This document shows positions 1-64,000 of a stretch of DNA of 64,000 nt, piece by piece (the first letter of the stretch is position 1; every line of letters begins with the position of its first letter). Source of the stretch: Oceanispirochaeta sp. (GTDB taxonomy: Bacteria > Spirochaetota > Spirochaetia > DSM-2461); the NCBI GenBank assembly GCA_963663385.2, contig CAXXXD010000003.1, forward strand, positions 288,001 through 352,000, read 5' to 3'. The position numbers and the translations under genes were made by a program. The notes beneath the pieces are model-generated. The model did not search any database and was not told the origin of the DNA. It saw only the letters and a program-made list of their open reading frames with translations.

Positions 1-1287
1 TTATGCCGGGAGAATATCGTCTGTATGGCACTGGCTGCCGATTCCAGACCCCACTTTACAACCATTGCCGATTTTATCTCTTCCCGTCATAAAGAGTGCC
101 AATCCCTCTTTACCATGATACTCTCTGTTTGCTACTCCCAGGGGCTGATCGGCAAAAACATGTTTGCCATTGACGGCTGCAAGATCTCCTCAAACTGTTC
201 AAAGGAATGGAGCGGAACCAAAGCGGAACTATTTGCCAAAACAAAGAAAATAGAGAAATCCGTAAACTATCTGATTGAGAAACACAAAAGCACGGATGCC
301 AGTTGGGATGATAAGAATCAGCGGAAAAAAGAAAAGCAGGCCATCAAAAAGTTAAAGGCTAAAACAGATAAAATCTACAAATGGCTGGATACCCATTATG
401 ACCGGTTCGGCAGTCAGGATCAGCCCATTAAAAGCAATATTGTAGATAACGAAAGCGCCAAAATGTCTACCGGACACGGTGTTATACAGGGTTACAACGG
501 CATTGCCGCCGTAGATGACAAACATCAGCTGATCATATTTGCCGACACCTACGGCGATGCAAACGAATCAGGACACCTAACAGAGATACTTGAGGGGATT
601 GATAAGAGCTGCAAAGAATCTCACATAGATGACCACATCTATAATAATGTCACCATAACTGCTGATACAGGATTCCATAATAAAAAGAACATGCAGATGA
701 TCAGCGAGAAAAAAATTGATGCCTATATCCCGGACAATCAGTTCAGAAAAAGGCACGTAGCCTTTCAGGATGCCGGCAGATACAAAAAGAAAGTCGCCAA
801 CTGGAAACCGGAAAAAGGAAAACACTATTTTAGTCCGGAAGACTTTTATATGGATACGGCAACCAACCAGCTTATCTGCCCTGCCGGTCATGCCATGTGG
901 CTGAAATCCCCCAACTTCAGAAGCAATGACGGTCGGTATACCGGAAAGTCCTATCAAGGGCATATACGCAATTGTCGTGACTGTAAACTTCGTTCAAAAT
1001 GTATAAGAAAGGAAACGACAAAGGCCCGTCAGGTTGCCATACTGAAGGAAGTGCCGGATGGAAAAGGGAGCAATCCCGTGGCCGATATGAAGGAGAAAAT
1101 TGATACGCCCTATGGACGATCAGTTTATGCAAAACGGATGAGTACGGTAGAACCTGTATTCGGACATATTGCCGGAATGAAAAAGCTGAATCGCTTTACT
1201 TTACGGGGTACGGAAAAGGTCCGGACACAGTGGTTGTTGTACTGTATGGTGCATAATATCGGGAAAATCCAGCAGTATAGTGCGTAG
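1..1287 (+). CDS. IS1182-family DDE transposase, 5'-truncated by the window edge
   Basis: Frame is open from base 1 (LCRENIVCMALAADSRPHFTTIADF). Motifs FAIDGCKI, QGYNG, ADTGF, a CPAG...C..C..C insertion, and C-terminal RMSTVEPVFG...RFTLRG...HN. Confidence 0.9.
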   Translation, partial: LCRENIVCMALAADSRPHFTTIADFISSRHKECQSLFTMILSVCYSQGLIGKNMFAIDGCKISSNCSKEWSGTKAELFAKTKKIEKSVNYLIEKHKSTDASWDDKNQRKKEKQAIKKLKAKTDKIYKWLDTHYDRFGSQDQPIKSNIVDNESAKMSTGHGVIQGYNGIAAVDDKHQLIIFADTYGDANESGHLTEILEGIDKSCKESHIDDHIYNNVTITADTGFHNKKNMQMISEKKIDAYIPDNQFRKRHVAFQDAGRYKKKVANWKPEKGKHYFSPEDFYMDTATNQLICPAGHAMWLKSPNFRSNDGRYTGKSYQGHIRNCRDCKLRSKCIRKETTKARQVAILKEVPDGKGSNPVADMKEKIDTPYGRSVYAKRMSTVEPVFGHIAGMKKLNRFTLRGTEKVRTQWLLYCMVHNIGKIQQYSA

Positions 1288-1461
1288 GAATACGGAAAAG
1301 TGCTAAAGAATGGGTATAGCGTTGGATAAAACCAATTGTAGTTGAATATAGCCGGTTTTAATCGGATTGAATATTGAAATTAATGAGATGAATGATTTTT
1401 AGGAATGAGTGCTTTCAGGGGAGCCTTGAAAATACCCAGTTTGAGTTTTTCTACAGTCTCG
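1..1461 (+). mobile_element. IS1182-family insertion sequence, left part outside the window
   Basis: Transposase ORF plus a probable right terminal sequence GAGTTTTTCTACAGTCTCG at 1443-1461, resembling IS1182 ends. The left end is not visible. Confidence 0.75.
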
Positions 1462-2015
1462 TTATTACAGGAAGGCCCGAACACTTGAAAACAATGGATT
1501 TTATTATGGAGTATGACGGAACTGTTTTTTGAAAAGAATACGACAATTCCTGAAAGCGATAATGAATATATAATAAAACTGACATTTTTCAGATAATAAA
1601 AAAACAGCCAGTAAAATTCGGAAGTGTTTTATGTCCTGACTGGATATCAATCGGTTTGTAAGGGGTAATTTATATCAGTAAACAAAGTTTACTTTTTGTT
1701 GTTTTAAGCTTTTATGTATAGTCATTTTTTTTATTGACAAAGGTATTTGAGCTTGTAAGTATTACTACGATAAAGCCCATTTATAAAACCGATGGTTTTT
1801 CGTTACTCTTGAAGTATTTTTCTATTTGGTTTGCGGAACTTTCAGCTTAATCTCATTTGATAATTTAGCCGGAGGATAATATTCCTCGGATTTCTGGTTC
1901 TTAGAAATGTTATGTTTCAGTATTTCTTAGTGTTTATTTATTCATTGACTAAAATCAAATGATCATTATTATGTTTTAACTAGGACATAATCTTTCTGAA
2001 AGACTAGGAGACATC

Positions 2016-2825
2016 ATGCTTGTATTATTTCTATTTCTTAGCTTTTTATTTACAAGTTGTAGATCACTTTATCTTCCCGCTTTCTACAGTAGTGATGATG
2101 TTTATACACCAATTGAGATTAAGGAAAATGAAAAAAAAAGTAATACTGTATCAATTACTGTCGAGGCAGATTCTCGTAGTTCGTCATCTTTATTTTTACT
2201 GACACGGTTTCCTGTTCATCTTGATACATATCAATTTGCATTTAATATTGGTATGCAGAGAAGGTTGGGGGAAATAATCTATATAAATAATATATTATCC
2301 CCCTCATTACTTGGCGGAATTGCCGAAGTTAAAGAAGATTCTGAAAATCAGCACTATTATAGTTTTGGCGGAGCAATGCAATTACAATCCAGTATATCTA
2401 TATATCCAAAGAATTGGGGTATTACCAGCGGCTTTGCATATACAGTTTCTTATGAAGCATTAGGAGATTATAGAGAGTATAGGAAAGAAATAGAGTCAGA
2501 AGACTTTTTTCTTGAAAGTTATAACAATCTGGGAGAAACAGGCTTGTGTTCGAATATGAATATTTTTATAGATGTAACAGATTGGAGTCATCCAGAAAAA
2601 CTGGCAATGTTTACCAGAGTCGCGATAGGATCCGCTATGTATGACAGCTATCTTCCATTTGCACTTCATGACGAAGAATATGTAAGCGGAGATGAACCCT
2701 ATCGATTTTACCTTATACCTTATTCGGCTATATATTGTGGAGTGCATAAAAAGAATTTCTATTATATAAAGATAAAGATTGATGAAATGCAAGCAACCAC
2801 TTTATCCATCGGATGTAATTTCTAA
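2016..2825 (+). CDS. Hypothetical lipoprotein (AT-rich, orphan-like)
   Basis: 269-aa ORF with RBS AGGAG and a hydrophobic N-terminus ending in lipobox-like FTSC. C-terminal Phe. Confidence 0.65.
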   Translation: MLVLFLFLSFLFTSCRSLYLPAFYSSDDVYTPIEIKENEKKSNTVSITVEADSRSSSSLFLLTRFPVHLDTYQFAFNIGMQRRLGEIIYINNILSPSLLGGIAEVKEDSENQHYYSFGGAMQLQSSISIYPKNWGITSGFAYTVSYEALGDYREYRKEIESEDFFLESYNNLGETGLCSNMNIFIDVTDWSHPEKLAMFTRVAIGSAMYDSYLPFALHDEEYVSGDEPYRFYLIPYSAIYCGVHKKNFYYIKIKIDEMQATTLSIGCNF

Positions 2826-3061
2826 ACTATTATATTCTGTATCAAAGATTAAAATGCTTCTTCTGATAACAACTGTTATGTTATACTACTAAATCTATAC
2901 TAGGGAAACGATTATTTTTTGGAATTTACTCAGTACCTGTTTGTAGAGTAAACCGGGATATCAGGAGATTTCGTATAAAATGTCGTAAGCGGTAATTCTC
3001 TCCATCTTGCGTGATTTCGAAATGATTATATACTCCATGAAAAATCATGGAGGAACCTAAT

Positions 3062-3343
3062 ATGACCAACTGGAATTGGCCTGAATTAATCGAAGAACAA
3101 AAACAGAGCGGGAAAACAATTTCTGAGTTCTGCGCAGATAAAGGAGTTCACTATACATCTTTCTACAAGAATCGAAAAAAATTAAAGAAAAGCAGTTTTA
3201 TTGAAATCAAACAGAAAGCCCCGGTATTACAGCCACAAAACCCCACAATGATACTCAGATACAAGGATTTCTCATTGGATCTGGCATCAGGTTATAACAG
3301 GCAATCCCTGATAGATCTTCTGAAGATTCTGAGAGAGTTGTAA
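3062..3343 (+). CDS. tnpA: IS66 accessory protein TnpA
   Basis: W..LIEEQKQSGKTISEFC...GV HTH pattern. GGAGG RBS favours ATG 3062. Confidence 0.85.
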   Translation: MTNWNWPELIEEQKQSGKTISEFCADKGVHYTSFYKNRKKLKKSSFIEIKQKAPVLQPQNPTMILRYKDFSLDLASGYNRQSLIDLLKILREL

Positions 3344-3687
3344 TGTTTGTTGACCTGAACGAATACCGGATCTTTCTGAGACCCGGCACGACAGACTTAA
3401 GAAAAGCGATCAACGGATTATCTCTGTTTATCCAGAATGAAATGAATCATGATTTATTCGCCAAATCGCTATTCCTCTTTTGTAACCGGCAGAGAAAACT
3501 TCTGAAAATTGTCTACTGGGATAATACCGGTTTTTGTCTCTGGCAGAAGAGACTGGAAGAGAACAGATATCCCTGGCCGGAAACAGATGAAGATGCTAAA
3601 GAGATCAGCATGGATGAATTGAAAATGCTCCTGACGGGAATAGACTTTTTCAAAGCGCATAAAAAATTATCATATTCCCGTATTTAG
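3343..3687 (+). CDS. tnpB: IS66 accessory protein TnpB
   Basis: TDLRKAINGL...LFLFCNRQR..LKIVYWD..GFCLWQKRLE...YPWP signature. Confidence 0.95.
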   Translation: MFVDLNEYRIFLRPGTTDLRKAINGLSLFIQNEMNHDLFAKSLFLFCNRQRKLLKIVYWDNTGFCLWQKRLEENRYPWPETDEDAKEISMDELKMLLTGIDFFKAHKKLSYSRI

Positions 3688-3726
3688 AGATTTTATAATT
3701 ATAGAAACTTTGATAGAATTCCCCGT

Positions 3727-5289
3727 ATGGAGAATGAAGAACAGCATTTAAGAGAACAACTTGATGCACAAAAAATAGAAATTGCTGAACTGAAAAGACT
3801 TAATGCCATTCTCCAGGAGCAAGTAGCAAAACTGAACCTCCTGCACTTTGGAACAAAATCAGAGAAGATAACTGCCGAAGATAAGAAACAAGCTTCTCTC
3901 TTCAATGAAGCGGAAGATAGTGCTTTTGCTCAGAATGATGAAGAGCAGGAGAAAAATGTTATTGAAACGGTTGAGGTCGGTTCCTACAAGAAAAATATTA
4001 AAAAATCCGGCCGGAAACCTCTGCCGGCAGATCTGCCGAGAGAGATCGTGGAATATGATATTCCGGATAAAGATAAGATCTGTGCCTGCGGAACAGAAAA
4101 GACCTGTATCGGTGAAGATGTTTCCGAGAGAGCAAAAATTATTCCGTCAAAAGTCGTTGTTATTCAGGAACGTAGAAAAAAGTACTCCTGCAAGAATTGT
4201 GAAGGGACGACTCTTGATGAAGCTGCTGTACAGACCGCAGAAGGAGCAAAGCATCTGGTCGCGGGCAGTATTGCCGATGAAAGCCTGCTCGCTTGGAGTA
4301 TAAGCGAAAAGTTTGAGTTCGCTCTTCCTTTCTACAGGCAATCAAAACGGTTAAACCAGATAGGCATACCGATCCCCCGGGCGACATTGAGCAATCTTAC
4401 GATAAAATCGGCAACGGCATGTAAGCCTCTATATGATTTGCTGAAAGAAAACATTAAATCCGGTTCCATTATTAATGCCGATGAGACGAGAGTTCAGGTT
4501 CTAAAGGAACCGAAACGAAAAGCTTCAGATAAATCATGGATGTGGGTCTTTCTCAGAGGAGATCCCGATAAAAAATGTGTCATATTTCAGTATGAGCAAG
4601 GCCGATCCCATGCAATTCCGTTGGATTTCTTGGAAAATTACTCTGGCTGGGTTCAAACTGATGATTTTGAGGCCTACCATACTGCCCGAAAAAAAGTTGA
4701 TGGAGATATAAAGCATGTCTTATGCTGGGCCCATGCCAGAAGAAAGTTCTTCCAATATTGGGAATCAACCAAGAAAAAAGATGCAGAAGCAAAGCAAATT
4801 CTCGACCTGATAAAGGATCTGTTTGAACTGGAATCATTACGGGATAATTATTCGCTAAAAGGGTTTCATAAACAGCGACAAAATAGAGCAGAACCGATAC
4901 TAGATAAGTTACAGAAAAAACTGACGAAGCTTTATCCTCAAGTACCTCCTTCTTTAGAGTTCGGTAAGGCGATGAAGTATACATTGAGCAACTGGGAGCA
5001 GTTGGTTCTATATCTGAAAAATCCTGTTTTGACTCCTTCGAACAATAGCGCTGAAAATGCAATCAGACCCTTCGTAATCGGGAGAAAAAACTGGCTTTTT
5101 GCCGGAAGCCCGAAAGGTGCTGAATCATCGGCAATTCTGTACAGTCTCGTTGAATCTGCGAAGATGAACAATCTTCCAGTTTATGCTTACTTGTACTTTA
5201 TCTTCCGGGAATTGCCCTGCTGTGAAAAACAGAGTGATTATGAAAAATTACTTCCCTATAACTTAACTGCTGAAGATATTGCAATCTGA
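3727..5289 (+). CDS. tnpC: IS66 transposase TnpC
   Basis: FGTKSEK, GRKPLPADLPRE, zinc finger, LPFYRQ, ADET, CWAHARRKF, SNNSAENAIRPFVIGRKNWLF. Confidence 0.97.
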   Translation: MENEEQHLREQLDAQKIEIAELKRLNAILQEQVAKLNLLHFGTKSEKITAEDKKQASLFNEAEDSAFAQNDEEQEKNVIETVEVGSYKKNIKKSGRKPLPADLPREIVEYDIPDKDKICACGTEKTCIGEDVSERAKIIPSKVVVIQERRKKYSCKNCEGTTLDEAAVQTAEGAKHLVAGSIADESLLAWSISEKFEFALPFYRQSKRLNQIGIPIPRATLSNLTIKSATACKPLYDLLKENIKSGSIINADETRVQVLKEPKRKASDKSWMWVFLRGDPDKKCVIFQYEQGRSHAIPLDFLENYSGWVQTDDFEAYHTARKKVDGDIKHVLCWAHARRKFFQYWESTKKKDAEAKQILDLIKDLFELESLRDNYSLKGFHKQRQNRAEPILDKLQKKLTKLYPQVPPSLEFGKAMKYTLSNWEQLVLYLKNPVLTPSNNSAENAIRPFVIGRKNWLFAGSPKGAESSAILYSLVESAKMNNLPVYAYLYFIFRELPCCEKQSDYEKLLPYNLTAEDIAI

Positions 5290-5433
5290 TCCATCAGTCC
5301 TAAAATGCTGTCAATGTGGGAAGAATTACCGCTTACAAAATGTCCCGGATAATCCTTTGTACGAAGTGTGTAAAATACAGATGTAAAAAGATGATATTAT
5401 ATAAACGCTTACTTTGAAGTGGAGATAATAAAT

Positions 5434-6213
5434 ATGCAGGTCATAAGCCTTTCTGTAATTATTGATACTGTAGAAGATAATGAGATTGAGATCATTGCCG
5501 TAAATGATACTGATCATGTCCGGTTTTCCTATCTCCCCGACAGCAGGACAATTCAATTCGATCAGAAGAATTCCGTTTCGAATGTTCTTGAAAAGAATCA
5601 ATTGCAGTTTAACAAAGTGATTCAATCCACTCTTAAGAGAAGGGTCACTCCCGGTCAGAGAATCGATTGCGTTTTTATTGAGGGATTTCAGTTTTTAAAG
5701 GATACCGATTTCAAGAACTATATTATGATGGACAGGCGCCGGGGACAGCTGGATATCTCTGTAGGCGACAAGGAAATCGGTTCCATCAGCAGGATTTATG
5801 CTGACGGGTCATTTCGTGAAGGCACGGGGCTGTCCGGGTATGGAGGATTTATTGAAGATCCCCGGGGAAACCGGGAGTTTTTCTCCTTTTCGTGCAGAGG
5901 CGGGAGCAGCAATCTTATGGAACTGCTGGCAGTAACGGAGGGCCTGGAGAAACTGAAGGAAACCGAAAAAATTCAGATCAATTCGGACAGCCGCTTCGTT
6001 ATCAGGGGGCTGATTCAATGGGTTCACTTCTGGAAGCATAATAACTGGCAGACCGCCTACGGTAGCAAGGTGAAATTTGAAAAGCAGTGGCAGCAGCTGG
6101 ATCGGCTCTGTGAGGGAAAGCTGCTGGAGTTTCACTGGATAAAAGGGCACTCGGGGCATGAGAAGCAGGAGCTTTCGCATAGATTGGCTCAGCTGGGAAA
6201 TCATCTTCTTTAA
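5434..6213 (+). CDS. rnhA: Ribonuclease HI-domain protein with a ~115-aa uncharacterised N-terminal domain
   Basis: C-terminal half has IYADGS, SNLMELLAV, NSDSRFV, W..NNWQT and HWIKGHSGH. GGAG RBS precedes ATG 5434. Confidence 0.85.
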   Translation: MQVISLSVIIDTVEDNEIEIIAVNDTDHVRFSYLPDSRTIQFDQKNSVSNVLEKNQLQFNKVIQSTLKRRVTPGQRIDCVFIEGFQFLKDTDFKNYIMMDRRRGQLDISVGDKEIGSISRIYADGSFREGTGLSGYGGFIEDPRGNREFFSFSCRGGSSNLMELLAVTEGLEKLKETEKIQINSDSRFVIRGLIQWVHFWKHNNWQTAYGSKVKFEKQWQQLDRLCEGKLLEFHWIKGHSGHEKQELSHRLAQLGNHLL

Positions 6214-6285
6214 TGCATCGGTTTTGTATATCCTGAATTCTTAATCTCCTTGTCAAAAATCACCCTCTCCCCTTATGATTACCCC

Positions 6286-8175
6286 ATGAAGATCCGCTAT
6301 CAGCTTATAATTCTGATGTTCTTTTATATATTCGGTATTACCCTCCTGGCTACTATGTCCATTCAAAGCCGTCTGAAAGCTGAGGAAATACAGAACTCCA
6401 TCAATCTCGGCTCCGAACTGCAGCTCAAATCCCGGGAAGTTCAGAGTCATATGAAGGATATCGTCTTTAATCTTTTTGCGCCCAAAATGTACAACCAGCT
6501 CAGGTCTCTTACTTTTTCTCCCCGTTCCGCCGTTACAATCCGGCAGTGGCAGGAGGCTGTTCATGAATACAATAAGACATTTGATGAGTTTATGAAGCTG
6601 GATCATTTTTTCCGGGAAGACGAGGACCTTATCCGGGACCAGTATTTTACGGCCATAACCATGAATAACCGGGCCATGGAGATGCTCTCCAATATGGAAG
6701 AAACCCTGATTATCCTTAAAAGCCAGTATCGGACTGCGGACAACCTGTACAATGAGATGCAGAAGGAAGATTCCCTAATACCTTTCTTCAATGAATTTCA
6801 GGAGACATCCTACTATTTTAAAAACAGTTTTGAGAGTTTTATGAACTATTTTATAGAATCCATCCGGGAGGAGGGGGGACGGATCCAAAGGCGATTAAGC
6901 ATAGTGTTCGGTATTTCCTCCCTGTCCATTCTATTGATCTCCCTTTTTTTTACCCTGTTCCTTTCCCGCAGTCTGGTAAACAAACTGAAACTGGTGGAAA
7001 ATTCCTTCCGCATGGTTTCCAGGGGAAATTTCTCCACACACATGGATATTCATTCCAGGGATGAATTCGGCGCCTTTGCCAAAACATTCAACGAGCTTAT
7101 TTCCGATTTGAAGGAGAATGTGGAAAGCATCCTGAACCTGACCCGGGATGTGGGAGGGTTTATTTCCGATAAGTCTGATGTAAACTCCCTGTATGAACTG
7201 GTTGCCATGGCTGTGGTGCAGGATACCACCGCCGAAACAGCGGCTGTCTACCGTAATGACAAAGACGGATTTACCAGGGAAGCGGAAAAAGGAGAGCCCC
7301 TGAGCAGCGAGGAAGAACAGAAAATCATCGGCAGCATCAGCGCTCAGATTATGCACCATAACAAGCAGATTTCTATAAAGGACGCTTCAGTTCTCCTGGA
7401 TCTCCCGCGTATCAGCGCCGTTCTGGCGGTTCCTCTTGTGGTGGAGGGAAAATCATTCGGCTACCTGATCTCCATTCTCCGGAAAGAGGGGGAATCCTTC
7501 TCGGATCTGGGAATAACGAGACTGGCAACCTTTGCCGAGTACGCCTCTCTTACAATCGACAATTTCTTTAAGTACCAGGAGATTCTGGAGAGGCGGGATG
7601 CCCGGTATCAGGCCCTTCAGTCCCAGGTTCAGCCCCACTTCCTCTATAATATCCTGAGTGTTATTCTGGGACAGAACAGGGAGGGGGCATCCGAAAAAAT
7701 CAGCGCTACCGTAACAGCCCTGAAGGAGATGCTCCGGTATATTCAGTCCCAGAACAGCTGGACATCTTTGGAGGAGGAGTGTCAGTTTATTGAACAGTAC
7801 TGCCTTCTGCAGAAAACCCGGTTCGGCGAGAGGTTCAGTTATACTATTTCCGTGGATGATAAAGCCCGGCACTTTCAGATCCCCAGGCTCCTGTTTCAGC
7901 CCCTGGTGGAGAACTCGATTATCCATGGCATAGAGCCCCTTGAGGAAGGCGGTCTTCTGGAAATTACGGCCTCTTCCACCAGAATAAGGGGCGAAAAGGG
8001 GCTCAATCTGACCATCCGGGATAATGGAATCGGGTTTGATTCAGAGAATATGGACCGTAAAATGAATATCGGGCTCCTGAATGTTCAGCAGAGGCTGAAG
8101 ATCGCCTATCCCGAATCGATCTTTAATATTGCAAGCCGCCCCGGAGAGGGGACAGTGGTGAAAATAGAGATATGA
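6286..8175 (+). CDS. YesM/LytS-type sensor histidine kinase (2 TM, HAMP, GAF-like, His_kinase, HATPase)
   Basis: SRDEFG HAMP, LQSQVQPHFLYN, QPLVENSIIHG, DNGIG, IGLLNVQQRL. Start placed at ATG 6286. Confidence 0.9.
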   Translation: MKIRYQLIILMFFYIFGITLLATMSIQSRLKAEEIQNSINLGSELQLKSREVQSHMKDIVFNLFAPKMYNQLRSLTFSPRSAVTIRQWQEAVHEYNKTFDEFMKLDHFFREDEDLIRDQYFTAITMNNRAMEMLSNMEETLIILKSQYRTADNLYNEMQKEDSLIPFFNEFQETSYYFKNSFESFMNYFIESIREEGGRIQRRLSIVFGISSLSILLISLFFTLFLSRSLVNKLKLVENSFRMVSRGNFSTHMDIHSRDEFGAFAKTFNELISDLKENVESILNLTRDVGGFISDKSDVNSLYELVAMAVVQDTTAETAAVYRNDKDGFTREAEKGEPLSSEEEQKIIGSISAQIMHHNKQISIKDASVLLDLPRISAVLAVPLVVEGKSFGYLISILRKEGESFSDLGITRLATFAEYASLTIDNFFKYQEILERRDARYQALQSQVQPHFLYNILSVILGQNREGASEKISATVTALKEMLRYIQSQNSWTSLEEECQFIEQYCLLQKTRFGERFSYTISVDDKARHFQIPRLLFQPLVENSIIHGIEPLEEGGLLEITASSTRIRGEKGLNLTIRDNGIGFDSENMDRKMNIGLLNVQQRLKIAYPESIFNIASRPGEGTVVKIEI

Positions 8176-8885
8176 ATATACTTATAGCGGATGACGAACA
8201 TTATGTACGCCTGGAGCTGCGGTCCCTCCTTGAAGAGCTGCTTCCCCAGGCTGAGATTGAGGAAGCGGAAAACGGGTCTCAGCTGAAGGAGAAACTTGAC
8301 AAGGGCTGTTTTCATATGGCCTTTGTGGATATCAGGATGCCCGGGCGTTCCGGCCTGGAAATCCTGAAAGAGTACGACCTGCCTAACCATGAAACCATAG
8401 TTATTATCCTATCGGGGTATTCCGAGTTCAGTTATGCCCGGCAGGCCATTACCCTGGGGGTTTCCGAATATATGCTGAAACCGGTAACCAGGGATGAACT
8501 GCTGGAGGTTATTAAAAAACTCCTGCCTTCTGTACCGCTTCGAACCAGTGAGAGTGAGAATGACAGCAATCTGGTACACGATGCGGAAAAAGTCATATAT
8601 AAACGGTATAAAGAGCAGATCGGGGTAGCCCAGATTGCGGAGGAGCTTAATGTGTCCCCCAACTATCTGAGTTCCCAGTTTAAAAAATACAGGAATCAGA
8701 CTCTCACGAGCTTTATTACAGACCTGCGTCTGAATACGGGAAAAGAGATGCTTCAGCTGCCCGGAGCCAATGTAAAGCATATTGCCGAAAGCCTGGGGTA
8801 TCAGAGCAGCCGGCATTTTGCCCGTCTCTTTCGGGAGAAATTCAACAAGTCTCCCTCGGAATACATTAAAGAGAGTAGAATTTGA
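8172..8885 (+). CDS. YesN-type response regulator (REC + AraC HTH)
   Basis: ILIADDE, DIRMPG, YMLKP and a C-terminal AraC domain (SPNYLSSQFKK...SPSEY). ATGA overlap with the kinase. Confidence 0.93.
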   Translation: MNILIADDEHYVRLELRSLLEELLPQAEIEEAENGSQLKEKLDKGCFHMAFVDIRMPGRSGLEILKEYDLPNHETIVIILSGYSEFSYARQAITLGVSEYMLKPVTRDELLEVIKKLLPSVPLRTSESENDSNLVHDAEKVIYKRYKEQIGVAQIAEELNVSPNYLSSQFKKYRNQTLTSFITDLRLNTGKEMLQLPGANVKHIAESLGYQSSRHFARLFREKFNKSPSEYIKESRI

Positions 8886-8969
8886 CCCCTTTCCATAGTT
8901 TCTCGTCCTAACACCATTTGAAAAAGGGCTGGTACCATAAATTTAACAATCAAACAAAGAGAGGAAAAA

Positions 8970-9980
8970 ATGAAAAAGCTACTAACAGTTTTATTGGTAC
9001 TTACTCTAGCTGCCGGTCTGTTTGCCGGTGGACAGCAGGAAGCAACAGGTGATCAGCCCCTGAAAATCGTACTGCTTGTAAAGAGTCTTGGAAACGGTTT
9101 TTTTGAAGCAGTGGCAGACGGTGGAGTAGAAGCAGCCGAAGAGCTCGGCAATGTGGAATCCATCTATATGGGTCCCAGTTCTTCAACTGCAGAAGGTCAG
9201 ATTGAAATAATCGAAACCCTGATTGCCCAGAGAGTCGATGGAATCGCCATCTCCGCCAATGACAGGGATGCTCTTATCCCCGTAACCAAAAAAGCCATGG
9301 CTGCCGGAATCAAGGTTATATCCTTTGACTCTGGTATCGCAAAGGGCGGCAGAATTGTAGATCTTATCCCTTCCGTTTCAGAACTGATCGGCAGACAGCA
9401 GGTTCAGCTTATTGCCGAACTGACTGACTATAAAGGTCAGATAGGTATCGTCTCCGCCACTTCCCAGGCAACCAATCAGAATGAGTGGATCGAATGGATG
9501 TATGAAGAAATCAAAGATCCCAAATATAAAGATATGGAACTTGTAGAAGTTGTATACGGTGATGATGCAGCGGATAAGAGCTACAGGGAAGCCGTAGGAC
9601 TTATGCAGAAATACCCTGAACTGACAGGAATTATCTCTCCCACAACCATCGGTGTCCTGGCTGCTTCAAAAGCTATCGAAGATGAAGGGATGAAAGGGAA
9701 AGTCCAGATCACCGGTCTCGGTCTGCCTTCCGAAATGCAGCATTATATTGAAAACGGTACCTGCGGTCAGATGGCTCTGTGGAATCCCGTTGATCTCGGT
9801 TATACCTCCACCATGATTCTTGAAGCCCTGATTACAGAAAAAGTACAGGGTAACGAAGGCGAAGCTATCAAGGTCGGCAGAATGGGTGAAGTTACTATCG
9901 GTAAAGACGGCGTATCAGTCATGAGCACTCCCTTTGTATTCAACAAAGACAACATCGCCAAATACGCAGCCATGTTCTAA
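8970..9980 (+). CDS. rhaS: Rhamnose ABC transporter substrate-binding protein
   Basis: LLVKSLGNGFF, ATSQATNQN.WI, YGDD..DKSYREA, TGLGLPSEM, LWNPVDLGY match the RhaS/LsrB-like rhamnose-binding family. Rha gene context. Confidence 0.88.
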   Translation: MKKLLTVLLVLTLAAGLFAGGQQEATGDQPLKIVLLVKSLGNGFFEAVADGGVEAAEELGNVESIYMGPSSSTAEGQIEIIETLIAQRVDGIAISANDRDALIPVTKKAMAAGIKVISFDSGIAKGGRIVDLIPSVSELIGRQQVQLIAELTDYKGQIGIVSATSQATNQNEWIEWMYEEIKDPKYKDMELVEVVYGDDAADKSYREAVGLMQKYPELTGIISPTTIGVLAASKAIEDEGMKGKVQITGLGLPSEMQHYIENGTCGQMALWNPVDLGYTSTMILEALITEKVQGNEGEAIKVGRMGEVTIGKDGVSVMSTPFVFNKDNIAKYAAMF

Positions 9981-10140
9981 CCCCTCTCTGATCTCCCCTC
10001 AGGGGAGAAGTAATAAAAAACTTATTCCCCTCCTAAGGAGGGGGCAGGATGAGGCCTGTTTCCGGACCCCTTTCGATTTCCCCTCATGGGAGAAGTCATA
10101 CGAAACTTATTCCCCTCCTGAGGAGGGGGCAGGGGAGGTC
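9981..10140. repeat. Two tandem copies of a ~75-bp GC-rich palindromic REP-like unit
   Basis: 9981-10056 and 10067-10140 share CCCCT..GAT.TCCCCTCA.GGGAGAAGT...AAACTTATTCCCCTCCT.AGGAGGGGGCAGG..GAGG, each with two internal hairpins. Confidence 0.8.
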
Positions 10141-10223
10141 CGGGGCTTCTTATTTCTAACAATTAAACAAAATATGTCACATCACACATACAGTAGAGAT
10201 CTGTCCTGAGAGGAGTCTTCATT

Positions 10224-11726
10224 TTGTCAGATAAAATATTGGAATTACAGAACATAACCAAATACTTCCCCGGTATTAGAGCTCTCGATGGGATAAATCT
10301 GAATATCAGGGAGGGTGAAGTCCATGCCCTGATCGGAGAAAACGGAGCGGGGAAATCCACCCTGGTTAAAATCCTGACCGGAGTTTATATTCCGACTTCA
10401 GGAAAGATCCTGTACCGGGGTGAAGAACTGAAATTCAAGAATGCGATTGAGGCCCAGGAAGCCGGGATTACGGCAATCCATCAGGAGGCTTCCATGTTTC
10501 CCGAATTATCGGTGGTGGAAAATATATTTATGGGGCACCACCTGAAAAAAAACGGGGTCCTGGACTGGAAGGGAATGAGAGCCCGGACCAGGGAACTCCT
10601 TCATAAAATGGAAATTGATATCAACCCGGATACGCCGGTTAAAAATCTGGGAGTTGCCCAGAGGCATATGGTGGAGATTGCCAAAGCCCTCTCCATTGAT
10701 GCCAAGGTCGTTATCATGGACGAACCGACTTCCGCCCTTACCCTGCGGGAGGTTGAAGAGCTGTATAAAATAGTCCGGCAGCTGAAAAAGGAGAATAAAG
10801 CCATAATCTTTATCTCTCATAAATTTGAAGAGATTCAGGAAATCTGTGACTGTTTCACAGTTCTCCGGGATGGACAATATATCGGAGAAGGCCGTGTCGC
10901 CGAGACAGGAATCGATCAGATCGTCAATATGATGGTCGGCCGAAGCCTTGATAAGATGTTTCCCAAAGCAGAAGTGAATATCGGCGAAACCGTTCTTGAG
11001 GTAAAAGGACTCTCCAAAGCCGGTTCCTTCAGGGATATTTCCTTTGAACTGAAGAAGGGTGAGATTTTAGGTTTCTTCGGTCTGGTGGGAGCCGGACGGA
11101 GTGAGGTGATGCGGGCCATTTTCGGAATCGACAGCCTTGATGAAGGGACCATCCGGCTTAAGGGTAAGGATGTATCGATTAAGAGCGCCAAAGAGGCGAT
11201 GGCCAGAGGACTGGCCTATGTTCCCGAAGACAGACAGACCCAGGGGGTCATTCTTGAACAGAGTCTGACCAGCAATATCACTCTGCCCATCATTGATAAG
11301 ATCAGCCGTTTCGGGAAAGTCAGTACAAGAGAGGAAAAAGAAAGAACGGCCCGATTCGGCAGAATGATGGAAATCAAAGCCGCCGGCTGGCATGTCAATG
11401 CGGAAACACTCTCCGGAGGAAATCAGCAGAAGGTTGTACTGGCCAAATGGCTGGCAACGGAGCCGGAAATTCTTATTCTGGATGAACCCACCAAGGGTAT
11501 TGATGTGGGAACCAAGGCCGCTGTTCATGAGTTCATTTCTGAAATGGCTTCCAGGGGGCTTGCTGTTATTATGGTTTCATCGGAACTGCCTGAGATCCTG
11601 GGCATGAGCGACCGGGTGGTTGTCATGCATGAAGGAAGAAAAACCAGAGAGTTCAGCAGGGAGGAAGCAGATTCCGACAGGATTATCAGGGCTGCAACCG
11701 GACATATCGTGGAGGCAAATAAATAA
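10224..11726 (+). CDS. Sugar (rhamnose) ABC transporter ATP-binding protein, RbsA/RhaT-like
   Basis: GENGAGKST, MDEPT, second domain LSGGNQQKVVLAKWL, LDEPTKGIDVG. TTG start with AGGAG RBS. Confidence 0.93.
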   Translation: MSDKILELQNITKYFPGIRALDGINLNIREGEVHALIGENGAGKSTLVKILTGVYIPTSGKILYRGEELKFKNAIEAQEAGITAIHQEASMFPELSVVENIFMGHHLKKNGVLDWKGMRARTRELLHKMEIDINPDTPVKNLGVAQRHMVEIAKALSIDAKVVIMDEPTSALTLREVEELYKIVRQLKKENKAIIFISHKFEEIQEICDCFTVLRDGQYIGEGRVAETGIDQIVNMMVGRSLDKMFPKAEVNIGETVLEVKGLSKAGSFRDISFELKKGEILGFFGLVGAGRSEVMRAIFGIDSLDEGTIRLKGKDVSIKSAKEAMARGLAYVPEDRQTQGVILEQSLTSNITLPIIDKISRFGKVSTREEKERTARFGRMMEIKAAGWHVNAETLSGGNQQKVVLAKWLATEPEILILDEPTKGIDVGTKAAVHEFISEMASRGLAVIMVSSELPEILGMSDRVVVMHEGRKTREFSREEADSDRIIRAATGHIVEANK

Positions 11727-12710
11727 ATGAATACTCTAAAAGAAATTCTGAAAAGAAGAGAGATAACCCTCGTATTGCTGGTACTCATTCTGACTCTTGC
11801 CGTCAATATGAGAGCCCCGGGGTTTGTATCAGGAGAGAATATCGGACGGATTATCAACGATTCATCCATATTGATCATGGTAGCCATAGGTCAGTTTTTT
11901 GTTATTCTTACAGGAGGGATAGATCTTTCTGTGGGATCCATTATTGCTTTTTCCGGAATGGCGGCTTCCATGCTCAATCAGTATCATCCGGCAATCCCGG
12001 TTTTATATGTACTATTAATAGGTATTGCTATCGGGCTGGTTCTGGGAGCGATTAACGGTCTCCTTGTCGCTCTCGGAAAGGTTCCTCCCATTATTGCCAC
12101 ACTTGGTAACATGAGTATCTACAGAGGGTTTACCTTCGTTCTCAGCAAGGGGCAATGGGTAACGGCCCATGAAATGACAGAGCACTATATGAACCTTCCC
12201 AAAGGAACATTCCTGGGCATAACCAACCTGATCTGGATGGCGGTTCTGGTTTCTGCTGTAATGATCTATTTCAGCCGGTATACCAGAAGCGGACGTGAAG
12301 TGTACGCCATCGGAGGAAATAAAACGGCTGCCCACTTTGTGGGGGTCAGCGAAACCAAGGTCAATCTGATGATTTTTACCATCAGCGGCGCCCTCTGCGG
12401 AATTGCCGGCGTTATGTGGACCGCCCGTTATGCCGCCGCAGTGAATGAAACGGCCATAGGATTTGAACTGATGACTGTAGCCGCCTGTGTTCTGGGGGGA
12501 GTCAATATTGCCGGCGGTTCCGGTGCAATCCCCGGGGTTATTATAGGCGCCCTCTTTCTGGGAATCATTAATAACGCCCTTCCGGTTGTAAACTTCTCGC
12601 CCTTTCTTCAGATGTTTATACAGGGACTGATTGTTCTGGGAGCCATGTTTATCAATACCATGATGGACAATCGCAAAGAGAAGCAGTTGCTGAAGGGGAG
12701 ATCACAATGA
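11727..12710 (+). CDS. Sugar (rhamnose) ABC transporter permease, RbsC family
   Basis: GGIDLSVGS, YAIGGNKTAA, GFEL..VAACVLGG. Multiple TM segments. Confidence 0.92.
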   Translation: MNTLKEILKRREITLVLLVLILTLAVNMRAPGFVSGENIGRIINDSSILIMVAIGQFFVILTGGIDLSVGSIIAFSGMAASMLNQYHPAIPVLYVLLIGIAIGLVLGAINGLLVALGKVPPIIATLGNMSIYRGFTFVLSKGQWVTAHEMTEHYMNLPKGTFLGITNLIWMAVLVSAVMIYFSRYTRSGREVYAIGGNKTAAHFVGVSETKVNLMIFTISGALCGIAGVMWTARYAAAVNETAIGFELMTVAACVLGGVNIAGGSGAIPGVIIGALFLGIINNALPVVNFSPFLQMFIQGLIVLGAMFINTMMDNRKEKQLLKGRSQ

Positions 12711-13750
12711 CAGAAACAAGTAAAACCCTGGCGAACGAGTCCAGGCTCATAGACGAAAATAAAGGGTTCAGGGATAAAATAATTACCCTTGTCACAAGAT
12801 GGGAGGGGATGCTGGCACTGATTTTTATCGGAATGGTTCTTATCTTCTCCAATGTTTCTCCCTATTTCCTGGATTATTTTAATCTGATGAACGCTACCTT
12901 TACGTTTATGGAGAAAGCTGTACTGGCTCTGCCTATGATCTTTATCATTCTCTGCGGCGATATTGATATTTCCGTTGCAGCCATTATTGCGTTATCTTCT
13001 TTTGCCATGGGCTTTGCGTCATCCCTGGGAATGGGAACTACCGAGATAATTATGATCGGTGTGCTTGTAGGAGCTCTGGCTGGGGCTTTTAACGCTTTGT
13101 TTATTATCCGATTCAGGATTCCCGCCATTGCGGTTACACTGGCATCCCTGTCCCTTTTCAGGGGGATTTCCCAGGCCGTACTGGAAGATCAGGCTTACAC
13201 GGAATACCCCGAAGGACTGAGTTATTTTGGCCAGGGATATATCAAAGGGACAATTATTCCCTTTGAACTTATCTTCTTTCTGGTTCTTGCCATGGGATTT
13301 GCCTATGTACTCCATTTTACAACATACGGCAGAAAGCTGTATGCCATAGGGAACAGCTCGACTGCCGCCAGATTCTCAGGTGTCGAAGTTGACCGGATCC
13401 GTTTTACCAATTTTGTTCTGAATGGAATCTTTGCGGGTGTGGTGGCGGTCCTTCTCACATCCCGGATCGGGAGTACCAGGCCGAATATCGCAACAGGCTG
13501 GGAACTGGAAGCGATAACCCTGGTTGTTCTGGGGGGAGTGTCCATTACCGGCGGAAAGGGGAATATTGTGGGTGTTCTGCTGTCGGTTTTTCTTATCGGA
13601 TACCTCAAATTCGGTATGGGGCTGATTAATATGTCTGCCAAAGTCATGGTTATTACAACCGGATTTCTGCTTATTCTGGCCGTACTTCTTCCTGTGATCG
13701 TGGATAATGTGAAAAAGTATTATAAACTCAGGGTACAGAAGAGGGGATGA
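12707..13750 (+). CDS. Second sugar (rhamnose) ABC transporter permease
   Basis: GDIDISVA, YAIGNS..AARFSG, SRIGSTRPNIATGWELEAIT.VVLGG. Confidence 0.92.
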   Translation: MTETSKTLANESRLIDENKGFRDKIITLVTRWEGMLALIFIGMVLIFSNVSPYFLDYFNLMNATFTFMEKAVLALPMIFIILCGDIDISVAAIIALSSFAMGFASSLGMGTTEIIMIGVLVGALAGAFNALFIIRFRIPAIAVTLASLSLFRGISQAVLEDQAYTEYPEGLSYFGQGYIKGTIIPFELIFFLVLAMGFAYVLHFTTYGRKLYAIGNSSTAARFSGVEVDRIRFTNFVLNGIFAGVVAVLLTSRIGSTRPNIATGWELEAITLVVLGGVSITGGKGNIVGVLLSVFLIGYLKFGMGLINMSAKVMVITTGFLLILAVLLPVIVDNVKKYYKLRVQKRG

Positions 13751-13751
13751 C

Positions 13752-14066
13752 ATGGATAAAGTAGCCTTCAGGATGCAGCTGAAAAAAGGATTTGAAGAGG
13801 AATACAGAAAAAGGCATGATGAGATCTGGCCGGAGCTCGTGGTCCTGTTGAAGGGGCAGGGGATTTCCGACTATTCCATATTCCTGGATGAGGAGACCGG
13901 AGTCCTTTTCGGAGTACAGACGGTCAGGGGGGATTCCGGATCTCAGGATATGGGGCAGAACCCTGTGGTTCAGAAGTGGTGGGAGTATATGGCGGATATC
14001 ATGGAAGTGAATGAGGATAACTCGCCTGTGACCATCCCCCTCAGGGAAGTGTTCTTCCTGAAATAA
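13752..14066 (+). CDS. rhaM: L-rhamnose mutarotase
   Basis: AFRMQLKKG.EEEYRKRHDEIWPEL...YSIFLD...KWWEYMADIME.NEDNSP. Confidence 0.95.
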   Translation: MDKVAFRMQLKKGFEEEYRKRHDEIWPELVVLLKGQGISDYSIFLDEETGVLFGVQTVRGDSGSQDMGQNPVVQKWWEYMADIMEVNEDNSPVTIPLREVFFLK

Positions 14067-14096
14067 ATCCCTTTTTTTTAAAATTGTGTAATACCC

Positions 14097-14125
14097 GGCC
14101 GGATTTGCGGAATCCGGCCTTTTTT
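14097..14125 (+). terminator. Intrinsic terminator of the rhamnose transport operon
   Basis: GGCCGGATT-TGCGG-AATCCGGCC followed by TTTTTT. Confidence 0.8.
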
Positions 14126-15041
14126 AAATTTCACTTTCCCCCGTTCGGTCTTTGAATCTGTTTCTGTAGGCTGAAGGGGTGCAGCCGAACGCTTCCCGGA
14201 AAAAGCGGTTGAAACGGGATATGTCGGAGAAACCGCATTCATGGCTGATGGTGAGAATCTTGTCGTTTCCGGATCTCAGTTTCTGAACAGCCGCTGCCAG
14301 GCGCTTCTGTTTCAGATAATTTCCGGTACTCATTCCGGTGTGTTCTTTAAATCTTCGGCAGAGATTGGCGGAATTCAGACCGCTGATACGGCATAATTCC
14401 TCCAGGCGGACAGTTCCGGCATAGTTTTTTTCCAGGAAAGTACAGACTTTTTCGATTCTTGAGCTGTAGACTGAGGAGAACAGGTCTTTCCTGGCCGGAG
14501 CCGCCCGGCACAGCTCAATAAGAAGAAGCTGCAGCAGGGACTGTATGGCTGCTTCCTGACCGGGTTCTCTTTTATTCTGTTCTTCAAAAAGCATCAATAA
14601 CAGGTTCTCCATCTTTTTTCTGTCCGGCACAGTCAGGTGTCTGATACTGTTGAGCCGGTTTCCCAGCTGCGGGTGGAGAGGAATCAGGTCGTACAGACGC
14701 CCGGCAAGGGGTTCCGGAAGCCCGGGGAGGGGATAGAGCGCCGGTTTCAGATAGATATTCATAAGTTCAACCGGACCATCAGGTGTCCTGAGAGAGTGGT
14801 ATTGCCTATCGTTGATGATTGTCAGACTCCCCGCGGTTTCATCATAACTGTTGTCTGCCGTAACATGCCTGAAGCTTCCCCGGAATACAAAGAGTATCTC
14901 TATAAAGTCATGGCCGTGAAAGTCATGTTTTTCCTGTTCAAAGGCTGGGAAGTACTCCAGGGCCAGACCTGTTTTTTCCAGACGGTCTTCAATCGCTCTT
15001 ATATTGGGTTTCTTTATTCCCTGTAAAGATCTGCCAGACAT
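14124..15041 (-). CDS. AraC-family regulator (RhaR/RhaS-like cupin + HTH)
   Basis: FHGHDFIEI cupin and C-terminal GFSDISRFNRFFR..FGCTPSAYR. ATG 15041 chosen because the longer start overlaps the divergent gene. Confidence 0.88.
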   Translation of the reverse strand: MSGRSLQGIKKPNIRAIEDRLEKTGLALEYFPAFEQEKHDFHGHDFIEILFVFRGSFRHVTADNSYDETAGSLTIINDRQYHSLRTPDGPVELMNIYLKPALYPLPGLPEPLAGRLYDLIPLHPQLGNRLNSIRHLTVPDRKKMENLLLMLFEEQNKREPGQEAAIQSLLQLLLIELCRAAPARKDLFSSVYSSRIEKVCTFLEKNYAGTVRLEELCRISGLNSANLCRRFKEHTGMSTGNYLKQKRLAAAVQKLRSGNDKILTISHECGFSDISRFNRFFREAFGCTPSAYRNRFKDRTGESEI

Positions 15042-15108
15042 AATGTAAATATAGACCAAGATTTGAGAGAAATAAAGGTTTATCTTATACAAATCAAGGA
15101 GGCATTGC

Positions 15109-16164
15109 ATGAATGCAAGGGAAAGAGTCTTAGCTGTTTTAAACAGGGAAACACCGGATCGAACTCCTGTAGATATATGGCTGGTTCCCGAACTGGTTGA
15201 ACAGTTAAAAAAAGAACTGAATGTGGAAGATGAACTGGATATCTACCGTAAACTGGATGTGGATAAGATCGTCTGGCTCGGAATACCCTATAAAGGGGTT
15301 ATTCTTAAGGATCCCAATGAGCATCAGGAGACCAACCACTGGGGTGTCAAGTTTGAAGCGGTTCAGGCCAATCAGGGAGTGGAATACGGTGAGGTCTGCT
15401 TCAATCCTCTCAAGGAGATGAATGCGCCGGAAGAGCTGGATGCCTATCCCTGGCCCGATCCCGACGATTTTGATTATGTTACTGCTGCGGCGGAGGCAAA
15501 AGTTCTGGCGAAGGAGTTTGTTACTCTGGGACCCTGGGTCTCCCTCTTTGAGGTTTACTGCCAGATGCGCAGCCTGGAAGAAGCTCTGATGGATACGGTG
15601 ATGAATCCGGAATTCCTCCACAGGGCGCTGGATTATATTGCGGAATCCCAGGGGGAGATGGTGCGCCGCTTTCTGGAAGCTGCCGACGGGGCCATAGACC
15701 TGGTTTTTCTCAGCGATGATATGGGTTCTCAGAACAGCCTTCTGATGTCGCCTGATTCTTTTGATGAATTCCTCTTTCCCCGGATAAAAAAGTGGTGCGA
15801 TATGATTCACTCCTACGGAGCGAAAGTCCTGTTCCATACGGACGGAGCCTGCGAACCTGTTATTCCCCGTCTGATCGAAGCGGGTGTGGATGTGTTGAAT
15901 CCGATTCAGCATGTCTGTGACGGGATGGATTGTCAGTCGATCAAGGCGAAATATGGAGACCAGCTGATTTTTCACGGGGGAGTGGAGAACCAGAAGGTCC
16001 TGCCCTTTGGAACAGCTGCCGATGTGGCTGCCGAAACAAAAATGTGTCTGGATGAACTGGGGCCTGCGGGATATCTGCCCTGTTCCTGCCATTTCGCTCA
16101 GGCGGGAACTCCTGTTGAGAATATTATGGCTTTGATTGAGACGGTTCAGAATTACAGAGTGTAA
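15109..16164 (+). CDS. Uroporphyrinogen decarboxylase-fold protein (MtaA/CmuA-like methyltransferase subfamily)
   Basis: MNARERV...E.PDRTP, SDDMGSQ..LLMSP, FHTDG, GVDVLNPIQ, FHGGV..Q.VLPFGT, PCSCH, TPVENI.A. Strong RBS AAGGAGG. Confidence 0.85.
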   Translation: MNARERVLAVLNRETPDRTPVDIWLVPELVEQLKKELNVEDELDIYRKLDVDKIVWLGIPYKGVILKDPNEHQETNHWGVKFEAVQANQGVEYGEVCFNPLKEMNAPEELDAYPWPDPDDFDYVTAAAEAKVLAKEFVTLGPWVSLFEVYCQMRSLEEALMDTVMNPEFLHRALDYIAESQGEMVRRFLEAADGAIDLVFLSDDMGSQNSLLMSPDSFDEFLFPRIKKWCDMIHSYGAKVLFHTDGACEPVIPRLIEAGVDVLNPIQHVCDGMDCQSIKAKYGDQLIFHGGVENQKVLPFGTAADVAAETKMCLDELGPAGYLPCSCHFAQAGTPVENIMALIETVQNYRV

Positions 16165-17027
16165 TTTCTCCTTCTGTACTCCCGGGGAGTCTCCCCCATA
16201 ACCCGTTTAAACTGCCGGGAAAAGTAGTTGCTGTCTGTAAATCCCAGATCGTAGGCAATGGTTGTGATGGGGGCCTCAGAAACTTCCAGCCGGGAGCAGG
16301 CCCTGTCTATCCGCTTCCTCAGGTGGTAATCCAGAGGGGATGTGCCTGTTATCTTCTTGAAGGCCCGGAGCAGGCTGCTTTCGGACATAGGGGCAATTTC
16401 CAGCAGTTCGGCGATGCTGATACTTCTGTCCAGGTTATTTTCCATAAAACTGATGGCTTCTCCCAGGTTGTAGAGATTGGATTTTCCGGACCTGGAATTC
16501 TCGGAACATACCCGGGACAGATAGGTAATCATCTGCATAAAGTAGGCGGCTGTCTGGTAACTGTAACCCTCTTTCTGCAGGGACTGTTCCCTCTCCATCT
16601 TCAGTATAATCTGCTTGATCTCTTCTATCTGTCTTTCATTAAGCTTCAGACGGCTGGAGAATCTGGCATCCTCCCGCATAAGGGGTTCAATGGTAAAAAG
16701 AGTATGAAACCCCGGTGACTGATGAATATCGTAATCGGGGAGATGGAGTTTTTTCAGATCGAAGAGAATATTGATCAGTACAAGATTGTCCAGGTCCTGA
16801 TACCCGTGGGCCCTGTCTCCGTTAATGACGAAAAGGTCTCCCCGTCCCACCTGAAACGTATGCTTTCTTGTAAAGTGTGTTCCATGACCATTTAATACTA
16901 AAACAAGCTCGGAGAAATCATGGGTATGGATAGGATAGGGGGGCTGCGGATTTCTGTGGAGGATCTTTATCCTGATTTCATTGGGTTTAAAGAAGTCTTT
17001 TCCCATTAAATGATGTTTTTCATACAT
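16152..17027 (-). CDS. AraC-family rhamnose regulator, RhaR/RhaS-like
   Basis: PQPPYPIHTHDFSELVLV..GHG.H and GFTDSNYFSRQFK. Divergent from rhaA. Confidence 0.9.
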   Translation of the reverse strand: MYEKHHLMGKDFFKPNEIRIKILHRNPQPPYPIHTHDFSELVLVLNGHGTHFTRKHTFQVGRGDLFVINGDRAHGYQDLDNLVLINILFDLKKLHLPDYDIHQSPGFHTLFTIEPLMREDARFSSRLKLNERQIEEIKQIILKMEREQSLQKEGYSYQTAAYFMQMITYLSRVCSENSRSGKSNLYNLGEAISFMENNLDRSISIAELLEIAPMSESSLLRAFKKITGTSPLDYHLRKRIDRACSRLEVSEAPITTIAYDLGFTDSNYFSRQFKRVMGETPREYRRRNYTL

Positions 17028-17113
17028 GACTGTATTGTGCTATTAATTGAAGGAAATCTCAAGGTTGAATCCCTGTTCTACGGGTAATCTATTAATCAAT
17101 AGGAGATTAAACC

Positions 17114-18367
17114 ATGAGTAATATGTATGAATATGCCAAAGAACAGTATGCGGAAATCGGCGTTGATGTTGATAAAGCCATAGATAAACTGAAAAAGATT
17201 TCTCTATCAGTACACTGCTGGCAGGGGGATGATGTAGGCGGATTTGAATCCCCCGATGCCACCCTTTCGGGCGGTGGTATTCAGGTTACAGGAAACTACC
17301 CGGGAAAAGCCCGTAATCTGGGTGAGCTGAAAAAAGATCTGGGGAAGATGTACAGCCTTATTCCCGGTCAGCACAGACTGAATCTGCATACCATCTACGG
17401 GGATTTTCAGGGAGAAAAAGTAGAGAGAAACAAGATAGATGTGAAGCATTTTCATTCCTGGGCGGACTGGGGAAAGGAAAACGGGATTAAACTGGACTTT
17501 AACGGCAGTTTCTTTTCCCACCCTCTTGCGGAAGACGGTTTTACCCTGAGCAGCAAAGATAAAAACATAAGGGATTACTGGATTGAGCATGCCAAACAGG
17601 CCAGAAAAATTACCGCTTATCTGGGAAACGAGCAGGGTTCTCCCTCTGTTCATAACCTGTGGGTTCCCGATGGAGCCAAAGACAATGTGGTGTGTCGAAT
17701 GGATCACCGGACCATACTGAAGGATGCACTGGATGAGATCTATTCCGTTGAATACAGCGATAAAGAGATTAAGGATGCGGTTGAGTGCAAACTCTTCGGT
17801 ATTGGAAGTGAATCTTATGTTGTAGGATCCCACGAGTTCTATATGGGGTATGCTCTTACAAGAAACAAACTCCTCTGTATGGATATGGGACATTTTCATC
17901 CCACAGAATCCGTAGCTGACAAAATTTCTTCTGTTTACCAGTTCCTGGACGAAGTTCTTCTTCACGTATCACGGCCTGTACGCTGGGATTCTGATCATGT
18001 GGTTACCCTGAACGACGAAGTATACGCCCTTATGCAGGAACTGGTACGATCCGGAAAAATTGACAGCACCTATATCGGGCTGGACTTTTTTGACGCTACC
18101 CTGAACCGTCTGGGTGCCTGGGTTGTCGGCGCCAGAGCCTCTCTGAAGGCTCTCCTTTTTGCTCTCCTCGAACCCTATTCACAGCTTAAAACCTATGAAG
18201 AAGCTAATAATAACTTTGGCCGTCTGGCTCTTCTGGAAGAAGTAAAAACAAAACCCTTCGGAGTTATCTGGGATCAGTACTGTCTGGAATCCGGAACGCT
18301 GACAGATCGGGAAATGCTTCAGGAAGTTCTCTCCTACGAAGAATCAGAAATGTCAGGGAGAAACTAG
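17114..18367 (+). CDS. rhaA: L-rhamnose isomerase
   Basis: SVHCWQGDDVGGFE, GGIQVTGNYPGKARN, AVECKLFGIGSESYVVGSHEFY, GHFHPTE, HVSRPVRWDSDHV, IGLDFFDA. Confidence 0.97.
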   Translation: MSNMYEYAKEQYAEIGVDVDKAIDKLKKISLSVHCWQGDDVGGFESPDATLSGGGIQVTGNYPGKARNLGELKKDLGKMYSLIPGQHRLNLHTIYGDFQGEKVERNKIDVKHFHSWADWGKENGIKLDFNGSFFSHPLAEDGFTLSSKDKNIRDYWIEHAKQARKITAYLGNEQGSPSVHNLWVPDGAKDNVVCRMDHRTILKDALDEIYSVEYSDKEIKDAVECKLFGIGSESYVVGSHEFYMGYALTRNKLLCMDMGHFHPTESVADKISSVYQFLDEVLLHVSRPVRWDSDHVVTLNDEVYALMQELVRSGKIDSTYIGLDFFDATLNRLGAWVVGARASLKALLFALLEPYSQLKTYEEANNNFGRLALLEEVKTKPFGVIWDQYCLESGTLTDREMLQEVLSYEESEMSGRN

Positions 18368-19474
18368 ATGAGTCTGGAAAAACTGATAAGCCTGTCCAAT
18401 GTATATGGGGCAGATCCGGAATATGTTATTGCCGGCGGGGGTAATACCTCCTGGAAGAATGATGTGTATATGTTTGTAAAAGGTTCCGGGACAGAGCTGG
18501 CTTCCATTAAAGAAGAGGGTTTTGTAAAGGTTGACCTGGCCAAACTGGACCAGATCTGGTCTAAATCCTATTCCAGTGATTCCGACCGGAGAGAGGAGGA
18601 GGTTCTGGCCGATCTGATGGCTTCCCGTTACCCTTCGGAAGGTTCCAAAAGACCCAGTGTAGAAACTCTTCTGCACGCTCTTCTGCCGTTCAACTATGTG
18701 GTTCATACCCATCCGGCCCTGGTAAACGGTATTACCTGCAGCAGAAAAGGAGCGGAAGCTGTAAAGAATCTATTTGGAGATTCAGCCATATGGGTTCCCA
18801 TTACAAATCCCGGTTATATCCTGGCCAAAGAGGTTAAGGATGAAATTGAAAAGCATAGGACCGCGGGGCATGATTTCCCCCAGATGATTTTTCTGCAGAA
18901 CCATGGGGTTTTTGTATCGGGAAATACAGAGCAGGAGATTGATTCCATCTATACAGATATGTTTCAGGCCATTAAAAAAGAGATTAAAACCTTTCCCGTT
19001 ACAGAAGAAATTCCTGTGGCAGAAAGGACTGCCGAAACTGTCTCTCTATCTGTTCAAGCCGTTCTTGATGGTGATCTGATGGTTAAGTCTTTTGCCAACA
19101 GGGATATCCTGTCCCTGTCTGAATCCCGGGAGGCTTTTGCACCTCTGGAACTGGCCATGACCCCGGACCATATTGTGTATTACGGATTTAAACCGGCTTA
19201 TGCAGAGGGGCTTGAAACTTTGGAAGATGCACTCTCCGCCTTTGTCGAAGAGAATGGAATGAATCCCCGTCTGCTTGTTGTCAAAGGGGTGGGGGCTTTT
19301 GCCATTAACAGCAGTGAATCCCTTACGGAGAAGGCACGGATGCTCTTTCTGGATGATGTGAAGGTAGCTGTTTACGCAGAGAGTTTCGGCGGGTATCAGT
19401 TTATGCCGCAGGATCAGATCGACTTTATACGAAACTGGGAAGTGGAGAAATACCGCGTTTCCCTGTCAAAATAA
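18368..19474 (+). CDS. Class II aldolase/adducin-family protein, probable rhamnulose-1-phosphate aldolase (RhaE-like domain, stand-alone)
   Basis: GGGNTSWK, VKGSG..L, RPSVETLLH...VVHTHP, LQNHG, TPDH, WEVEKYR. Confidence 0.85.
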   Translation: MSLEKLISLSNVYGADPEYVIAGGGNTSWKNDVYMFVKGSGTELASIKEEGFVKVDLAKLDQIWSKSYSSDSDRREEEVLADLMASRYPSEGSKRPSVETLLHALLPFNYVVHTHPALVNGITCSRKGAEAVKNLFGDSAIWVPITNPGYILAKEVKDEIEKHRTAGHDFPQMIFLQNHGVFVSGNTEQEIDSIYTDMFQAIKKEIKTFPVTEEIPVAERTAETVSLSVQAVLDGDLMVKSFANRDILSLSESREAFAPLELAMTPDHIVYYGFKPAYAEGLETLEDALSAFVEENGMNPRLLVVKGVGAFAINSSESLTEKARMLFLDDVKVAVYAESFGGYQFMPQDQIDFIRNWEVEKYRVSLSK

Positions 19475-19498
19475 GAGAAACAGGATAAGAGAGTCATT

Positions 19499-20992
19499 AT
19501 GGAATATGCCATTGCCGTACTGGATATTGGAAAGACCAACAAAAAAATCGTTATATATGATGAGAAGCTTAATCAGATAGATTCTGTTTACAAGTCCATC
19601 CCGACTATTCAATTTGAAGAACTGGATGTGGAAAATACTCAAAGGATTGAGGACTGGTTCTATGAAAATCTGAAGGCTCTGAGTCAGAAATATGATATTC
19701 GCAGCCTTTCCGTTTCTGCTCATGGAGCAACCTGTGCCTGTGTAGATAAAGCGGGCGAATTGGCTGTTCCTGTTGTGGCTTATACCAATGAAGTTCCCGA
19801 GGATTTTCATGATAAGTTCTATGAGCTGGTCGGCAATTGTCATACTCTGCAGAGAGAAACCGGTACGGCCCAGGTCAAACCCCTGATTAACCTGGCCCAG
19901 CTGATCTATTTTCTGCAGAAACGATTTCCCTCGGACTATGAGAAAACGGACAGGATTCTCCCTTACGCCCAGTTTTTCGGGTACAAACTGACCGGTAAGG
20001 CCGCAGCCGATTATACCTATACGGGCTGTCATACCTACCTGTGGGATTTTGATAAGTGGCAGTGGTCTTCTGTAGCCGAAAAGCTGGGTATACTGCCTAA
20101 GCTGCCGGAAAAATTGAAGAATCCGGCGGATATTCTGGGCACCATAAGTCCCGAAATGGCTTTGCGCACTGGCCTTAAACCTGAAACTATCGTGACGGTG
20201 GGGCTCCATGATTCGAATTCCTCCCTCATACCCTATCTGGTTAAAGGAGAAAAGGACTTTATCCTTAACTCCACCGGTACCTGGTGTGTGGTAATGCATC
20301 CTACAAGGGAGTATTCCTTTAGTGAGGAAGAGATAGGGAAAACAGTCTTTTATAATATTTCTGCCCGGCAGGAACTGGTTAAAACGGCCATTTTTATGGG
20401 TGGGCTGGAATTTGAAAACTATATGACAATTCTTCAGAACTTGAATAATACGGATGAATACCCCGGCTTCAACAGGGATATTGTACAGTCTGTTCTGGAT
20501 AAAAACTGCGATTTCATTGTTCCCGGAGTTGTACGGGGGGCTGGTCAGTTTCCCGATTCAAAACCCGGCGTGTACGAAGGGGAGAGGTTTTATTCCCTGA
20601 AAGATATACGAAACGGTCAGGTTCCTGCCTTCTTTTCAGATTTCAGATACGCCCATGCTGTTCTGAATCTTTCTCTGTTAATGCAGACATCTGTAGCTCT
20701 GGACAGGGTTTCTGCTCAAGCTGGAACTCCCATCTATATAGAGGGGGGATTTCGTAAAAACGATGTGTACAAACGGCTGATTGCTTCTTTGTATCCGGAT
20801 TCTCCTGTGTATACCACCAGTATTAAAGAGGCTTCCTCCTATGGGGCCGCCATAGCGGGTAAGGCGGCGTATGATGATGTGGAGCTGGAAGACCTGGCGG
20901 ATCTGGTAAGAATTGATATGAATCCGGTTGAAGCTGTGGGGTTGGAAGGGTTGAAGGATTATAGAACAGCGTTTATGAAGAAAATAAGATAA
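19499..20992 (+). CDS. FGGY-family carbohydrate kinase, probable rhamnulokinase (RhaK-like)
   Basis: IAVLDIGKTNKK, SAHGA, GCHTYLWD, GLHDSNSSL, STGTW, FMGG.E. Operon with rhaA. Confidence 0.85.
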   Translation: MEYAIAVLDIGKTNKKIVIYDEKLNQIDSVYKSIPTIQFEELDVENTQRIEDWFYENLKALSQKYDIRSLSVSAHGATCACVDKAGELAVPVVAYTNEVPEDFHDKFYELVGNCHTLQRETGTAQVKPLINLAQLIYFLQKRFPSDYEKTDRILPYAQFFGYKLTGKAAADYTYTGCHTYLWDFDKWQWSSVAEKLGILPKLPEKLKNPADILGTISPEMALRTGLKPETIVTVGLHDSNSSLIPYLVKGEKDFILNSTGTWCVVMHPTREYSFSEEEIGKTVFYNISARQELVKTAIFMGGLEFENYMTILQNLNNTDEYPGFNRDIVQSVLDKNCDFIVPGVVRGAGQFPDSKPGVYEGERFYSLKDIRNGQVPAFFSDFRYAHAVLNLSLLMQTSVALDRVSAQAGTPIYIEGGFRKNDVYKRLIASLYPDSPVYTTSIKEASSYGAAIAGKAAYDDVELEDLADLVRIDMNPVEAVGLEGLKDYRTAFMKKIR

Positions 20993-21090
20993 CAGCTCAA
21001 ACAGGAAAGAAGAGAATCCCGGAGGACAGAATCCAGTCAATCTCTGTAGTAGGTTGATAACTGAAAGATTGAACGTCCTCCGGAGAGTCC

Positions 21091-21119
21091 AAAAAAACCG
21101 GATTCACAAAGAATCCGGT
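21091..21119 (-). terminator. Intrinsic terminator after the second rhaM
   Basis: ACCGGATTC-ACAAA-GAATCCGGT with an A-run on the left, giving a U-tract on the minus strand. Confidence 0.75.
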
Positions 21120-21141
21120 ACTAATTCCTGTAGTTTTGATT

Positions 21142-21468
21142 TCAACTATCGAAGTAGAATATTTCCTTCAGGGGGATGGTAACCGGTGAGTTATCCTCAT
21201 TAACTTCCATAATATCGGCCATATACCTCCACCACTTCTGAACAACAGGATTCTTACCGAGATCCTGACTGCCGGAATCACCAGCTATTTTCTGGACTCC
21301 GAAAAGGGTTCCTGACTCTTCATCCAGAAATATGGCGTAATCAGAAATTCCCTGTTCCTTTAATAGAACCAGGAGTTCAGGCCAGATCTCATCATGGCGA
21401 TTTTTATACTCCATTTCATTCCCCTTCTTCAGCTGCATTTTAAAGGCGGCCCTATTCCCATTACTCAT
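21142..21468 (-). CDS. rhaM: Second L-rhamnose mutarotase
   Basis: AAFKMQLKKG...RHDEIWPEL...KWWRYMADIME. 79/104 aligned residues identical to the 13752 copy by manual count. GAGG RBS before ATG 21468. Confidence 0.92.
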   Translation of the reverse strand: MSNGNRAAFKMQLKKGNEMEYKNRHDEIWPELLVLLKEQGISDYAIFLDEESGTLFGVQKIAGDSGSQDLGKNPVVQKWWRYMADIMEVNEDNSPVTIPLKEIFYFDS

Positions 21469-21575
21469 TTTACAACCTCTCCCCATCACCTGGATTTCAA
21501 TTTTTTGGTCCTTTTTTATTCTACCCATAATTACAGGTGGAATGGCTTCCAATCCCTTTTCATTCTGATTTATAA

Positions 21576-23102
21576 CTATTCCGTAGCATTAGGCAGAGCC
21601 TCGCTGATAAAGGCTTTTCCAGATGGGACAATATAGTCTGTAACCCCTCTCGAAAAGGCAAACTGATGCAGCCTGCCAAGAGGCCGGGCGATAAAGGGAT
21701 ACTTCACCAGATCGTCGTCCTGAACCATACTCTGCAGATCTGTTTCAGTCCCGCACTTTTTTGCGGCCTGAAAGCGCAGACGTTCCGCTATATCTTTTTC
21801 CCGGACGATAAGATTTTCCATTTCAGCCGGATCCTCGTTCAGGTTGAAAAGCTGTTCCCTGCCGCCGTTGGCCATATAGATATACTTCCACTGTTTATGG
21901 CGCACCATCAGCTTGAACTGACGGGTCTCGGGTCTGCCGTGAAAGGAGAAAAGGAAATCCCTTTTATCCTCCAGGATATCGATACCGTCCCGTACATCCT
22001 TTTTGCCGCCCAGCTTGGTAGCCAGGCCAAACAGATCAGTCAGGCTGACAAGATCATCGGATTTGGTGTTACCTTTCAGCAGGGCCGGATAGCTTACAAT
22101 GAAGGGGATTTTAACAGAGGGTTCATAAAAACACTCCTTCTGCCAGGCGTGATGATCTCCCAGCATATCCCCGTGATCCGTAAAAAAGCAGATCATCGTG
22201 TTGTCCGCATCGGGGTGTTTCTCAACTTCATCCAGAATGCGTCCTATGCAGGAGTCGATATAGGAGATCTCCCCGTAGTAGCGGGTTCTGAGATTCCGGG
22301 CCCAGGCATCATTAATCTCATCCGAATAGACGATATAGTTCATCCAGGGGATCTGCTCGTCGTAGTGGTCGTCCGCCAGATCGCCCTTGATCGGATCGGG
22401 CATACCGTCAGGGTCATACATTCTGTTGTAGGGAATGGGCGGTGCACAGGGAGGATGGGGGCCTATAAAGGAAACCAGCCCGAAGTACGGCCGCTCATCC
22501 TGAACTTTCAGCTGCTCGATTGTTCTGTCTGCCACAAAGCTTTCTACAGTCAGTTCTTCAGGCAGAGGGCTGACCTGGGGAGCATAGTACATATTGGTCC
22601 GCTCCCCGTGGAGCTGTTCCAGATGTCCGTATTCGGGGTGTTCCTGCTCTATGTAGCCGGCAAAACCGTCCCGGCTTCTCAGTTCGGGGCTGTCCCACAT
22701 CTCTTCCGTGTGGATATGGGTTTCATACCCGAGCTCTTCGTACTGGTCCGGAAAGGTATGGAATTTGCCTATACCGAAGGTCCGGTATCCCAGTTTCCCC
22801 ATAACCCGGGGGAGGTAGGGTCCCGACCAGTTCTCCATACCTTCCTCCCCGGTTTTCTGGGGATTCTGAGGCTCTTCATTGCAGTAGCAGCCCATTGTAC
22901 AGGAGTCCCGCCCCGTCCGTATGCTGTAACGGGCGGGTATACAGACCGGGCAGGAGGAGTAGGCATTGGTATAGGTTACACCCCTTTCGACAAGACGGTC
23001 CAGATTCGGTGTCTGAATTGTTGAATTCCCCAGGGAGGAGATGCAGTCATAGCGGAACTGGTCGCACATGAGATAGAGTATATTTGGTTTCTTCCTATTC
23101 AT
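21576..23102 (-). CDS. Cys-type (formylglycine-dependent, family S1) sulfatase, no signal peptide
   Basis: KPNILYLMCDQ, CPVCIPAR (CxPxR), GKFH, GPHPP, TDHGDMLGDH, QLFNL.EDP.E. Confidence 0.93.
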   Translation of the reverse strand: MNRKKPNILYLMCDQFRYDCISSLGNSTIQTPNLDRLVERGVTYTNAYSSCPVCIPARYSIRTGRDSCTMGCYCNEEPQNPQKTGEEGMENWSGPYLPRVMGKLGYRTFGIGKFHTFPDQYEELGYETHIHTEEMWDSPELRSRDGFAGYIEQEHPEYGHLEQLHGERTNMYYAPQVSPLPEELTVESFVADRTIEQLKVQDERPYFGLVSFIGPHPPCAPPIPYNRMYDPDGMPDPIKGDLADDHYDEQIPWMNYIVYSDEINDAWARNLRTRYYGEISYIDSCIGRILDEVEKHPDADNTMICFFTDHGDMLGDHHAWQKECFYEPSVKIPFIVSYPALLKGNTKSDDLVSLTDLFGLATKLGGKKDVRDGIDILEDKRDFLFSFHGRPETRQFKLMVRHKQWKYIYMANGGREQLFNLNEDPAEMENLIVREKDIAERLRFQAAKKCGTETDLQSMVQDDDLVKYPFIARPLGRLHQFAFSRGVTDYIVPSGKAFISEALPNATE

Positions 23103-23105
23103 AAC

Positions 23106-23846
23106 TTACCACCATTTAATCAGATCTGTTACCTGATTCCTTAAATCCACAAAATCCTGACTGGACACCTTACGGGGACGGGGCAGATCATTCATCAATT
23201 CTGTTTTAATTTTGGTTGGTTTATTGGTCATAACCAGAATTCTGTCGCTCAGGTAGACGGCCTCTTCAATATTATGAGTAATAAAAACAATGGTTGTTTT
23301 TGTCTTTTCCCACAGGTTCAGCAGTTCGTCCTCCAGTTTGTACTTTAAATTTAAATCCAGCTGTCCGTAGGGTTCATCCATTAACAGAAGATCCGGCTTT
23401 GTCGCAAAAGCCCTGGCGATCACCACCCTCTGCAGCATACTGGCAGACAGTTCGCCGGGGTAGTACTTTCTGTGGCTTTCCAGGTTTACCATGGCAATGG
23501 CTTCTTCTACCCTTTCGTCTATCGTATTTTGATCATATCCCTTGATCTTCAGGCCGTAGGCGATGTTCTGCTCCACATTCAGCCAGGGGAAGGTGGAATA
23601 TTCCTGAAGGATATAGGCCAGATGGTGTTTTCTGGGGTCCACATCTTCACCATCCAGTTTGATTGATCCGCTGTTGATATCGATAATCTTTGTCAGACTG
23701 TTCAGAAAGGTTGTTTTTCCGCACCCGGTCGGTCCGACGATGACAAGGAATTCACTCTCTTTGACGGAAAAAGAGATATTATCCAGTACAAGAAGATCAC
23801 CATAGCTCTTGGTCAGGTTTTGAACCTGTACTTTTTCTTTGACCAT
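23106..23846 (-). CDS. TauB/SsuB-like ABC ATPase with a degenerate signature motif
   Basis: GPTGCGKTT, LSASMLQR, LMDEPYG, ITHNIEEA. Confidence 0.9.
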   Translation of the reverse strand: MVKEKVQVQNLTKSYGDLLVLDNISFSVKESEFLVIVGPTGCGKTTFLNSLTKIIDINSGSIKLDGEDVDPRKHHLAYILQEYSTFPWLNVEQNIAYGLKIKGYDQNTIDERVEEAIAMVNLESHRKYYPGELSASMLQRVVIARAFATKPDLLLMDEPYGQLDLNLKYKLEDELLNLWEKTKTTIVFITHNIEEAVYLSDRILVMTNKPTKIKTELMNDLPRPRKVSSQDFVDLRNQVTDLIKWW

Positions 23847-24632
23847 TTATACACCCTCCCTTAAATCAACCAGGGAACTGATCTCTTCTCTCAGTTCAAG
23901 AAATTCCGGTGCAACCAGACTGCGGGGGCGGGGAAGGTCTATTATATACTCTTTCAGGATTTTTGCCGGACACTCTGTTAAGATGACGATTCTGTCTGCC
24001 AGATAAAGGGCTTCTTCTATGTTGTTCGTTACAAAGATGACCGTTCTTTTCTCTTTTTCCCAGATCTTTTCAACTTCCTCTTCCATCATGTAGCGGGTCT
24101 GGGCATCCAGGTGGCCGAAAGGCTCATCCATCAGGATAATTTCAGGATCGTCGCAGTAGGCGCGGGCGATTCCCACCCTCTGCTGCATGCCTCCGGACAG
24201 CATAACCGGATAGTGCTTTTCAAAACCCTTCAGACCAACCAGATCGATATAGTACCGGGCCTTCTCCTGTCTCTCTTTTCTGGAGATCCCCTTTGCTTTG
24301 GGGCCGAACTCGACATTTCCCATAACCGAAAGCCAGGGGAAAAGGGCTGTTGTCTGGTAAACCATCCCGACCCGTGAATCAAAACCTGTCATAGGTTTGT
24401 CTTCGATGGATATCTGACCTTTCGTAACCGATTCCAGCCCGGCCAGCATTTTCAGCAGGGTCGTTTTTCCGCACTGCCCGGCGCCGAACAGAACCAGGAA
24501 TTCATTCTCTTTTATATCCAGGGATATATCATCAAGAATCAGGGCTTCTCCCCCTTCGGTCTGGAAGGATTTGGATGCATTCTCCAGATTGATGATATTC
24601 TTTGTATTATTTAGCGGCTTCGTACTGACCAT
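23847..24632 (-). CDS. TauB/SsuB-like ABC ATPase lacking the H-loop His
   Basis: GAGQCGKTT, LSGGMQQR, LMDEPFG, VTNNIEEA. GGAGG RBS favours ATG 24632. Confidence 0.9.
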   Translation of the reverse strand: MVSTKPLNNTKNIINLENASKSFQTEGGEALILDDISLDIKENEFLVLFGAGQCGKTTLLKMLAGLESVTKGQISIEDKPMTGFDSRVGMVYQTTALFPWLSVMGNVEFGPKAKGISRKERQEKARYYIDLVGLKGFEKHYPVMLSGGMQQRVGIARAYCDDPEIILMDEPFGHLDAQTRYMMEEEVEKIWEKEKRTVIFVTNNIEEALYLADRIVILTECPAKILKEYIIDLPRPRSLVAPEFLELREEISSLVDLREGV

Positions 24633-25405
24633 CTGCACAACCTCCTCTCAATCTCTCTTAAAACAGAAGCCAGAATCAGTCCGACGGCTCCGATGGCAAT
24701 CATGCCGATTACGTTATTTTCAATTCTTCCCGTCTGCATTCCTGCCAGGATCAGCCATCCGGCTCCTTCTCTTGCGGTAATCATTTCGGCAGCCAGAACG
24801 GCCATCCAGCTTGTGGAAAGAGAGGTCTGCAGACCTGTAAAAATATAGGGGACGCTGTAGGGAAGTACGATTTTTCTGAATATCTGGTTTTCTCTGGCCC
24901 CCAGCACTTTGGCTACCCCGATCAGTTCCCTGCTGACATGCTGGGCCCCATCCATGGTATTCATAACCATCTGGGAGAAACCTCCCATAAAGATAATGAA
25001 ATAGATCGTGGGTTCTCCGATACCAATCCATAGAATAGCCAGAGGTATCCAGGCGATTCCGGGAATAGGGCGGATTATACTGAACAGGGGATAGATAATG
25101 GCATGAGCCATTTTTGAATGCCCCATGGCCAGACCGATCAGAATTCCGGTAAGGGATGAGAGAATGTATCCGACCAGAACCCTCTTTAAACTGACCAGTA
25201 TATGTCCCAGCAGGGTATATTTACCAATCGGATTAATAAAGGCTGAAAAAAATGCCTTAAAGGAAAATACGGGAGTAGGAAAGATTTTCCCGAAATTGGT
25301 AAAAAGGCAGGCTATATGCCAGAGAAACAGGAATATAAGGATTCCCAGGAATCCGTACATCCAGGTATCCCTGGAATCTTTTGTCAAAACTATTTTAGGC
25401 ATCAT
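24611..25405 (-). CDS. TauC/SsuC-like ABC permease
   Basis: SLKRVLVG, RPIPGIAWIPLAILW.G, VLAAEM. Confidence 0.9.
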   Translation of the reverse strand: MMPKIVLTKDSRDTWMYGFLGILIFLFLWHIACLFTNFGKIFPTPVFSFKAFFSAFINPIGKYTLLGHILVSLKRVLVGYILSSLTGILIGLAMGHSKMAHAIIYPLFSIIRPIPGIAWIPLAILWIGIGEPTIYFIIFMGGFSQMVMNTMDGAQHVSRELIGVAKVLGARENQIFRKIVLPYSVPYIFTGLQTSLSTSWMAVLAAEMITAREGAGWLILAGMQTGRIENNVIGMIAIGAVGLILASVLREIERRLCRWSVRSR

Positions 25406-26175
25406 CTTCGGCCTCCTTTTACAAACTTCCTTTCCAGAAAGCTTAGGGTTTCCATCATTACAGCTCCGAAAACTCCGATAACCAGAACACCCACGAATAC
25501 AACGTCAATTCTTCCGACCAGGCGGGCCATCTGAATCATAAAGCCGAGGCCTTTGGTTGAGGCAATCAGTTCGGCTGCAACAAGGGATACCCATGACCCG
25601 TTTAAGGCTACTCTGGCACCGGTAAAAATCATGGGAGCTGCCGAAGGGATGGCCGTTGTAAACAGAACCTGACGATTGGATGCTCCAAAGGTGAGAGCTA
25701 CCCATTTATGTACATCCTTCGTCTGTTTTATCCCGCTGTAGGAATTGATAACAGCCGGTATAAAGGAAGCAATAAAGATTACCGAAACCTTGGACATGAT
25801 TCCTATTCCAAAAAAGGTGATCATAATGGGAACCCAGCCGACAGGCGGGATGGGTTTAATCAAATCGAACAGAGGCCGGAAGAATTTGTCGAACTTATCG
25901 AACCAGGCCATGCTTATACCCAGGGGGACTCCAATAACGATTCCAAAAAAGAATCCGATCAATGCTTCTTTCAGGCTGGTCCAGATATGAATGCCCAATA
26001 CATTCCCGTCGGGATTTTTATTGCTCAGCTTATATATGAACGTATCAAACAGTTTGATCGGAGTAGGCAGTTTTTTGGCTGATATTATTCCTGCTGTCGA
26101 TATGAGCTGCCAGAGGAATATAAATACCAGTAATGAAGCTATTGAAATCAGTATGTATTTTGTTTTCTCTTTCAA
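25402..26175 (-). CDS. Second TauC/SsuC-like ABC permease
   Basis: KPIPPVGWVP, FGAS..Q, SLVAAELIAS..GLG. Confidence 0.9.
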   Translation of the reverse strand: MKEKTKYILISIASLLVFIFLWQLISTAGIISAKKLPTPIKLFDTFIYKLSNKNPDGNVLGIHIWTSLKEALIGFFFGIVIGVPLGISMAWFDKFDKFFRPLFDLIKPIPPVGWVPIMITFFGIGIMSKVSVIFIASFIPAVINSYSGIKQTKDVHKWVALTFGASNRQVLFTTAIPSAAPMIFTGARVALNGSWVSLVAAELIASTKGLGFMIQMARLVGRIDVVFVGVLVIGVFGAVMMETLSFLERKFVKGGRR

Positions 26176-26208
26176 TTTCTTATCCTTGTAATAATACTTT
26201 CACCCCCT

Positions 26209-26340
26209 CCCTCATCCCCGGCCCTTCTCCCAGAGGGAGAAAGGATAATAGCCATATGTTTTTTTTAAAATAAAGGTATTTTACCCCCTCTCCCCTCTGA
26301 TCCCTGAGCGGAGCCGAAGGGGGAGAGGGCGGGGTGAGGG
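26209..26340. repeat. GC-rich palindromic REP-like element containing a nested second REP-type motif
   Basis: CCCTCATCCCCGGCCCTTCTCCC.GAGGGAGAAAGG ... CCCCTCTCCC[...CCCTGAGCGGAGCCGAAGGG]GGAGAGGGCGGGGTGAGGG. Confidence 0.75.
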
Positions 26341-26416
26341 CTGGATGAAAGCTGTCGAATTGCTACATCAATTCATATGTTATAGTCTTTGCTATATGGA
26401 AATCGAATCAATGCTT

Positions 26417-27457
26417 TCAGTCAGCGAGTACGTCTTTCCAGAGGTCGTCAACCACATTCTTTTTGAACATTTCAGCCTGTTCGGGTTCAATGTTTCCAAT
26501 GTAGGCATAGAAGTCGGCAATGGCGGATTCGGGTTTACCGTATTCCATGGATTTCTGTACTTCAGGGGTAATCAGAATTCTCAGTTTGGCTTCCTGCAGG
26601 GCCGCTGTCAGATCACCTTCCCGGCCGTTTTCTTCATACCACTTAACAAGCATTTTGGCTTTCAGGTTATGATCGGCTTCCAGTTCTTCCGCGGCACGGT
26701 AGACAAGACTCATATAGGTTTTGATAGCTTCCTGTTTGCTTTCGTAAGCTTCTCTGGAAACAATCAGGTCTCCCGTGGACATGACAAAGTCAGACAGGGT
26801 AGCGATGGGGACCCATCCGTATTTGTCTTCAACAGTCAGTGACCAGGGAGTGGGGAAAGCAGCTATATCGCCTTCGCCAGTTGCAAAAACCTGCTCTCCC
26901 GTCTGATAGTCCATGGGGACTGTGTTCACATCATCTACAGCTACACCAATTCGTTCCAGGTACTCAATAACCAGCTGATGCAGGGAGGTTCCCGGGGCAT
27001 ATATGATGGTTTTGTCTTTAACTGTTTCAGGGCTGCCGAAAACACCGGGATAGGTTGGATTAAAACCTTTATCTTTCAGTATATCGCTGTCGGCCCTTAC
27101 AAAAAGAGTGTCACCGCGGGTTTCTTCATAGTTTCCCACAAGTTTTGCATCCGTATTGATTACTCCGAATACATAAGCGGCTCCCTGGAACCCGATATCC
27201 CACAGGCCGGCAGCCAGAGCTTCGTTGGCTGTTGAACCGTTGGAATAAACCTGAAGGTCAATATCAAGCCCTGCTTCTTCCGCCCATCCTTTGTCTCTGA
27301 TATACATGGCTACCACACCGTTGAAATAGGGCTGGACCATAACGCCTAACCTGGCTTTTGCTTCAGTACTCGCGGATTCTCCGTCTTCCTGTGTGCCATT
27401 GGCGAAAAGGGGAACAAATATGGCAAATGCCAACAGAACTGCTAATAGTTTTTTCAT
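26417..27457 (-). CDS. TauA/SsuA/NMT1-like ABC substrate-binding protein
   Basis: Signal peptide ...FANGTQE; KGWAEEAGLDIDL..YSNG...NEALAAG.WD, GTSLH. Confidence 0.85.
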   Translation of the reverse strand: MKKLLAVLLAFAIFVPLFANGTQEDGESASTEAKARLGVMVQPYFNGVVAMYIRDKGWAEEAGLDIDLQVYSNGSTANEALAAGLWDIGFQGAAYVFGVINTDAKLVGNYEETRGDTLFVRADSDILKDKGFNPTYPGVFGSPETVKDKTIIYAPGTSLHQLVIEYLERIGVAVDDVNTVPMDYQTGEQVFATGEGDIAAFPTPWSLTVEDKYGWVPIATLSDFVMSTGDLIVSREAYESKQEAIKTYMSLVYRAAEELEADHNLKAKMLVKWYEENGREGDLTAALQEAKLRILITPEVQKSMEYGKPESAIADFYAYIGNIEPEQAEMFKKNVVDDLWKDVLAD

Positions 27458-27706
27458 AGTAACTCCTTAATCGTTTTGTAATATTATCTGTTCAGCTTTT
27501 CCCTAAAAGATAGTAAGAATGAAGCCCTCTTTTTTCCCTATTCAGTATGCCGTAAAATTCCGGTTCGGGATGTTTGTATAATTCCGGTGACGGATTATAA
27601 CGATTCCGTAAGTTATCCTTCAACGGGCAGCAATTTTCAGTCAATTTCAGCATCCTTCCTTGCTCTTTCGGGTATCGGTGTTAGAATGGAATCACGATAA
27701 GGCGCT

Positions 27707-29485
27707 GTGGTGAAAAGAAAAAACAAACTGAAACTTCATACCATTCTATCCATTTTCATCTCTTTAATCCTGCTATGCATTATCCCCGGATTGGGTCAGC
27801 TGTCTCTGTCTCTGTTTAAAAACAGAACAATTGAAAGCTTTGCCGACAGCCGACAGGATACGTTATTGCAGATAAGCGAAAGCGTTACGGATTACTGCCG
27901 GAAAATCGAACTCCTTTCCTCTTCCTATTCCAGTATAGATTATATACGGGATCAGGCCGCCCTTCCTGAAGATCGTATAGACATCAGTGAGTTCCGGGGG
28001 CGCATCGACAGCTTGAAAACCGATATTGACAGGTCTTTCTTCTTTCCGGAAATTGAATACGAACTGCAGATCCTGTGCATGAACGGATTATCCTACTCAT
28101 CCAATATGGATCATATGTCCACCCTTATGGGCCTGCCTCGTACAATCTGGTTTTATCGTGCCATGAAAAATAATGAGGATACCCTCTGGCAGTCAAATAT
28201 CCTGTTTAAGGCAGATGACAAAAAGACAAATGTCATTTCTCTTGTCAAGTTAATCAGGGATTCTGAAGGGAGCACCAATGGAGCTATTTTAATTAATCTG
28301 GATGAACGGCAGCTTCACCGGATTTACTCCCAGATAATCGGATTCCAGAGTACCATATATCTGGTTGATAAAAACGGACAGATCGTCTCGCATCCGACTC
28401 TTTCAATGGTTGGCCGTTTTTTCTATGATATGGAAATATTTAATGCATTCTTCCAGGAGAAGGACTGGGCTCAAATCACTAAATCAGAAAAGGAGTACCT
28501 TTTTTCCCGGTTCTCATCCGGGGACAACCCCTGGATCGTTGTAGAAGAGATCCCTCTGGCTGTTCTGACCAATCCGCTTGTTGATATTACAAAGACAATT
28601 AACTTTATGACGGTTATTCTGCTTCTCCTCACCCTTATTATTGCTGTGTTTTTTTCCAGAATGGTGTCCCGTCCTTTTGAAAGGCTGGCGGATACGATGG
28701 AATCGGCCGGCAAGGGGGACATTTCGGTTAGTTTCAGTCAATCCGGATGTCAGGAATCATGCCTGATGGCTGAGAGCAGCCAGAATTTTGTTATCCGGAT
28801 TCAATCCCTTATTGATGAGGTCAAGAAGATTCAGCAGGAAAAGCAGAACAGTGAGCTTGAATTCCTGCAGATGCAGATAAACCCCCACTTCATCTATAAT
28901 ACCCTGTTTTCCATCCGCTGTATGGTAGATATGGGAGGTAATGAGAAAGCCAGTGAAATGACAACGCGTTTTTCCAGTATGCTTCAGAAAGTTCTGCGTA
29001 TTAAATCACCCATGATAACAATCATGGATAATATTGATTATCTGGAAGACTACAGTTTTATTTTATCCCAGAGGTTTGGTTCCCTCTCTCTGGATTACGA
29101 GGTTGAAAAGGGGATAGAAAAGGAAAGAATATTGAAGTTTATTCTGCAACCCCTGGTTGAAAACAGTGTATTTCATGGTTTTTCTGACGGGTTCAGGGAA
29201 GATTCATTTATAAGGATCTCTTTTCACAGGTGCGGATCGGATTTTCTGGAGATTACTGTAAGTGATAACGGCTGCGGGATGTCGGAGGATCTGATTGGAA
29301 GTATCCTGAATTCCAGGGAAGTTAAAAGAGAGAACCATATCGGTCTGCTGAATGTCCATAAAAAACTTCAGCTCTATTATGAAGGCCGTGCTTCATTGAA
29401 GATAGAATCCCAAAAAGGGGAAGGTACAGATATACATATCATTGTTCCCAGAACTCTGGAGGAATATGAAAATACTGATTGTTGA
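27707..29485 (+). CDS. YesM-type sensor histidine kinase (Cache, HAMP)
   Basis: LQMQINPHFIYNTL, ILQPLVENS..HG, DNGCG, HIGLLNV. Start may be GTG 27707 or 27710. Confidence 0.92.
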   Translation: MVKRKNKLKLHTILSIFISLILLCIIPGLGQLSLSLFKNRTIESFADSRQDTLLQISESVTDYCRKIELLSSSYSSIDYIRDQAALPEDRIDISEFRGRIDSLKTDIDRSFFFPEIEYELQILCMNGLSYSSNMDHMSTLMGLPRTIWFYRAMKNNEDTLWQSNILFKADDKKTNVISLVKLIRDSEGSTNGAILINLDERQLHRIYSQIIGFQSTIYLVDKNGQIVSHPTLSMVGRFFYDMEIFNAFFQEKDWAQITKSEKEYLFSRFSSGDNPWIVVEEIPLAVLTNPLVDITKTINFMTVILLLLTLIIAVFFSRMVSRPFERLADTMESAGKGDISVSFSQSGCQESCLMAESSQNFVIRIQSLIDEVKKIQQEKQNSELEFLQMQINPHFIYNTLFSIRCMVDMGGNEKASEMTTRFSSMLQKVLRIKSPMITIMDNIDYLEDYSFILSQRFGSLSLDYEVEKGIEKERILKFILQPLVENSVFHGFSDGFREDSFIRISFHRCGSDFLEITVSDNGCGMSEDLIGSILNSREVKRENHIGLLNVHKKLQLYYEGRASLKIESQKGEGTDIHIIVPRTLEEYENTDC

Positions 29486-30959
29486 TGATGAAATGATGAT
29501 CAGGGAGTGGTTGAAATATACGATAGAAACACTTGAGTTTGAAATCACCCGAATAGAAACGGCATCCAATGGTATGGAAGCTCTGGAAAAGGTTAAAAGT
29601 TGCCGGTATGATCTGATCTTTATTGATATCACCATGCCTAAAATGGATGGGATTGAACTTTTGAAAAGAATATACGAACAGGCTGTCGATTCAATGCTGA
29701 TTGTTTTAAGCAGTCACGATGAATTCCGGTTTGCCAGAGAAGCTATAAAATACAACATAAAAGAGTACGTACTGAAAAATGAGTGTTCAAAAGAAAAACT
29801 AACTGAGATCCTGGCTTCCTGCCGGGAGAAGATAGGTAATCGGCAACCGGGCGAAAGTCTGACACAGGAGTTTATGGAGCGTGTTCTGAATAATCATGCG
29901 CCGGCAAAGGGTTTAAGCCTGATTCAGGCGATGTTTCCGGCAATTCAGGGAAAGCTGTTCTTTACCGTGGCTATTCAGATAGACCCGAAGGACCTGCAGA
30001 GGAAATATGGTGCAGGTAGTTTTTCTTTAGACCTGGAAGGCCTTATCGGCAATAACGGAAAGCTTTCATTCTATCTGTTCAGTATCGAAAGTCGTGATAA
30101 GTCAGGTAATTACAACTACGATTATGCCCGGCTTTTATCCGAAAGTCTGGATAAAAAGGTTTCCTGCGGCAGGCTGTGCAGGACCGCGGATGATATCCTT
30201 CCTGAATGCCGGAACAGCTGGGTTGGGTATCAAAGCCTTTTCTACAGTGGCAAACAATACTGTTCAGGACATAATGAGTTCCGGGATTTTAATACAACGG
30301 CTGTTGATAACCTTTGTGAAACAGTTATTTCTGATATAAGATCCTATCTAAAAGAGAAAACCCTGAGGAATTTTCAGGACTTAAACCGGTTCTTTTCCGG
30401 TTCCTGTCCCTCAGATGTAGAGTCGGTTATTAATATTTATCAGGCTTTGTTAAATACATTCTTTATATACAATAATACCCAATCCCGTACTATTACAAAA
30501 GAATTGAATACAATCAGAGCGACAATCAGCGGCTTTGAAGATTTCGGAAGTTTATCCGGATGGGTTATCCGAACAATAGAAAACAGTACGGATCTGGTAG
30601 ACCGGGTAAAATACTCTCCTGCAGTAGAGAATGCTATTGAATTTATTGAATTGAATTTTCAGACAATTTCCAGTGTGAATGAAATAGCCGATCATGTGAA
30701 TTTGAGTCTGGACTACTTCTCCCGCCTTTTTAAAAAAGAGGTGGGGGATACATTGAATTCCTATCTGATCAATTTCCGGCTGAATAAGGCATCAATGATC
30801 CTGATTTCCAGTAACCTGTCCATACAGGAGGTGGCAGAACGTGTCGGCATTGAAAACGGAAGTTATTTTTCCAAGTGTTTTAAAAAGAAATTTCATACAC
30901 AGCCTATACAGTTCAGGATTCAGACAAAGCAGACTGGAGGGGATATCGAATCTCAATAA
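29466..30959 (+). CDS. YesN-type response regulator (REC + AraC)
   Basis: MKILIVDDE, DITMPKMDG, YVLK and a C-terminal AraC HTH (YFSRLFKKE...YFSKCFKK). Confidence 0.92.
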   Translation: MKILIVDDEMMIREWLKYTIETLEFEITRIETASNGMEALEKVKSCRYDLIFIDITMPKMDGIELLKRIYEQAVDSMLIVLSSHDEFRFAREAIKYNIKEYVLKNECSKEKLTEILASCREKIGNRQPGESLTQEFMERVLNNHAPAKGLSLIQAMFPAIQGKLFFTVAIQIDPKDLQRKYGAGSFSLDLEGLIGNNGKLSFYLFSIESRDKSGNYNYDYARLLSESLDKKVSCGRLCRTADDILPECRNSWVGYQSLFYSGKQYCSGHNEFRDFNTTAVDNLCETVISDIRSYLKEKTLRNFQDLNRFFSGSCPSDVESVINIYQALLNTFFIYNNTQSRTITKELNTIRATISGFEDFGSLSGWVIRTIENSTDLVDRVKYSPAVENAIEFIELNFQTISSVNEIADHVNLSLDYFSRLFKKEVGDTLNSYLINFRLNKASMILISSNLSIQEVAERVGIENGSYFSKCFKKKFHTQPIQFRIQTKQTGGDIESQ

Positions 30960-31093
30960 CATCCTAAAATTAAAGGCTTGGTTGTAGAAGGGCAGTTTTT
31001 TTGTATTTTCCTGTTCTGGTAAAGGGGCGGATATTGTTCTATGTAAAATAGGCCTTCTTGCCAGGGAGGAAAGAAAAGGTAATATATCCTTTT

Positions 31094-31375
31094 AATGCTC
31101 TGGAGGCTGATATTGTGATTCAGGCCAGAAAAGGAGGCGAAGGATATAAGGCTCTATAGCTGTTGTTCTATCATTCAGGGATAAAGAGCCTTCCCTTTGA
31201 TTCAGCCATGTATACTCTGGTTTTTGAAGCATGGTTGAAATACGGTAAGGGAGGTCATCCAGCTGCTTTGAATATGGGTGGCTGCTGTGCTTATGCTCAA
31301 GCTGCGTATCTGAAAGAGCCTTTGCTGTTTAAGGGGGATGATTTTACGCAGACTGATATTATTGTCTGCAAGTAA
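31094..31375 (+). pseudogene. vapC: Decayed VapC (PIN-domain) toxin
   Basis: One frame reads NALEADIVIQARKG..GYKAL*LLFYHSGI..LPFD...YGKGGHPAALNMGGCCAYA...EPLLFKGDDFTQTDI. In-frame TAG at 31157-31159, GDC->GGC change, no intact N-terminus or antitoxin. Confidence 0.8.
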
Positions 31376-31608
31376 ATGCTCCCGGAAATTATCTGTCAGT
31401 CGAATCCCTGAATATTCAGATTTAGATCTATAAACGGCTTTTCTGATTTTAATAACTTTCCGGGATTGATTCGGATCCTCCTGCAGGAAGGCCATCATCT
31501 TAATAGATTTAACGCGATAATCTGCTGAGGCTGTACAAACAGGATAAAATACGGGTCTTAAAGTCATCTTCCGCAAACCCGTCTGTACAATCCAAAACGT
31601 AAGTCTTC

Positions 31609-32397
31609 TCAGTTCATCCCTTTCCAGAACCGGTAGTTCCGTCTCTGTATCTCTTCGGGAGAGGGCATGGGGAAGAACAGCTCCTGATTCTGGGAGGCAA
31701 ACATAAATCCGTGCCGGATCAGGGCGTAGGATTTCTTGTTCAGATTGCAGTCCAGTCCCATACCCTTCGTTTTTTTATCCTTCCTGGCCTCCAGTTCACG
31801 GATCGCATCCCGCAGTTTTGACGGATGAAGGCTGGGGAGCGGGGGGTGCATCAGGGGATTCTTCTCAAAATCCGCCAGAAAGTCTGCAATATTCAGATCA
31901 AACTGGGTATAGAGGACCTTAGGTGCGCCCTTGGAGTTTCCCGGGGCTGTGATCCATTTGCCGTACTGGCTGAAATCGTATGAGGTCAGCACCAGCATTC
32001 TCAGCGGGTCAATTTCTGCCATAACCCGGAGAAAATCAGGCTGATGGGTTTTATCGTAGGAAGCCGGGTCCAGCGGGAGGCAGGTACCGTCGGGGTTGGT
32101 GAGGTACAGCCTGCGGATATAGTCGAAATCCATGTTTTCCAGTACCCGGTAGGAGCAGATGAATTTCGTTGCATGGGGCCTCCCGTCCTCATGGGGGCAG
32201 AGTCCGTTCAGTACCTCGTCAATAGAGAAATAGGGATCCCGGAATGCAATATCAATTTCTGCGAATATTACCTTCCCGTCGTAGTGCCGGGCGGATCCCA
32301 TGGTGTAGTGCCGGGCAAACTCATCGTAAGGGAGCTGAGAAGCCACAAGAGCCATATTCGGATAGAGAATAGCATAAAGATGTTTTTCGTAATTCAT
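31609..32397 (-). CDS. Conserved hypothetical protein downstream of hppA
   Basis: 262-aa ORF 4 bp after the hppA stop, with protein-like composition (ALVASQL...F..HY..G; PHEDGRP..TKFI.SYRVLE). Confidence 0.8.
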
Positions 32398-32401
32398 TCG
32401 A

Positions 32402-34471
32402 TTACCCCCAAAAGGATTTTAACATAGGTGCGATTACCAGCGACACCATGGACATAAGTTTAATCAGAATATTCAGGGACGGCCCCGCCGTATCCTTGAA
32501 GGGATCTCCCACTGTATCACCGACGACAGCGGCCTTATGGGAATCGGACCCCTTACCGCCCAGTTCTCCTCCCTCGATGGATTTTTTGGCATTGTCCCAG
32601 GCACCGCCGGAGTTGGACATGAAGATGGCCAGTACGACTCCGGATGAAGTGACTCCGGCCAACAGGCCTATCAGCATTCCCGGACCGCCCAGAAAGCCGA
32701 CAAGAAGGGGCGTTGTAACCGCGATGATTCCCGGCAGCAGCATCTCCCTGAGTGCCGCTGCGGTGCTGATATCGATACACCGGTTGTAATCGGGTTCTTC
32801 CGTTTCAGACAGAATCCCCGGTTTTTCCCTGAACTGGCGACGTACTTCCTCTATCATTTTAAAGGCGGCCCTGCCCACAGCTCCCATGGAAAGAGCCGAA
32901 AAGAGATAGGGAATGACCGCACCGACAAACAGTCCTGTCAGAACCGGAACGCTGGTCAGGTCAATAACCGCGGCTCCCGAGGATTCCTTAAAGGATGTAA
33001 AGAGGATCAGCGCTGTCAGAGCCGCCGAACCTATGGCAAACCCCTTGCCAATAGCTGCCGTTGTATTTCCAACGGCATCCAGACTGTCCGTGATATCCCT
33101 GACTTGATGGGGCATTTCAGACATCTCGGCCAATCCCCCCGCGTTATCTGCAATCGGTCCGTAAGCATCAACGGCAAGCTGAATCCCGAGGGTTACCAGC
33201 ATGCCCATGGCGGCCATGGCGACACCGTACATTCCTCCCAGGGTGAAGCTTCCCAGAATGGCTGCGGCAATAAGGATCAGAATCGGAAAGGATGACATCA
33301 TACCGACGCCTATCCCGGTAATAATAGCAGTGGCGGCCCCTGTCTCGCAGCTCTTAACAATGGAATTCACCGGACGGGTTCCTGTCCCTGTATAGTATTC
33401 GGTTATCAGGCCGATCAAAGTACCGGCAGCAAGCCCCATACAGCTGGCCAGAAATACGGCCAGCCAGCCGGTACCGTTACCATACTGTTCATCTCCCAGG
33501 AAAAATCTGAACAGGATAAAGGCAAAGAGGGCAGCCAGCCCGGCCGCACCGAATGTTCCCGTATTCAGGGCCTTCTGGGGATCCTTTCCCGGTCCTGTTC
33601 TCACAAAAAACACGCCGATTATGGATGCCAGGATACCGACAGAGGCCAGCAGAAGCGGCAAAAGCAGAAGTTTCATTTTTACCGGAGTTGAAGCATCGGT
33701 TGTCAGGCCAAGGATCATGGCCCCGACCAGGGAACCCACATACGATTCAAAAAGGTCAGCCCCCATCCCGGCCACATCGCCTACATTATCTCCCACATTG
33801 TCGGCGATAGTGGCCGGATTACGGGGGTCGTCCTCGGGAATTCCGGCTTCGACCTTACCCACCAGGTCGGCTCCCACATCGGCCGCCTTGGTAAAGATTC
33901 CTCCGCCTACGCGGGAGAAAAGGGCAATGGATGAAGCCCCCAGGGAGAATCCTGTAATAATGGGCAATACCGTCTCTATCAGGATTTCTTCGGTGCTTCC
34001 CAGGAAATTTGTAAATATCCATAGTAAAAGAGACAGACCGGACAGGCCGAGGCCTACAACGCACATTCCCATTACGGTTCCTCCGGAAAAGGCTATCCTT
34101 AAGGCGCCGTTCATACCGCAATCCAGGGCGGACTGGGTTGTCCGTGAGTTGGATGCCGTCGCAATTTTCATCCCGATGTATCCCGACAGAGCGGACAATA
34201 CCGCGCCTACAATAAAAGACAGGGACTGAAATCTGAGAAATCCTTTATTAGCCAATGCCAGAAAAAGGGATACTATTGCAATGAAAGGAAGAAGAATCCT
34301 GTACTCCCTGTAGAGGAACGTCATGGCTCCTTCCGATACATATCCACCAATCTTCCGTAAAACCGGATTGTTAACAGGTTGTCTGTATATCCGGAAACTT
34401 GTAATTAAAGCAAAAATCAATGCACCCGTTCCAGCGGCAAAGCCTATGGGTATGAATTGATTCATATTCAT
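32402..34471 (-). CDS. hppA: Membrane-integral pyrophosphatase, K+-dependent, probably Na+-translocating
   Basis: [49 protein letters not shown] (Ala at the K+-dependence site). ADLFESY has the Glu position typical of Na+-PPases. AGGAGA RBS before ATG 34471. Confidence 0.95.
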
Positions 34472-34531
34472 TTTTGATCTCCTATAAAAAGTCAATCATA
34501 AGCCTATTAACAAGCTTACAATTGAACCGGA

Positions 34532-35644
34532 TTACCCAGTTTTTACGGCATTGAATGCAGCCGCCTGCATCTTCAAGTACTTATCATCCGGAACCATCTT
34601 CAACGGATCAAAGGGTTCACGGGTTTTCAATATGGAGTACACTACCGTACTCATCTTTCTTGCAGAGGCGATAATACTCGTGCCGCTGCCCTTGTTCTTC
34701 TTCATCGCTCTGTACTTCGTCATGATACGGTAATTGCCAGTCGTTTTCCGAGTTCTAACCATTCCCATAACACACTGAACAAATGCCGTTCTCAGTTCTA
34801 CAGCCCCTCTCTTTGTTATATGCCCATGATGAATCGTCTCATTGGAGTTCTGCACCCATGGTACAAGACCGGCATAAGCCGAATACTTCTTGGCACTGGC
34901 GTACCGCTTGATATCATCCGTATAGGCCCTAATAGTCGATGCCGTTATCAATCCGACTCCCGGGATCGTCTGCAATAACTGTACATCCTCATCTTCCTTT
35001 ACAAGTTCCAGCAGGACTTTCTCTAACTGCTTGACCTGGTTCGAAACCTGATCTATCGTAGAAAGCAGCGGTTCTATCGCTTTGGCAGCGCTTCCGAAAC
35101 TCCTATGGTCCACGAGACCGATGAGGATGCGCTGCCTTTCTTTTTTACTCTGCAGCGCAGCTCTTTTTGTTTCAATTCCATACCCTAGAAGCAGTCCGTG
35201 AACCTGATTCTTCAAAGATACGACTGATTTAACAAGGATAGTTCTGGATTTAAGAACTCTACGGATATCCTCACTCTCCTGAGAACAAAGCTGTGATTCG
35301 GGAAGCATATCTTTTTCCAAGAACTCTGCTAGAGTTCTGGCATCATGCTTATCCGTCTTTTTCACTGATTCATTTACAACTTTGAATTTCAGTGTATTCA
35401 CAACCACCACCTCAATCCCTGCTAGCAATAGCTTGTTACGGAAGAACCGGGCATTTCCTGTTGATTCCACTGCAGCCCTAACATCAAGGCCCTCTTCTGT
35501 ATAGGACACTGCTTTCTCAAGAAATGCTCTGTAACCGTCCTCAGAGGTCGGATACATTCCTGATTCACAAATGCTTCTATCATCACTCAGGAAACAGACT
35601 GTTAACTGGGATTTGTGCAGATCCACTCCGATACTCATCTTCAT
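34532..35644 (-). CDS. IS110-family transposase/recombinase
   Basis: SIGVDLHK, VESTG, KTDKHDA, LLQTIPGVG.ITA, AYAGLVP..QNS (catalytic Ser loop), GHITKRG...LR. AGGAG RBS before ATG 35644. Confidence 0.95.
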   Translation of the reverse strand: MKMSIGVDLHKSQLTVCFLSDDRSICESGMYPTSEDGYRAFLEKAVSYTEEGLDVRAAVESTGNARFFRNKLLLAGIEVVVVNTLKFKVVNESVKKTDKHDARTLAEFLEKDMLPESQLCSQESEDIRRVLKSRTILVKSVVSLKNQVHGLLLGYGIETKRAALQSKKERQRILIGLVDHRSFGSAAKAIEPLLSTIDQVSNQVKQLEKVLLELVKEDEDVQLLQTIPGVGLITASTIRAYTDDIKRYASAKKYSAYAGLVPWVQNSNETIHHGHITKRGAVELRTAFVQCVMGMVRTRKTTGNYRIMTKYRAMKKNKGSGTSIIASARKMSTVVYSILKTREPFDPLKMVPDDKYLKMQAAAFNAVKTG

Positions 35645-35649
35645 ACCTT

Positions 35650-35860
35650 CGCTCCTATTGCCTAAAACAGCGCCTGTACGGTGAATTGATTCCATTCTCC
35701 TATCCGGTCTCGAAGACCATTGAATGTTTCGGTCACGGCTCTTCATTCTCCTGTACGGTCTCGGAGACCAGTAAAAATGGCGAACAGTAACCTGGCTGTT
35801 CTAAACGATGTTTAGAACATTGTATCAATCCACAAGCCTATGAAGACTTTTTATCATTCC
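35650..35860. ncRNA. Putative IS110 bridge RNA region
   Basis: Non-coding end with two 27-bp near-identical hairpin modules (35693-35719, 35744-35770), a perfect 10-bp-stem hairpin (35797-35819), and short segments matching the insertion flanks and the opposite element end. Strand and limits unresolved. Confidence 0.55.
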
Positions 35861-35913
35861 TCCTTTACTATTCAAAAACGCAACTGAACTGGTGATTAGT
35901 CATATTCAGCGGA

Positions 35914-38900
35914 TTACCCCTTCAGGACTTTCAGCATCTCCTCCAGGGAAATCTTCCTCTCTTCAAAGGCGATAAACGCCTCATCTGTCACAGAGTGTCC
36001 CGCCTGGGGGCCGGGGATTAACCGGAACCGGTCATCCAGGTTCCCTTCTGTAATCGCTGCAGCTATCTGCCCGATTGCTTCGGATGCACCCTTCCTGACA
36101 CACTCCTCGCAGAGACAGACATGAATATGTTTCTTGCCTCCCGTCTTCAGGGTCGTGGGTTCGGCAACCTTCCTCATATTATTATAGGTTGTATGAAGCA
36201 GTTCTTTGGCTGTTTTGGAACGGATCTCACCCAGAAGGCGCCGGTACAGCCCCTGCACATCCGGGTTGTCCTGACTCTGCCGGATCTGCGCATCCGTATC
36301 CTGCTCATGGAGGAAGGTGGACCTTTTGGCCCAGTCGTCCTTGGTCCGGACACTGGGGGTTCCCGCTCCGGAGATACAGCCGCCGGGGCAGGCCATAATC
36401 TCTATCATGTCCAGTCCGGTATCTTCGCCGTTCTTGATCCTCTCCACAATGGGAACCGCATTGCTGATACCGCTGATAATCCCGATACGGACCGTGGCGT
36501 CTCCCAGTCTGGCCTGGCTGATCTTGACGCCCTCCATACCATGGGCTTCGGTATACTCCAGGGGTTTGTATTTATAGGCGGGGTCCAGTTTGGATGCCGC
36601 CATCCTGAGAGCCGCTTCGGACACCCCTCCGGATACACCGAAGATAATCCCCGCTCCCGTGCTCTGCCGGAAGGGGTTGTCAAACTCGGACGGTTTGACC
36701 TGATCTTTGGTAATTCTCAGGCAGTCTGCCATTTCAAATAGTTCGATGGAAGTCAGAACGGAATCCACATCCTGCAGACCGCCTGTGTACATCTCCGGGC
36801 GGTCTGCCTCTTTTTTCTTGGCCAGGCAGGGCACAATGGAAACCACATGGAGTTTTTCCCGGTCGATATCCCTGTAGAACTCGGGGAGATAGCGTTTGAC
36901 CACGGCTCCCATCATCTGCTGGGGAGATTTACAGGAAGAAAGGTGAGGAATCACTTCCGGATAGGATTTTTCCACAAAGTTCACCCATCCTGGGCAGCAG
37001 GAGGTCAGGTGAGGAAGGGGGGTTCCCTTACCCAGTCTTTCCAGAAATTCCGTGGTCTCTTCCACAATGGTCAGGTCCGCTGCAAAGGCGAAGTCATATA
37101 CATAGTCAAAGCCGATCTTTTTCAGAAGCCCGGCGATAAAACCGGAGGTTTCCGCCGAAGTCAGCCCGTAGCGTTCGGCGACCAGCGCTCTTACGGCGGG
37201 GGCAATAAAACCGACGGTCCTGCAGTCCTCTCCGCAGTTGATGGAACTGAAGACCCTGTCTGTCGCCCGGACAAAGTCCAGAGCGCCGCAGGGGCAGACA
37301 TTGACACAGTGACCGCAGGCAATACAGTTGGTTTCGGTCAGGGGCCTGCCTGTTTTGGTGGTAACCTTGAAGTTCCCGTCCAGTGAGGTCATGGCCAGAA
37401 CATCCACACCCATTACATTGGAGCAGGCGTTTACACAGGCACCGCAGCCGATACACTTGTTGTGGTTCCGGCGGATAAAAGGGTGATCCTTCTCAATGGG
37501 AAGGTAGTTGGCCACCTTGTTGACCTTTCTATATTCAATTCCGTATTCCGTGGCTGCTGCCCGGAGGGAGCAGTGCTTTTCCTGACTGCAGCCGCAGCTG
37601 AGACAGCGTTTTGACTCTTCCATGGCCTGTTCGGCTGCGATGGTGTATTCCACCTCGTCAAAAGTCTCCTTTCTTGCCTTCATCTCCGCATGACTCAGCT
37701 TAACCCGGGGAATTTCAGGTTTATCCGCAAACTCGTATTTGGGCAGGTCTTCAAAGGACTCCATGTAGCAGGTGTACTCTTTTCCCGGCAGCTGAGCATA
37801 GCCGTGAGTCAGAAAATGATCCATGGAATCTGCCGCCATCTTCCCGGCGTTGATCGCCTGAATAACCGTAGCGGGACCGGTGGTACAGTCCCCTCCCGAG
37901 AAGATCCCTCTGGCCGAGGTTTCCATGGTTTTCGGGTTAACATCAATGTCCCCCCACTTGTTCAGCTTAACCGGAAGGTCGTCCCACAGGTAGTCGGTGT
38001 TGGTCTTCTGTCCTACAGCGGAGATAATCATATCACAGGCAAGGACCGATTCCGAACCTTCCACGGGAACGGGACGGCGGCGTCCGGATTTGTCCGGCTC
38101 ACCCAGTTCCATCCTCTGAATGCCCAGACCGGCGATGTCGTTAGTTTCGTTCAGAACAATCCTGTTGGGAGCCGAAAGGAAAAGCATCTGGATTCCCTCT
38201 TCCAGGGCTTCTTCCACTTCATAAGGTTCGGCAGGCATCTGTTCCCGTGTCCTTCTATAGACCAGAGTTACCCTGGACGCGCCGTTTCTGAGGGCAGTAC
38301 GGGCACAGTCAATGGCGGTGTTTCCTCCTCCGACGACAGCCACATGACCCTCGTTGCGCTTCTCACGGCCTCTGGTAACCAGTTCCAGGTAGTGGATGCC
38401 CGGCCGTACACCGGCCACCTTTTCGCCGTCCACCCGCATGGAACTGGGTTCCCAGGATCCTACGGCCATATAAACCGCGTCAAAATCCTTCTGCAGGTCT
38501 TCCAGTCTCAGGTGCTGTCCCAGCGCTTTTCCGGTAACGATGGTCACTCCGGCTTTCTCAATACGGGCAATTTCCCTGTCCATAACATCTTCGGGCAGGC
38601 GGTAGGAGGGGATTCCGTACCGCATCATGCCTCCCGCTTTCTCCTGCCTCTCGAAGAGGGTGACATTGTGTCCCTTCAGGGCGGAATAGTAGGCTGCGGA
38701 CAGCCCCGAGGGGCCTCCGCCCACAATGGCAAGGCGTTTTCCGGTTTTTTCCACTTCAGGGAATACCGGTTGTTCCTGCTCAACCAGATCGGCCACAAAG
38801 CGTTTGACCGGGTTGATGGCTACGGGGGTGTCCACCAGGTTGCGACGGCAGGCAGCCTCGCAGGGGTGGGGGCAGACCCGGCCACAGATGGCGGGGAGAG

Positions 38901-39333
38901 GGTTGCTGTCCAGGATAATATCGTAGGCGGCTTTGAAGTTGCCCACAGCTACCTGTTTCAGGTACCCCTGAATATCCACACCGGCAGGGCAGGTTCTGTG
39001 GCAGGGGGCGGTGCAGTCCGCCTGATGGTCCTCCAGAAGTTCCTTGAGGCGGTACTTTCTGAAGTTTTCCAGATTTTCGCTTTTTGTGAATATGGTCATG
39101 CCATCGTCACAGAGGGTTATGCCGGGATGGACGAGGGAGCCGTCTCCCAGTTCGACCATACTCAGGCCGCTGTTGTCTTTCCAGTCCCGGAATTTGGGAT
39201 CGAATCCCAGAAGGGGAAGGGGAATGTCCTGATCCAGGATAACCTGGAGGATTGTCTGGTTCTGATGGATTTGGTAGTCTTTTTGGTCTACCGTAATGGA
39301 AATAGTACTGCTCCCGGTGGCGGGGGTGGACAT
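35914..39333 (-). CDS. [FeFe]-hydrogenase (group A) fused to a GltD-like FAD/NADPH oxidoreductase
   Basis: GltD part: APCHRTCPAG, CGRVCPHPCE..C, GGGPSGL, GGGNTAIDC..YRRT. Two CxxCxxCxxxC ferredoxin motifs. H-cluster motifs TSCCPGW, VPCLAKKKE, EIMACPGGCISGAG. Confidence 0.93.
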   Translation of the reverse strand: MSTPATGSSTISITVDQKDYQIHQNQTILQVILDQDIPLPLLGFDPKFRDWKDNSGLSMVELGDGSLVHPGITLCDDGMTIFTKSENLENFRKYRLKELLEDHQADCTAPCHRTCPAGVDIQGYLKQVAVGNFKAAYDIILDSNPLPAICGRVCPHPCEAACRRNLVDTPVAINPVKRFVADLVEQEQPVFPEVEKTGKRLAIVGGGPSGLSAAYYSALKGHNVTLFERQEKAGGMMRYGIPSYRLPEDVMDREIARIEKAGVTIVTGKALGQHLRLEDLQKDFDAVYMAVGSWEPSSMRVDGEKVAGVRPGIHYLELVTRGREKRNEGHVAVVGGGNTAIDCARTALRNGASRVTLVYRRTREQMPAEPYEVEEALEEGIQMLFLSAPNRIVLNETNDIAGLGIQRMELGEPDKSGRRRPVPVEGSESVLACDMIISAVGQKTNTDYLWDDLPVKLNKWGDIDVNPKTMETSARGIFSGGDCTTGPATVIQAINAGKMAADSMDHFLTHGYAQLPGKEYTCYMESFEDLPKYEFADKPEIPRVKLSHAEMKARKETFDEVEYTIAAEQAMEESKRCLSCGCSQEKHCSLRAAATEYGIEYRKVNKVANYLPIEKDHPFIRRNHNKCIGCGACVNACSNVMGVDVLAMTSLDGNFKVTTKTGRPLTETNCIACGHCVNVCPCGALDFVRATDRVFSSINCGEDCRTVGFIAPAVRALVAERYGLTSAETSGFIAGLLKKIGFDYVYDFAFAADLTIVEETTEFLERLGKGTPLPHLTSCCPGWVNFVEKSYPEVIPHLSSCKSPQQMMGAVVKRYLPEFYRDIDREKLHVVSIVPCLAKKKEADRPEMYTGGLQDVDSVLTSIELFEMADCLRITKDQVKPSEFDNPFRQSTGAGIIFGVSGGVSEAALRMAASKLDPAYKYKPLEYTEAHGMEGVKISQARLGDATVRIGIISGISNAVPIVERIKNGEDTGLDMIEIMACPGGCISGAGTPSVRTKDDWAKRSTFLHEQDTDAQIRQSQDNPDVQGLYRRLLGEIRSKTAKELLHTTYNNMRKVAEPTTLKTGGKKHIHVCLCEECVRKGASEAIGQIAAAITEGNLDDRFRLIPGPQAGHSVTDEAFIAFEERKISLEEMLKVLKG

Positions 39334-39586
39334 GAGAAGCTCCTTTAAATATAAATTCCTCTATTGATATGATCGTAAGAGATCATATATGAATTATATT
39401 GTAATGAAGTTCAGTTGTCTATGCTATATTGATGAATTAAAATGATCGAAAAAATATAAAATAAGAGCCTTTGTTTTTTTCAGTTTTTCCGGCTGGTTCA
39501 CCCAAAAAGCTGAAATCAGGATTAGTGCAGGTTGCCGGGGGAGGTAGTATTCAAATCGGCGGAAAGATCTGCCAGCTTTTTCTGTA

Positions 39587-39790
39587 TTAGATTCTACAGG
39601 CTGCTTTTGCCAATATTTTATGAGTTTCGGAGGAATCTTTCCCATGAAGATTCCCTATCAGTTTTTCTGATGTTTTGGAATCAATCATTTTGACAAGTTT
39701 TCGATCTTTATAAACCAGCATTCGTTTATCTTTCATGATCCTGTAGCTGTAAAGATCTTTTCTGTTTTCTTTATCTGCGCAGATGTTCAT
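39587..39790 (-). CDS. Small hypothetical protein, possibly C-terminally truncated
   Basis: 67 aa with an AAGGA RBS. YSYRIMKDKR...ILAKA resembles a small conserved hypothetical family from memory; not verified. Confidence 0.5.
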   Translation of the reverse strand: MNICADKENRKDLYSYRIMKDKRMLVYKDRKLVKMIDSKTSEKLIGNLHGKDSSETHKILAKAACRI

Positions 39791-39909
39791 TTGTGAAGTC
39801 CTTTTGTAGAAAGGGAATAATTAATAAGCTGTGATTGTTTTAATATATACCAATGTTACCTTTAAATCCAGTTTCAATCAGTTCTTTTCTCAAGTTTAGC
39901 AAATTCGAG

Positions 39910-40590
39910 CTAATATCCGGGCTGGCCTATATGCAGAATGGTAATACCCTCTCCTATAATTCTTTCCTCTTTCCTGCCGGCAAAGAGTTTTTCAATATTC
40001 TGCTGTGATGAGGCATGAGGGCAGATTCCCAGCAGTGTTTCCCGATCGGCAAAAAAGCGAAAGGGATACTCAAGCCTTTCCCAAATGTTGTGAGGATAAT
40101 AAAAACTCATAAGTTCCGGCGGGTAAGGATCCGATTTGGTCAGGTTATCCATGAGAAGTTTATTTTCAATAAGTATCAACCAGCCGTTATCTTTTAGAAT
40201 CCGTCTGAACTCTCTGATAGCGGCATGTTCTTCACAGTCACTGATGCCGCTTCCGCAGGTGATCACGTCAACGGACTGTCTGCCGATCATTGTACAATTA
40301 GCTGTTCCGTTAATCTCTATGAAGTTCTTGTTTTTCCAGAACCTCTCGGCTGCTTCCTGTCTTTTTTCCCTGTCTGGTTCAATACAGTAGACAGTATTGG
40401 CCAGTTTCATAAAATGACGGGCAAGATTTCCCGTTCCGGAATTGATGTCTGCCAGAATCATTCCTTTGTTAAGACCAGTCCTTTTATGAATGTACTCAAT
40501 AGCATCCCTGGAATAGTCCCATTCAAGTATAACTTCCTCAGTAACCTGGCATTCTTCAAGAGTCAGATTGGTGTTCTCATGGATTAACAT
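39910..40590 (-). CDS. Class I SAM-dependent methyltransferase-like protein (divergent motif I)
   Basis: ILADINSGTG, VYCIEPD, GTA..T, SVDVIT, EFRRILK.NG. Confidence 0.75.
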   Translation of the reverse strand: MLIHENTNLTLEECQVTEEVILEWDYSRDAIEYIHKRTGLNKGMILADINSGTGNLARHFMKLANTVYCIEPDREKRQEAAERFWKNKNFIEINGTANCTMIGRQSVDVITCGSGISDCEEHAAIREFRRILKDNGWLILIENKLLMDNLTKSDPYPPELMSFYYPHNIWERLEYPFRFFADRETLLGICPHASSQQNIEKLFAGRKEERIIGEGITILHIGQPGY

Positions 40591-40637
40591 ACATTCAGTA
40601 TACCATGAGTTTTTTAATATAAGTAAAGGAAATGGTT

Positions 40638-41960
40638 TTAAAAAAAAGTTATATCTTCCAGAATCCCGGCCAGCTCTTTATTATTTTCCAGACAGGATAG
40701 CAGTTTGTCCGCTACTTTTCCCCGGGCCTGCTCAACCGTGAGTCCTCCGGATTTTTCCTCAGTACTCTGCCAGAGTACAGCTTCGCCCTCTTTCGAGATC
40801 TGAGCAATAAAGCATCTCCCGTAGGCAATAATGATGCCATAATCATTTTCCGGCGCTTCATGATAGGAAAAAGACAACTTGATCCGTTTGTCGGATGCAC
40901 CGTTTGTAAGCGAAAAAGGAGTCTGTCTGTTCAGGAGTTCCAGGGTTCTGTCGTAAAGGGCTTTATCGGTCCCTTCATTTTCCAGTACCAGCTGTACAAG
41001 GAGGGGATTAATCAGTACGGATGAAGAGACCCGAGGCAGGGCATAATCCAGTTGGGCTTTAAGAGCAGGATTTTCGAAGGGTGATGCCAGTACCAGGCTG
41101 TAGTTGACTTCCCCCGGTTCTTCACCAACCCTGTAAAGCCATTCGAAGCTTCCGTCGGGATTGGTGGGGATCTGTCCCAGAAGGTGGTTTTCGTCTTTGC
41201 TCAGGTTCAGAATCAGAGATCCCGCATTCCTGCCTTCTGCACTTTCAATCTCACCTTTAAAGGTGACCGACTGCATCTGTGTCATTTCAGAAGGAAAAGG
41301 AACTACGGGAATATTCAGTCCGTTAATAAGGTTTTCCGCGCGTATCAGCAGGAGCGTATCAATAGAACCTTTCTGTCCGAACAGTTCTATTTTTACCTTG
41401 CGGCCCGTGTAGTTATTCTTATAATCCGTATAGGCCCTGTCAATGGTTTTCAATTCGCTTAATGTATCACGGAAGATATCCGAAAACATTTCTTCTATTC
41501 TCTGGATCATATCCTGAGCCCTTTTTTCCTGTATGGATTCCCACTCCATCTTATTCAGCCTCAGATAATACCAGTAGCCGTCTTCTTCGGAGTACCAGGT
41601 TCCCATCGTTTCCAGGGCTTCCAGATCCTGTTCAACATTCTGTTTGATATTCTGTTCAATCAGATGGGATTCACCTTCTTCGGAACTGTCCGTAACATTA
41701 ATATCCAGGCTGCTTTCGACAGAGGCATAAATTTCGGAGGATATCTGAGCCAGAGCCCTGGCCCTGGCGAGTTCCTTGTCTTCCGCCTGATTACCCGTGT
41801 TGGATCCTCCGATCCCGATATAGTAGAGGGAACCCGACGGCTGACTTGTAATCCAGGCAGGCTTTTCAGCCTTTTCAGAACCCGGTGATCCTCCGGAAGC
41901 ACAGGATAATATTATCCCGGATAAAAGAATTGCAATACAAAATCCATAGACATTCTTCAT
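40638..41960 (-). CDS. LPP20-family lipoprotein
   Basis: Lipobox ILSC, KPAWI...YYIGIG, A.ARALAQIS.EI...V.S. Confidence 0.8.
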   Translation of the reverse strand: MKNVYGFCIAILLSGIILSCASGGSPGSEKAEKPAWITSQPSGSLYYIGIGGSNTGNQAEDKELARARALAQISSEIYASVESSLDINVTDSSEEGESHLIEQNIKQNVEQDLEALETMGTWYSEEDGYWYYLRLNKMEWESIQEKRAQDMIQRIEEMFSDIFRDTLSELKTIDRAYTDYKNNYTGRKVKIELFGQKGSIDTLLLIRAENLINGLNIPVVPFPSEMTQMQSVTFKGEIESAEGRNAGSLILNLSKDENHLLGQIPTNPDGSFEWLYRVGEEPGEVNYSLVLASPFENPALKAQLDYALPRVSSSVLINPLLVQLVLENEGTDKALYDRTLELLNRQTPFSLTNGASDKRIKLSFSYHEAPENDYGIIIAYGRCFIAQISKEGEAVLWQSTEEKSGGLTVEQARGKVADKLLSCLENNKELAGILEDITFF

Positions 41961-42205
41961 AATTTTTTCTGTGCTCCCTTTTCGGTCATTTCCTATGTAT
42001 CCCGACAGGATAAACAGTGCTATATTTAATATATGATAAACAGTTCAATTTTATTATAACAAGAAGAGATTGTTCCTGCAATTGAAATAAACAGGGGCGA
42101 TTGGTTTAAAAAAGTGAATATCGGTTTGAATTGTTGGGCAGGTGAATGTAAAATTTAAGCTGACTGGTAATAGCTTGTTATTATCATGACAATCGGAGGA
42201 CTCAT

Positions 42206-43426
42206 ATGTTGAAAAGAATACTGCTGCCTTTATTATTTATATTCATTTCCATCTCTCTGGCAGCTCAGCCCAAAATCGCTGTATTGGATGCCACTACCGG
42301 TCAGGGCGTTTCTCCCAATGCCAGTGCGATAGTAGCGGATACCATTAACGAGCAGTTTGTAAAAGCTCCCCAGTTTACAGCTATTGATCGTGCCTATATA
42401 TCCAAAATTCAGGAAGAGAAAAAATTCCAGCTTTCGGGTGATGTTAACGAAGCGGACATAAAGGAAATCGGTAGCACTTTCGGAGCGGACTATCTCTGCG
42501 TCGCCAATGTCAGTCTCCTGGGATCTACCTATACCGTTTCGGCCAGGCTTATAGAAGTCAGCACCGCCGAAGTCACTTCCCAGGAATCCCACTATGCCAA
42601 AGGGGAGATCGACATACTCTTTGAAATAGCCCAGATTGTCGGAGCTAAACTGGTAGGGGCAGATATTTCTGCATTTATCCATAGCGAGCCTGTTGCGGAA
42701 CCGGAGCCTGAGCCTGAACCTGCAGTAGAACCTGAGCCTGAAACCCGGGTAGAACCGGAACCCCGGTATGAACCTGTTCCGGAGCCCCGCAGGGAGAAAC
42801 CGAAGAAAGAGGTTAAAGGGCACTTCCTGGCTTCCTGGATGTTTCCCGCCTACAGCGGAGCGGAGGATTCGGTTACAGGGGGCTACTCTTTTTATACAAT
42901 GGATGAATTTCTTAATGATATTGATGATGATTATGATGCCTCCAATACTCATACCGGCATCGATGTTCATCTGCTTCAGCCGGTAGCCGGATTTGTTTAT
43001 ATGTCCGTAGGATTTACCTATACCCAGCAGGTTGTTGAATTTGATGACTCAGACGGGGATCTGTTTCAGTACGAAACTTTCTCTACCTATGAGCCGTATC
43101 TGGGACTGGGGGTTATTGTGGCCCCCACATCCTTCATGAATGTATACGGCGGTGTTCTGGGCGGTATCAATATCTTTGTCCTGGGTTCGGATTACGGGGG
43201 ATACGCCGATGGAGCTCTCTGGGAGGATGAGGGAGAAGCGGCGGTCGGCGCCACCCTGGGATTTGAGCTGGGATCAACCTTTTACTGGGGCCCCTTCGGT
43301 CTTGATATCCGCTACAAGTTTACAAGGAGCGGTAATATGACAGGAGACCTGATTTTTACCGAGGATTACGAAGATACCAGTTTCGGAACCCATGGTCTGA
43401 TGCTGGGAATCGGATTTGTGTTTTAA
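42206..43426 (+). CDS. Exported protein: CsgG/FlgO-like N-domain, Pro/Glu linker, probable beta-barrel C-domain
   Basis: Signal peptide; KIAVLD, IDRA.I.KI.EE.KFQLSG, EIG...GADY, VSARLIEV; (EP)n linker; amphipathic strands ending GIGFVF. Confidence 0.7.
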   Translation: MLKRILLPLLFIFISISLAAQPKIAVLDATTGQGVSPNASAIVADTINEQFVKAPQFTAIDRAYISKIQEEKKFQLSGDVNEADIKEIGSTFGADYLCVANVSLLGSTYTVSARLIEVSTAEVTSQESHYAKGEIDILFEIAQIVGAKLVGADISAFIHSEPVAEPEPEPEPAVEPEPETRVEPEPRYEPVPEPRREKPKKEVKGHFLASWMFPAYSGAEDSVTGGYSFYTMDEFLNDIDDDYDASNTHTGIDVHLLQPVAGFVYMSVGFTYTQQVVEFDDSDGDLFQYETFSTYEPYLGLGVIVAPTSFMNVYGGVLGGINIFVLGSDYGGYADGALWEDEGEAAVGATLGFELGSTFYWGPFGLDIRYKFTRSGNMTGDLIFTEDYEDTSFGTHGLMLGIGFVF

Positions 43427-43458
43427 CCGTTGACGTAACATATCAGGCAGTTGAAACC

Positions 43459-43497
43459 GGATTGGAGATCTTTCCGGATCGTACAATCTGTTTTTTT
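43459..43497 (+). terminator. Probable intrinsic terminator
   Basis: Imperfect hairpin GGATTG...GATC-TTTCCG-GATC...CAATCT followed by TTTTTTT. Confidence 0.55.
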
Positions 43498-43550
43498 GTC
43501 CCTCCCTGAAGATTGCAGGAGATCTGTTATCTTTAGTATAATCCCAGTAC

Positions 43551-44291
43551 ATGAAGGGGAAACAAAACATTTACTCACGGAAAAAAGAGCTTCTGGAGGG
43601 GGCTGTTAAATCCCTGCCTCTGCTGCTGGGGGCATCGCCTTTCGGATTGATCTACGGCACCCTGGCTGTTACCGGCGGGCTATCTGTTCCGGCTGCTCTG
43701 GCCATGTCCGCCTTTGTTTTTGCAGGTTCATCCCAGTTTATAGCTGTGGGACTGGTTGCCGTTAAGGCTCCCGTTCTGATCATTATCCTGACCACTTTTG
43801 TGGTTAATCTGCGGCATATGCTCTATAGTGCTGCTTTACTTCCCTTTCTGAAGGTTCTTCCTCAGCGCTGGCGGATCCCGCTGGCCTTCTGGCTAACGGA
43901 TGAAACGTTTGCTGTAACCGTGGTTCGGTACAATGAAGAAGATCACTCCTCCTATAAACATTGGTTTCAGCTCGGGTCTTCACTGGCTATGTATCTGAAC
44001 TGGCAGTTCTGGTGTGGGTTGGGACTTTTTGTCGGTGGCAGAATACAGAATGCTCAGAACTGGGGACTGGATTTTGCCATGCCCGTTACATTTATCGGTA
44101 TAACCATACCTTTTGTCAAAAACAGGTCCGCCCTGAGCTGTGTAATGATAGCCGGGGCCTCGTCTCTTATAACGGGAGGGATGCCCTATAAACTGGGACT
44201 GATTGTTTCTGCCCTGGCCGGTATCCTGACCGGATTGGCTGTGGAGTATGCAGATAAAAAACGTCAGGAAATGAAGGGAGACTTGTCATGA
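43551..44291 (+). CDS. azlC: Branched-chain amino acid exporter, large subunit
   Basis: [39 protein letters not shown]. Confidence 0.92.
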
Positions 44292-44617
44292 CATCCAGTG
44301 AAACTATTATGATAATTGGAATGACGGCCGTTACCTTTGGTATTCGTTATATACTGCTTGCTCTGGCCGACCGTTTTTCCCTGCCGCCCCTGATGGAACG
44401 GGCTCTGGGGTATGTCCCCCCTGCCGTATTGACGGCTATTACAGTGCCTGCGGTTCTTATGCCTCACGGGCAGATGGAACTAAGTGTCGGCAATGCTTAT
44501 CTTTTTGGTGCAATAGCTGCGGTTGCTGCGGGTTGCATCTTTAGAAAACACAGTCTGTTAGCCTCAATAGGTGGGGGATTACTTATTTTTTTTCTCTGGC
44601 GCTATGGGATTACATGA
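44288..44617 (+). CDS. azlD: Branched-chain amino acid exporter, small subunit
   Basis: [26 protein letters not shown] overlap with azlC. Confidence 0.9.
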
Positions 44618-44734
44618 TTATAGAGATAACATTGACAACGAACCTCAAAATTATAAAGCCAAACGTGAGTCCATTCGTGGTTTTACAGGACAGACTAGGC
44701 ATAGAAAATACTTTTCAGGTTTAATCCTTGAAAC

Positions 44735-45859
44735 TCAAATATCTATAAAATCCAAATTAACTTTAGAAGAAACGACTTCACCTGAGATTGATATAATTTT
44801 CATAGAATCCGACGAAAATTGTACTTTCTCAACTTTTGTAAAATTAGAAGATATTGGTAATGCTCCTTCTATATAAGGAAAAGAGGACACAGTACTAGAA
44901 GTAAAAGACCAAACAGTCTTATAACCTTTTTCACTCATAGGATTCGAATTACGACAATCTACGACAGGAGAGGCAAATAAACTGCATGTATCTTCCAGTC
45001 CCAAAACTCTGGTTCTCCCATTCCAGGGAGTTTGATGTCTGCCTTTATCTTCCATCCATAAAAGAGATGTTCCGAATAATTTCTGGTTTTTTAATGAAAA
45101 ATATAGAAATCCTTCATCAGGATACGCTGCAATGCTCCATGCTATACCGGGTACTGGGGCACGATACCCTGCTATTATATCTACAAACCCTTCAAGCCTG
45201 GGAAAAACCAGACAATCTGAAGATTCTCCATTAATCATGGGCACTTTACTCATATCAGTAAAATATGCATTGGGTTTCAGAGAAAAATACTCACCACCTT
45301 TGTATTGAGAGACAGACTGTCCATCTGTTTTTCCTGTCTCAAAAGGACTATTTGATACATACATACGCCCGGATTCTGGCATTCTGAGGTTTGGATGATA
45401 ACCTACAGGGTAGCAGCCATCCACCCCTTTCACAGAACTTAATGTGTAAATAATATTATTCTTTATAGTAATCTTTTTGCTGACAGATCCACCTATATCT
45501 TCTGGATTAATACTTAATGTGAGAGTATCTCCTAATTCTGTAGACTCAATACCTGCCAGATCCCACCGACCGGAAGCCACGTCTCCGTGTGTATTAAAGA
45601 ACTGGTCTTTACCGTCAAACCCTCCAGCTCCAAATGGCAGGCAGAAAAAGTTCCCCCTTAGTGAGTTTAAGACGGGATCATTACTATGATCCAGGTTTTC
45701 ATTTCGCCATGGATTAATAAAGTAAGGAGCAAAACCTCCTCTCTCTTTTTGAAAAACCACTGGAGCACAATGAGCCCCCAGACGGGTAATAAATACATCT
45801 GTTGAGTTACTATTATAGCTAAAACCGTTCTCTTCTTCATTCCATGTATTTAAACTCAT
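44735..45859 (-). CDS. Hypothetical protein, possibly galactose-mutarotase/aldose-epimerase-like fold
   Basis: 374 aa, last gene of a sugar ABC operon. LRGNFFCLPFG, THG, GYHPNL, LGLED. Confidence 0.65.
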   Translation of the reverse strand: MSLNTWNEEENGFSYNSNSTDVFITRLGAHCAPVVFQKERGGFAPYFINPWRNENLDHSNDPVLNSLRGNFFCLPFGAGGFDGKDQFFNTHGDVASGRWDLAGIESTELGDTLTLSINPEDIGGSVSKKITIKNNIIYTLSSVKGVDGCYPVGYHPNLRMPESGRMYVSNSPFETGKTDGQSVSQYKGGEYFSLKPNAYFTDMSKVPMINGESSDCLVFPRLEGFVDIIAGYRAPVPGIAWSIAAYPDEGFLYFSLKNQKLFGTSLLWMEDKGRHQTPWNGRTRVLGLEDTCSLFASPVVDCRNSNPMSEKGYKTVWSFTSSTVSSFPYIEGALPISSNFTKVEKVQFSSDSMKIISISGEVVSSKVNLDFIDI

Positions 45860-45883
45860 TCTTACTCACTCCCTTTCATTTTT

Positions 45884-46852
45884 TTATTTAATAATTATAT
45901 TTTTCCCAATTCGGTCTGTATTGATAAAGACAGCGAATAAAACCAAAACACCAAATGCTATTCTTTGCCAGTAAGGATCAAGCTGAACAACATTAAATCC
46001 ACTTTGTATTGCTAATACAATCAGAACACCCGGAAATGTTTTTAATACATTTCCTTTACCACCGGTTAATGCTGTACCTCCAAGTATAACAGCAGCAATA
46101 GCCGGGAGAGTCATGGGATCTCCAATCCTTGGAAGACTACTAAACATTTTGACAGATAAAAAGAAACCACTGAATGCGCTGCAAATACCACTGATAACAA
46201 AAACTGAAATCCTCACACTATCAACTTTAATTCCTGCGACACGGGCTACACGCTGATTAGCTCCTACAGCCAGAATGGATCTTCCAGTCGCTGTCTTGAT
46301 CTGAAAAAAATAAAGAACACCGAGAATTATCAAACCAGAAATAAAAACAAGAGGAAAAGGTCCTATGGTAATGGAGTTCCAACTAAGTCTTGAAGTTAAT
46401 TCCGGAGGCATTGCTTTTGATCTTCCTGATGAAATTATAAGAGCAATACATGCCCATATGTTGGCTGTACACAACGTTATTATAAATGAAGGTATTTTGA
46501 ATTTAACAAGTAGAAAACCGTTTATAAAACCGGCTAAAAGGCCAAAAAGAAAAATAACAGGTATAATCCCATACCCAATCCCAGGCATCCATAAACCTGT
46601 CATGACACAGGCAAGAGAAGTCATACTGCCAACAGATAAGTCTATCGATCCAATCAGCAAAACAAAAGTCACTCCAAGAGCCATAAAAAGCAAAGGAGTA
46701 ATGTCAAAAAGTATATTTTTAATATTCTGAAAATTTATAAAATTTGGATTAGTTATTGTAAATAACCCTATTATTGCAATAAGCATAATAAGGCCTCCAA
46801 GATCATTGACAACCGTTCTCATATTTATTTTTTTTATTGTTATGGAATTCAT
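45884..46852 (-). CDS. Sugar ABC transporter permease (RbsC family)
   Basis: GSIDLSVGS, IPSFIITL, AVGAN..VAR.AGI, IAAVILGGT.LTGG.G. Confidence 0.9.
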   Translation of the reverse strand: MNSITIKKINMRTVVNDLGGLIMLIAIIGLFTITNPNFINFQNIKNILFDITPLLFMALGVTFVLLIGSIDLSVGSMTSLACVMTGLWMPGIGYGIIPVIFLFGLLAGFINGFLLVKFKIPSFIITLCTANIWACIALIISSGRSKAMPPELTSRLSWNSITIGPFPLVFISGLIILGVLYFFQIKTATGRSILAVGANQRVARVAGIKVDSVRISVFVISGICSAFSGFFLSVKMFSSLPRIGDPMTLPAIAAVILGGTALTGGKGNVLKTFPGVLIVLAIQSGFNVVQLDPYWQRIAFGVLVLFAVFINTDRIGKNIIIK

Positions 46853-46865
46853 ATCAAATCTCCTG

Positions 46866-48395
46866 TTACAGCATATATTTAACAATATCAACTTGAGATG
46901 GTTTATTATCAACCGAGGCATCATATTCCTTCTGGAATAAACCATCTTTCATTACAATTATTCTGCTTGATATTCCAATACTTTCATCTAATGTATCACC
47001 CAAAAGAATGACCGCTATTCCATTTGATGACAGTTCTCTTATTAAAGAATAAATATCTTCCTTGGCACCTACATCAACACCACGGGTCGGGTGATTTAGA
47101 ATCACGATATCGGCATCACTGGATACAACACGGGAAAAAACAACTTTCTGAGCATTTCCACCACTCAGCAATTCGGCGTGTTCATTAATGGACGCACACT
47201 TAATCTCTAGGTCTTGAACCCATTTCATAGCAAGTTCCCTTTGCTTTACAGAAGATATGAAGCCATTTCTCTTTACCATTTCATAGTTTGACATACAGAT
47301 ATTTTCTGTTACATCAAGAATACCGACAATACCTTCATCCCGGCGTTCTTTTGGTACTGATAAAATCCCGCATTTCAAAGCATCATGAGGTGAGGAAAAC
47401 TTTTGTAAAGACCCTTTTACATATAGCTCTCCCCGTTCAGCAATTTCGTCTCCGGACAGGACAGCACATAACCTTTCTTTCCCAGATCCTACGACCCCGC
47501 AGATACCCAGTATCTCACCTTTATGCAGGTCAAAACTCACATTCTTAAAGCTACCAAGCTGTCCCAGGTCTTTTGCAGATAGTACAATATCATCCTGAGG
47601 TTTTACTTGTTTATCAGTTTTATAATAGGTTCCGGAAGTAGCACGACCAACCATTTTATCATAAAGAATACTCTCATCTGCATCTTCCGTTTTAAAAAAT
47701 CCGGCATTTCTACCATCTTTAAAAATAAAAATACTGTCACATAATGAGAGAATCTCATCCAGCCGGTGAGAAACGAAAAGAACAGAATTCCCTTTGTCTC
47801 TGACTTTACGTAATTCTGAAAAGAGCTGTGCAATATCTCTGTCACTCAAAACTGAAGTAGGTTCATCCATAAGAACCAGAGAACTGGAACCGGAAGTGCC
47901 TCCCGTAATATCAATAACCTTGGCAATTTCAACCATCTGACGGGTCGCAAAATCAAGATCTATTATTTTTTTTTCAACTTGAATATTATTTATTCCAATG
48001 GAGCTTAATACTTTTCTGGCATCACTATTCATAGCTTTCCAGTTTATTAATCCTAATCTGGAATATCTGGCTTCTCTTCCGAGAAATATATTTTGACTGA
48101 CTGTCAGATTTTTAATGAGTGATTGTTCCTGAAAAACCATACCAACGCCCAACTTATTAGCATGAACAGTATTTGAAACACTAAAGGGTTTACCATTCAT
48201 TTCCATTGTACCGGATGTGGGCATTTCAACACCGGTAATTATTTTCTGCAGTGTTGATTTACCAGCGCCATTCTCACCTATCAAGCCAACAATTTCACCC
48301 CGGTGTATTTCCATATTTATATTCTGAAGGACTGTATTATCTCCGTATTGTTTTTCAATATCTTTTATCTTAAAAAAAACTTCGCCATCATTCAT
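46866..48395 (-). CDS. Sugar ABC transporter ATP-binding protein (RbsA family)
   Basis: GENGAGKST, MDEPT, LSGGNAQK, NHPTRGVDVG. GAGGAG RBS before ATG 48395. Confidence 0.92.
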   Translation of the reverse strand: MNDGEVFFKIKDIEKQYGDNTVLQNINMEIHRGEIVGLIGENGAGKSTLQKIITGVEMPTSGTMEMNGKPFSVSNTVHANKLGVGMVFQEQSLIKNLTVSQNIFLGREARYSRLGLINWKAMNSDARKVLSSIGINNIQVEKKIIDLDFATRQMVEIAKVIDITGGTSGSSSLVLMDEPTSVLSDRDIAQLFSELRKVRDKGNSVLFVSHRLDEILSLCDSIFIFKDGRNAGFFKTEDADESILYDKMVGRATSGTYYKTDKQVKPQDDIVLSAKDLGQLGSFKNVSFDLHKGEILGICGVVGSGKERLCAVLSGDEIAERGELYVKGSLQKFSSPHDALKCGILSVPKERRDEGIVGILDVTENICMSNYEMVKRNGFISSVKQRELAMKWVQDLEIKCASINEHAELLSGGNAQKVVFSRVVSSDADIVILNHPTRGVDVGAKEDIYSLIRELSSNGIAVILLGDTLDESIGISSRIIVMKDGLFQKEYDASVDNKPSQVDIVKYML

Positions 48396-48407
48396 AATCA
48401 CTCCTCA

Positions 48408-49442
48408 CTACTTCACTATCAGTTTTCGACCGCGGGTAACAGTAAGCGATACAACAAGAATGATTATCAAACCTTGAACAGCAGGTTGAATATAGGGATT
48501 AACACCTAAAAGAATCATTGCATTACGAATCAAGGATACTATAACAACACCCACCAATGTCTGAAGAAGTCCTCCTTTTCCCCCAGAGAGAGAAGTTCCT
48601 CCAAGTACAACTGCAGTAATGGCAGTAAATAACATTCCGGTGCCCAGAGTGGCATCGCCCCTATTCAGTCTCATAGCTCCAAAGATTCCTGCGAAACTTG
48701 CACAAAATCCACAAAACATAAAAACCTTTATTTTAACATTTTGAACATTAATTCCTATTGAGGATAAAATGCTTTCATTTTCTCCGATAGCAAATATATA
48801 TTGTCCAAAAGCTGTAAATTTCTGCAAAATAAGACCAATGAGAAAAATTAGAATGGCAATAACTGTTATAAAAGGAAAACCAAGAAAATAACCCTGAACA
48901 ATTCTGTCAAAAGCAGGTTCCATAATTCCCGGAGGTGCTCCACTATAGCTTAAAACAGCCAACCCCAGGGTAATGCTGAACATTCCAAATGTAACCATAA
49001 AAGAAGGAATCCTCAGCTTAACATGAAGCAGCCCGTTTAAAAAACCTATAAAAAGGCCGATGGTAATAACAAAAAAAATAGACCAAAGTCCAAAATTATT
49101 TGAGTTTTTCGTATTAACAACCAAAAGAGCCACAACTGATCCTGCTAGCCCCATAACACCTTCTACCGAGAGATCAATACTACCGATAATAATAACGAAA
49201 GTGAGCCCTGTAGCTAAAACAAGTGGCCCGGCTATCTGATTTAATAATCCTTTGATATTATCCTGGGTAAAAAAACCCTGAATAAAAAAGGACATAATTA
49301 AAAAAATAATGCCTAATGTTATGAGTGGTGCAACATCTATAATTCTGGATTTAATTCGCTCTTTATTAACTTTTTCCGAGAACTCCCTGGCTATTGTCAT
49401 TTCATCAGTTACAGTTTTCTTAAATTTAACTTTTTCTTCCAT
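48408..49442 (-). CDS. Sugar ABC transporter permease (RbsC family)
   Basis: GSIDLSVEG, IPSFMVT, AIGEN, ITAVVLGGTSLSGG.G. Confidence 0.9.
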   Translation of the reverse strand: MEEKVKFKKTVTDEMTIAREFSEKVNKERIKSRIIDVAPLITLGIIFLIMSFFIQGFFTQDNIKGLLNQIAGPLVLATGLTFVIIIGSIDLSVEGVMGLAGSVVALLVVNTKNSNNFGLWSIFFVITIGLFIGFLNGLLHVKLRIPSFMVTFGMFSITLGLAVLSYSGAPPGIMEPAFDRIVQGYFLGFPFITVIAILIFLIGLILQKFTAFGQYIFAIGENESILSSIGINVQNVKIKVFMFCGFCASFAGIFGAMRLNRGDATLGTGMLFTAITAVVLGGTSLSGGKGGLLQTLVGVVIVSLIRNAMILLGVNPYIQPAVQGLIIILVVSLTVTRGRKLIVK

Positions 49443-49486
49443 ATACACCCCCTCTTAAACAGAAGTAAATTAGACAGGTTAAAAAA

Positions 49487-49518
49487 CAAAGTCTGTGACT
49501 GTAAGCACACAGACTTTG
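49487..49518. promoter_or_regulatory. Intercistronic hairpin downstream of the binding-protein gene
   Basis: CAAAGTCTGTG-ACTGTAAGCA-CACAGACTTTG, 11-bp perfect stem. Confidence 0.65.
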
Positions 49519-49534
49519 CCTTATTAAATAAATA

Positions 49535-50668
49535 TTATTTATTAGCGAATTCTTTATGCTGCTCAACAAGTCTGGTAAACGGACCAGCACTGGCAACAGT
49601 CAGATCATCAAAGTTAAAGGTAGGCAAAGCTCCCCCGCCGTAACCAAACATGGAAGCAGGATATTTATCAAGATTATCTTGAGTCAGTACTTCTGAAGAC
49701 ATATTCCAGTAGCGGTTTTCAAGAGCTAAATCTGCTACATTTAATTGGCCAGATTTAGCCTCATAGGCATAAGCAATGGTATAGGCTGCCATTTTAACAC
49801 CGTTCATAAAAGCGGACGCTGTAAGATCGCCATCCTGAATAGCTTTATATGATAATGAACCCCCATCTACACCAACAACTTTTACCTTATTATTCAGCCC
49901 TTTGGCTTTTAAAGCCTGAATAGCAGCAAGAGCCATAGTATCATTGGCACACCAAATGCCATCAATATTATCATACTTTGCAAGCCAGGTTTCTACAATT
50001 TCAAGAGATTTTGGTCCGCTCCAGTCACCAACTTGTCTGTCAACAAGTGTTACACCGGGGAATTCTGCAAGAGCCATATCGAGACCTTTATCACGTTCAT
50101 TAGCTGAATCCTGTCCCAAAACACCCTGAAGGGCAAGAATATTTCCCTTATTGGGAGTGTCAAAACGTTTAAACATCTTCTTGGCAATCTCATACCCCTG
50201 AGGAACACCATTAACAGAGGCAAAACTGACAAAATACTTATATTTGGTAGGATTAAATTCAGGAGGACAATGCCATGTGGCAGACCAGTAACATTCAGCT
50301 TCTTCCAGAATCTCTGCAAGAGGGATCAAATTGGCAGCATTGGCGGGTTCAATGTAAAAGACAATATTGCCTTTACCTTTGGCTGCAATGAGAGCTTTTA
50401 CCCCATTTATCTGTTTTACTTCATCTCCATCATTTGTAAGCAAAGCAAGTTCATAAGAGTCAGCAGGAAGATTGGCTTTAGCAAATACTTCCCCTCCCTT
50501 TGTTAAGGCAGCCCAGAACTCATTATCATAATTTACAAATGTAGTAGCAATGGTAAGTTTTTTACCTTGATCTTCTGTCTGACCATTTGCCAAAACCGGT
50601 GCAGTTACCATTAATATGGATATTCCTGCAAACAGAATACTTTTTAAAGTTTTTGAATTCAATTTCAT
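49535..50668 (-). CDS. Sugar ABC transporter substrate-binding protein (RbsB-like)
   Basis: Signal peptide ...LANGQTE, LQG.LG.DSA.ER..G, IWCANDTMA, VVGVDG. Confidence 0.9.
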   Translation of the reverse strand: MKLNSKTLKSILFAGISILMVTAPVLANGQTEDQGKKLTIATTFVNYDNEFWAALTKGGEVFAKANLPADSYELALLTNDGDEVKQINGVKALIAAKGKGNIVFYIEPANAANLIPLAEILEEAECYWSATWHCPPEFNPTKYKYFVSFASVNGVPQGYEIAKKMFKRFDTPNKGNILALQGVLGQDSANERDKGLDMALAEFPGVTLVDRQVGDWSGPKSLEIVETWLAKYDNIDGIWCANDTMALAAIQALKAKGLNNKVKVVGVDGGSLSYKAIQDGDLTASAFMNGVKMAAYTIAYAYEAKSGQLNVADLALENRYWNMSSEVLTQDNLDKYPASMFGYGGGALPTFNFDDLTVASAGPFTRLVEQHKEFANK

Positions 50669-50870
50669 TAAGAAACTCTCCTTTTTTTATTGAACAATAT
50701 TAAACTGTTAAGATTTTTATCTTCTTATTTATTAAGAAGTTAAACTGGCGAAGAACTACAGTATTCCAAAACTGGATGTAGTTCTAAACAATTCTGATAG
50801 ATACTTATAATATTAAAACCTCCCTCTGTTGAGTTAATGTAAAATACCATATTCAATTTACTTGATTGTA

Positions 50871-50903
50871 AAATATGTTACGCTCGTATATTTGATTTGT
50901 CAA
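50871..50903 (-). promoter_or_regulatory. Sigma70-type promoter overlapped by a palindromic operator candidate
   Basis: Minus strand TTGACA (50903-50898), 17 bp, TAACAT (50880-50875). AAATAT-N11-ATATTT palindrome at 50871-50893. Confidence 0.55.
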
Positions 50904-51227
50904 TACCAATATTTTATTAATGTAAATAAATATGTTGCATATAAAGATAATTGGTAATACAATGGCATTGCCATTTGATCTAGGTAATAACTGAGAATAT
51001 AATATTTATGTCTTTTACTTAGAGAAATGCAGTTTCCGGTTTTTATTATAGTCCTGGATTTTACTTAATATCCTGTTCACAGGGGAATCCAGACTTTTAA
51101 TAATGATCAAATTATTTTAGTTTTAGGAGATATACTCCTTATAGACTTGAGATAGAATGCTGTATATTTAGTACACACAACAAAATCAACTTCTTATTGA
51201 AGTGCACGGGACAGGGAGTCAACAGTT

Positions 51228-52304
51228 ATGCGGTATGACGAAATATATTCTGACTTAATTCAGCAAATAAAAGCAGGAAAATGGAAAAACGGTGATAAAT
51301 TACCAACAGAGAGAGAATTTTCAGAATACTACGGAGTATCCAGGCCTACTATTAGCCGAGTTATGAATCAACTCAGGGATGCAGGTTTACTTCGCCGTGT
51401 AATTGGAGCTGGCACTTATCTTACTGAAAATACTGAACAATCTGAAAGTCATAAAACTTTTGGTCTTTTTGTACCCGGGCTGGGCTTGGGAGAGATATTT
51501 GAACCAATCTGTACCAGAATTGCAGAATTATCAGATGAATACAAATTCAATCTGATATGGGGAAGCATACCCAATGTTCATTCACCGCAAATTGAGGAAA
51601 GACTTAAGCAGACAGCACAAAGGTTTATAGACCATGATGTAGATGGTGTGTTTTTCCAGCCTATAGAAAGGGAATCTGTTCAGGAACCAATAAACCAGCA
51701 AATCATTGATATGTTCACTGACTCCAATATACCAATCATATTAATCGATAGTGATTTTTTAAATTATCCCGAGAGAAGTCCCCATGACCTGATAGGTATT
51801 GATAATGTACAAGCCGGTCTTATATTATGTGAACATTTTCTTTCTAAAAAATCAGAAAGAGTTGATTTTCTATGCCAACCTAATACCGCTGGTACATACC
51901 GACTTAGATTAATAGGTTACAGGGAGGCATTAAACAGAGCCGGAATTTGTCCTGACAGTAATTATGAGCATGAAGGAAATCCCCGTGACAAATCTTTTGT
52001 ACAGGCACTAATAAAAAGCGGTGCAAAAAATATTATATGCGCAAATGATGAAACGGCAGTGCTCTTGATGCTTGAAATTGAAAATTTGGGTCTATCCATT
52101 CCTAGTGATATACGTATTGCTGGTTTTGATAATCTGAAATATGCCAGTATGGCACATGTTCCTCTAACTACAATGAGTCAGCCATGCAGTACAATCGGAG
52201 AAATGGCTGTTAATGCTATGCTCAATAGAATAAAAAATCCTACACACCCACCTTATACAATCATGACATCCGGAAAACTAATAATAAGAGAGTCCACAAA
52301 CTGA
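51228..52304 (+). CDS. GntR-HTH/LacI-sensor transcriptional regulator (AraR-like architecture)
   Basis: GDKLPTERE...YGVSRPT, G.GTY, then IICANDE, DIRIAGFDN, PLTTMSQP, LIIRES. Confidence 0.9.
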   Translation: MRYDEIYSDLIQQIKAGKWKNGDKLPTEREFSEYYGVSRPTISRVMNQLRDAGLLRRVIGAGTYLTENTEQSESHKTFGLFVPGLGLGEIFEPICTRIAELSDEYKFNLIWGSIPNVHSPQIEERLKQTAQRFIDHDVDGVFFQPIERESVQEPINQQIIDMFTDSNIPIILIDSDFLNYPERSPHDLIGIDNVQAGLILCEHFLSKKSERVDFLCQPNTAGTYRLRLIGYREALNRAGICPDSNYEHEGNPRDKSFVQALIKSGAKNIICANDETAVLLMLEIENLGLSIPSDIRIAGFDNLKYASMAHVPLTTMSQPCSTIGEMAVNAMLNRIKNPTHPPYTIMTSGKLIIRESTN

Positions 52305-52833
52305 GAGTTTTTAATAAAATGCAGCTATAGTCCTGTGAAATCTATTAATCATCAATTATTATAGTGATAAATATCTAAGTCCAGCTACATCTGTAACGTA
52401 TCATAACATAGATAAGTAAAGCTATTATTAGAAGAGTTGTTTTTTTATAGGATAAATCACCCTTTATATAGAATTCCCAGTGTGGATTTACAGAAAACCA
52501 TTTGGATATTTCAACAGTTAAATGATTGATAATCTGGCGTCTTAGCCAAAGTAGCGCAATAGGATGTTTTTCTTTGTCTGCATGAACCCGACTACTACTC
52601 ACGTTGGTGATTTTTTTTAATTTACTCGATGGAAATGTCTATTACCGAGAGCTTTTCTCTTCCTGGATATTTTTTTATTTATTCTTTCTCAAAGTCCTTT
52701 ATATATTCCTATTTTTAGAATATTATACCGGAACAATTTATAAGCTATTGTCATAAAGCATTACCATAACAGGTTTTTTCTACACCTCTAATAAAACCAG
52801 ATAATGGAATGACTCATCACGCAAGGAGTGAAA

Positions 52834-53526
52834 ATGGAATACTCTGTAGAAGTAAAAGAAATGTGTCCCATTTCCAGAGGACCCAAGCATGAATCTGCTC
52901 CCATCCCCATGGAAGGGCAGTTCAGAGTTGCAAAAGACGTAAAAGACATCTCCGGATTTACACATGGAGCCGGATGGTGTGCCCCTCAGCAGGGGGTATG
53001 TAAACTTTCTTTGAACATCAAGGAAGGTATTATTGAAGAGTGTCTGATTGAAACAATCGGATGTTCCGGTATGACCCATTCAGCTGCCATGGCATCTGAA
53101 ATCCTGACAGGAAAAACCATTCTGGAAGCCCTTAACACCGACCTGGTTTGTGATGCTATCAATGTGGCTATGCGGGAACTGTTCCTGCAGATTGCCTATG
53201 GTCGTTCTCAGACAGCATTCTCTGAAGGCGGACTGCCCATCGGAGCCGGACTGGAAGATCTTGGAAAGGGGCTTGTTTCCCAGGTAGGTACCACTTATGG
53301 AACCAGGGAAAAAGGTGCCCGTTACCTCAACCTGGCCGAAGGCTATATCACCAAAATCGCTTTGGATAAAAACAATGAAATCATCGGTTACGAATACGTT
53401 AAAACCGGACCCATGATGGATATGATAGCCAAGGGTACTGACGCTAACGAAGCTGTTAAAGCCAATACAAACAGCTACGGTCGTTTCGCCGACGGTGTTA
53501 AATTTGTTAACCCGAGACACGAGTAG
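52834..53526 (+). CDS. IscU/NifU-N-like Fe-S scaffold-type protein
   Basis: GWCAPQQGVCKLSL, ETIGCSGMTHSAAMASEIL.GKTILEA, DLVCDAI. AAGGAG RBS before ATG 52834. Confidence 0.85.
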   Translation: MEYSVEVKEMCPISRGPKHESAPIPMEGQFRVAKDVKDISGFTHGAGWCAPQQGVCKLSLNIKEGIIEECLIETIGCSGMTHSAAMASEILTGKTILEALNTDLVCDAINVAMRELFLQIAYGRSQTAFSEGGLPIGAGLEDLGKGLVSQVGTTYGTREKGARYLNLAEGYITKIALDKNNEIIGYEYVKTGPMMDMIAKGTDANEAVKANTNSYGRFADGVKFVNPRHE

Positions 53527-53543
53527 GGAGGAGCTGAATATTT

Positions 53544-54542
53544 ATGGCACTGTTTGAAAGTTATGAAAGAAGAATTAAACAGATTGAAGTTGTTCTGAAC
53601 GAGAATGGGATTGCGTCTCTTGAAGAAGCCAGGGAAATCTGTAAAGAGAAAGGCTTTGATCCTTATGACATTGTTAAAGAAACTCAGCCTATTGCCTTTG
53701 AAAATGCCTGTTGGGCTTATATCCTCGGTGCGGCAATTGCGATAAAAAGAGGCGTTACCAAAGCCTCCAAAGCGGCCGAAGTACTGGGCGAGGGACTGCA
53801 GGCTTTCTGTATCCCCGGTTCTGTTGCAGATCAGAGAAAAGTAGGTATTGGCCATGGAAACCTGGCAGCCCGTCTGCTCAGTGATGAATCCAGCTGTTTT
53901 GCTTTTCTGGCAGGACATGAATCTTTTGCTGCGGCAGAGGGTGCAATCAAAATCGCCCAGAACGCCAATACCGTAAGAAAAGCTCCCCTGAGAGTAATCC
54001 TGAACGGTCTGGGCAAAGATGCGGCATACCTGATTGCCAGAATCAACGGTTTTAACTATGTGGAAACCAAATACAACTACGAAACAGGTGAACTCTCTGT
54101 TGTAAATGAAACCAGATTCTCCGAAGGAGACAGAGGTTCCATTAACTGCTACGGTGTGGATGATGTTTCCGAAGGTGTTGCTGTTATGCATAAAGAGGGT
54201 GTTGATGTATCCATTACCGGAAACTCAACCAATCCCACAAGATTCCAGCATCCCACTGCCGGTATCTACAAAAAAGAGTGTAACGAGCAGGGGAAAAATT
54301 ACTTTTCCGTTGCCTCCGGTGGAGGAACCGGCAGAACCCTTCATCCCGATAATATGGCCGCCGGTCCCGCCTCTTACGGTATGACCGACACCATGGGAAG
54401 AATGCACTCCAGCGCTCAGTTCGCAGGCTCTTCCTCCGTTCCCGCTCACGTGGAAATGATGGGACTTATCGGTATGGGAAATAACCCCATGGTCGGTGCT
54501 TCCGTTGCTGTGGCGGTAGCTGTTGAAAAAGCAATGGCTTAA
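53544..54542 (+). CDS. GGGtGRT-family protein
   Basis: MALFESYERRI start and literal SVASGGGTGRTLHPDN motif. Confidence 0.93.
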   Translation: MALFESYERRIKQIEVVLNENGIASLEEAREICKEKGFDPYDIVKETQPIAFENACWAYILGAAIAIKRGVTKASKAAEVLGEGLQAFCIPGSVADQRKVGIGHGNLAARLLSDESSCFAFLAGHESFAAAEGAIKIAQNANTVRKAPLRVILNGLGKDAAYLIARINGFNYVETKYNYETGELSVVNETRFSEGDRGSINCYGVDDVSEGVAVMHKEGVDVSITGNSTNPTRFQHPTAGIYKKECNEQGKNYFSVASGGGTGRTLHPDNMAAGPASYGMTDTMGRMHSSAQFAGSSSVPAHVEMMGLIGMGNNPMVGASVAVAVAVEKAMA

Positions 54543-54566
54543 TCCCGGTTAGAAAATCTAATCCTG

Positions 54567-54606
54567 AAAAAGGCGTTTCTCCAAAAGCGGGAATCGCCTT
54601 TTTTTT
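54567..54606 (+). terminator. Intrinsic terminator after the GGGtGRT gene
   Basis: AAAAAGGCG...CGCCTTTTTTTT hairpin with U-tract. Confidence 0.75.
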
Positions 54607-54669
54607 GTATTTGCGGGGAATATCAATTAAATTCTATTATATCTGAAAACAGAAAAGGATTGTTCCCGG

Positions 54670-57600
54670 ATGAAAAAAAAGGTAAACGAATTTGCACCTC
54701 TTACTCTTCTGCTTCTACTGATTATTCCGGGGAATCTCTTTCCCCTTCATCTCTTTTTTGGAGTGGACTTCATCTTCGGGAATATCCCGGTTTTTCTGAT
54801 CGCCTTTATTTATGGTCCTCTATGGGCCCTGTTTGCGGGGATCCTCTCCTCGGGAGTGTCCTATTTCCTCTGGGGTCATCTAATGGTTTCTCCCGTGTTT
54901 ATAAGTGAAGCATTGATGATCGCTCTTTTATTCAAAAAGCGGAAGAAGGGGAATCCCATTGATTATGTTATTGTTTATTGGTTTACCCTGGGGATTCCTG
55001 TCAGTTTCCTTGCCTATAGACTGGGGATGGGGCAGAGTATGACTATATACTTAATGACTGTGTCAAAACAGTTTATTAATTCTGTGTTCAGTGCTTCCAT
55101 CTGCGGACTCCTGTTATACTGTCCTCTTTCTTTTCTGAAACTTCGAAAAGAACATCCATCCCGTCGGCTGGTTCCGGCCTACAATCTTTTCAGTTCTGTT
55201 TTCGTGATTTTTATGGTCAGTACTGTTATATTGATCCTTGTTGTGGAAAACAGGGATTTTGAGAAACGTTCTGTTAACGACGTCAAATCAAGACTCATTA
55301 CAATAAATAACAGCCTGATAACTCATTTAAACAGCTGGAAAGAAAGGAATCAGTTCGTTCACTTTAGAATGTCCTATGAAGTGGGGCAGATTTTAAGCGG
55401 ATCCCATACGGCTGAACTTCAGGGGTTTCTTGAAAAGATACATAGTATTACTCCGGATCATGAGAACCTTTATGTGGGAAACAGGGAAGGGATTGCTATT
55501 GCCTTTTCTCCGAAACTCAGTCTGCAGGGAGAGTTCAACATTGGAAAAGATCTGTCTGACAGGGCTTACTATAAACAGGTTCTGCACAGTCAGGCTCCTG
55601 TTTTTTCTCATTTGCTTATTTCCCGGGACTCTTCAGAACCGATTGTAGGAATAGCTTCTCCCGTTCTGATTGACGGTGACTTTAAGGGATACCTTTTCGG
55701 GGGACTGAAACTGGATGGAATCGAGAGCTCATTGCGGGAATTTCAGAATAGCGGGGAACAAACCCTGACCCTCATTGATCCCGATGGAAAAGTGATTGTT
55801 TCAACCGGTAAATTTAAAACAATGGATCTCTTCCGAACTGAAGAGAAGGGGACGCGCAAGGCCCTTGGTGAAGGAGTGATTCACTGGTTTCCCGAAGATG
55901 CTCCGTCGGCTATGCAGAGTTACAAAGAATCATTCCTTTATTATAAATCGGCGGTACCCGATCTGAACTGGACAATCTATATCGAGGAATCCTTCAAAAA
56001 ACAGGCGGATATTTTCCTGAATATAAGCCTGCGCAATAACCTTATAGCCATCTTGCTTATCCTGATCCTGCTTCCATTAATGAAAATCTCCTTAAGAGGT
56101 TTTCGAAGGATCCTGGAACATCTTATCGAAGTAAGTATGAGGCAGGCAAATGATCCTCTGCCGGACTCGGAATGGCCGAAAACCTCAATTCTGGAACTTC
56201 ATAATCTGATAAAACGGATCAGGAATATTGTGGAGGATCAGAGAACCAGTTCCTACCTTATGCAGGAGCAGAATAATAAATTATCCGGAATGAATGCCGC
56301 TCTTGTAAGAAGTGAAGAGAACCTGCGTATTACAATGGCTTCTATTGGAGACGGTGTTCTTGTGACCGATGCAAAGGGCAAAATTGTAAATCTTAACCCG
56401 GTTGCTTCCAGTTTAAGCGGCTGGTCACTGGAAGATGCCTTACATCACAATATCGAGGATATTCTGAATCTGAAAGAGGAATTTTCAGGTATCACTCCTT
56501 CCGGCTTTCTGGATCGTGTTCTAAACCGCGGGACGTCTCTGGTGTCAGGGAAAGTCTATATTTTGAAGGATCTGGATGGGAATGTCAGAAATATTACTTT
56601 GGGAGCTGAACCGATCCGAATCAGCCAGGAGTCGGAAATCAGAGGTGCTGTTATTGTAATAAGGGATATTTCAGAGAGTCGAAGGTTGGAGGAGCAGCTC
56701 CGTCAGGCTCAGAAAATGGAAGTCATCGGACAGCTGGCCGGCGGAATTGCCCATGATTTTAATAATCTTATGGCGGGTATTATCGGGTTGAATGAGATGA
56801 TATTGTCCGATCTGCCGGAAGACTCTCCCGCTTGTGAATCTTCCCAGGGAATCTCTACTCTTGTAGGTAAGGCGGCCGATCTGACACGCAAACTCCTGGC
56901 TTTCTCAAGAAAAGGGAAAATGACCTCAAAGGTTTTTGATGTTCATGAGGTGATAGATATTACAGTTGATATTCTTGAACGGACTATTAATAAATCCATA
57001 CATATTGAGAAAAATCTGGATGCAAAATCCTTTAATATTGCAGGGGATCCGACTCAGATTCAGAGTGTATTTATGAATATTGCCCTTAATGCGAGAGATG
57101 CCATGCCCGAAGGGGGAACTTTAAGTTTTATTACCGATTTAACCCGGGGGCTTCAAAGTGTGGAAACTTCCACAGGGATCAAGATGATAACCGGACCGCA
57201 TATCTGTATCACTATCCGGGATACGGGTGAAGGTATCGACAAGGAATCCTTTCCGCATATTTTCGAACCTTTTTTTACAACAAAAGGGGTCGGTCAGGGA
57301 TCGGGAATGGGTCTTCCGGCTGTTTTCGGAGCTGTTTCTGAGCACAATGGTATGATTGAAGTAAAGTCGGAAGTCGGGAAAGGTACGACTTTTAATCTTT
57401 ATTTTCCTATAGCCCAATCCAGAAAAATCCTTTATGAGCCGGATGAACTGGCTATTATGAGGGGAGAGGAAACCATCCTGGTGATTGATGATGAAGAAAT
57501 TATACGGAATTCTCTGAGAGCTATTCTTTCCGAGCTCGGATACAATGTGTATATAGCCTCCGGCGGCCTGGACGGATTGGAGATGTACAAAGCCAGGGAG

Positions 57601-57831
57601 AGTGAAATCTCTCTGATCATACTTGATGCTGTAATGGCGGATATGTCCGGCCTTGATGTTCTCAATGCATTGAAAGAGATTGATCCCCTGGTAAGAGTCA
57701 TTATTGCCACCGGGTATTCCAGTGAATCCAGGAGTGACCAGTTCCGGGATGCCGGCGCATTGGATTTTATTCCCAAGCCATTTACAATCGATGATCTTAA
57801 TAACAGGATACGCCGGGTGCTTAACAGTTGA
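54670..57831 (+). CDS. Hybrid sensor histidine kinase/response regulator (multi-TM, Cache, PAS, HisKA, HATPase, REC)
   Basis: DLSDRAYY Cache, SIGDGVLVTD PAS, GQLAGGIAHDFNN, NARDAMP, FEPFFTTK, ILVIDDE...FIPKPF. Confidence 0.93.
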   Translation: MKKKVNEFAPLTLLLLLIIPGNLFPLHLFFGVDFIFGNIPVFLIAFIYGPLWALFAGILSSGVSYFLWGHLMVSPVFISEALMIALLFKKRKKGNPIDYVIVYWFTLGIPVSFLAYRLGMGQSMTIYLMTVSKQFINSVFSASICGLLLYCPLSFLKLRKEHPSRRLVPAYNLFSSVFVIFMVSTVILILVVENRDFEKRSVNDVKSRLITINNSLITHLNSWKERNQFVHFRMSYEVGQILSGSHTAELQGFLEKIHSITPDHENLYVGNREGIAIAFSPKLSLQGEFNIGKDLSDRAYYKQVLHSQAPVFSHLLISRDSSEPIVGIASPVLIDGDFKGYLFGGLKLDGIESSLREFQNSGEQTLTLIDPDGKVIVSTGKFKTMDLFRTEEKGTRKALGEGVIHWFPEDAPSAMQSYKESFLYYKSAVPDLNWTIYIEESFKKQADIFLNISLRNNLIAILLILILLPLMKISLRGFRRILEHLIEVSMRQANDPLPDSEWPKTSILELHNLIKRIRNIVEDQRTSSYLMQEQNNKLSGMNAALVRSEENLRITMASIGDGVLVTDAKGKIVNLNPVASSLSGWSLEDALHHNIEDILNLKEEFSGITPSGFLDRVLNRGTSLVSGKVYILKDLDGNVRNITLGAEPIRISQESEIRGAVIVIRDISESRRLEEQLRQAQKMEVIGQLAGGIAHDFNNLMAGIIGLNEMILSDLPEDSPACESSQGISTLVGKAADLTRKLLAFSRKGKMTSKVFDVHEVIDITVDILERTINKSIHIEKNLDAKSFNIAGDPTQIQSVFMNIALNARDAMPEGGTLSFITDLTRGLQSVETSTGIKMITGPHICITIRDTGEGIDKESFPHIFEPFFTTKGVGQGSGMGLPAVFGAVSEHNGMIEVKSEVGKGTTFNLYFPIAQSRKILYEPDELAIMRGEETILVIDDEEIIRNSLRAILSELGYNVYIASGGLDGLEMYKARESEISLIILDAVMADMSGLDVLNALKEIDPLVRVIIATGYSSESRSDQFRDAGALDFIPKPFTIDDLNNRIRRVLNS

Positions 57832-57840
57832 GATAGGTTG

Positions 57841-57913
57841 TCCTCTGCCGTCAACCCTCTCCCGGTCTCCCCTTGCCCCCCTACTTTGGAGATTGAGTGG
57901 GGCTGGGGAGGGC
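57841..57913. repeat. Degenerate GC-rich REP-like palindrome between convergent genes
   Basis: CCCTCTCCCGGTCTCCCCTT...GGGGCTGGGGAGGG, resembling the units at 9981 and 26209. Confidence 0.45.
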
Positions 57914-57920
57914 GTTTATA

Positions 57921-59525
57921 TTAAATGAGGTTTTCAACGGCTGAACGTTCAATGGCAAGGCCCTTGTGGTAACGTTCAAAGAAAGCCTGGAATCCCTCTG
58001 CATCGGCCGGATCCGGCTTAACAGCTTCTCCCATGCTCTCTTTAAAAACTGTACTGATAAAATCCGGAAAACTGAGATCTTCCCCTTTGTTGACCATGTA
58101 GGAAGCCAGCAGGGCGATTCCCCAGGCGCCGCCTTCTCCGGCTGTTTCCAGTATGGAGATGGGTGTGTTGGTAGCCGCTGCCATGATCCGGCATCCCACT
58201 TCTGCCGCTTTGAAGAACCCCCCATGACCGCGAATCTCATCAACTTCAACGCCCTCTTCCTCAAAGAGAATGTTCAATCCCGTACGCATGGCGCACAGGG
58301 CTGTGAAAAGGTGGGAGCGCATAAAATTCGGCAGGGTAAATTTCCCCTCGGGGGGGCGGACAAACAGGGGTCTTCCTTCCGAAAACCCGGTCATATGCTC
58401 TCCTGAAACGTAACCGATACTCAGCAGGCCGCCGCAGTCGGGATCTGCTTTCAGGGACTGTCCCAGAAGGGTATCATATAATTGGGGAGTGGATACTTCA
58501 AATCCGAGGGCTTTTACCGCTTCTCCCAGCAGATTGATCCAGGCATCATAATCGGAACTGCAGTTATTGGAATGAGCCATGGCAACCAGATGCCCGTCGG
58601 GTGTTGTTACAAGATCAAGTTCATGATGAACCTTTGACAGCTCCTTTTCCAGAACAATCATGGCAAATACGGATGTTCCTGCCGAGACGTTTCCGGTTCT
58701 TACGGCAACACTGTTGGTGGCGACCATCCCGGTACCGGCATCTCCCTCGGGGGGACAGACAGGAATGCCGGCCTGCAGTGTTCCGCTGGGATCAAGCAGT
58801 TTGGCTCCTTCTTCGGTAAGATACCCGGCATTCTGCCCTGCTACCAGAACTTCCGGCAGAATATTTTTCAACTTCCAGTCAAATCCCCTGCTGGAAATCC
58901 TTTTATCAAATTTATCACACATATCGGTGTTGAAGTCGCTTGTTTTAAGATCAATGGGGAACATTCCGGATGCTTCTCCGATTCCCATAACTTTTCTGTC
59001 TGTCAGTTTCCAGTGAACATATCCGGCCAGAGTGCTTAGATAGTCGATATCTTTTACATGATCTTCCCCATTGAGGATGGCCTGATAAAGATGGGCCACA
59101 CTCCACCGCTGGGGTATAGGGTACTGAAAGAGTTCTGCCAGTTCCTTTGAAGCCTGTCCGGTAAAATTGTTCCGCCATGTTCTGAAGGGAACCAGCTGTT
59201 TCTCACTTTTGTCAACAACGATATAGCCGTGCATCATACCGCTGAAACCCAGGGCTTTCAGTTTTGTAATTGTCACGCCATATTCGGACTGAACATTTTT
59301 CACAAGATCCGCATAGCTGGACTGCAGTCCTTCCCAGACCTCATCCAGAGGGTAGGTCCATATGCCGTCTACCTGGGAATTCTCCCAGCCGTGACCTCCC
59401 GAGGCCAGAGGGTTGTTATCAGGACCTATCAATACGGATTTGATTCGGGTGGATCCCATTTCAATTCCAACAACAGCTTCGCCGTTTTTAATAATTGCGG
59501 TGACTTCAGATTTTTCAATACTCAT
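57921..59525 (-). CDS. FGGY pentulose kinase, probable L-ribulokinase (AraB-like)
   Basis: [68 protein letters not shown]. Confidence 0.88.
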
Positions 59526-59826
59526 TATTTATCTTCCCCTTTTTTGTGCGTGGTCGATAACGCATTGTAATAGCGCTTCCGGGATCTGTCAATCGCTTTG
59601 TATGGTTCCGGAAACCTCAAAACAGTGACTAAATCCTTTATCTTCCTAAAATTAGGCCTGAAACCATCATAATAGAGGGTTTCAGGGGATATCGTATATA
59701 TAATAATATGAAAAATAATTTTGTAAAATGCATTTTTGTAATTATTGTGAAAGAAAAAATCGGATGTTCCATCCAACTTCCATACAGTCCGGGATTCCGG
59801 TTTTTCTCACGGCTCAGACTGTACCA

Positions 59827-60516
59827 TTACATTTGTCCATAATAGGCGTTCTCGCCATGTTTTCTCAGAAAATGCTTTTTTAACAGCTGCTCCGGCATAT
59901 GCGGTACAGAAGGGCTGCCGGTTTCGAGAACCCAGGCCATAAACGCCACCTCTTCGAGCACGACAGAGTGGTAAACAGAGTCATGAGCATTCTTTCCCCA
60001 TGTAAAGGGACCATGGTTGCTTACCAGAACCGCGGGGATTTTCATAGGGTCCTTAGTACAGAATCGTTCGACTATAACTTTGCCCGTATTTTTTTCATAC
60101 CCGGATTGGATTTCTGCACTTGTGAGATCTCTTGTGCAGGGAACAGGTCCGAAGAAATAGTCGGCATGAGTCGTCCCGTACGGAGGAATCTCCTCTTTAG
60201 CCTGAGAAAAAATGGTTGCCCATCTGGAATGTGTATGGCAGACGCCGCCTATGTTTTCAAAAGCTTTATAAAGTTCCAGATGGGTCGGCGCATCTGAGGA
60301 TGGTTTGAGGTTCCCTTCCACCACGTTGCCTTCCATATCCAGAATTACAATATCTGACGGGACCATCCGATTATACTCCACTCCGCTTGGTTTTATGGCA
60401 ACCAGTTTCTTCTCCCGGTCAATGGCGCTGACATTGCCCCAGGTATAAATGACAAGATTCTTTTTTTGCAATTCCAGGTTTGCCTGAAATACTTCTTCCT
60501 TTAATTCTTCCAGCAC
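59827..60516 (-). CDS. araD: L-ribulose-5-phosphate 4-epimerase
   Basis: LEELKEEVFQANLEL, TWGNVS, IKPSGV, PSSDAPTH, HTHS, GTTHADYF, KHFLRKHG.NAYYGQ. GTG start 60516. Confidence 0.95.
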   Translation of the reverse strand: MLEELKEEVFQANLELQKKNLVIYTWGNVSAIDREKKLVAIKPSGVEYNRMVPSDIVILDMEGNVVEGNLKPSSDAPTHLELYKAFENIGGVCHTHSRWATIFSQAKEEIPPYGTTHADYFFGPVPCTRDLTSAEIQSGYEKNTGKVIVERFCTKDPMKIPAVLVSNHGPFTWGKNAHDSVYHSVVLEEVAFMAWVLETGSPSVPHMPEQLLKKHFLRKHGENAYYGQM

Positions 60517-60520
60517 TGTT

Positions 60521-62035
60521 CTACTCCATTCCTTTCCATAGTCCGTCCAGGGAGTCCGAAATCTTTCTGTAAATGGTATATTTCCTGGAATAGACTTCTG
60601 TTCTTGATTTGTCAGGTTGAATTTTCTTTCTGATTTTAACCATTTCCAGGGCTGCTGCATTCAGACTGTCGTATTCACCTTCTGCAACAGATGCCGCCAT
60701 GGCACAGCCTAGAGCCCCGAGCTCTTCCGTCTCAATGGTTTCGACAGGTAAATCAGAAATATCCGCAAACATCTGGGCCCATACGGACGATTTGGCTGCC
60801 CCTCCGGCCAGCCGGATTGCCCGGGTTTCCTCCCTGTTCTGCAGGAGCTTTTCGATATGCACCATATGACAGAAAACAATCCCCTCAAATACAGCTCTGA
60901 TCATATCGGCTCTTGTGTGGGATCTGTCCAGTCCGATAAAGCAGGATCTGGCGTTGGGATTATAGTTGGAACCGAACAGGAATGGGAGATAATACAGGGA
61001 ATGATCTTCCGGATTTATTGAATTAACCAGTTTGTCACAGTACTGATAAATATTTATTCCCAATATGTCCGCCTCCCTTTTCTCTCTGTCCAGAAAGGTT
61101 TCTACAAACCATTCAAGATTGCCTGCTGATGTGGGGCTGCACTCTTCAATCAGGTAATAACCATCCAGACAATAGAGGGAATTCATCATGACGCTATGAT
61201 TTGTTACAGGTCCTTTAGATATGTATTCATTGATACTCCAGGTTCCTGCAATAACACAGATATTTTTCTCATCCGTTATGTCCATGGCAATTGAACAGGC
61301 ATCTATATCAAACATCCCTCCTGCAACAGGTGTTCCCTGGACAAGACCCGTCTGTTCTGCTGCTTCCCGGGTTATGTATCCGCATATATCCGTAGACTTT
61401 CTGATTGGCGGCAGTTTTTCATACAGGTCCTCCAGGTCAAAGAGTTTTAACAGTTCTCTGTCAAAATCACAGGTTTTCAGGTTCATCATACCGGAGCCGG
61501 AATAGTCTGTTCTTTCTGAATAAGCCTCGCCGGTGAGCCGGAACCGCATATAATCCTTGACTTCAAAAATCCATTGTATCTGTTCTATAACTTCCGGGCT
61601 ATTATCTTTGAACCAGTTTAAAAGGGAAACAGGCTGACAGGCGAGAATCTTCTGGAATGTTTTTTCAAACGCCTTCAGGGCTGTTCCGTCTTTCTCCCAT
61701 TTTACTGGATACTCCCAGGCTCTCGTATCGGTTGATACAATGCCGTTGTAGCAGGGGGTATTGTTCTTTCCCCAGAGGTAAAGCCCTTTTCCATGGCCGC
61801 TGCAGGCTACACCCCTGATCATTTCCGGAGATATTTCAGCCCGGTCCAAGGCATTGCGTATAGCTTTTGCATTGCTGTTCCAGAGGTCCGTCATATTCCT
61901 TTCTGTATAGCCGGAATGGGGCGTATGCAGTTCCAGTTTGCAGGATGAAGACGAGATCTCTTCTCCCTTTGAGTTGAAAATAACAGCTTTGCACAAAGTT
62001 CCTCCGTTATCAATTCCCATATAATATTTGGTCAT
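60521..62035 (-). CDS. lyxK: L-xylulose/3-keto-L-gulonate kinase
   Basis: GIDNGGT..KA, SGHGKGLY, VKDYMRFRLTG, GGMFDI, IAGTWSINE, SPTSAGNLEWF. Confidence 0.88.
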   Translation of the reverse strand: MTKYYMGIDNGGTLCKAVIFNSKGEEISSSSCKLELHTPHSGYTERNMTDLWNSNAKAIRNALDRAEISPEMIRGVACSGHGKGLYLWGKNNTPCYNGIVSTDTRAWEYPVKWEKDGTALKAFEKTFQKILACQPVSLLNWFKDNSPEVIEQIQWIFEVKDYMRFRLTGEAYSERTDYSGSGMMNLKTCDFDRELLKLFDLEDLYEKLPPIRKSTDICGYITREAAEQTGLVQGTPVAGGMFDIDACSIAMDITDEKNICVIAGTWSINEYISKGPVTNHSVMMNSLYCLDGYYLIEECSPTSAGNLEWFVETFLDREKREADILGINIYQYCDKLVNSINPEDHSLYYLPFLFGSNYNPNARSCFIGLDRSHTRADMIRAVFEGIVFCHMVHIEKLLQNREETRAIRLAGGAAKSSVWAQMFADISDLPVETIETEELGALGCAMAASVAEGEYDSLNAAALEMVKIRKKIQPDKSRTEVYSRKYTIYRKISDSLDGLWKGME

Positions 62036-62895
62036 ATTACTTCTCCTGTTGAATTCCTGATGGCTGTACGGAGGAAATCGGCTGCCCTGGATAAATCTTC
62101 CCGCCAGTTTGAACTGCCTGTATACCAGAATTCCCCAACAAAAAGGGAAACCCCCAGTTCCCTGACAATTCCTACGGTTTTCTGAAAGTTTACATGCCCT
62201 GTTCCATAGGGAATCTCTCTGTACCTGCCCGGAAGGGTTTCTTTAAGATGCATGGCTGCCATATGCCCCCTGCCGGCGGCAATATCCAGAGTCAGACTGT
62301 GCCCGTCTGCCAGGGCTGCATTACTTATGTTTCCGATATCCGGATAAATCTGCAGATAGGGAGAGTCAATCCTGTGAATATGCTCCATGGCTTTGGATAC
62401 GGTATTAAGAAAATCCGTTTCCATTGTTTCAAAGGCAAGGATGACTCCTTCCCTGGATGCCAGCTCGACAGCTTCTTTAAGATTCTTTTCAAAATTGGTA
62501 CGGGTTGTACTATTGGACGGTGCGTAATATTCATCATACCCGGCAATCTGTATAATCCTGATGCCCAGGTCGCCGGCCAGCTGAATGGCATCTTCCATAA
62601 TTTCCATCCCTCTCTTCCGTACGGCAGGGGATTCACTGCCCAGCGGATACTTTCTGTTTCCGCTGAGGCAAAGGGTTTTTATGGGAACTCCACTCTCCCA
62701 GATAGCATGAGATACTTTACGCCGCTCTTCCCGATCCCATTTTAACCGGGCCAGCTTCTCGTCCGTTTCATCAATGCTCAGTTCCATAAAATCAAAACCG
62801 GCTTTCCGGGTCTCCTTAAGTTTTTCATGGATGCCTATTTCCGGCGGCATGGATTTTTCGTATAATCCAAGTTTGTATTTGAAGGTTGTATTCAT
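62032..62895 (-). CDS. ulaE: L-xylulose-5-phosphate 3-epimerase (UlaE/SgbU)
   Basis: LGLYEKSMP, ELSIDETDEKLARL, CLSG.RKYPLGS, IQIAGYD, YPDIGN, HLKET, GEFW. Confidence 0.93.
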   Translation of the reverse strand: MNTTFKYKLGLYEKSMPPEIGIHEKLKETRKAGFDFMELSIDETDEKLARLKWDREERRKVSHAIWESGVPIKTLCLSGNRKYPLGSESPAVRKRGMEIMEDAIQLAGDLGIRIIQIAGYDEYYAPSNSTTRTNFEKNLKEAVELASREGVILAFETMETDFLNTVSKAMEHIHRIDSPYLQIYPDIGNISNAALADGHSLTLDIAAGRGHMAAMHLKETLPGRYREIPYGTGHVNFQKTVGIVRELGVSLFVGEFWYTGSSNWREDLSRAADFLRTAIRNSTGEVI

Positions 62896-63076
62896 GATTG
62901 TTCAATTATATTTTCCTGAGTTCCGAAAGCAATATAATATCTTTAACCGGTTGTATCGATTTCATATAATATTTTAAGCTTCCCTGAAAAATATTTAACA
63001 CTGTCTTGATTAGAACCGGACTGTCCGGTAAAAATTGGGGCAGATAAAAATGCATTTTGTTACGGGAGAACAGGGT

Positions 63077-63742
63077 ATGATCAGTACTGTCATCTTTGAC
63101 ATGGACGGGGTTTTAATTGATAGCGAGCCGATACATCAAAGGGTAAACCAGTCATTTTTTTCCAGGATTGGCACTGAAGTCGGCAGTGAGTTTTATAACA
63201 GTAACTTTGTAGGATTGCCCGTGGAACAGATGATGGTCTATCTAAAAGAGAAACACAATCTTAAAGCCGGTGTTCCGGAGCTGATGGCCGAATGCGGCGC
63301 TCTGCTATATAAAGAATTTGAACAGTCGGAACTGGTTCCCGTTTCGGGAGTAAAAGAGCTTCTCGGATTATTCAGGGAAGAACAGTTTAATCTGGCTGTA
63401 GGTTCCTCTTCATCACCGGAATTGATTCGTTTGATAATCGGCAAACTGGGGCTTGATCATTTTTTTCATCACCTTGTCAGCGGGTATGAAGTGAAAAAGG
63501 GTAAACCCGAACCGGATCTCTTTTTGAAAATAGCCGGGATATTCAATGAATCTCCGGAGAATTGCGCCGTTATTGAAGACTCTGCTCTGGGATTGAAAGC
63601 TGCCTCTCTGGCGGGGATGCCTTCTATCGGGGTAAGGAATCCCTCATCAGGAGATCAGGATCTGAGTCTGGCGGAGCTTATTGTTCCGGGATTTGGCAAA
63701 GAGGAGAGAGGGGAGATATTGAAGGCTCTTCAGAGCTGGTAA
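63077..63742 (+). CDS. HAD-superfamily hydrolase (beta-PGM/Gph-like)
   Basis: VIFDMDGVLIDSE, GSSS, GKPEPD.F, IEDS..G. GGAG RBS before ATG 63077. Confidence 0.92.
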   Translation: MISTVIFDMDGVLIDSEPIHQRVNQSFFSRIGTEVGSEFYNSNFVGLPVEQMMVYLKEKHNLKAGVPELMAECGALLYKEFEQSELVPVSGVKELLGLFREEQFNLAVGSSSSPELIRLIIGKLGLDHFFHHLVSGYEVKKGKPEPDLFLKIAGIFNESPENCAVIEDSALGLKAASLAGMPSIGVRNPSSGDQDLSLAELIVPGFGKEERGEILKALQSW

Positions 63743-64000
63743 TATTCTTCTGCCGGGAGGTTTTAAACCAGTTTATATGATCATTTAAAAGGATGGTCGC
63801 TTTGTGGATCCTTCTGGTAAGACGGGTCATCTTTTTCATCTGATAGTCTATCTGACTGAATTCCCGGGTAAAGAGTACAATCTTTTCCAGAACACTGGAT
63901 GAAATTGTATTAATCTGGTTCATGCTGCTTGATGTTTCACCCGTGGATACGGCTATGATATCGCTATTATCCAGAACTCTCAGAGATACTGTATTCAGCT
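63678..64000 (-). CDS. 3' end of a probable methyl-accepting chemotaxis protein (partial)
   Basis: Frame is open to the window edge (LNTVSLRVLDNSDIIAVSTGETSSSMNQINTISSSV...LNDHINWFKT). Heptad helical pattern and L...I..FK ending typical of MCP tails. Confidence 0.55.
   Translation of the reverse strand, partial: LNTVSLRVLDNSDIIAVSTGETSSSMNQINTISSSVLEKIVLFTREFSQIDYQMKKMTRLTRRIHKATILLNDHINWFKTSRQKNITSSEEPSISPLSPLCQIPEQ

Follow-up and report, generated by a model that had tools for sequence, protein, structure and literature searches.

The closest described systems are RNA-guided insertion sequences of the IS110 superfamily, in which two arrangements have been reported. The first is that of IS621 and its bridge RNA (Durrant et al. 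2024, PMC11208160; Hiraizumi et al. 2024, PMC11208158). As these accounts present it, the sequence encoding the RNA lies in the left end, upstream of the recombinase gene, and the RNA consists of a 5' stem-loop followed by a target and a donor loop, each loop comprising an outer stem, a guide, a hairpin, a 2-nt linker starting with G, a guide of at most 7 nt whose end falls on the core, and two additional bases. CT forms the core, the promoter may be split across the circle junction and the catalytic residues are D11, E60, D102, D105 and S241 (PMC11208158), while subterminal repeats are given as absent or of 2-3 bp in the narrow IS110 group (PMC11208160). The second arrangement is that of the IS1111-family seekRNA elements ISEc11, ISPa11 and ISKpn4 (Siddiquee et al. 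2024, PMC11187229). According to this description, they carry subterminal inverted repeats, usually of 11-13 bp, bordered by extensions of 7 bp on the left and 3 bp on the right, insert without target duplication and in one fixed orientation, and encode a recombinase of 330-350 aa followed by a long non-coding region, only 'a few' members having the RNA region upstream; in the RNA, the complement of the top strand lies 5' of the match to the bottom strand. The same paper presents ISEc21, an IS110-type seekRNA element, as having the bottom-strand match 5' of the top-strand match; this element is without long subterminal repeats. Lastly, the IS900/IS901 group of the IS110 family inserts at translation-initiation signals upstream of genes (cf. 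Doran 1997), between the Shine-Dalgarno sequence and the start codon in the description available (PMC2942039). It was the only precedent found in our search of the literature for IS110/IS1111 elements targeting Shine-Dalgarno or ribosome-binding sites.

The window analysed here is a stretch of 64,000 nt from Oceanispirochaeta sp. At positions 34481-35861, on the minus strand, it contains a mobile element of 1381 bp (IS1111 convention, without target duplication) that is an IS110-superfamily insertion sequence. Its parts follow one another as a 7-bp left extension, left inverted repeat, bridge RNA, recombinase, right inverted repeat and 3-bp right extension; all features below are on the minus strand unless stated otherwise. 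The element belongs to a known class and leaves the known mechanism unchanged. The explanation that we prefer as a whole, with a probability of about 0.8, is that of an active-looking RNA-guided member of this superfamily.

Like the IS1111 seekRNA elements, it displays subterminal inverted repeats, 7-bp and 3-bp extensions (read from the junctions of ten copies and of a natural variant, L129), no target duplication, one fixed orientation and an RNA in which the sequence complementary to the top strand precedes the one matching the bottom strand. Unlike most of them, it has its RNA region upstream of the recombinase gene, where there are about 217 nt of non-coding DNA against about 51 nt downstream, and thus no long downstream region. 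The repeats, at 10 bp, are one short of the usual range, which we counted as agreement; the recombinase is longer (370 aa), the RNA evidently comprises two loops in full, including a separate donor loop, and the target is a Shine-Dalgarno sequence. With IS621 it shares the RNA position, which is common to the narrow IS110 group (IS621/ISEc21 type), the predicted 5' stem-loop and two loops, the order of parts within each loop, a core that is CT on the other strand and the DEDD and Ser residues, and its putative promoter may likewise be split across the circle junction; it differs in its mirrored guide arrangement and its long subterminal repeats. Its target is a ribosome-binding site and not a REP sequence, which is reportedly the target of IS621. 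ISEc21 (locus L204) likewise has an upstream non-coding region and inserts site- and orientation-specifically, but differs in guide order and in its lack of long repeats. Insertion at translation-initiation signals recalls IS900/IS901; however, the cut falls here within the Shine-Dalgarno sequence, at AGG^AG and 5-8 nt ahead of the ATG; the element rebuilds that sequence, and its recombinase runs in the direction of the gene. The orientation of IS900 and its hed logic may contrast with this arrangement.

Copies, ends and junctions

The genome carries ten near-identical copies of the element, with 0-1 mismatch over 1381 bp. Positions 34479-35864 are common to all of them and the sequences diverge beyond, the flanks differing outside the shared AGGAG. 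The earlier note had suggested collecting copies and homologues to fix the ends and the core; the ten-copy comparison and L129 place the element at 34481-35861, so that neither 35870 nor 35904, which that note had given, is the start of the right flank. Empty sites, also proposed there, were recovered neither in the genomes of relatives nor in run contigs: one of 20 relatives has the left-flank gene, but not in synteny with hppA, a search with the 5' region of hppA gave just a 55-nt match in one of five genomes, and contigs of four public runs compared with 33900-36400 yielded no joint, empty site or circle junction but only a repeat contig, spanning 34479-35864 at about ten times the depth of the flanks (run X2). 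Among the matches listed in a tblastn search of plasmids, one spirochaete plasmid reached 75% identity, the rest being at or below about 36% with no named IS.

In 10/10 copies, the left junction reads NNN-AGG|AGGAATG and the right one TTTTTATAGG|AG-N5-8-ATG, the stretch TTTTTAT-AGG-AG at the right junction being identical throughout. AGGAG thus appears on both sides of the element because the element itself bears AGG and AG in addition to the core. The crossover is fixed at AG by L129, whose left flank ends in CAG instead of AGG while its right junction keeps AGG. A core at the TA to the left of AGGAG was also considered, and is ruled out by the left junctions, which retain the flank's own base there. 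The left extension (35855-35861) reads AG-GAATG, that is the core AG and a right-donor arm GAATG, as indicated by junction comparison, L129 and covariation; the right extension (34481-34483) is AGG, which rebuilds the AGGAG of hppA with the target's AG (34480-34479).

The plus-strand sequence GACTTTTTAT at 35845-35854 is the exact reverse complement of ATAAAAAGTC at 34484-34493, and this complementarity, already pointed out from the sequence alone, proved to be a genuine terminal inverted repeat. In element sense, the left subterminal repeat (35845-35854; 10 bp, perfect) reads ATAAAAAGTC, its GATAAAAAG being almost invariant among relatives, and the right one (34484-34493) reads GACTTTTTAT. 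The right-end sequence TTGACTTTTTAT is identical or differs by 1-3 bases in those clade relatives, at 51-79% protein identity, for which the printed stretch includes the right end, and it differs in a clade at 33% identity; the 7+3 spacing of the extensions was also read, by eye, in the 33%-identity Lentisphaeria clade.

After excision, the ends would abut as ...TTGACTTTTTAT-AGG|AG-GAATG-ATAAAAAGTC... or, in other notation, ...TTTTTATAGG|AGGAATGATAAAAAG.... Such a junction could assemble a promoter: the joined ends give, by direct reading, TTGACT (putative -35, 34495-34490, overlapping the right repeat), 17 nt ending in TGA, and TAAAAA (putative -10, 35853-35848, within the left repeat, with TG at 35856-35855). 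The second hexamer is missing the conserved T at position 6 that the promoter scan requires, and would be rejected by its rules. A terminator-like hairpin followed by a T run (34492-34525), picked up by consensus scan, is located between the recombinase stop codon and the element end.

The recombinase

The recombinase gene (34532-35644; 370 aa and a stop codon in the ORF list) encodes an N-terminal DEDD/RuvC-like domain (DEDD_Tnp_IS110, PF01548, 8.7e-21, residues 5-155) and a C-terminal Transposase_20 domain (PF02371, 4.6e-19, residues 222-302), which bears out the assignment to IS110 made from the sequence alone. A longer frame of 404 aa starting at 35746 is most likely an over-extension; the recombinases of relatives start with MKMS or MRM. 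In the alignment with the IS621 chain 8wt6_A, the catalytic D, E, D, D and Ser all have counterparts, at vESTG/IEATG, KTDKHDA/KTDTVDA and QNS/YES, with a count that assumes a 2-residue chain offset and with the first D (GVDLHK) placed by eye and through the Pfam match. Similarity to this chain is confined to the C-terminal domain (61 bits), and that to ISEc21 to 107 aa (30 bits). An element from an E. coli plasmid gave 27% identity over 290 aa (81 bits); it was classed as IS1111-type from its build, with 13-bp subterminal repeats, a downstream non-coding region and a 334-aa recombinase.

Architecture of the bridge RNA and covariation of its guides

The non-coding DNA upstream of the recombinase gene is predicted to encode, on the same strand, an RNA with a 5' hairpin and two paralogous internal loops. 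A closing stem (35681-35833), formed by GUGGAUUGAU (35833-35824) and AUCAAUUCAC (35690-35681), encloses them all; five pairs are predicted, two of which are changed on both sides in 12 and 14 sequences. The 5' stem-loop (35798-35818; GUUCUAAAC-AUC-GUUUAGAAC) comes from the minimum-free-energy fold, and the alignment shows a hairpin at this position in relatives too, its sequence varying. The upstream loop (35731-35792) consists of an outer stem (35792-35781 with 35741-35731), a 5' side CAUUUUUACU (35779-35770), a hairpin (35769-35757), a GU linker (35756-35755), a 3' guide ACAGGAG (35754-35748) and two bases AA (35747-35746). The downstream loop (35693-35730) consists of a 5' guide CAUUC (35726-35722), AAU (35721-35719), a hairpin (35718-35706), a GG linker (35705-35704), a 3' guide AUAGGAG (35703-35697) and AA (35696-35695). 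An Rfam scan of 34300-36100 with E up to 10 gave four chance-level matches and no bridge-RNA family.

The roles of the two loops were assessed by covariation over 44 related elements, 79 of 203 loci being parsable. The 3' guide of the upstream loop matches the left flank and AG: in 41 elements, the two variable positions show identities of 0.79 and 0.95, compared with 0.38 and 0.70 after permutation (z 6.0 and 7.5), and in a first pass with 29 elements none of 5000 permutations reached the observed value. Both free bases of this guide match the site in 47 of 70 sites. L129 is a natural case of retargeting, with the guide CACAG-AG facing the flank CACAG|AG, and the 7-nt guide varies more widely in nature, with NN-AGG, CACAG or TTGAG before AG. 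Exceptions occur: the left flank of L095 does not fit its own guide, and 10 of 15 sites of the OY776510 family have AT where the target loop says UU. In the downstream loop, CAUUC is complementary to GAATG at 35859-35855 and this 5' side covaries with the element's own left end (z 7.1, 5.5 and 5.3 at three positions, 42 elements), while AUAGGAG is identical to the invariant right end AT-AGG plus the core AG. Judged by this covariation of three guide segments and of the stems, which upholds the bridge-RNA-like non-coding end described earlier, the target loop is the upstream one (35792-35731) and the donor loop the downstream hairpin loop (35730-35693).

The 5' side of the target loop gives a less clear picture. 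Position-by-position matrices with 36-41 elements revealed no clean diagonal against either flank, an ATG-anchored matrix gave a weak one, and the best register is 2 nt off the proven register of the donor loop. For the bases after the 3' guides ('handshake' positions), the target loop gave no signal, and the second base in the donor loop may agree with spacer position 2 (0.55 against 0.42, p 0.024).

Target sites and the reading of the spacer

Each of the ten copies sits inside the Shine-Dalgarno sequence of an intact, co-oriented gene, at NN-AGG^AG, and the ten downstream ORFs all carry Pfam domains. The earlier identification of the target as a Shine-Dalgarno sequence, with ORFs left unbroken, therefore holds for 10/10 copies, except that insertion takes place inside this sequence rather than just upstream of it. 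In the left flank, C occupies position -1 and A position -2, each in 9/10 copies. For the copy in the window, the right target arm (34469-34480) comprises the core AG, the spacer ATCAAAA and the start codon ATG (34471-34469) of hppA, whose product matches H_PPase at 1.7e-175. Relatives at 51-79% identity have the same ends and the same kind of site, and members of the clade were found in contigs binned to several phyla. In 56 of 64 sites, the distance from AGGAG to the ATG is 5-8 nt; the spacing is 6 in 33 of 60 sites against a background of 24%. A pairing of CAU with the ATG at a spacing of 4 or 5 was rejected, these spacings being found in 2/60 and 7/60 sites.

Since 1444 free ACAGGAG sites remain in the genome, the 7 nt alone do not suffice for site choice. 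In occupied sites, 39 of the 50 cells at spacer positions 3-7 are A, compared with about 38% over 1057 free sites. Complementarity between the 5' side of the target loop and the spacer amounts to 5.4 of 9 against 3.2 for these free sites (p 4e-5), and the excess persists against 107 free AC-AGGAG sites (p 2e-4). This enrichment makes it probable that reading of the A-rich spacer and the ATG falls to the U-rich 5' side, although A-richness could also be a product of site accessibility or of selection.

An alternative, which we consider unlikely, is that the sense RNA follows the IS621 order, so that the 5' side CAUUUUUAC of the target loop would read in the same direction as a T-rich left flank (TTTTTAC/TTTTTAT) and pair with its bottom strand, leaving another role to the NN-AGG-AG segment. 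The left flanks of the OY776510 family are T-rich at -4 to -7 (40 of 60 cells, by eye), and those of the present copies mildly so (at -4 to -6, T in 4-5 of 10, compared with about 0.26-0.30), but a T run that precedes a Shine-Dalgarno sequence may be the tail of a terminator, and hairpins precede several of the OY776510 sites. The A at -2 in the latter also fits the A of the 5' side. The same-sense score at shift -1 (4.6 versus 2.6) is driven by TAC, which the 3' guide accounts for, and at the level of the clade the same-sense diagonal is weak (summed z about 1.3). Furthermore, the homologous 5' segment of the donor loop is complementary to the right arm.

Strand of the RNA

The earlier note had proposed a very different model, in which 35693-35730 is a target loop programmed for ..TTGAAT-AGGAGA and carried by an RNA antisense to the recombinase, with IS621-like geometry. 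All the strings on which it relied are where it placed them: TCTCCTAT at 34478-34485 and 35696-35703, TTGAAT at 35720-35725, ATTCAA at 35870-35875, in the flank of this copy, ATTCA at 35904-35908 and the hairpin GGTCT-CGA-AGACC at 35706-35718. In addition, the guide order on the sense strand is reversed relative to IS621 as described (PMC11208160), and this order, which prompted the antisense idea, is the one reported for IS1111-type seekRNAs (PMC11187229). However, the match between ATTCAA and TTGAAT is specific to the copy in the window (1/10 copies, chance level), and the segment covaries with the element's own left end and not with the flanks. Of TCTCCTAT in the supposed left flank, 34478-34480 are flank, but 34481-34485 are the element's own end; likewise, the AT of ATAGGAGA is element sequence in 10/10 copies. 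The repetition of TCTCCTAT is not due to chance, as had been sensed, but 7 of its 8 bases are the right end and the core, which the donor loop copies. The covariation between loop and target that this model called for exists, but in the paralogous loop 35731-35792.

The fold also favours the sense strand, with a z of -3.57 (0/200 shuffles as good) versus -1.20 in antisense (24/200), which is no better than shuffles. Over 26 consensus pairs and 40 sequences, 97.6% of cells pair in sense versus 87.7% in antisense, a comparison biased by the prediction of the consensus structure on the sense strand. Less affected by this bias is the asymmetry in the conserved helices between 106 G.U and 3 A.C cells (sense reading), the former becoming A.C mismatches in an antisense RNA. 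Antisense promoter-like matches number 5, for 2.6 +/- 1.7 expected. The antisense model is thus very improbable, and we infer from covariation and folding that the bridge RNA is sense to the recombinase, its transcription and 5' end being part of this prediction.

Equally hard to believe is that the AGGAG-A-AUG segments are translation signals (upstream in-frame starts or ribosome decoys) and that the protein chooses the site: both units do read AGGAGAAUG and the ATG at 35746 does open a frame continuous with the recombinase, but relatives carry AUUG, ACUG or AGUG for AAUG and so lose the ATG, a single base between Shine-Dalgarno sequence and AUG is too short, and covariation with the flank and element end is not expected of such signals.

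Proposed mechanism

In the sense bridge RNA that we favour, each loop's 3' side (7 nt, after the 2-nt linker) would carry the left arm and the core AG in the same sense and pair with the bottom strand, while pairing with the top strand would involve the 5' side, the complement of the right arm. The RNA would be made and bound, and the chemistry is presumed by analogy with IS621. The donor would be read by the downstream loop, whose AU-AGG-AG corresponds to the right end and whose CAUUC recognizes GAATG at the left end. Target reading would fall to the upstream loop: its AC-AGG-AG corresponds to two free bases followed by the Shine-Dalgarno sequence, and this loop's U run and CAU probably read the A-rich spacer together with the ATG. 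Exchange at the AG core would then insert the element within the Shine-Dalgarno sequence, in every case in the gene's own orientation, and the AGGAG of the gene is rebuilt because the element ends in AGG.

More tentatively, the element may represent a clade whose target loop is hard-wired to the whole translation-initiation region, with NN-AGG-AG on one strand and CAU-N6 (spacer and AUG) on the other, and whose ends each carry part of the Shine-Dalgarno sequence, so that the ribosome-binding site is rebuilt. Such a clade would be a hybrid, combining ends and guide order of IS1111 type with an upstream two-loop bridge RNA of IS110 type.

Significance

For annotation, ten genes, including hppA, are separated from their upstream DNA by 1.4 kb and now have a chimeric ribosome-binding site. 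As regards method, the strand of such an RNA cannot be inferred from guide order, since IS1111-type and IS621-type elements are mirrored. For engineering, the element offers a natural scaffold with a variable 7-nt guide and many sequenced variants to mine. More largely, it would illustrate, as a worked case from nature, a bridge or seek RNA directed at a motif preceding most genes in most bacteria, with ends that repair this motif after insertion. If the hard-wired reading is true, the clade would have a near-universal, gene-sparing landing site, freeing the element from host-specific targets.

Recombinase gene, copies and boundaries

The element encodes an IS110-type recombinase of 370 aa (35644 to 34532, minus strand; ORF listing and Pfam), which matches DEDD_Tnp_IS110 (8.7e-21) and Transposase_20 (4.6e-19). 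When it is aligned with the IS621 recombinase of known structure, the Glu, the D..D pair and the position of the Ser are conserved (residue names as in PMC11208158). The longest ORF, of 404 aa, opens further upstream, at an ATG within the target loop (extra stretch 35644-35746, minus strand); since relatives have lost this ATG, the ORF finder has most probably set the start too far out. About 217 nt of non-coding DNA precede the gene and about 51 nt follow it.

The genome carries 10 copies, of which eight, including the window copy, are identical over 1381 bp and two show a one-base difference. In one public run, the contig of the repeat (34479-35864) has a depth of 536.8 against 49.6 and 54.9 for its flanks, i.e. 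about 10-fold. In element sense, all copies display a left junction NNN-AGG-AGGAATGATAAAAAGTC and a right junction GACTTTTTAT-AGG-AG, followed by 6-8 nt and an ATG. As AGGAG is common to both junctions, the crossover is ambiguous within five bases. In the metagenomic relative L129, the left flank ends with CACAG, followed by AGGAATG, and the right junction still reads TAT-AGG-AG; the element therefore runs from AG-GAATG to TAT-AGG, with AG as the exchanged core. The element spans 35861 to 34481 in the window (1381 bp). The right boundary proposed in the earlier note, 35870 or 35904, is incorrect because the 10-copy junctions and L129 fix the ends at 35861 and 34481; every string that it quoted lies at its coordinate, but only 34478-34480 of its 'left flank' TCTCCTAT are flank, the remainder being element.

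No empty site was recovered by flank-gene searches in relatives or in contigs of four public runs, nor any circle junction in the contigs of these runs over 33900-36400. The element is real and recently active.

Landing in Shine-Dalgarno sequences

Counted outwards from AGGAG, the three bases preceding it are C (9/10 copies), A (9/10) and T (7/10). All 10 downstream ORFs are intact, with Pfam domains that include H+-pyrophosphatase, oxidoreductase, GDPD, chemoreceptor and GNAT. For hppA, downstream of the window copy, the listed TTG start at 34495 falls inside the element and was rejected, the real start being the ATG at 34471.

A protein-guided scan of species genomes gave 76 loci, and a right-end-motif scan of metagenomes at least 117 stretches, of which at least 80 included flanking DNA. 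Among relatives at 51-79% identity, those with the right end inside the printed stretch keep TTGACTTTTTAT-AGG-AG there, or a form differing by 1-3 bases; the left end is AG-G(A/T/C)NNG-ATAAAAAG. The right flank could be read at 64 sites, and in 56 of these an ATG lies 5-8 nt after AGGAG. The whole clade therefore inserts into Shine-Dalgarno sequences, in the same orientation as the gene. Record titles of the contigs name Spirochaetia, Desulfobacterota, Leptospira, Treponema, Dysgonomonadaceae, Dehalococcoidales, Gracilibacteria and WWE3, a host range to be read cautiously as many of these contigs are short and binned.

The 10-bp inverted repeat reported earlier is genuine and subterminal: its left copy (35854-35845, minus strand) lies seven bases in from the left end, and its right copy (34493-34484, minus strand) three bases in from the right end. 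The same 3+7 spacing was seen by eye in a distant clade (33% protein identity, Lentisphaeria contigs). Furthermore, a direct repeat ATAGGCTT-(G/A)TG-(G)ATTGA is found at both ends (about 35839-35822 and about 34511-34496, minus strand), as in relatives; the left copy, just inside the inverted repeat, makes the 5' strand of the predicted RNA closing stem, and the right copy lies just before TTGACT. In the related locus L039, the last ~30 bp of the right end, including TGACTTTTTATAGGAG, are duplicated in tandem. In five metagenomic loci (L096, L105, L109, L130 and L154), the left repeat (G)TAAAAAGTCAAT lies ~20 nt before the right-end motif TTGACTTTTTATAGGAG, also directly before a gene, in a stretch of ~60 nt that ends with this motif, and neither recombinase nor bridge RNA was found within 1.7 kb. 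These may be miniature derivatives in which nothing but the two subterminal repeats is left, or else an intergenic repeat that forms a hairpin.

Two loops with distinct partners

The region upstream of the gene contains two paralogous units. In each, an outer stem and a 5' side are followed by a hairpin of 13 nt, a linker of 2 nt, a segment of 7 nt with AG at its end, and two more bases. This pattern was parsed in 79 of 203 loci, the others being too short, devoid of a left end or not fitting; L095, whose 5' side was unparsed, was also removed, so that 78 loci, representing 44 distinct elements, were compared.

The downstream unit (35730-35693, minus strand), which includes the hairpin of the earlier note, corresponds to the element's own ends. 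Its 3' segment AUAGGAG copies AT-AGG, the element's invariant right end, followed by AG, and its 5' segment CAUUC is complementary to the left-end GAATG and varies with it (CGUGC/GCACG, CAUGC/GCATG, CAUAC/GTATG, CACUC/GAGTG). At the three variable positions, complementarity reaches 93-95%, with z of 7.1, 5.5 and 5.3 against permuted pairings (42 elements). The loop that the earlier note took for the target loop is therefore the donor loop. The 8-mer match on which that reading drew is present, but is explained as the donor's left arm, the core and one base; TTGAAT overlaps CAUUC-AA and has its flank partner in only 1 of 10 copies.

The upstream unit, the target loop (35792-35731, minus strand), covaries with the left flank. 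Its two variable bases before AGG-AG show 79% and 95% agreement with the flank across elements, against 38% and 70% when permuted (z 6.0 and 7.5; 41 elements), and both match in 47 of 70 sites; in an initial test on 29 elements, none of 5000 permutations was as good. The adjoining linker base gave no signal against the flank. Some guides carry an altered AGG part: CACAG-AG in L129 (flank fits 5/5), TTGAG-AG in L061 (flank TTTAG, 4/5) and CACGG-AG in L095, whose flank does not match. The system is therefore set to Shine-Dalgarno targets, not restricted to them.

The 5' side of the target loop (CAUUUUUACU, 35779-35770, minus strand; CAU-N6-U with a U-rich middle in relatives) does not covary clearly with the left or the right flank among related elements. 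In this genome, occupied sites have A in 39 of 50 cells at spacer positions 3-7, against ~38% in 1057 free AGGAG-N4-9-ATG sites. Complementarity to the 5' side peaks with the U run facing these positions (5.4 vs 3.2 of 9, p 4e-5; p 2e-4 against 107 free AC-AGGAG sites), and at least four A's occur there in 7/10 occupied sites vs 7/107 free AC-AGGAG sites. With the segment so placed, CAU would lie opposite an ATG that begins six bases beyond AGGAG, a spacing found in 33 of 60 clade sites vs 24% of the AGGAG-ATG pairs of this genome; the background is one genome and the clade sites are not independent. There is thus moderate support for a 5' side that would read the spacer and start codon. Its best register is 2 nt off that of the donor loop.

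Some insertions depart from this scheme. In a 15-copy related family (L011-L024 and L029, OY776510.1), 10 sites read AT-AGG-AG though the target loop reads UU-AGG-AG; this sequence is the element's own right arm, i.e. the donor's, and the choice of site may at times fall to the donor loop. Several sites of the family lie directly after a GC-rich hairpin and T run, terminator-like. In the present genome, 1444 ACAGGAG sites are still free.

Strand and possible expression of the RNA

The RNA had been proposed to run antisense to the recombinase, the source of its apparent unusualness. This claim does not hold. Over 35870-35640, the sense strand folds with a z of -3.57 (0/200 shuffles as good) and the antisense strand with -1.20 (24/200). 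RNAalifold, applied to 40 aligned left ends of distinct sequence, gave 26 pairs, 11 with compensatory changes, which fall in the closing stem, in both hairpins and in the outer stem of the target loop. Standard pairs make up 97.6% of 1037 pair cells in sense vs 87.7% in antisense, percentages that favour sense as the consensus was predicted on that strand; the more robust figure is the asymmetry of the helix cells, with 106 G.U and only 3 A.C.

A circle junction would bring TTGACT in front of TAAAAA, with 17 nt (ending TGA) between them and the direction of reading towards the RNA; as TAAAAA is devoid of the usual final T of the hexamer, a junction promoter is no more than plausible. In the window copy alone, a flank TTGAAT (the ATTCAA of the earlier note, 35870-35875) lies 16 nt upstream of TAAAAA, where it may act as a -35-like box and allow expression of the RNA and recombinase from the integrated copy without excision.

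Relationships with known elements and possible impact on the host gene

RNA-guided choice of target and donor is already established in IS110 and IS1111 elements (PMC11208160, PMC11208158, PMC11187229). Compared with IS621, the guide order is mirrored: the way of pairing is physically unchanged, and it is the direction of the DNA relative to the RNA gene that is reversed. The core CT is shared when AG is read on the other strand. According to Siddiquee et al. (PMC11187229), the complement of the top strand comes first in IS1111-family seekRNAs, as here, and the reverse holds in the IS110-type ISEc21; the IS1111 family is marked by subterminal repeats and by end extensions of 7 bp left and 3 bp right, both found here. 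The recombinase aligns over 290 aa with that of an E. coli plasmid element classed as IS1111-type by its build (27% identity, 81 bits), against 30 bits over 107 aa for ISEc21 and 61 bits, in the C-terminal domain only, for IS621. Ends and guide order therefore make the element IS1111-like, but its predicted RNA lies upstream of the recombinase, an arrangement that PMC11187229 mentions for 'a few' members. In the literature searched, no bridge-RNA element with a Shine-Dalgarno sequence in its loop was found described.

The element belongs to a known class and combines IS1111 and IS110 features with an insertion site that rebuilds the Shine-Dalgarno sequence. A consensus scan also picked out a terminator-like hairpin of 15 pairs after the recombinase stop codon and before the element end; the T run that follows it belongs to the right inverted repeat (34492-34525, minus strand). 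If functional, this putative terminator would keep read-through from reaching the gene downstream, which is hppA here.
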